From positions 1 through 24,000 of the forward strand of contig CAIOJS010000266.1 of NCBI GenBank assembly GCA_903858655.1: a stretch of DNA of 24,000 nt, given 5' to 3'. The DNA is from an uncultured bacterium (GTDB lineage: Bacteria > Bacteroidota > Bacteroidia > Bacteroidales > CAIWKO01). This document shows positions 1-24,000 of the stretch, piece by piece. Below the pieces are notes generated by a model that was given only the letters and a program-made list of their open reading frames with translations, did not search any database and was not told the DNA's origin. Positions within the stretch are counted from its first letter, which is position 1, and every line of letters starts with the position of its first letter. A program made the position numbers and the translations under genes.

Positions 1-125
1 ATATTATTTATCACTTTTGATTAATCAAGATAGGTTTAGAATTTATTATTTATCACTTTGCATTAATGAAGATGCGTTTAAAATATATTATTTATCACTT
101 TGCATTAATGAAGATGCGTTTATAA
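1..125. repeat. 42-bp tandem repeat, about 3 copies, truncated by the left window edge
   Basis: The unit ATTATTTATCACTTTGCATTAATGAAGATGCGTTTA starts at 45 and 87 (near identical), with a diverged copy at 3. Each unit has an AT-rich palindrome: TTGATTAATCAA in copy 1 and CATTAATG in copies 2 and 3. Confidence 0.85.
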
Positions 126-415
126 TGTTATTTATAAGTATATTATTCCGAAGTTCTCGAATTGCTACAAATTATATTTTGCAACCATAAATCAGTTCTT
201 GTTACCATTTTTATATTAGATGATTGTATTCACCCCGAAAAGAATAGAGTTTTATGATTTGGGTGTGTAGAGTCTTTCAATGTTTCTTAGTTTACTAAGT
301 GCCTTTTTCTCTCCTTGCTCCTTGTCCATTTTTTCTAAAAGTCTAAAGTCTAATACCCTACCCACTTTTTAAATATATATTTTTTATTTATTGATTGTAA
401 TTAAAAAACATTTCG

Positions 416-423
416 TAGTTTTG
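416..423 (+). promoter_or_regulatory. Putative Bacteroidota-type -7 promoter box (TAGTTTTG, consensus TAnnTTTG) for block 1
   Basis: Exact match to TAnnTTTG 37 bp upstream of the ATG at 460. An ATTG lies about 18 bp further upstream as a possible -33 element. Motif match only. Confidence 0.4.
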
Positions 424-459
424 CGAAATATATTAATTACTCATTTAAAAATTATAATC

Positions 460-702
460 ATGAAAATAAAAGTATTAGGAACGGGTTGTTCGAGTTGCAA
501 AACATTAGAGAAATCAGTAGTCAATGCCTTAGCTGAATTGAAAATAAAGGCAGATGTAGAAAAGGTGGAAGATATTCAAAAGATTATGGCGTATGGCATT
601 ATGCGCACTCCCACATTGATTATTGATGAAAAGATTGCTATTAGCGGAAGAGTTCCCGCCATGAAGGAACTGAAAGAAATCATCGAAAAATACAATTACT
701 AA
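460..702 (+). CDS. Small thioredoxin-fold redox-active disulfide protein (TM0996/MTH895-like)
   Basis: ATG at 460 gives MKIKVLGTGCSSCK... (80 aa). It has an N-terminal CxxC (GCSSC) and MRTPTLIIDEK, typical of the small 'redox-active disulfide protein 2' family that accompanies ArsR and ArsP-type permeases. The track start at 391 is TTG and lies upstream of the -7 box. Confidence 0.85.
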   Translation: MKIKVLGTGCSSCKTLEKSVVNALAELKIKADVEKVEDIQKIMAYGIMRTPTLIIDEKIAISGRVPAMKELKEIIEKYNY

Positions 703-703
703 T

Positions 704-1003
704 ATGGCAAAGAAACCGAAATTCACAGCACAGCAAGAGCAAATTGCACGTATAGCCAAAGCATTGAGCCATCCGGCTCGGGTCTATATACTCGAAAAGC
801 TGAACGGGCTGAATGCGTGCTGCACGAGCGGCGAAATGATAGGCGATATCCCCATTGCACGTTCCACCTTGTCGCAACATTTGAAAGAGCTAAAATATTC
901 AGGATTAATACAGGGAGAAATTGAACCACCGCAAATTAAATATTGCATCAACCGTCCGAATTGGGAGATAGCCAAGCTGATGCTGCTCGAATTCATGAAA
1001 TAA
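704..1003 (+). CDS. arsR: ArsR/SmtB-family metalloregulator (paralog 1)
   Basis: Winged-HTH signature HPARVYILEKL...STLSQHLKELKYSGLI. A vicinal Cys pair (NACCTSGEM) sits at the alpha3 position used by As(III)-sensing ArsR. The gene starts 1 nt after the upstream stop. Confidence 0.9.
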   Translation: MAKKPKFTAQQEQIARIAKALSHPARVYILEKLNGLNACCTSGEMIGDIPIARSTLSQHLKELKYSGLIQGEIEPPQIKYCINRPNWEIAKLMLLEFMK

Positions 1004-1053
1004 GTATTAAGCAAATCATTTCGTAATAAGCAAAAATAACAAAACGCACAGAT

Positions 1054-1593
1054 ATGAAAACACAAAACAAATTACAATTCGCAAGTATAGTCTACTTGTT
1101 GATGGTCCTGTTGTTTGCAGGATGCGGTTCGAGTGGAAATAAAACGGAAGTTCCTAAAAAAACAGACAGCATACGCGCCACCGAAAATCCTAAAGAAGCT
1201 TCGGTGCCGATAAAAGATACGGCGAACAAAGCTGCGGTAGCCCCTGTTAGTAATGATGTTTCGAAAGTTATGATTTATAATTTTCACGTAACGAATCGCT
1301 GCGCATCGTGCATCGCCATTGAAGAAGCCACCACGAAAACGCTAAAGACCTATTTTGAAAATGAACTGAAGCAAGGGCGAGTCAAACGGCGCATAGTAAA
1401 TGTGGATGACGAAGCCAATCAGAAAATTGCAGAGAAATATCAGGCTTTCGGTTCGGGCATTTTTGTCACACGTATATATAAAGGTAAAGAAACGACCACC
1501 GACCTCACGGGCGATGGTTTCAAATTTGCTAAAAACAAAGAAGAACGATTTATAGAAATCCTTAAAAATAAGATTCTCGAATATTTAAAATAA
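1054..1593 (+). CDS. Lipoprotein with C-terminal thioredoxin-like CxxC domain
   Basis: Signal peptide with lipobox LLFAGC. A Pro/Lys/Ala-rich linker is followed by FHVTNRCASCIAIE (CxxC) and a thioredoxin-like remainder. It is a paralog of the next ORF. Confidence 0.75.
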   Translation: MKTQNKLQFASIVYLLMVLLFAGCGSSGNKTEVPKKTDSIRATENPKEASVPIKDTANKAAVAPVSNDVSKVMIYNFHVTNRCASCIAIEEATTKTLKTYFENELKQGRVKRRIVNVDDEANQKIAEKYQAFGSGIFVTRIYKGKETTTDLTGDGFKFAKNKEERFIEILKNKILEYLK

Positions 1594-1599
1594 ACCGCC

Positions 1600-2028
1600 A
1601 TGAAAAAAATTGCATGTCTTATTATTATCCTTTTTTCGTTGACTACCTTTGCTCAACAAAAAGGCGACACCATCATTGCCAACAATCCAAGTAACTTAAA
1701 ATTGAAAGTGTTATATTTTCATGTAACCAATCGTTGTGCGACCTGCAGAAGCATTGAAGCCAATGTTAGAAAAACCTTGAATGATTATTTTCTCAATAAA
1801 ATAGAACTTGGCACGATAGATTTTTATGTGGTCAATTGCGAGTTGCCCGAAAACAAGGAACTCGCTAAAAAATATGACGCTTATGGAGCCACTTTAGCCA
1901 TAACAAGTTATATGAATGGAAAAGAGGCACGAACGGAAGATTTAAGCAATTGGGCATTCCAAAAAGCCCACGATGCTGAGGTGTTTGTTGCCGAACTAAA
2001 AACCAAAATAGAGGATTACATTAAATAA
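1600..2028 (+). CDS. Secreted thioredoxin-like CxxC protein (paralog of 1054-1593)
   Basis: Signal peptide MKKIACLIIILFSLTTFAQQ. It shares the motif YFHVTNRCATCRSIE and ...AKKYDAYGATL... with the upstream lipoprotein. Confidence 0.75.
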   Translation: MKKIACLIIILFSLTTFAQQKGDTIIANNPSNLKLKVLYFHVTNRCATCRSIEANVRKTLNDYFLNKIELGTIDFYVVNCELPENKELAKKYDAYGATLAITSYMNGKEARTEDLSNWAFQKAHDAEVFVAELKTKIEDYIK

Positions 2029-2038
2029 AAACAACAAA

Positions 2039-2755
2039 ATGGAAGTATTACAGAATTGGTTAGACGCCACGAATGTTCCCTTTCTATCAGCATTTATATT
2101 GGGCATCATGACAGCGATAAGCCCCTGTCCACTTGCCACCAATATAACCGCTATCGGGTTTATCAGCAAAGATATTGAACATAAAAAGAAAATATTTTTC
2201 AATGGATTGTGGTACACTTTGGGCAGAGCCATAAGTTATACTACTCTCGGTGTGATATTATATTTTGGAGCAAGCAAGTTTCATGTTGCCAAGTTCTTTC
2301 AACTGAATGGAGAAAAATTTTTAGGACCATTACTCATCATTGTGGGCATATTAATGTTCGACTTTATCCGAATAAAATTTCCGGGTTTTGGCAAATTGAG
2401 CGAACGGATGCAGCATAGAAAACGGAAAAACAATTGGTGGAGTGCTCTGCTTTTAGGGATAGTGTTTGCGCTTGCGTTTTGCCCCTACAGTGGTGTGCTG
2501 TATTTCGGCATGTTGATACCCGTCACCATCAGTAGTCCTTCGGGATTGTTTCTGCCTTTTGTGTTTGCTTTTGCCACCGGGTTGCCCGTAATTATCGTGG
2601 CATATCTGCTTGCCTTCAGTCTTTCGAGTATAGGTGGATTTTATCACAAGGTGAAGATATTTGAGAAATGGTTTCGACGTATTGTGGCGGTTGCATTTAT
2701 TATTGTCGGATTTTATTATGTATATATCTTTTACTTTAAAGACATGATACAATGA
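2039..2755 (+). CDS. DsbD_2/CcdA-like transmembrane thiol-disulfide (electron transfer) protein
   Basis: About 6 hydrophobic helices, with Cys-Pro motifs in helices (AISPCPLATN and ALAFCPYSG) as in the cytochrome c biogenesis/DsbD transmembrane family. The stop overlaps the next start (ATGA at 2752-2755). Confidence 0.7.
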   Translation: MEVLQNWLDATNVPFLSAFILGIMTAISPCPLATNITAIGFISKDIEHKKKIFFNGLWYTLGRAISYTTLGVILYFGASKFHVAKFFQLNGEKFLGPLLIIVGILMFDFIRIKFPGFGKLSERMQHRKRKNNWWSALLLGIVFALAFCPYSGVLYFGMLIPVTISSPSGLFLPFVFAFATGLPVIIVAYLLAFSLSSIGGFYHKVKIFEKWFRRIVAVAFIIVGFYYVYIFYFKDMIQ

Positions 2756-3789
2756 GCCTAAACTTTTTCAAAAGTCCGAAAGGCAAAATAATACTGCCAC
2801 TTTTGTTGATTCCAATTTGGTATCTGATATATCATTTTTTGCAGCCTTTCACCGATTGGTTGATATTTTCTGCATTGGGCATGACCAAAGGAAATCATTT
2901 GGCAGAAGCACTTTGGTTTTTTATCTTTGAGTTTCCAAAGGTAATGCTGCTTTTGACATTGATAATTTTCTTTGTTGGCATCCTGCGCACTTTCTTCACT
3001 CCCGAACGAACGCGCAAAGCTTTGGAAGGAAAAAAGACTTTTACAGGAAATGTGATGGCTTCCTTGCTTGGCATTGTCACCCCTTTTTGCTCCTGCTCGG
3101 CTATTCCCTTGTTTTTAGGTTTTGTTGAAGCCGGTGTTCCTTTAGGTGTTACGTTCTCGTTTTTGATCGCAGCGCCCATGATCAACGAGGTGGCGGTGGT
3201 GCTTTTATATGGCATGTTTGGCTGGAAAGTAGCATTAATATATATAGGTACAGGTTTAGTAATTGCTATAACTGCGGGATGGGTCATTGGTAAATTGAAA
3301 CTCGAACGTTGGGTTGAACCTTGGGTGTATGAAACCAAAGTAGGGCACAATGCCTTGGGAGAAGAAAAAGTACATTTCAGCGATAGAATTAAATTTGGAT
3401 ACGATGCCGTGAAAGAAATTGTGGGCAAGGTATGGCTGTATGTAGCTTTGGGAATCGCGGTGGGTGCAGGGGCACATGGATATGTTCCTGCGGAATTCAT
3501 GGCTTCGTTGATGGGCAAAGATGTATGGTATGCCGTGCCGCTTTCCGTTTTGATTGGCATTCCTTTATATTCAAATGCCGCAGGCATAGTTCCTATCGTT
3601 TCAGTTTTAATCGAAAAAGGAGCCTCCCTCGGAACTTCGCTGGCTTTCATGATGTCGGTGATTGGTTTGTCCTTGCCCGAAATGGTGATTCTACGAAAAG
3701 TACTGAAACTGCCTTTAATATTCACATTTATTGCTGTTGTTGGTTGTGGTATTATGATAGTTGGATTTTTATTTAATTGGATATTTTAA
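2752..3789 (+). CDS. Permease of the ArsP / PF03773 type with conserved CSC motif
   Basis: Polytopic membrane protein with TPFCSCSAIPLF in an early helix. As I recall, this vicinal-Cys motif is characteristic of ArsP-type organoarsenical efflux permeases. The family usually pairs with the small redox-active disulfide protein and ArsR. Confidence 0.75.
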   Translation: MSLNFFKSPKGKIILPLLLIPIWYLIYHFLQPFTDWLIFSALGMTKGNHLAEALWFFIFEFPKVMLLLTLIIFFVGILRTFFTPERTRKALEGKKTFTGNVMASLLGIVTPFCSCSAIPLFLGFVEAGVPLGVTFSFLIAAPMINEVAVVLLYGMFGWKVALIYIGTGLVIAITAGWVIGKLKLERWVEPWVYETKVGHNALGEEKVHFSDRIKFGYDAVKEIVGKVWLYVALGIAVGAGAHGYVPAEFMASLMGKDVWYAVPLSVLIGIPLYSNAAGIVPIVSVLIEKGASLGTSLAFMMSVIGLSLPEMVILRKVLKLPLIFTFIAVVGCGIMIVGFLFNWIF

Positions 3790-3947
3790 GGAATCTGTCA
3801 AAAATGCACCCAAAATAAGCCTAAAATCCAAAGCCTAACAATCAAAATTCAAAATATTTTCAATAAGTAAACGAACTAGAATTTACAAGCTTGAATAAAT
3901 TTAATAAACTTTCAAACTTTTTTCATTGTCAATTCAAATTAATGTCG

Positions 3948-3955
3948 TATGTTTG
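3948..3955 (+). promoter_or_regulatory. Putative -7 promoter box (TATGTTTG) for block 2
   Basis: Exact TAnnTTTG match 21 bp upstream of the ATG at 3976. It overlaps the alternative ATG at 3949, which argues for 3976 as the true start. An imperfect palindrome, AATTTACAAGCTTGAATAAATT (3880-3901), lies about 50 bp upstream. Confidence 0.4.
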
Positions 3956-3975
3956 CGTCATTAAACATTAGAACC

Positions 3976-4311
3976 ATGACCAACAATAAATCCAAACGAT
4001 TCGAAGCTGATCAACAGAACATTGCGCTCTGTTGCAAGGTGCTTTCTCACCCTGCTAGAATTGCAATAATTCAGTTGCTTGCCGAAAAAAAGGAGATACG
4101 CACGGGTGATATATCCGATTTTTTGCCCATAAGCCGCACCACCGTCTCCCAACATCTCAAAGAACTCAAAGAAATGGACATCATAAAAGGCACTATTGAT
4201 GGGCTAAAAATACATTATTGTCTGAATATGGAAAAGCTCAACGAGATAAAAGAAATTTTCAACAGCTTTTTTGATAGTTCCATAAGTCCGTTTTGCTGCT
4301 CATGCGATTAA
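3976..4311 (+). CDS. arsR: ArsR/SmtB-family metalloregulator (paralog 2) with N-terminal CC and C-terminal CCSC
   Basis: HPARIAIIQLLAEKKEIRTGDISDFLPISRTTVSQHLKELKEMDIIKG. There is a vicinal Cys pair in ALCCKV and a C-terminal tail SPFCCSCD. The start could alternatively be 3949. Confidence 0.88.
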   Translation: MTNNKSKRFEADQQNIALCCKVLSHPARIAIIQLLAEKKEIRTGDISDFLPISRTTVSQHLKELKEMDIIKGTIDGLKIHYCLNMEKLNEIKEIFNSFFDSSISPFCCSCD

Positions 4312-4341
4312 AATAATTACTAACCTTATATATAAATAAAC

Positions 4342-5163
4342 ATGAAAAAAATTAATCTGATTATCGGTGCAATCATTATGATTTCGCTCTCGTTGAGCGC
4401 AATGGCACATAACTCTTCTCCCGTATCGGGGAAAGCAGTTACTCATAAAAGTAAAGCAAATGGTGTATCTTTCAATGCTGCCACCAATCCTGCAGCCGAT
4501 TTGGAAAAAGCTAAAAAAGAAGGCAAATCGGTCTTCTTGGTGATAACAGGAACCGGGGCAATTGGCGTAGAAAAAATGGTAACGATAGCTAAAGCTGCCA
4601 ATGCAAAAGTGCTTAAGTCTGTAGTTGTTCAAATGAACAAAGATGATGCTGCCAACAGTGCTTTGGTGAGCAAGTTGGGCGTTTCGGGTGTGCAAGTACC
4701 TCTTATCTTGGTGATTTCGCCCAAAGGTGTTGCCGTGGCAGGTTTCAATACTACACAAGCCACAACCGAACTGCTGGTTCAAGCTATTCCTTCGCCCAAG
4801 CAGGATGAGGTGTTGTTTGCTATTTCGCAAAAGAAACCAGTGTTTTTGGTGATTTCAAAAAAAGGTTTGACCGACAAGACTGCGCTCATAGCCAATTGCA
4901 ATACGGCAAGCACCAAAATGACAATTAAACCCGTAATAGTGGAATTTGATTTTGCCGACACCAAAGAAGCTGCTTTTCTGAAACAATTAGCAGTTGCAGA
5001 TGTTACTACAAAAACACGCATCATCGTAATCAATGCATCTGGGCAAATTGCCGACCGCTATGAGGGCACGGCAACCGAAGCTGCTTTGATGGCTTCGGCA
5101 ACCAAAGTGGTGTTGAGCAGTTGTTGTCCGGGTGGCAGCAGCAGCGGTTGTGGTAAAAAATAA
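4342..5163 (+). CDS. Secreted two-module protein (thioredoxin-like folds without CxxC) with Cys-rich C-terminal tail
   Basis: Signal peptide ...LSLSAMA-HN. Two internally similar modules (KSVFLVITG...VPLILVISPKG and KPVFLVISKKG...RIIVINASG). The tail is SSCCPGGSSSGCGKK. I recognise no family. Confidence 0.7.
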   Translation: MKKINLIIGAIIMISLSLSAMAHNSSPVSGKAVTHKSKANGVSFNAATNPAADLEKAKKEGKSVFLVITGTGAIGVEKMVTIAKAANAKVLKSVVVQMNKDDAANSALVSKLGVSGVQVPLILVISPKGVAVAGFNTTQATTELLVQAIPSPKQDEVLFAISQKKPVFLVISKKGLTDKTALIANCNTASTKMTIKPVIVEFDFADTKEAAFLKQLAVADVTTKTRIIVINASGQIADRYEGTATEAALMASATKVVLSSCCPGGSSSGCGKK

Positions 5164-5169
5164 TTTGGT

Positions 5170-6390
5170 ATGAATATCAGAAAACTTGTCTGGCTTGAGT
5201 TTAAACAGCACAAGTCACAATTGATTTCAGGTTTGTTAGCAATTACTTTAGGAATTGCCGTAATCGTTGGAATTAGGTCTATTTCAGTCGTGTCAGAGAA
5301 AGCAGTGGCTGTAAACCTTGATAATTTGGGTGCCAACATATTGGTGTTACCCCAAGCCTCCAATGTGGATAATTATTACGCTGCCGATATTGATGCTCCC
5401 ACCATGCCCGAAGAATATGTGGACAGAATTGTTTCGTCCAACTTAGAAGGTGTGGACAATTTGTCGCCCAAACTGACGCGAAGAATTAAGGTGGGCACAG
5501 AAAATGTTGTGCTCACAGGTATCATGCCGAAGAATGAAATCACCTCCAAACCTATGTGGCAACAGTCTGGTTTGTTGGGCAATGATTTGAAAGCAAGTTG
5601 CGCCCCCACCAATGCAGTGAACCAAAGCAATGGCTATGAAGATGAAAAATTGAAACGTAAGGTTATCGATTCTTTGGGAGCAGATGAATATTTGCTCGGT
5701 TCCACAATTGCACGAAAATTAAAATTGGCGGATGGCGGCAGTGTTGTTATTCTTGGCGAGAAATTCAAAGTGAGCAGAGTGCTCAACGAAACAGGCACCG
5801 TTGACGACGACCGCATATTCATACATCTGCGCAAAGCTCAAGAATTGTTGAAAATTCCCAATCAAGTGAGTGCCATCGAAATTATGGGGTGTTGCAATGC
5901 CATTTCCGACGGACTGTTGAGCAAATTGCGCAATGTTTTGCCCGATACACGAATCACCACTATTGGTCAAATCGTAGCAACGCAAATTCAAACCAACAAA
6001 ATGATGAATAAGGTGTCGCTCATTTTTCTTATCATTATCATATTTGTAGGTGGTATATCCATCGGTAATTTTATGTGGGCAAACATCAACGAGCGCCGCA
6101 AAGAGATTGGAATGTTGCGTATGATAGGATTTAATAAGGCAACGATTTATCGAATGATATTAGCCAAAGCCTTCGTATTGGGCATCATCGGAGGCTTAAT
6201 CGGTTATATCCTTGGCACGGCAGCAGGCGTTTGGTTGGGTCCCGAATTGGCGGGGCTTCCCGTGCAGCCGATTCCAAGCCTCATCTTGATTTCTTTATGT
6301 ATATCTATAGTTGTATCACTTTTAGGTTCCATTCTCCCGGCATATCTAGCGGGACGAATTGACCCTTTTAAAAACATGCAGGAGGTGTAA
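5170..6390 (+). CDS. ABC transporter permease, FtsX/MacB-type
   Basis: N-terminal TM helix (LISGLLAITLGIAVIVGI), a roughly 250-aa extracytoplasmic domain, then three C-terminal helices with an FtsX-like segment (RRKEIGMLRMIGFNKATIYRMIL...). Confidence 0.88.
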   Translation: MNIRKLVWLEFKQHKSQLISGLLAITLGIAVIVGIRSISVVSEKAVAVNLDNLGANILVLPQASNVDNYYAADIDAPTMPEEYVDRIVSSNLEGVDNLSPKLTRRIKVGTENVVLTGIMPKNEITSKPMWQQSGLLGNDLKASCAPTNAVNQSNGYEDEKLKRKVIDSLGADEYLLGSTIARKLKLADGGSVVILGEKFKVSRVLNETGTVDDDRIFIHLRKAQELLKIPNQVSAIEIMGCCNAISDGLLSKLRNVLPDTRITTIGQIVATQIQTNKMMNKVSLIFLIIIIFVGGISIGNFMWANINERRKEIGMLRMIGFNKATIYRMILAKAFVLGIIGGLIGYILGTAAGVWLGPELAGLPVQPIPSLILISLCISIVVSLLGSILPAYLAGRIDPFKNMQEV

Positions 6391-7056
6391 ATGATTCTAA
6401 AAACAAACAATCTCTGTAAACAATATCAACATAAAGATGTACCTGTTGATGCTTTGAATCATGTAAGTTTTGACGTGAACGAAGGCGATTTTGTTACCAT
6501 CACGGGGGCATCGGGTTCGGGCAAGACTACATTATTATTATCCCTTGCTGGATTGATTCAAGCCTCTTCGGGCGAAATACGCATCATGGACTTTGATGTG
6601 GTGCAAGCTTCCGACCGTAAACTCTCTGATTTCAGACGGAAGCATATCGGCTTTGTGATGCAAAGTTTTGCCTTGATTCCATATCTTACGGCTATCGAAA
6701 ATGTGATGCTACCTTTAGCGATATCAAAGGGTAAGAAAGAACAAAAATATCAAAAGGCATTGGCGTTGCTCAAATTGGTTGATTTGGAGAACAGGAAGAA
6801 TCATTTACCGAGTGAACTTTCTGCCGGACAACAGCAAAGGGTGGCGATTGCAAGAGCTTTGGTGAATTCACCTACCTTAATATTAGCAGATGAACCAACA
6901 GGGAACTTAGACCCGAGTCTTTCTACCGATATTCTGAATCTTCTGAAGAAAATAAATAAAGAAGAGAAAATTACGATACTTATGGTTACGCATAGCCCTT
7001 TGGCAGCGGAATATGGAAATCGAAAAATCAATCTTCATAATGGTTGCATAAATTAA
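6391..7056 (+). CDS. ABC transporter ATP-binding protein (MacB/LolD/FtsE-like)
   Basis: Walker A GASGSGKTT, signature LSAGQQQRVAIARAL, Walker B LILADEPTGNLD, H-loop MVTHS. The start abuts the permease stop. Confidence 0.93.
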   Translation: MILKTNNLCKQYQHKDVPVDALNHVSFDVNEGDFVTITGASGSGKTTLLLSLAGLIQASSGEIRIMDFDVVQASDRKLSDFRRKHIGFVMQSFALIPYLTAIENVMLPLAISKGKKEQKYQKALALLKLVDLENRKNHLPSELSAGQQQRVAIARALVNSPTLILADEPTGNLDPSLSTDILNLLKKINKEEKITILMVTHSPLAAEYGNRKINLHNGCIN

Positions 7057-7496
7057 AAGTGGAAACAAAACAGACTACAACATATTTCACCTCTCATGGG
7101 TTCTTTTCGGCAGGATTTTTTAATCTAACGCCCAAAGAAGCTTTTGAGGAAGCACAAAACAAAACTGCAATTGTGGATGTGCGAGAAGAAGATTTTACTG
7201 CTTTTAAATGTTTTGATGTGCCCACTGTTATCTATATACCCTATTCTCAAATGGTTTCGCGCTTTGAGGAACTTCCTCAAGATATACCTTTGATTATTGC
7301 CGATTCTGTTGGTCTGAGAAGTAAGGAAGCCATGATGTTTATAACTAGTAAAGGCTTTGAGAATATTGCAAATATGGCAGGTGGCATGGTTGAATGGGAG
7401 CGCGATGGTTTGCCTCTTGTCTTGGATGCTACCGAAAGGCTTGATGGGTCGTGTATGTGTCAATTGAAACCAAGAAATAAATTAAAAAATAAATAG
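7044..7496 (+). CDS. Rhodanese-homology domain protein with Asp in place of the catalytic Cys
   Basis: AIVDVREEDF...PLIIADSVGLRSKEAMMFITSKGFENIANMAGGMVEWERDGLPL aligns to the rhodanese fold. The active-site loop reads ADSVGLRS where CxxGxRS is expected. The C-terminal region has GSCMCQ. It overlaps the ATPase gene by 13 nt. Confidence 0.8.
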   Translation: MHKLKVETKQTTTYFTSHGFFSAGFFNLTPKEAFEEAQNKTAIVDVREEDFTAFKCFDVPTVIYIPYSQMVSRFEELPQDIPLIIADSVGLRSKEAMMFITSKGFENIANMAGGMVEWERDGLPLVLDATERLDGSCMCQLKPRNKLKNK

Positions 7497-7500
7497 AACA

Positions 7501-7917
7501 ATGAAAGTACTAATAATTTGTACAGGCAACACCTGTAGAAGTCAGATGGCAGAGGGATTTTTGAAATCTTTTGATGCGCAACTTGAAGTATATTCTGCAG
7601 GAACCAAAGCGGAGAAGCAAGTCAATCTTTATGCGGTGAAAGCCATGAGTGAGTTGGGCATTGACATCAGCCAACAACATCCGAAACATGTGGATGAGTT
7701 TCTGGGAGTTGATTTTGATTATGTGATTACTGTTTGCGACGGTGCCAAAGAAATCTGTCCGGTTTTCACAGGTAAAGTAAAGCAACGTATGCATATTGGC
7801 TTTGATGACCCTGCCGATGCAAAGGGAAGTGAGGAGGAAATCATGCCGATATATAGAAGGGTGCGGGATGAGATAAAAGAACGGTTTCATACCTTTTATA
7901 TGAATGACATTCAATAG
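7501..7917 (+). CDS. arsC: Arsenate reductase, LMW-PTP family (thioredoxin-coupled type)
   Basis: The P-loop VLIICTGNTCRSQMAEG (CX5R), and VITVCDGAKEICPVF supplying the two downstream Cys, match the S. aureus pI258 ArsC Cys10/Cys82/Cys89 pattern. Confidence 0.93.
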   Translation: MKVLIICTGNTCRSQMAEGFLKSFDAQLEVYSAGTKAEKQVNLYAVKAMSELGIDISQQHPKHVDEFLGVDFDYVITVCDGAKEICPVFTGKVKQRMHIGFDDPADAKGSEEEIMPIYRRVRDEIKERFHTFYMNDIQ

Positions 7918-7987
7918 CAAATGAATAAATAAAACAACGAAGATAATTACATAACAACCTATCAACTGAATACTAAATTTTAAAACA

Positions 7988-16070: not shown

Positions 16071-17513
16071 ATGGAAAACAAAAACGTCCTCGACCAACTA
16101 ACCCAAGGCGAATACAAATACGGTTTCTTCACCGATGTTGAAATGGATTCGGCTCCCAAGGGGCTCAATGAAGACATCATACGCTTTATCTCTGCTAAGA
16201 AAAACGAACCCGAATTCATGCTCGAATTCCGCCTCAAAGCCTACCGCAAATGGCTCACCATGAAGATGCCAGATTGGGCGCATCTCAACATTCCGCCCAT
16301 TGATTATCAAGAAATCATTTTCTATGCCGCGCCCAAAAACACCAAAAAACTCGGCAGCCTCGACGAAGTGGACCCCGACTTACTCAAAACATTCGAAAAA
16401 CTTGGAATCCCCCTCAACGAACAAAAACTCATGTCCGGCGTTGCCGTTGACGCCGTCATTGATAGCGTTTCCGTAAAAACCACCTATCAGAAGGTCTTAG
16501 AAGACAAAGGTATCATATTTTGCTCCATCAGCGAAGCCGTCCAAAACCATCCCGACCTAATTAAAAAGTACTTAGGCTCTGTGGTTCCTTTTGGCGACAA
16601 TTATTTCGCTGCCCTCAATTCCGCTGTCTTCACCGACGGCTCCTTCTGCTACATCCCCAAAGGAACACGTTGTCCCATCGAACTTTCCACCTATTTCCGC
16701 ATCAATGCTGCCAACACGGGACAATTCGAACGCACCTTGCTCATTGCCGACGAAGGCGCCTATGTCAGTTATATGGAAGGCTGCACAGCTCCACAGCGCG
16801 ATGAAAATCAACTGCATGCCGCTGTCGTCGAAATCATCGCCCTCGAAGATGCAGAAGTCAAATACTCCACCGTCCAAAATTGGTACCCGGGCGACAAAAA
16901 TGGAAAAGGTGGCATCTTCAATTTCGTCACCAAGAGGGGCATCTGCAAAGGCAACAGTTCAAAAATATCTTGGACACAGGTCGAAACAGGATCTGCAATA
17001 ACTTGGAAATACCCTAGTTGCATCCTCAAAGGCGACAACTCAGTCGGCGAATTCTATTCCGTGGCAGTCACCAACAACCATCAGCAAGCCGACACAGGCT
17101 CCAAAATGATACATCTCGGCAAAAACTCCAAATCAACCATTATTTCCAAGGGCATCTCTGCCGGAAAAAGCGACAACTCCTACCGCGGACTCGTCAAAGT
17201 TGCCAAAGGTGCCACCAATGCACGCAACTATTCCCAATGCGATTCCCTTCTGATGGGCAGCAAATGCGGCGCCCACACCTATCCCTACATCAAAGTGGAC
17301 AACAAAACCGCCATCGTCGAACACGAAGCCACCACATCCAAAATCTCCGACGACCAACTCTTCTACTGCAAACAACGCGGCATAGACCAGGAAAGCGCCA
17401 TCAACCTCATCGTCAACGGCTATGCCAAAGAAGTCCTCAACAAACTCCCCATGGAATTCGCCGTCGAAGCCCAAAAACTACTCTCCATCAGCCTCGAAGG
17501 AAGCGTCGGCTAA
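16071..17513 (+). CDS. sufB: Fe-S cluster assembly scaffold protein SufB
   Basis: [22 protein letters not shown]..., [47 protein letters not shown] and [21 protein letters not shown] are canonical SufB blocks. The track start at 15906 would overlap murA by 100 nt and adds non-homologous sequence. Confidence 0.95.
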
Positions 17514-17630
17514 AAGCTAAATCAACTCAAAAAATACAACTTGTGACGTTCTAATTCGCAATTTGTAGATTCGTAATTCGTAGTGGCTAACATATCTTAA
17601 TTCAAAGCTCCACTCATTGCCCTGTTAAAG

Positions 17631-18020
17631 CTAGAAATTGAAATGATTAAACGAATGCGTCAATTCTCTAAAAATATCAATCAAACTCAGCAACGCATAA
17701 AGCCCACCACTTACAATTAAAATTATCTTCCACACTTTATTCTTCACAACGAAGGCTAACAACAATGGAATGGCAGCCCAAATCAGTCCAAAGAAATTAC
17801 TCACATACTGCAATGTATGCCAACTCTCCGAACTCATTTTGGAAAAAACCATCCAAAACAACTTCGAAAACATCAAAAAGATACCGATTCCAATAATCAC
17901 ACTATCAGAATACTTTGTATTACCACAACATTCCTGATGTTGCTCTTGCAAATCGCTTCCGCAATTCACACATACCGAAGCATCAGCTTCATTTCCTATA
18001 CCACATTTCTTACAATTCAT
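17631..18020 (-). CDS. Zinc-ribbon domain membrane protein
   Basis: From the ATG at 18020: MNCKKCGIGNEADASVCVNCGSDL (CxxC...CxxC zinc ribbon) followed by 3-4 hydrophobic helices. The upstream extension to 18101 begins with TTG. Confidence 0.7.
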   Translation of the reverse strand: MNCKKCGIGNEADASVCVNCGSDLQEQHQECCGNTKYSDSVIIGIGIFLMFSKLFWMVFSKMSSESWHTLQYVSNFFGLIWAAIPLLLAFVVKNKVWKIILIVSGGLYALLSLIDIFRELTHSFNHFNF

Positions 18021-18292
18021 AAAACTAGATTTAAAAATTAATACTTTTGAAAAGAACCGTAAAGATACACATAAATCTATTCCACAACATTTTTTTTTCA
18101 AATAAAAATTTCTTCCTCTTCAATTAGTCTATATCTTCAAATTGTCATCGGATACGCGAATATTGCCTATGGATACCCTGAAATAGCATTTGACAATAGA
18201 TCCTTCGTGTACTGCCTACCCTAACAAATAAATCATCATCATTGATTTATCCACATATAGCTCCAAAAATCATATAAACGGCACAATCTCGC

Positions 18293-19195
18293 CTAACGAT
18301 TCCTCGAAAAATACTTTTTTAATCGCAATTGCGAAAGCGATAAGCCCAAAATCACCACAAAAATACCAGCTATTTTCAAGGGAGTGAAAGTTTCGCGTCC
18401 CATAAAGTAAGAAAGAGTTGCGGTGAAGATGGGAATTAGGTAAGTGAATATAGATGCTTTCGTAACACCTATCTTTTGTGTGCCAATAGTGAACAAAAAG
18501 AAAGCCATTGCCGAGGCAAATACCGCCAACGACACAATGTTCCACACCAATTCCGAATTTATTTGAACGGTGAAAAAGATATCCATATCAAACAGCAAAA
18601 CTAATGGCAAAAAATAAAAGATTCCGATTACGTTTTGCATGGAAATGATGGTGTAGGCATTATATTTCTTACCAAGCATCTGTAAAATATAACTATACCC
18701 CATAACACTCGCTACGGCTATCATCAAAAACATCAAACCTAAAGGAGATGCGGCAAAATGTAGGTCTTTATTCAACACAACCATCAAAACGCCCAAGAAG
18801 GCAATGAAGATTCCGAAGAAAGTTCCCGATTTGATAGGCTCTTTGGCTAAGAAAAACATGGCAAATGGCACAAACAATGGTATGGTAGAGATGATTATTG
18901 CCGCGACTGTGGGCGCAACATATTTCAATCCATAACTTTCGCCCAAATAATAAATCAAAGGTTCGAAGAATGCCAACAAAAGAAACATGAGGATGTCTTT
19001 GCGCCTGATGCGTTGCAGTTTTCCTAAGATTAATGACAAACTCACCAGAAATAAGGACGCAATCACCAAGCGGATGAACACCGTGGACAGTGGGTTGAGG
19101 TACTTAAACACCGTTTGTGTCCAGATGTAGGAGAAACTCCAAAACACCATGGCGAGGGTGAGCAGTAGATATGTGAATGCCTTATTTATTTTCAT
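18293..19195 (-). CDS. DMT-superfamily (EamA-like) transporter
   Basis: Ten predicted helices in two EamA-like halves (FWSFSYIWTQ..., LGESYGLKYVAPTVAAII..., ASIFTYLIPIFTATLSY...). ATG at 19195; the track start at 19207 is TTG. Confidence 0.85.
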   Translation of the reverse strand: MKINKAFTYLLLTLAMVFWSFSYIWTQTVFKYLNPLSTVFIRLVIASLFLVSLSLILGKLQRIRRKDILMFLLLAFFEPLIYYLGESYGLKYVAPTVAAIIISTIPLFVPFAMFFLAKEPIKSGTFFGIFIAFLGVLMVVLNKDLHFAASPLGLMFLMIAVASVMGYSYILQMLGKKYNAYTIISMQNVIGIFYFLPLVLLFDMDIFFTVQINSELVWNIVSLAVFASAMAFFLFTIGTQKIGVTKASIFTYLIPIFTATLSYFMGRETFTPLKIAGIFVVILGLSLSQLRLKKYFSRNR

Positions 19196-19309
19196 ACAAG
19201 TGCGCAAAAGTAATGAAAAATTTCTTGTTTTTCAGAAGCGGATAACAGAAAAACATCCGATGCACATCCGCTATCTAATAAACAATTCGTATTTTTGCAA
19301 AAAAACTGC

Positions 19310-20410
19310 ATGCCGAACAAATCTAAACATAAGAAACTACCCCCATTATTTGTGATAAAAGCCACGATGGGCTTGCGTAATTTCTTGGTAAAGATTACAA
19401 AAGGAATGTTGCCCGCCAATTTTGTCTTGTTGGAAGAAGCTTCCGCCATTTGGAAGGCAAAATCCATAGCGGTAGCCGCCCAATTAAATATTTCGGACTA
19501 TTTGGAGGAAAAACCCCTGCCGATTTCCCAATTAGCAGCCCTCGCGGAATGCCATGAAGACGCCTTGTATCGTATGATGAGGGCTTTGGCAGGAGAAGGC
19601 ATCTACAAAGAACTTGCGGATAAACATTTTACAAACACTAAGCTCTCGAAAGCCATTCAAACGAAAGAAGATTCGGTGAAGTACTTCGTGATGCATCATG
19701 TGGGCGTGAACAATTGGGATTTGGTGGGCGATTTGTATAATTGTGTGAAGACCGGCGAGAATGCCATCACCCATAAATTCGGAATGGAGCCCTTCGAGTA
19801 TCTGGAAAAGCATCCCGAAAAAAATAATATCTTCAACAAAGCTATGACAGAGACCGCAGAATTGTCGGGAAGCATATTCCTGAATGCATATAACTTCGGC
19901 AAATATAAAAAAATCATAGATATTGGTGGCGGGCAGGGGCATTTGTTGGCGCAGATATTGAGAAAATACCCAGCCACAGAGGCAATTTTGTTCGACCAAG
20001 CACATGTGGTGAGCGATGCACATCTTCTTCTAAAAAAATATAAAGTTGATGATCGTTGTAGCATCGTTGAAGGAAGTTTTTTCTCATCCATACCACCAAA
20101 TGGCGATCTTTATATCTTAAAAAACATACTGCACGATTGGGATGACTCAACATCCGCAGAAATTCTTAAAAATATTCGCGCAGCCATGCTTCCTCATAGC
20201 AAATTACTGTTGATTGAAACTATTATCAAACCAAATAATAAACCTTCGTTTGGCAAGTTTGTTGACTTACAAATGCTTATTGGAACTTCAGGTGGGAAGG
20301 AAAGAACGCTTGAAGAATTTACGAAGCTTTTGACCGAGGCGGGATTCGCCTTCCGACGTGTTATTGAAAATGCCACGCCTTTCAGCTTTATAGAAGCTGT
20401 CACAAATTAA
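19310..20410 (+). CDS. Class I SAM-dependent O-methyltransferase (COMT/Methyltransf_2 type with dimerisation domain)
   Basis: SAM motif IIDIGGGQGHLLAQILRKYP, then GDLYILKNILHDWDD. The N-terminal wHTH-like dimerisation region is AAQLNISDYLEEKPLPISQLAAL. The start is uncertain: ATG at 19310 or 19367, and a TATTTTTG box at 19290-19297 favours the later one. Confidence 0.85.
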   Translation: MPNKSKHKKLPPLFVIKATMGLRNFLVKITKGMLPANFVLLEEASAIWKAKSIAVAAQLNISDYLEEKPLPISQLAALAECHEDALYRMMRALAGEGIYKELADKHFTNTKLSKAIQTKEDSVKYFVMHHVGVNNWDLVGDLYNCVKTGENAITHKFGMEPFEYLEKHPEKNNIFNKAMTETAELSGSIFLNAYNFGKYKKIIDIGGGQGHLLAQILRKYPATEAILFDQAHVVSDAHLLLKKYKVDDRCSIVEGSFFSSIPPNGDLYILKNILHDWDDSTSAEILKNIRAAMLPHSKLLLIETIIKPNNKPSFGKFVDLQMLIGTSGGKERTLEEFTKLLTEAGFAFRRVIENATPFSFIEAVTN

Positions 20411-20426
20411 TTTCTTACGCATAAAA

Positions 20427-22376
20427 ATGAAAATACTCCTGATAAGTCCCGGCTCGCCGGACGAAATTGATAATTTGATTATCCGCCAAATTCCTTATCT
20501 GTTTGCCAAAGCATTTACGGCGCCTCACGCAATCGCCACGGTAGCGGCATTGACACCGCTGGAACACGAGGTTACGCTCCATGATGAATACATGAAAGGT
20601 CCGGTGGACGATTTTTTGCCCGGAACCGACTTCGACATCATCGGGGTGAGCATCACTTCCAATCAACTGCAACGAAGTTTGAAGATAGCACAGTTGTGTA
20701 AGAAATTTTGTCCGAAATCATTATTAGTGGTGGGCGGCATCGGCGTCGAGACGCTCATCTATAAAAATAAGGAAGACATTGATGTGGTTTTTCATGGCGA
20801 AGCGGAAGACACCTGGGGCAGATTTTTGGAGGATTACAAGACGGGCACATATCAGCGGGTGTACAAAAACGTTTCGAAGCCCGACATGACCAAAACTCCG
20901 CCGCCCCGTTGGGATTTGATAGCCAAAGATATTTGCGCTTACAATTCCGTTTCGGTGCAAACCACGCGCGGATGTCCTTACGACTGTAGTTTTTGCGATG
21001 TTATCTATACTTACGGTCGAAAACCGCGCAGCAAATCAATCGAACAGGTGTTGGAAGAAATCCGTCGCTTGAATGATTTGAAAGTGATGATGGTTTTCAT
21101 TGCGGATGATAATTTTGCGGGAGATAGGAAGTATGTGAAAGATCTCTTGCGGCAGTTAATCGTGTTAAACAACTCATTTAAAGTGCCGATGGGCTTCTTT
21201 ACCCAATTAGATATCACGGTGGCAGAGGACGATGAACTGCTGGAGCTGTTAGCCGATGCCAACTTCTATAACTTGATGATAGGAATTGAATCGGTGAACG
21301 ATGATTCGCTGAAGGATATGAACAAAAAGCAAAATATCGGTGTGTCGGCAACGGCGGCTATTAAAAAAATTCAGTCGTATGGCATGGCGGTGTTGGTTCA
21401 CATGATTATTGGCGCAGATTCTGACGATGAAACGGTGTTCGACAAGACCGCAAATTTCGTGCAAGAGGCAAACATCATCTTCCATATATGTCATCCTTTG
21501 GCAGCGCCTCCGGGCACGAAGATGTGGTATGACTATAAACGGCAAGGACGCTTGGTGACCACCGAGCATGAGGAAGCGAGCGACAAAATGGATATCATCA
21601 CCAATATAATTCCCAAGAATTTGTCGCGCATCGAACTGTTTGAGGGGTTGGCTGACTATTGGGATAAGATTTTTGTGCATGATAAGTTTCTCGAACGTGC
21701 GTTGGGCTACGTAAAAGGCATTACCTACACTCCCAAGGCTAAGCCGCCCGGGTTTTCGTCCTTTTGGGCGATGCGGAAAATGATGGGAAGTATGTTTATG
21801 TATTTCATGTTTAAAATCCCTAAGAAAGATCGGCAGACTTTCTTTAAAATTTTGCGCGCTACCGATAAAAAAAAGCTGGGATTTTTGATGCCGAAGATTG
21901 TTTATATGTACACTTTTTTCATTATAGATTGCAAACGCTCTGCGTATGATGCAAAAGTGGCGCGCGAAATGGCACAGTGGGAGCGCGACAATCCCACGAA
22001 GGTGAAAGTGGATTCGTGCGACATCCCCGTTTCGGAGAAAATTCGCGAAAATGGCAAACATCTGGTGGCGGAAGCCTACAAATATATGCGCAGCCACACG
22101 CCCTTGAAAGAAATCATTTATAAAACTATCGTCGCCGCTATGCTCGACTTCAGCGACCGCTTTGGGGATACATTTGAAGGCATGGACGACTTCCATAGAG
22201 AACATATTCGCGACATTTGCGACCGAGCGATGCCCAACGTGATAGCCACAACCGCAGAAACCACAGCAGAATTTCCCGAGCAACAGCCTGCGGGTTTCAC
22301 ACGCGAGATAATGGATGCATTGGACAATGCGGTTCGTTACCGAAATATGTATAAGGAGGAAGTTTTAAGTGCCTAA
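20427..22376 (+). CDS. B12-binding-domain radical SAM protein with DUF4070-like C-terminal extension (649 aa)
   Basis: N-terminal Rossmann-like B12-binding region (KILLISPG...IIGVSITS...LLVVGGIG). Radical SAM cluster motif TTRGCPYDCSFCDV. The long helical C-terminal region is as in class B radical SAM/DUF4070 proteins. The gene starts 16 nt after the methyltransferase. Confidence 0.88.
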   Translation: MKILLISPGSPDEIDNLIIRQIPYLFAKAFTAPHAIATVAALTPLEHEVTLHDEYMKGPVDDFLPGTDFDIIGVSITSNQLQRSLKIAQLCKKFCPKSLLVVGGIGVETLIYKNKEDIDVVFHGEAEDTWGRFLEDYKTGTYQRVYKNVSKPDMTKTPPPRWDLIAKDICAYNSVSVQTTRGCPYDCSFCDVIYTYGRKPRSKSIEQVLEEIRRLNDLKVMMVFIADDNFAGDRKYVKDLLRQLIVLNNSFKVPMGFFTQLDITVAEDDELLELLADANFYNLMIGIESVNDDSLKDMNKKQNIGVSATAAIKKIQSYGMAVLVHMIIGADSDDETVFDKTANFVQEANIIFHICHPLAAPPGTKMWYDYKRQGRLVTTEHEEASDKMDIITNIIPKNLSRIELFEGLADYWDKIFVHDKFLERALGYVKGITYTPKAKPPGFSSFWAMRKMMGSMFMYFMFKIPKKDRQTFFKILRATDKKKLGFLMPKIVYMYTFFIIDCKRSAYDAKVAREMAQWERDNPTKVKVDSCDIPVSEKIRENGKHLVAEAYKYMRSHTPLKEIIYKTIVAAMLDFSDRFGDTFEGMDDFHREHIRDICDRAMPNVIATTAETTAEFPEQQPAGFTREIMDALDNAVRYRNMYKEEVLSA

Positions 22377-22462
22377 AGTTTGGAGTACTTAAAGTTTGCA
22401 GGACGCATACGGCTCCAAATCCAAAAATTTATTTTATTTGCATATCATAAAAGTATTGGCGG

Positions 22463-22498
22463 TTATCACTTTGGCATAATGCTGAAATTGAAGCGTTT
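22463..22498. repeat. Solitary degenerate copy of the left-edge 42-bp repeat family
   Basis: TTATCACTTTGGCATAATG...GAAGCGTTT matches the 1-125 unit TTATCACTTTGCATTAATGAAGATGCGTTT. The match is an exact 11-mer plus flanking similarity with small indels. Confidence 0.55.
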
Positions 22499-22588
22499 CG
22501 AATTCTACTTTCTACAGGATTAGAGCATTTCTAGTCCTTTTCTTTTTTAAAAAAGTGAATTTTCTATAAGTGACGATGGGTCGAAAAA

Positions 22589-22840
22589 CTAAAAAGTAAG
22601 GCAACCAACTACTGTTGGTGTATCCACTTTTTGAAAAGTAAAGGGACCGTCTACTGTTGGTGTGCCTACTTTTTGAAAAGTAAGGCAACCGACTACTATT
22701 GGTGTGCCTACTTTTTGAAAAGTAAGGCAACTTACTACTGTTGGTGTGCCTACTTTTTGAAAAGTAAGGGGACCGACTACTGTTGGTGTGCCTATTTTTT
22801 GAAAAGTAAGGGGACTAACTACTGTTGGTGTGGCGAAAAA
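22589..22840. repeat. Tandem array A: 6 x 42-bp repeats with internal 7+2+7 palindrome
   Basis: ACTGTTGGTG recurs at 22611, 22653, 22695 (one mismatch), 22737, 22779 and 22821, an exact 42-bp period. The unit core is CCTACTTTTTGAAAAGTAAGG (TACTTTT-TG-AAAAGTA). A roughly 9-bp variable patch lies after AAGTAAG. The array is bracketed in phase by CGAAAAACTAAA at 22582 and 22834 (252 bp apart). Confidence 0.9.
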
Positions 22841-22890
22841 CTAAATTTTAGTGGGTTGGTTTATGAGCAATGGAGTGGAAATCTAGAGAA

Positions 22891-23160
22891 CAGACGTACT
22901 CTGTTAACAGACCTTTAATAATTATAAAAAATTAGTCGTACTCTGTTGACAAACCTTGCATGATTTTAAAAAATCAGACGTACTCTGTTGACAAACCCTG
23001 CATGATTTTAAAAAATTAGACGTACTCTGTTGACAAACCCTGCATGATTTTAAAAAATCAGACGTACTCTGTTGACAAACCTTGCTTGATTTTAAAAAAT
23101 CAGACCTAATCTGTTGACAAACCTTGCTTGATTTTAAAAAATCAGACCTAATCTGTTTAA
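22891..23160. repeat. Tandem array B: about 6.5 x 42-bp repeats with internal 7+2+7 palindrome
   Basis: CTCTGTTGAC-type segments occur at 22899, 22941, 22983, 23025, 23067, 23109 and 23151 (42-bp period). The unit is CAGACGTACTCTGTTGACAAACCTTGCATGATTTTAAAAAAT, with the palindrome TGATTTT-AA-AAAATCA spanning the unit junction. The end copies are degenerate. Confidence 0.9.
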
Positions 23161-23336
23161 TGGTATTGAGGATAATTAATAAATTATGGAGAGTTAAAAG
23201 CTTCATTTATAATGAAATTCATTTGTATTGTTGACTCCATAACGAAATATCAATGGCGAATTATGAATCCTTTATCGCGTTAGCAACGCTTTAAAACAAA
23301 ATTCTAAAATCTTAAATCAAAAATCCAAAATTCCTT

Positions 23337-24000
23337 TTAACTCCACACTCCGGCGACTTCCTCTCCACACGAACCGCAGCGTCCATCCAAAAAATTATGG
23401 ATGCGCACGGCATAACCACGGCGTTCCACCAAAATTCCTTTACATTGGGGACAATAGGTGTTGGAAAAATTACCTTGGGGCACATTGCCCAGATACACAT
23501 GCTGTATGCCGGCAAAAATCGCTATCTCATACGCTTGTTGCATGGTCTCCAAAGGCGTGGGACCTACGTGCTGAAGCTGATGAGCAGGATAAAAACGGCT
23601 TAAATGCAGGGGTGTAGTCTGCATGTCTGCCTGATAAAGCCAATCGCACAGGCGCGTAATCATCTCAAGGTCGTCCGTGATGCCGGGGATGAGCAAATTG
23701 GTTATCTCGAGCCAAACATATTCGTTTCTCAAGGCTTTGATGGTGTTCAAAACGGGCTGCAATCTGCCTTCGCACAGCCTTTGATAGGTAGTGTTGCTGT
23801 GACATTTCAAATCTATGTTGGCGGCATCCAAAAAGGGCATCAACTCTTGCAGCGGTTCTTTATTGATGTAGCCATTGCTGATGAAAATATTCTTTAAACC
23901 TTGTTTGCGCGCCAATCGGGCGGTGGCTAACATAAATTCGAAGTAAGTGGTGGGTTCAGTATAGGTGTAGGCGATGCTTTGGCAGTTGGATTTCAGAGCG
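23337..24000 (-). CDS. AmmeMemoRadiSam-system radical SAM enzyme (C-terminal two-thirds; the 5' end lies beyond the window)
   Basis: The reading frame stays open to nt 24000 (...SIAYTYTEPTTYFEFMLATARLARKQGLKNIFISNGY...). LEITNLLIPGITDD, TPLHLSRFYPAHQL and the C-terminal zinc-ribbon-like CPQC...CGSCG are typical of this PflA-like radical SAM subfamily. The internal Met at 23933 is not the true start. Confidence 0.85.
   Translation of the reverse strand, partial: ALKSNCQSIAYTYTEPTTYFEFMLATARLARKQGLKNIFISNGYINKEPLQELMPFLDAANIDLKCHSNTTYQRLCEGRLQPVLNTIKALRNEYVWLEITNLLIPGITDDLEMITRLCDWLYQADMQTTPLHLSRFYPAHQLQHVGPTPLETMQQAYEIAIFAGIQHVYLGNVPQGNFSNTYCPQCKGILVERRGYAVRIHNFLDGRCGSCGEEVAGVWS

Follow-up and report, generated by a model that had tools for sequence, protein, structure and literature searches.

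Textbook arsenic resistance stops at the inner membrane, where Acr3, ArsB or ArsAB deliver arsenic to the periplasm and its onward exit is assumed to be passive. In ArsD, Cys12-Cys13-Cys18 pass As(III) to an ATP-driven pump, and this triad, like the ArsR repressors, holds As(III) in S3 geometry. That cytoplasmic ATP hydrolysis can power the transfer of a metal in the periplasm is known from NosDFY. Every characterised type VII ABC system has a dedicated periplasmic partner, as in FtsEX-EnvC, LolCDE-LolA, MacAB-TolC and YbbAP-TesA (PMC12646458). In the SAO locus, which combines Trx-like, ArsP-family and ABC components, CC/CU dipeptides have been proposed as heavy-metal contacts; FtsX, MacB and CCPG are unmentioned in the paper describing it (Haft and Gwadz, bioRxiv 10.1101/2022.07.06.499078).

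The DNA analysed here, a stretch of 24,000 nucleotides from an uncultured Bacteroidales bacterium (the window), holds three consecutive genes that probably encode an undescribed ATP-driven envelope arsenic system, because a Cys-tailed exported protein, called X below, adjoins a Cys-bearing ABC transporter inside ars operons. The three open reading frames (273, 406 and 221 aa) follow one another on the plus strand, separated by 6 nt and 0 nt. The coordinates in the window are as follows.

3949-4311, plus strand: ArsR-family repressor (ArsR2), head of the operon (HTH_5, 4e-10)
4342-5163, plus strand: X, 273 aa, exported protein of two thioredoxin folds ending in a Cys3 tail (no Pfam or NCBIfam match; AlphaFold2 and Foldseek)
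4342-4410, plus strand: signal peptide of X, residues 1-23, ending AMA before HN (from sequence)
4486-4791, plus strand: thioredoxin-fold domain 1 of X, residues 49-150 (DSSP elements; alignment to a Pedobacter Trx-like protein)
4792-5109, plus strand: thioredoxin-fold domain 2 of X, residues 151-256 (hhalign against domain 1)
5110-5163, plus strand: disordered C-terminal arm of X, VLSSCCPGGSSSGCGKK (pLDDT falls after residue 256)
5170-6390, plus strand: type VII ABC permease (FtsX/MacB_PCD, four TM helices), 406 aa (Pfam; AlphaFold2 and Foldseek)
5302-5964, plus strand: periplasmic domain of the permease, approximately residues 45-265 (AlphaFold2 topology)
5599-5601, plus strand: invariant periplasmic Cys144 of the permease (ASC motif), in a low-confidence loop (homolog and locus alignments)
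5890-5895, plus strand: invariant vicinal Cys241-Cys242 of the permease (EIMGCC) (homolog and locus alignments; AlphaFold2)
6391-7056, plus strand: ABC ATPase, 221 aa (ABC_tran, 1.3e-34)
7988-8272, plus strand: 94-aa single-TM protein, predicted external tail with CCPG-x4-C (from sequence)

The N-terminus of X reads MKKINLIIGAIIMISLSLSAMA followed by HN, as is typical of type I signal peptides, and continues into a low-complexity linker that extends to about residue 48 (AlphaFold2 pLDDT below 50 for residues 1-43). A plain type I signal peptide is found in the X of the window and in approximately 72% of its homologs, and a lipobox-like motif takes its place in approximately 28%. The AlphaFold2 model of X (mean pLDDT 85.5, above 90 for residues 50-255) shows two beta-alpha thioredoxin folds, and the Foldseek matches, with E-values near 5e-6, were tandem thioredoxin structures: QSOX1 Trx1-Trx2, Eps1p, P. 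furiosus PDO, PDI bb' and calsequestrin. The two domains also align with each other, at 27% identity by BLASTP (E 5e-8) and with a probability of 97.5% by hhalign (E 6e-12). By sequence and alignment, both lack the CxxC that would form the active site where helix 1 begins. In domain 1 this site is occupied by ITGTGAIG, and the WCSWC of a 169-aa Trx-like relative from Pedobacter aligns to a gap plus TGAIG. All of these comparisons agree with the first-pass annotation, which had proposed two internally similar Trx-like modules lacking CxxC in an exported protein. Since neither domain has a CxxC, an oxidoreductase role for X was rejected. A near-invariant cysteine of domain 2, C186 (4897-4899, present in at least 90% of sequences), sits within helix 178-192, away from the CxxC position.

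Redox-inactive thioredoxin folds such as PDI b/b' and calsequestrin, which are Foldseek neighbours of X, are protein-binding modules. The ABC pair might therefore regulate or remodel X in the manner of FtsEX-EnvC, with X acting as an ATP-switched holdase or shield for envelope thiol proteins under arsenic stress, and partner activation has precedents in FtsEX-EnvC and YbbAP-TesA (PMC12646458). This arrangement leaves unexplained both the cysteine triads kept in X and the permease and the joining of Cys-bearing outer membrane genes described below, and is regarded as quite unlikely.

The X of the window had no match in Pfam (E <= 0.01) or NCBIfam, and some of its homologs matched PF13848 (Thioredoxin_6). 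The family comprises 660 clusters at 50% identity, and the homologs of X are all named "hypothetical". Cluster look-ups returned only the names "hypothetical protein" or "ABC transporter permease", from MAGs, and found no cultured host; all carriers of the module are MAGs or metagenome contigs. The remote-homology searches and structure prediction thus place X in no characterised family, and hence not in a known non-metal one. A search of GTDB genomes with the A2 alignment, which is narrower than the family-wide one, gave 13 true loci, and a metagenome scan gave at least three. Four Pedobacter matches from the A2 search were set aside as single-domain, CxxC-containing Trx-like proteins whose surroundings hold neither ars genes nor FtsX.

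The C-terminal arm of X contains SSCCPGGSSSGCGKK and presents a CC-x7-C pattern, with C261-C262 at 5122-5127 and C270 at 5149-5151. Among 244 family members of at least 230 aa, 221 have at least three cysteines in the last 30 residues and 199 have exactly three, most commonly as CC-x7/8-C or C-x3-C-x4-C; the triad is kept in all 120 close homologs. The tail is hypervariable in sequence while its cysteine count is maintained, and it is the sole non-alignable segment between the X gene of the window and that of a near-identical locus (L006). Three family members without the Cys3 tail, having a His-rich tail or none, were checked, and not one of them adjoins an FtsX gene. The CCPG tail reported at the end of X is therefore present, and its cysteines are conserved in orthologs. 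One homolog (L034, an identical protein on three contigs) has a tail reading ASC-TGA-GPGGCK-TAA, in which the TGA falls at the second cysteine of the CC pair and the downstream frame is preserved. From its position, this TGA could possibly specify selenocysteine. An AU-rich hairpin of 8 bp with a G-containing loop lies approximately 23 nt past the UGA and is no stabler than shuffled sequences (z = 1.0); an Rfam search of the region gave no SECIS match.

The permease matched FtsX (PF02687, 2.7e-21) and MacB_PCD (PF12704, 1.4e-10) in Pfam. Its AlphaFold2 model, of moderate confidence (pLDDT 70), places the periplasmic domain between helices 15-52 and 265-319, with helices 323-356 and 370-396 completing the topology. 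An FtsX C-terminal 3-TM domain and a MacB-like core between TM1 and TM2 assign it to the type VII superfamily. The top Foldseek matches were LolE/LolC, MacB, Spr0695, HrtB, YbbP, YtrF and BceB, with E-values from 1e-15 to 1e-10 for LolE, MacB and HrtB. In sequence searches of the PDB, the match was to MacB (1e-14) and confined to the TM part; the periplasmic domain gave no sequence alignment with solved members, and LolC/LolE, the Lol permeases whose system binds LolA by a Hook and Pad, aligned weakly over residues 171-361. The ATPase has intact Walker A (GASGSGKTT), signature (LSAGQQQR) and Walker B (ILADEP) motifs, and its start codon abuts the permease stop codon, as befits the cognate cytoplasmic ATPase. 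The closely spaced FtsX-type permease, with its large extracytoplasmic domain, and ATPase that had been proposed to follow X are thus supported by both coordinates and Pfam.

Cys144 and the vicinal pair Cys241-Cys242, which the model places at a helix start in the last beta-alpha-beta unit before the TM2 stalk, are invariant in 28 permease homologs (66-100% identical) and in 28 locus entries, made up of 27 fetched loci and the window. All locus entries except three have a fourth cysteine, at position 174.

The transporter scored below every NCBIfam cut-off for LolCDE, MacB, FtsEX and DevCA. Membership of LolCDE was rejected on 41.7 bits versus 362 for lolCE and 231 versus 307.75 for LolD. MacAB-TolC was rejected on 43.7 bits versus 966 for the MacB equivalog, a nucleotide-binding domain encoded by a separate gene, and no HlyD/OEP genes among the scanned window ORFs or in the gene tables of related loci; FtsEX was rejected on 23.8 bits versus 255 for FtsX_Gneg and a periplasmic domain of approximately 220 aa, the size of that of MacB, where FtsX has a small one that binds EnvC-type activators. 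The curated models therefore point to none of the lipoprotein or peptide transporters that the first-pass annotation had named as evidence against a metal role. Given that LolE and LolC are the top structural matches and that a lipobox-like motif occurs in part of the family, X might itself be the cargo, a lipoprotein with a Lol-like ABC pair of its own that extracts or sorts it. The plain signal peptides of the window and most homologs argue against this, as do LolCE and LolD scores far under the cut-offs, and the conserved permease cysteines would have no reason; this reading is very improbable.

The closest structural neighbours, LolCDE, HrtBA and YbbAP, are membrane extractors (Foldseek; PMC12646458), and the ABC pair might likewise load arsenicals from the outer leaflet of the inner membrane onto the cysteine arm of X. 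The substrates would be lipophilic or thiol-reactive, such as MAs(III), DMAs(III), aromatic arsenicals, thio-arsenicals or neutral Hg-thiol complexes. The components would be those of the explanation preferred below, with the flow reversed, from permease to X, and an organo-arsenical as substrate. The methylation genes arsM or hgcAB and arsP, of the organoarsenical permease family, co-occur in most loci, as this reading would expect. However, MAs(III) needs two thiolates and DMAs(III) one, so that a set of three is better matched to inorganic As(III); the cysteines of the permease are in the periplasm and not intramembrane, and the in silico data fit either flow direction. We consider extraction unlikely.

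The operon is headed by ArsR2, which has an N-terminal CC and a C-terminal CCSC, the C-terminal cysteines recurring in homologs. The protein probably starts at the ATG at 3976 and would then have 111 aa, the length of the homologs. Judged by its letters, TATGTTTG at 3948-3955 may be a Bacteroidota -7 element, which it appears to resemble. Scans for sigma-70 promoters and intrinsic terminators remained at chance level, and a search for TTTG-N-TAnnTTTG gave no match ahead of the operon. Because these scans were uninformative, the operon boundaries are drawn from gene spacing alone.

An ArsR2 homolog stands immediately 5' of X in almost all related loci, and the order ArsR-X-FtsX-ABC is kept in every related locus whose flanking DNA is long enough, which answers the question of whether X and the ABC pair co-occur. 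The module belongs to arsenic-resistance operons of anaerobic bacteria, with arsC, arsM, acr3, arsD/arsA and arsP among its neighbours and ars genes in all related loci. The carriers comprise Bacteroidales, Prolixibacteraceae, Saccharicrinis, a "Deltaproteobacteria" MAG and unclassified contigs. One locus (L031) has a second X paralog of 303 aa. This strict ars synteny is observed directly, as are the folds and the conserved cysteine motifs. FtsX-type pumps are common and usually carry generic annotation, and the pair could be a MacB-type resistance or export pump for a peptide, antibiotic or lipid that is merely located in arsenic islands, its Cys tail being incidental or structural. The synteny across phyla, the ArsR at the head of the module and the cysteine motifs conserved in both proteins make this hardly credible.

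The link to mercury methylation was explored through the hgcAB cassette, which lies 2 kb downstream of the module in the same predicted operon. The first-pass annotation had noted that the CCPG(S/G) motif recurs in the tail of a mini-protein, and indeed the 94-aa protein has CCPG at 8186, within SGCCPGSGQKSC; the six-frame translation of the window contains only three occurrences of CCP(G/S), two of them in the X and 94-aa genes. Homologs of the 94-aa protein stand before DsbD2-HgcA-HgcB in two other loci (L015 and L027), and the protein belongs to the hgcAB cassette, outside the conserved triad. These observations would suit a mercury-specific module serving HgcAB, in which the tail binds Hg(II) and feeds or protects the methylation pathway. 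However, hgcAB occurs in only three loci, the window, L015 and L027, whereas ars genes occur in all. Moreover, the closest relative of the window (L006, 88-93% nucleotide identity) has arsM in the place of hgcAB and retains X-FtsX-ABC. A mercury-specific role was therefore rejected as scarcely plausible: the tie of the module is to arsenic and not to mercury in particular, and it is to arsenic operons generally, not to hgcAB.

The absence of a membrane-fusion or outer membrane partner, claimed for the window, was also revisited. None of the 26 ORFs of the window scanned against Pfam encodes a membrane-fusion or TolC-type protein, and tblastn with the outer membrane candidate of related loci found no match in the window. 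The claim does not extend to the family, since five or six related loci have extra genes for an outer membrane barrel and a CxxC lipoprotein. The barrel is Phenol_MetA_deg-like and has the mature N-terminus QCC in all five full-length copies; the lipoprotein has the motif W(A/G)CxxC. Most loci, like the window, encode no outer membrane or adaptor component, and the gene tables of the related loci list no HlyD/OEP family genes. A 303-aa outer membrane candidate in L031 was rejected, being the second X paralog.

The first-pass annotation had suggested ATP-driven extraction or expulsion of a thiol-bound metal or metalloid from the periplasm. This reading is strengthened by the invariant permease cysteines, the strict arsR/arsC/arsM/acr3 synteny and the Cys-motif outer membrane genes; its mercury side is not. 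Our preferred explanation, to which we assign a probability of roughly 45%, is that the module relays As(III) between thiols in the periplasm, under the control of ArsR and powered by ATP mechanotransmission. In the mechanism that we infer, from metal binding and X-FtsX contact to its direction and the part played by ATP, X, the permease and the ATPase would handle As(III) outside the cytoplasmic membrane, with MAs(III), Sb(III) and Hg(II), all thiol-seeking, as further candidate substrates. X would be a periplasmic carrier, lipid-anchored in about a quarter of species, with its two redox-dead domains as a docking body and its flexible CC-x7-C arm offering three thiolates to As(III). It would dock onto the periplasmic domain of a homodimeric permease bearing C144 and C241-C242, and ligand exchange would move the metalloid between the thiols of the two proteins. 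The permease cysteines could instead be structural disulfides. ATP binding and hydrolysis would then cause a long-range mechanotransmission movement, as in MacB, LolCDE, FtsEX and YbbAP, that breaks the site, frees the metalloid outward and resets the carrier. The net effect would be that arsenite, whether pumped by Acr3 or external, is kept from re-entry and from poisoning envelope thiols.

As(OH)3, a small molecule without charge, should exit the periplasm through porins, so that the need for ATP is not obvious. To our knowledge, the substrates of type VII systems have so far been lipids, lipoproteins, peptides, heme and partner enzymes, and never a metalloid. In some genomes the QCC barrel and the CxxC lipoprotein would probably carry the relay across the outer membrane. 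The corresponding general proposal, an ATP-powered trans-envelope relay of arsenite through cysteines (sometimes selenocysteine) from the periplasmic cysteines of the ABC transporter to the Cys3 arm of X and on to a Cys-tipped barrel, is more tentative than the periplasmic relay itself. If true, no periplasmic arsenic chaperone and no ABC machine for an envelope metalloid would precede it, and the functional classes of type VII ABC systems would rise to five.

If the periplasmic relay is correct, an ATP-driven envelope module that is headed by ArsR and conserved among anaerobes of several phyla would supply a missing periplasmic step in arsenic resistance, and research on type VII ABC systems would gain a novel partner type and substrate class. 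The proposed docking of a flexible thiol arm on a Cys-bearing periplasmic domain is easily tested by mutagenesis. The module also bears on thiophilic metal(loid) trafficking around methylation enzymes, because it lies in arsM/hgcAB operons of methylating Bacteroidota. The searched literature on hgcAB/ars neighbourhoods, on FtsX/MacB or type VII ABC systems with arsenic and on periplasmic arsenite metallochaperones contained no description of the module. Neither this literature nor Pfam or NCBIfam has a name for X or the module, and the hundreds of 50%-identity clusters in the X family are likewise unnamed in both databases.

Among known systems, PDI b/b', QSOX Trx2 and calsequestrin share with X the tandem thioredoxin fold without CxxC and are its best Foldseek matches; they are, however, eukaryotic or archaeal proteins with unrelated roles, they have 8-17% identity to X with TM-scores of 0.24-0.32, and they lack the Cys3 tail. 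In the proposed mechanism, the module would resemble CusF-CusCBA and NosL-NosDFY, in which a soft metal reaches an energised membrane machine by way of a small carrier in the periplasm. The folds and transporter classes are nevertheless unrelated, the proposed ligand is a metalloid instead of Cu, and most module loci have no RND, adaptor or outer membrane factor genes. With SoxY swinging-arm carriers and the CC/CU proteins of the SAO locus, X has in common a glycine-rich flexible C-terminal arm with reactive cysteines on an extracytoplasmic carrier. In contrast, the SAO transporter is of the importer type and uses a substrate-binding protein instead of being FtsX-type (bioRxiv 10.1101/2022.07.06.499078), and X has no homology to these carriers and proteins.

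The likeness to type VII systems lies in the 4-TM FtsX-type permease, the large Porter/Sabre-like periplasmic domain, the separate LolD/MacB-like ATPase and the adjacent partner gene, and action on the periplasmic side by mechanotransmission would be expected here as well (PMC12646458). Unlike these systems, the module has a Cys-tailed tandem-Trx partner, invariant C144 and C241-C242 in the permease and no MacA/TolC, and it is headed by ArsR among ars genes. As for ArsD, X has no detectable homology to it (no match to PF06953, E <= 0.01) and was rejected as a member of that family, true arsD genes being separate from X (L005, L013 and L015). X is also secreted and two-domained, with its cysteine triad on a disordered C-terminal arm, and its partner is a type VII ABC transporter and not ArsA/ArsB, some loci carrying arsD and arsA in addition. 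What X does share with ArsD-ArsA is a thioredoxin fold without redox function, a vicinal cysteine pair with a third cysteine and a place in an ars operon.

The three genes proposed by the first-pass annotation as an export module were recovered as open reading frames with the positions and spacing it reported, the gaps being 6 nt between X and the permease and 0 nt between the permease and the ATPase. Its description of the sequence was borne out in every detail, from the reading frames, thioredoxin-like modules and tail to the recurrence of CCPG, the ABC pair and the absence of partners.

4342-5163, + strand: X, exported protein of 273 aa
5170-6390, + strand: permease of 406 aa, with FtsX and MacB_PCD domains (Pfam)
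6391-7056, + strand: ATPase of 221 aa, a standard ABC ATPase (Pfam)

X carries a type I signal peptide, as read from its sequence (MKKINLIIGAIIMISLSLSAMA, followed by HN), ends in SSCCPGGSSSGCGKK and has no Pfam or NCBIfam match. The remote-homology and structure-prediction check proposed for it returned a tandem thioredoxin fold. The AlphaFold2 model, built on 30 homologs (mean pLDDT 85.5; >90 for residues 50-255), consists of two consecutive thioredoxin folds flanked by two disordered segments, an N-terminal linker and the C-terminal tail, and a Foldseek search of the PDB matched only tandem thioredoxin-fold proteins at E ~5e-6 (QSOX1 Trx1-Trx2, Eps1p, Pyrococcus PDO, PDI bb' and calsequestrin). 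Homology between the two halves is seen in pairwise comparison (27% identity, E 5e-8) and with hhalign (97.5%, E 6e-12), and CxxC is absent from both halves. A 169-aa thioredoxin-like protein from Pedobacter aligns with domain 1 (28% identity, E 1e-8), and its WCSWC falls on a gap followed by TGAIG in X, which indicates that the redox site of X has been lost. With the fold kept and CxxC absent, X was rejected as an oxidoreductase; it was also rejected as an ArsD homolog.

A word-indexed search gave 134 homologs of X, none of them named and almost all encoded in MAGs of Bacteroidales or Bacteroidia. Profile searching across 1.84 billion cluster representatives extended the family to 660 representatives at E <= 1e-3 (138 at E <= 1e-30). 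Every one of the 120 close homologs has a C-terminal tail rich in Gly/Ser that contains three cysteines. Conservation of the tail cysteines holds across the wider family: of 244 members with a length of 230 aa or more, 221 carry at least three Cys within the last 30 residues and 199 carry exactly three, the main spacings being CC-x7-C (62), CC-x8-C (35) and C-x3-C-x4-C (18). In about 28% of the family, a lipobox-like motif replaces the plain signal peptide. Three members without the tail triad were checked, two with His-rich tails (P0308, P0324) and one without a tail (P0319), and none of the three has an adjoining FtsX gene.

The closest relative of the window, locus L006 on a Kiruna MAG contig, is collinear with it at 88-93% nucleotide identity over ~14 kb. 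Within the X, permease and ATPase genes, nucleotide alignment to L006, or to a further related locus, L007, breaks down only at 5112-5168, the stretch that encodes the tail. The tails of the three loci vary in length and sequence (that of L006 is GCAPGACGGKSSCSPSATPANCGTKK) and keep at least three Cys. Judged from these sequences, the tail is evolving quickly while its cysteine count is held, a pattern better suited to a putative flexible arm for ligand binding than to a folded element.

The ABC pair, identified as an FtsX-type permease and its ATPase by the first pass and again by Pfam, belongs to the type VII ABC superfamily. The AlphaFold2 model of the permease (pLDDT 70) has type VII topology, in the order TM1 and stalk, a periplasmic domain of ~220 residues, stalk and TM2, TM3 and TM4, and its best structural neighbours by Foldseek are LolE/LolC, MacB, Spr0695, HrtB, YbbP, YtrF and BceB. 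By sequence, essentially the TM part alone aligns with solved structures (MacB, 1e-14), the LolE alignment reaching back weakly to residue 171. Membership of MacAB-TolC, LolCDE or FtsEX was rejected, since curated equivalog scores for LolCE, LolD, MacB, FtsX and DevC all fall far under the cut-offs. The periplasmic domain has invariant cysteines at C144 (ASC) and the vicinal pair C241-C242 (EIMGCC); a fourth, at position 174, is present in all locus entries save the window (Y), L016 (T) and L018 (I). Homologs of the permease are 66-68% identical even in MAGs labelled Deltaproteobacteria and Planctomycetota, and 76% in one Ignavibacteria MAG, while X ranges over 41-87% across related loci, which shows that the permease is much more conserved than X.

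ArsD, a thioredoxin-fold protein, has its As(III) site at Cys12-Cys13-Cys18, a vicinal pair plus a third Cys, and the same arrangement forms the As(III) site of several ArsR repressors. Type VII ABC machines lack a substrate route through the membrane and pass ATP-driven movements to the periplasmic domain; each characterised system has a dedicated periplasmic partner, as in FtsEX-EnvC, LolCDE-LolA, MacAB-TolC and YbbAP-TesA (PMC12646458). From the ArsD-like triad and this precedent for a partner, we infer that the module may be an arsenic relay. As(III) would be captured on the arm of X, X would dock via its redox-dead thioredoxin body, and the metalloid would be exchanged between the cysteines of X and those of the permease; ATP-driven closure and opening would then disrupt this site, so that the metalloid is released outward. 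A weakness of this scheme is that the reason for spending ATP on a small neutral solute is not obvious. The main rival reverses the flow, with the permease extracting lipophilic arsenicals from the membrane and loading them onto X. That X is a holdase under regulation, or the cargo of a Lol-like machine, seems less likely.

The genomic context was compared in contigs obtained by exact protein look-up and pattern scans and annotated by tblastn with the proteins of the window. The co-occurrence of X with the ABC pair proved general: wherever a locus has sufficient flanking DNA, X (in some loci a tandem of two) immediately precedes that pair, and usually has an ArsR-family gene directly upstream. 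The genes alongside are arsC, arsM, acr3, arsD/arsA, arsP and the Trx3/ArsF/ArsG set. Rearrangements were seen in L030, where acr3 and arsR lie between the ATPase and X, and in L031, with an inserted AbiEii cassette. The ArsR-X-permease-ATPase order recurs in the 'Deltaproteobacteria' loci L024 and L025 and in L023, among which X ends in CCPDGSKKGCG and CCPSGSTKGCG. A generic pump that hitchhikes in these operons is a less likely reading than the relay. Among the related loci examined, hgcAB is limited to the window, L015 and L027, so the module belongs to arsenic operons in general, and a mercury-specific role is likewise less likely.

Within the window, gene gaps from the ArsR-family repressor gene upstream of X (ArsR2) to acr3 lie between -13 and +88 nt, spacing compatible with one operon; promoter and terminator scans were uninformative. 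At 3948-3955, TATGTTTG matches the Bacteroidota -7 promoter motif TAnnTTTG, and this match overlaps the ATG that comes first in the ArsR2 reading frame. Translation from the ATG at 3976, in the same frame, would yield 111 aa, the length of the homologs, and the start listed at 3949 is therefore probably wrong.

Between arsC and acr3 the window carries a 2.5-kb four-gene cassette, mini94-DsbD2-hgcA-hgcB (7886-10376), and L006 has at the same position a 0.95-kb segment encoding a 276-aa ArsM (7573-8518). At a single position of the operon, arsM and hgcAB are cleanly swapped, which bears on the debate over the native role of HgcAB and its ArsR-type regulation. Translated in six frames, the window contains just three instances of CCP(G/S), and CCPG was indeed found again at 8186, within this cassette's single-TM protein of 94 aa (SGCCPGSGQKSC). 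This protein has Cys clusters on both membrane sides (inside CGCQDGCC; outside CCPGSGQKSC and SCCPK), and its gene overlaps by 4 nt that of a DsbD/CcdA-like membrane protein with TM motifs FTCACN and SSACCNP. The pair (window 7988-8973; L015 17718-18769; L027 from ~11519 onward) lies upstream of hgcAB in 3/3 hgcAB-bearing loci and could be a candidate MerT-like uptake or handover pair for HgcAB.

No membrane-fusion or TolC-like protein was found among the 26 window ORFs scanned against Pfam, in agreement with the first-pass annotation. Two extra genes adjoin the module in L003 (7330-8663), L008, L011, L014 and L030, and both are absent from the window. One encodes a Phenol_MetA_deg-like outer-membrane barrel of ~318 aa, with the mature N-terminus QCC(T/S/G)AGNP in 5/5 full-length copies, and the other a lipoprotein of ~125 aa with W(A/G)CxxC and one further Cys; L032 has the barrel gene only, its N-terminus cut off by the locus end. 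Where the QCC barrel exists, the relay would go on across the outer membrane.

Upstream, at 391-3789, lies an ArsR-headed block encoding Trx3, ArsR, two ArsF-family CxxC proteins, ArsG/DsbD_2 and ArsP. It is kept together with the module in many loci, which suggests that these arsenic islands have a dedicated route by which reducing power is exported to thiols of the periplasm. Downstream of the ATPase, a rhodanese-domain protein (7044-7496) has an apparent Asp at the expected catalytic Cys (IIADSVGLRS) and a CMC motif at its end; the protein is conserved across L003, L006, L007, L009 and L010. Following acr3, at 12440-14620, are a triple-DUF1573 (Ig-like) protein and a MauE/DoxX-family membrane protein, a pair also present after acr3 in L003 and L006; small DUF1573 proteins adjoin the module in L001, L003, L005 and L031. 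Downstream of a SufB/D gene, an O-methyltransferase beside a B12-binding radical SAM enzyme with DUF4070 (19295-22376, + strand) appears unrelated to the module.

One tail departs from the usual pattern. The X gene of L034 reads ...ASC-TGA-GPGGCK-TAA (6697-6720), with an in-frame TGA in place of the second Cys codon of the CC pair; the frame is intact past the TGA, the permease and ATPase genes follow, and three contigs carry the same TGA-bearing protein. The hairpin 3' of the TGA is weak, and an Rfam search gave no SECIS match. A TGA at a conserved Cys codon with a preserved frame suggests that L034 may encode a C-U (selenocysteine) variant.

No description of the module was found in the literature searched, in line with the first-pass annotation, which knew of no such module described for ars or hgc loci. 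The SAO locus (Haft and Gwadz, bioRxiv 10.1101/2022.07.06.499078) has CC/CU motifs in common with it, but its ABC transporter is of a different class. In its proposed function, the module, known here from sequence and models, resembles ArsD-ArsA moved to the periplasm, and it is likewise comparable to CusF-CusCBA and to NosL-NosDFY.

Follow-up and report, generated by a model that had tools for sequence, protein, structure and literature searches.

Two adjacent tandem arrays, here called A and B, in a 24,000-nt stretch of DNA (the window) from an uncultured freshwater Bacteroidales bacterium are non-coding, lineage-specific minisatellites of the chromosome, and they lie in an expanded spacer between two convergent genes. 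They are head-to-tail, non-coding intergenic repeats with a unit in the range of 10-100 bp and are polymorphic in copy number or presence among close relatives, which are the properties by which minisatellites or VNTRs are recognised. Kept in helical phase, they may serve as a phased array for protein binding, or they may be functionless, and an earlier note on this DNA, which had described the arrays, was right to leave their role open. Of the functional readings we rank first, as a possible one, the nucleoid-protein scaffold or phased binding array. Put in full, it says that A and B are helically phased minisatellites at the level of DNA, with one AT-rich dyad in every four turns, cooperative binding and change by whole units; we hold the chances for and against it to be evenly balanced, and its functional part is what we infer. 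Taken alone, A and B are one more pair of bacterial minisatellites, and ruling out a centromere and a peptide gene at this place prevents mis-annotation. Their 42-bp period is a general property of the repeats of this clade and nothing special to the locus, and if the quantisation in steps of 21 bp behind it holds genome-wide, that is the part worth following.

Structure and setting of the two arrays

The earlier note had claimed two tandem arrays with an exact 42-bp period, and TRF recovered both at period 42 with 0% indels in either: array A at 22592-22832, with 5.7 copies and 88% matches, and array B at 22891-23157, with 6.4 copies, 92% matches and a degenerate first unit. The unit counts given before stand at about 6 for A and 6.4 for B, with the correction that A gains diverged edge units, which bound the array when it is printed in register. 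Both edge units keep a diverged CGAAAAACTAAA, at 22582 and 22834, and because the separation of these edge copies is exactly 252 bp, that is 6x42 bp, we put the extent of array A at about 22581-22845, or some 6.3 units of 42 bp; TRF, the register, inverted repeats and the palindrome statistics all bear on this delimitation. The distance between the arrays, previously put at 50 bp, is accordingly 58 bp in TRF coordinates, or about 45 bp (22846-22890) with the A edge unit counted. None of these three features is assigned to a strand.

The interior units of A carry a 7+2+7 AT-rich palindrome, TACTTTT-TG-AAAAGTA, which is exact in three window units and has one mismatch in two more, and those of B carry another of the same form, TGATTTT-AA-AAAATCA, exact in four window units and with one mismatch in one more. 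A dyad scan that allowed at most two mismatches found five sites in A and five in B, against a chance expectation across the whole window of 0.36 (A) and 0.77 (B), and a perfect 7-bp arm occurred among shuffled units in 0.8% (A) and 2.6% (B) of cases. The dyads of A and B thus exceed chance, with the symmetry kept in each array as had been stated, and this hints at constraint. In an inverted-repeat search, the core of the A unit proved to be the centre of a longer, imperfect 19+19 palindrome. The patch of A that had been called hypervariable is real, although its variation is modest: a few alleles are combined as (GCA|GGG)AC(C|T)(AA|GA|GT|TA)C, with at most six polymorphic positions. This patch is the outer right arm of the 19+19 palindrome, and its variation is uncompensated on the left arm. 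What is more, the segment TACT(CT)GTTG is common to A and B, where it lies 11 nt and 4 nt past the palindrome, which bears out the reported offset difference of 7 bp.

Cyclic autocorrelation gave no lag-7, lag-14 or lag-21 signal of a 7-bp or 21-bp ancestry of A or B. In a wedge-model calculation the units had a net intrinsic bend of 14-18 degrees per 42 bp, which is less than shuffled units show on average. Resemblances to LytTR sites, DnaA boxes and ArsR operators were checked by eye and are too weak for any claim.

The window is ordinary chromosome. The gene-free gap of 960 bp described earlier was found at 22377-23336, between the 3' ends of two convergent genes that both point toward the arrays. 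On the left is a B12-binding/DUF4070 radical SAM gene (20427-22376, + strand), which is widely conserved in Bacteroidales, and on the right is the 3' part of an AmmeMemoRadiSam-system radical SAM gene (23337-24000, - strand), which runs off the window. Directly past the stop codon of this right-flank gene lies a 7/21-bp repeat of AAAATCN-like heptamers (23291-23331, no strand). A third 42-bp array, unrelated to A and B, stands at 2-132 (no strand) upstream of an ars cluster and has at least 3.1 units, being cut by the window start. The ars cluster comprises genes for a thioredoxin, two ArsR regulators, ArsF-like proteins, an ArsP permease, an LMW phosphatase and an Acr3/SBF transporter; the other genes of the window encode an ABC transporter, a DUF1573 protein, a MauE/DoxX protein, MurA, SufB, an EamA transporter and an O-methyltransferase. 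Scans of the main ORFs of the window with Pfam and NCBIfam found no ParA, ParB, Rep or Cas domain among them, in agreement with the earlier statement that no parAB-like or replication gene is present. The companion statement that there is no regulator gene did not hold, since two ArsR-family HTH genes lie at 704-1003 and 3949-4311, in the ars cluster about 18 kb from the arrays.

Occurrence and divergence among relatives

A genome scan with the radical-SAM protein of the left flank led to 19 Bacteroidales MAG loci. At two of these, L001 and L002, the protein is 98% identical to that of the window and the DNA about 92% identical, and the divergence from the window at fourfold-degenerate sites is 0.20-0.24 for L001 and 0.13 for L002; both are sister lineages of the window and not the same strain. 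L001 has array A, with 5.7 units, and array B, inside which its contig ends. L002 has B with 5 units and no A: at the position of A it holds a single GCGAAAAACT, and from there on the sequence is unalignable to the window. Three further assemblies of the L002 lineage, retrieved by its exact radical-SAM protein, add a B with 4 units (L069), a B with an N-gap inside (L068) and a contig that ends in B (L070). The search of related genomes for the same units that the earlier note had proposed thus finds B common to three sister lineages, with 4 (L069), 5 (L002) and 6.4 (window) units, and A missing in one of them; these differences in copy number come from short-read assemblies, and the copy numbers are untrustworthy because short-read contigs end or gap inside the arrays.

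The arrays themselves are real, because the same units and the same unit-specific variants recur in six independent assemblies (the window, L001, L002, L068, L069 and L070) that differ in sample and assembler. An assembly artefact, which the earlier note had named as something that would undo its proposal and to which contigs ending or scaffolds gapping inside the arrays might point, is ruled out by this recurrence, and we leave it practically no probability.

In relatives at 73-81% protein identity, a convergent gene follows only 60-84 bp past the radical-SAM gene and there are no arrays; this gene encodes a purB-like lyase in L073-L075 according to Pfam and is without annotation in L071. The conservation in close relatives on which the earlier proposal had been made to depend therefore splits, B being kept in the sister lineages while A is absent from L002 and both are absent at 73-81% identity. 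Since the distant relatives have a spacer of 60-84 bp, the spacer of about 900 bp with its arrays is a recent, genus-specific expansion. A recent and local origin of the arrays is what the comparison of spacers, the single GCGAAAAACT in L002 and the 6x42 bp between the edges of A together indicate. In such an origin, tandem duplication of local 42-bp segments would have produced the arrays, which would then gain or lose units whole, whether by slipped-strand mispairing or by unequal recombination. Unit-wise change is seen between the four B units of L069 and the five of L002, and also in a separate 21-bp array, which has four more units in L001 than in the window.

The right flank of B (23158-23268, no strand) travels with B and is homologous in L002, yet the gene downstream of it differs there and is purB-like. 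Synteny between the window and L002 breaks at the arrays or next to them.

Along the locus, divergence between the window and L001 falls from 29% mismatches, with gaps in addition, past the stop codon and 20-24% at fourfold-degenerate sites to 9% in array A, 3.4% in the strongly conserved A-B spacer (2 differences in the 58 bp of 22833-22890) and 1.9% in array B, so that B and the spacer are about ninefold less diverged than the fourfold-degenerate sites. Moreover, the units of B, the degenerate first one included, pair one-to-one between the window and L001, and for that reason B is stable and not churning. The low divergence of B and the spacer resembles purifying selection and may be a hint of it; recent recombinational transfer, however, would be an equally good explanation of the low divergence of B, because the locus is mosaic. 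The window equals L002 over 22377-22444, the 68 bp after the stop codon, and homology ends there; B and its right flank are less conserved in this comparison, the right flank with 33% mismatches.

Readings as peptide gene, RNA, centromere or mobile element

That the arrays might be translated had been raised as an alternative to the binding-site proposal. Because 42 bp make 14 codons, open frames through the arrays are expected by chance. There is one through A on the + strand, with YCWCAYFLKSKxTx repeats, which lacks an ATG or GTG start and has only a TTG inside the repeat unit, and one through B on the - strand, with SDFLKSCRVCQQST repeats and an ATG start in the window. Since a radical SAM gene adjoins the arrays, the two frames could be taken as translated into repeat peptides with several cores, such as RiPP precursors on which the neighbouring B12 radical SAM enzyme and the O-methyltransferase would act. 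In array B of L002, however, TAA stops stand in 3/5 units of the B frame and all six frames are closed. The A frame is open in L001 too, but its readable differences from the window are nonsynonymous substitutions (within the array C>R, Y>H, A>G, Y>N and W>C; within the tail Q>R and G>E). A search of 5.8 billion protein clusters gave no homologue of either repeat peptide, neither of which is itself listed there as a called protein, and Pfam gave sub-threshold noise only. As for the adjacent radical SAM protein, it has 260 matches at E<1e-100, mostly at loci without such arrays, and a gene so widely conserved, single-copy in hundreds of Bacteroidales, is no dedicated maturase. We therefore rejected the RiPP precursor as very improbable, and translation is refuted to the extent that sequence allows.

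Another reading is that the arrays are transcribed to a non-coding RNA with hairpin modules, which would work as a REP-like 3' stabiliser or as a sponge for an RNA-binding protein. REP and BIME elements of enterobacteria sit in 3'-extragenic positions between convergent genes, and the imperfect palindromic units of A and B are clustered in just such a place. In addition, the RNA of A forms hairpins (z against shuffles of -3.5 for the + strand and -2.9 for the - strand), and B moves with its right flank as one module. REPs, on the other hand, are one sequence family with hundreds of dispersed copies that are mobilised by RAYT transposases, whereas the units of A and B are locus-specific, strictly tandem and fixed at a 42-bp period. 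The RNA of B has no significant structure (z = -1.1 and +0.4 against shuffles), the changes in the arms of A are uncompensated, and Rfam 15 gave no match at the gathering score, with two chance-level ones only at E<1. Array A is also downstream of an intrinsic-terminator-like hairpin with a T-run (22516-22548, + strand; conserved in L001), which would end the radical-SAM transcript upstream of it. TAnnTTTG is the promoter consensus of Bacteroidetes, and this -7 motif occurs zero times in 22300-23400. Every unit of B does show a sigma-70-like TTGACA-N17-AAAAAT arrangement, to which we give no weight because the primary sigma factors of Bacteroidota use a different consensus. Finally, a DNA-helix period of 21 bp has no obvious meaning for an RNA, and we consider the RNA reading quite unlikely.

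The closest likeness named in the earlier note was to sopC. The F-plasmid sopC consists of twelve 43-bp direct repeats, each with a pair of 7-bp inverted repeats bound by SopB, and A and B are likewise direct repeats arranged head to tail, each unit about four helical turns long and with a single pair of 7-bp inverted repeats. The geometry is thus real and fits a partition centromere or an iteron set of a replicon. The centromere role does not stand with it: A and B are chromosomal, with no adjacent parA/parB or sopAB operon, no plasmid or low-copy extrachromosomal location and no sequence similarity to sopC, their dyad is AT-rich, and two different arrays stand side by side. Against a centromere or iteron set there are also the lack of any Rep gene in the window, the absence of A from a sister lineage and of both arrays from near relatives, and the period they share with at least 11 unrelated arrays of equal period class in 136 kb. 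Because so many unrelated arrays of the clade have it, the 42-bp period is no evidence for a dedicated partner such as SopB. Whether the replicon is a chromosome or a plasmid had been posed as a check, and the answer is a chromosomal housekeeping context: MurA, SufB, the ars cluster and the radical-SAM gene are syntenic across many Bacteroidales MAG contigs, up to megabase length. Extending the window leftward by exact-protein look-ups brought only contigs below 1 kb, and one look-up came back empty. Blastn against PLSDB and INPHARED and two viral pattern scans returned no match to the arrays. We give very little credence to a partition centromere or iteron set, and an iteron-like site, which had been listed among the possibilities, is contradicted by the same findings. 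Arrays in helical register for cooperative binding are found in plasmid iterons and in the type II/III centromeres of R1 parC (11 bp), pSK41 (20 bp) and the omega protein (7-bp heptads); A and B are in helical register too, but have no replicon, Rep, ParR or omega gene nearby, and their units are twice as long. A phase-variable element, likewise suggested before, is unsupported, given that a convergent gene ends on either side of the arrays. A CRISPR array was rejected as well, the units being contiguous with a patch of at most six polymorphic positions and the window having no cas domains. The likeness of A and B to sopC or to iterons is geometric only, and they are not a centromere, an origin, a CRISPR array or a peptide gene.

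As for dispersed elements, a blast with the units found them only at the orthologous locus in 312 kb of Bacteroidales sequence. When metagenomes were scanned for pairs of B dyads separated by 21-51 bp, no B-family array was found; the chance AT-rich repeats that came back, with scattered periods, served as a negative control. BrickBuilt of P. gingivalis is a 23-nt minisatellite borne on a MITE (PMC4596501). It is a dispersed multi-copy element with a leader, a tail and inverted-repeat ends, whereas A and B were seen at one locus only in the 312 kb and have no MITE-like terminal inverted repeats around 22380-23340. Like mycobacterial MIRUs and BrickBuilt, A and B are non-coding, intergenic and lineage-restricted, differ in copy number or presence, and break short-read metagenome assemblies; unlike BrickBuilt, they have a period of 42 bp instead of 23 nt and belong to a set quantised at 21n across unrelated arrays.

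Tandem-repeat periods across the clade

We counted as a strong array any TRF cluster with a score of at least 100 and a period of at least 12. Across the 136 kb of the window and its closest relatives, 14/14 strong tandem repeats have a period of 21, 42, 63 or 84 bp; they make up 11 independent arrays after orthologues are collapsed, with unrelated unit sequences. Periods of 21n account for 0/1 strong arrays in distant Bacteroidales (176 kb) and for 5/54 in unrelated control contigs (270 kb), where the periods are scattered from 12 to 188. The 21n arrays occur at a density of about one per 10 kb, are all intergenic with mixed orientations of the neighbouring genes, and in several of them none of the six frames is open. 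A rule of multiples of 3 alone, or of 7 alone, would not give 21n.

For the phased binding array, the proposed mechanism is that the AT-rich dyads, one in each 42-bp unit, would all point to the same side of the helix, and such a lattice would suit a dimeric DNA-binding or nucleoid-associated protein that binds cooperatively where two transcription units converge. Its role at this convergence zone might be that of a roadblock, an insulator or a structural element. Several observations count against the model: array A is dispensable, being absent in L002; there is no above-chance intrinsic bend; the outer-arm changes of A are uncompensated; and the 21n statistic is drawn from 136 kb with 11 independent arrays. 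Dyad symmetry among the 21n arrays is present only in A, B and one other, and since most of the others have no dyad, a dimer-site model fails to explain the period rule generally.

The principal rival holds that A and B are functionless, neutral or selfish minisatellites, slippage products in a dispensable spacer, and that the 21-bp rule is a lineage bias in duplication or retention. The gain and loss of arrays among close relatives and their position at synteny breakpoints agree with it. So do the unit sequences, which are unrelated between loci, even at one intergenic position across species: downstream of EamA, L001 (7652) and L011 (5743) have different units, and downstream of the radical SAM gene the units of A and B in the window differ from those of L003 (13010). 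The arrays share no leader or flank motif, and there is neither an associated gene nor a promoter motif. But slippage alone predicts no preferred period, yet all 14 strong arrays are at 21n; and the ninefold lower divergence of B and the spacer, the dyads above chance and the one-to-one orthology of B units, which makes B stable, are not what it leads one to expect either. We regard an absence of function as less likely than not.

A third and more general proposal, which we put forward only tentatively and with some leaning against it, is that intergenic tandem repeats in this clade are made or kept almost exclusively in steps of 21 bp, two turns of B-DNA, which would imply a ruler of some kind. 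If true, A and B would be two readouts of the 21-bp ruler. Such a ruler could lie in a protein of the chromatin or nucleoid that favours phased lattices, or in a replication or repair bias peculiar to the lineage. A two-turn quantisation independent of sequence would then give a natural and rare way to ask how bacterial satellites are shaped by DNA geometry, nucleoid proteins or repair, and would be a parallel to the nucleosome-length satellites of eukaryotes. The literature searched describes no 21-bp rule.

The STRR of cyanobacteria are intergenic heptamer repeats. Intergenic heptamers have been reported, without explanation, as the most abundant intergenic tandem repeat (PMC6344855), and TAACTGA heptamer repeats are described in Beggiatoaceae, Cyanobacteria and Bacteroidetes (PMC4679880); the 21-bp rule might bear on this long-noted abundance. 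Unlike heptamer repeats, A and B have no 7-bp or 21-bp substructure, and the strong arrays have periods of 21n and not of any 7n. The clade studied here does resemble the known cases in being rich in 7-bp repeats by stop codons, and in the association with contig ends and rearranged intergenic regions. In spacers that carry 21n arrays, the shorter 7-bp repeats are located at or just past the stop codons.

Arrays with periods in multiples of 21 bp

Strong intergenic tandem repeats were located in the sister-lineage loci L001 (7652-7764) and L002 (6751-7053, 14227-14288 and 20916-21161), and in three other close relatives, L003 (13010-13161), L004 (655-869 and 18772-19019) and L011 (5743-6033). 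In the closest relatives all 14 strong intergenic arrays have a period of 21, 42, 63 or 84 bp (hereafter 21n arrays), against 5 of 54 in unrelated control contigs, and their units are unrelated. Such arrays occur about once every 10 kb in these relatives, compared with about once every 176 kb in Bacteroidales loci that are more distant.

The window itself begins within a third 42-bp tandem array (2-132), which is truncated at the window edge and comprises at least 3.1 units with 88% matches. This array lies some 260 bp upstream of the point where the ars cluster starts with thioredoxin/ArsR. The repeated unit shows no relation to those of arrays A and B, the two 42-bp arrays between the convergent radical-SAM genes; a perfect palindrome, TTGATTAATCAA, is present in the first unit, but no significant dyad was found in the consensus unit. 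Downstream of the EamA gene, comparison of window 18038-18190 with L001 7529-7764 revealed a 21-bp array, ATAGCATTCGGACACCCCAAC, of which L001 has about 5.4 units, roughly four more than the window; L011 carries at the same position a different 21-bp unit repeated 13.9 times.

Spacer homology and synteny breakpoints

The 68 bp following the radical-SAM stop are 100% identical between the window (22377-22444) and L002 (11951-12018), beyond which homology stops abruptly, whereas L001 diverges by about 30% over the same stretch. This pattern indicates mosaic recombination in the spacer. On a larger scale, L002 carries the segment corresponding to window 12192-17521 in inverted orientation and at another location, and has purB in place of the AmmeMemoRadiSam gene of the window. 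When L002 6751-7053, 12018-12837, 14227-14288 and 20916-21161 were compared with the window, a 21n array was found at each synteny breakpoint or within about 1.2 kb of it.

Sigma-70-like sites and heptamer repeats

All interior units of array B (22946-23142) carry TTGACA-N17-AAAAAT on the plus strand and TCAACA-N17-TAAAAT on the minus strand, giving 13 sigma-70-like sites against 3.3 expected; however, the primary sigma factors of Bacteroidota have a different consensus, and the relevance of these sites is thus doubtful. In convergent spacers, 7-bp repeats occur at, or immediately 3' of, stop codons, namely in the window (17552-17583 and 23291-23331), L004 (11926-12056) and the further Bacteroidales loci L005 (1826-1860), L015 (11940-12017), L074 (4780-4806) and L075 (2324-2348). 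The two opposed blocks of L015 (GGAGTKY... and ...RMACTCC) form a single long hairpin, which may be a terminator made of heptamers.

Neighbouring genes

The O-methyltransferase and B12/DUF4070 radical SAM pair (window 19295-22376; L073 721-4179; L074 196-4721) is conserved across Bacteroidales, with a second B12 radical SAM gene (474 aa) between the two in some relatives. A large ars-type island (391-11473) encodes thioredoxin, two ArsR regulators, two ArsF-family nitroreductase-subunit-like genes, two DsbD-like membrane proteins, an ArsP permease, a MacB-type ABC pair, an Acr3/SBF transporter, a rhodanese, an LMW phosphatase (ArsC-like), and a CdhD-like protein with ferredoxin.
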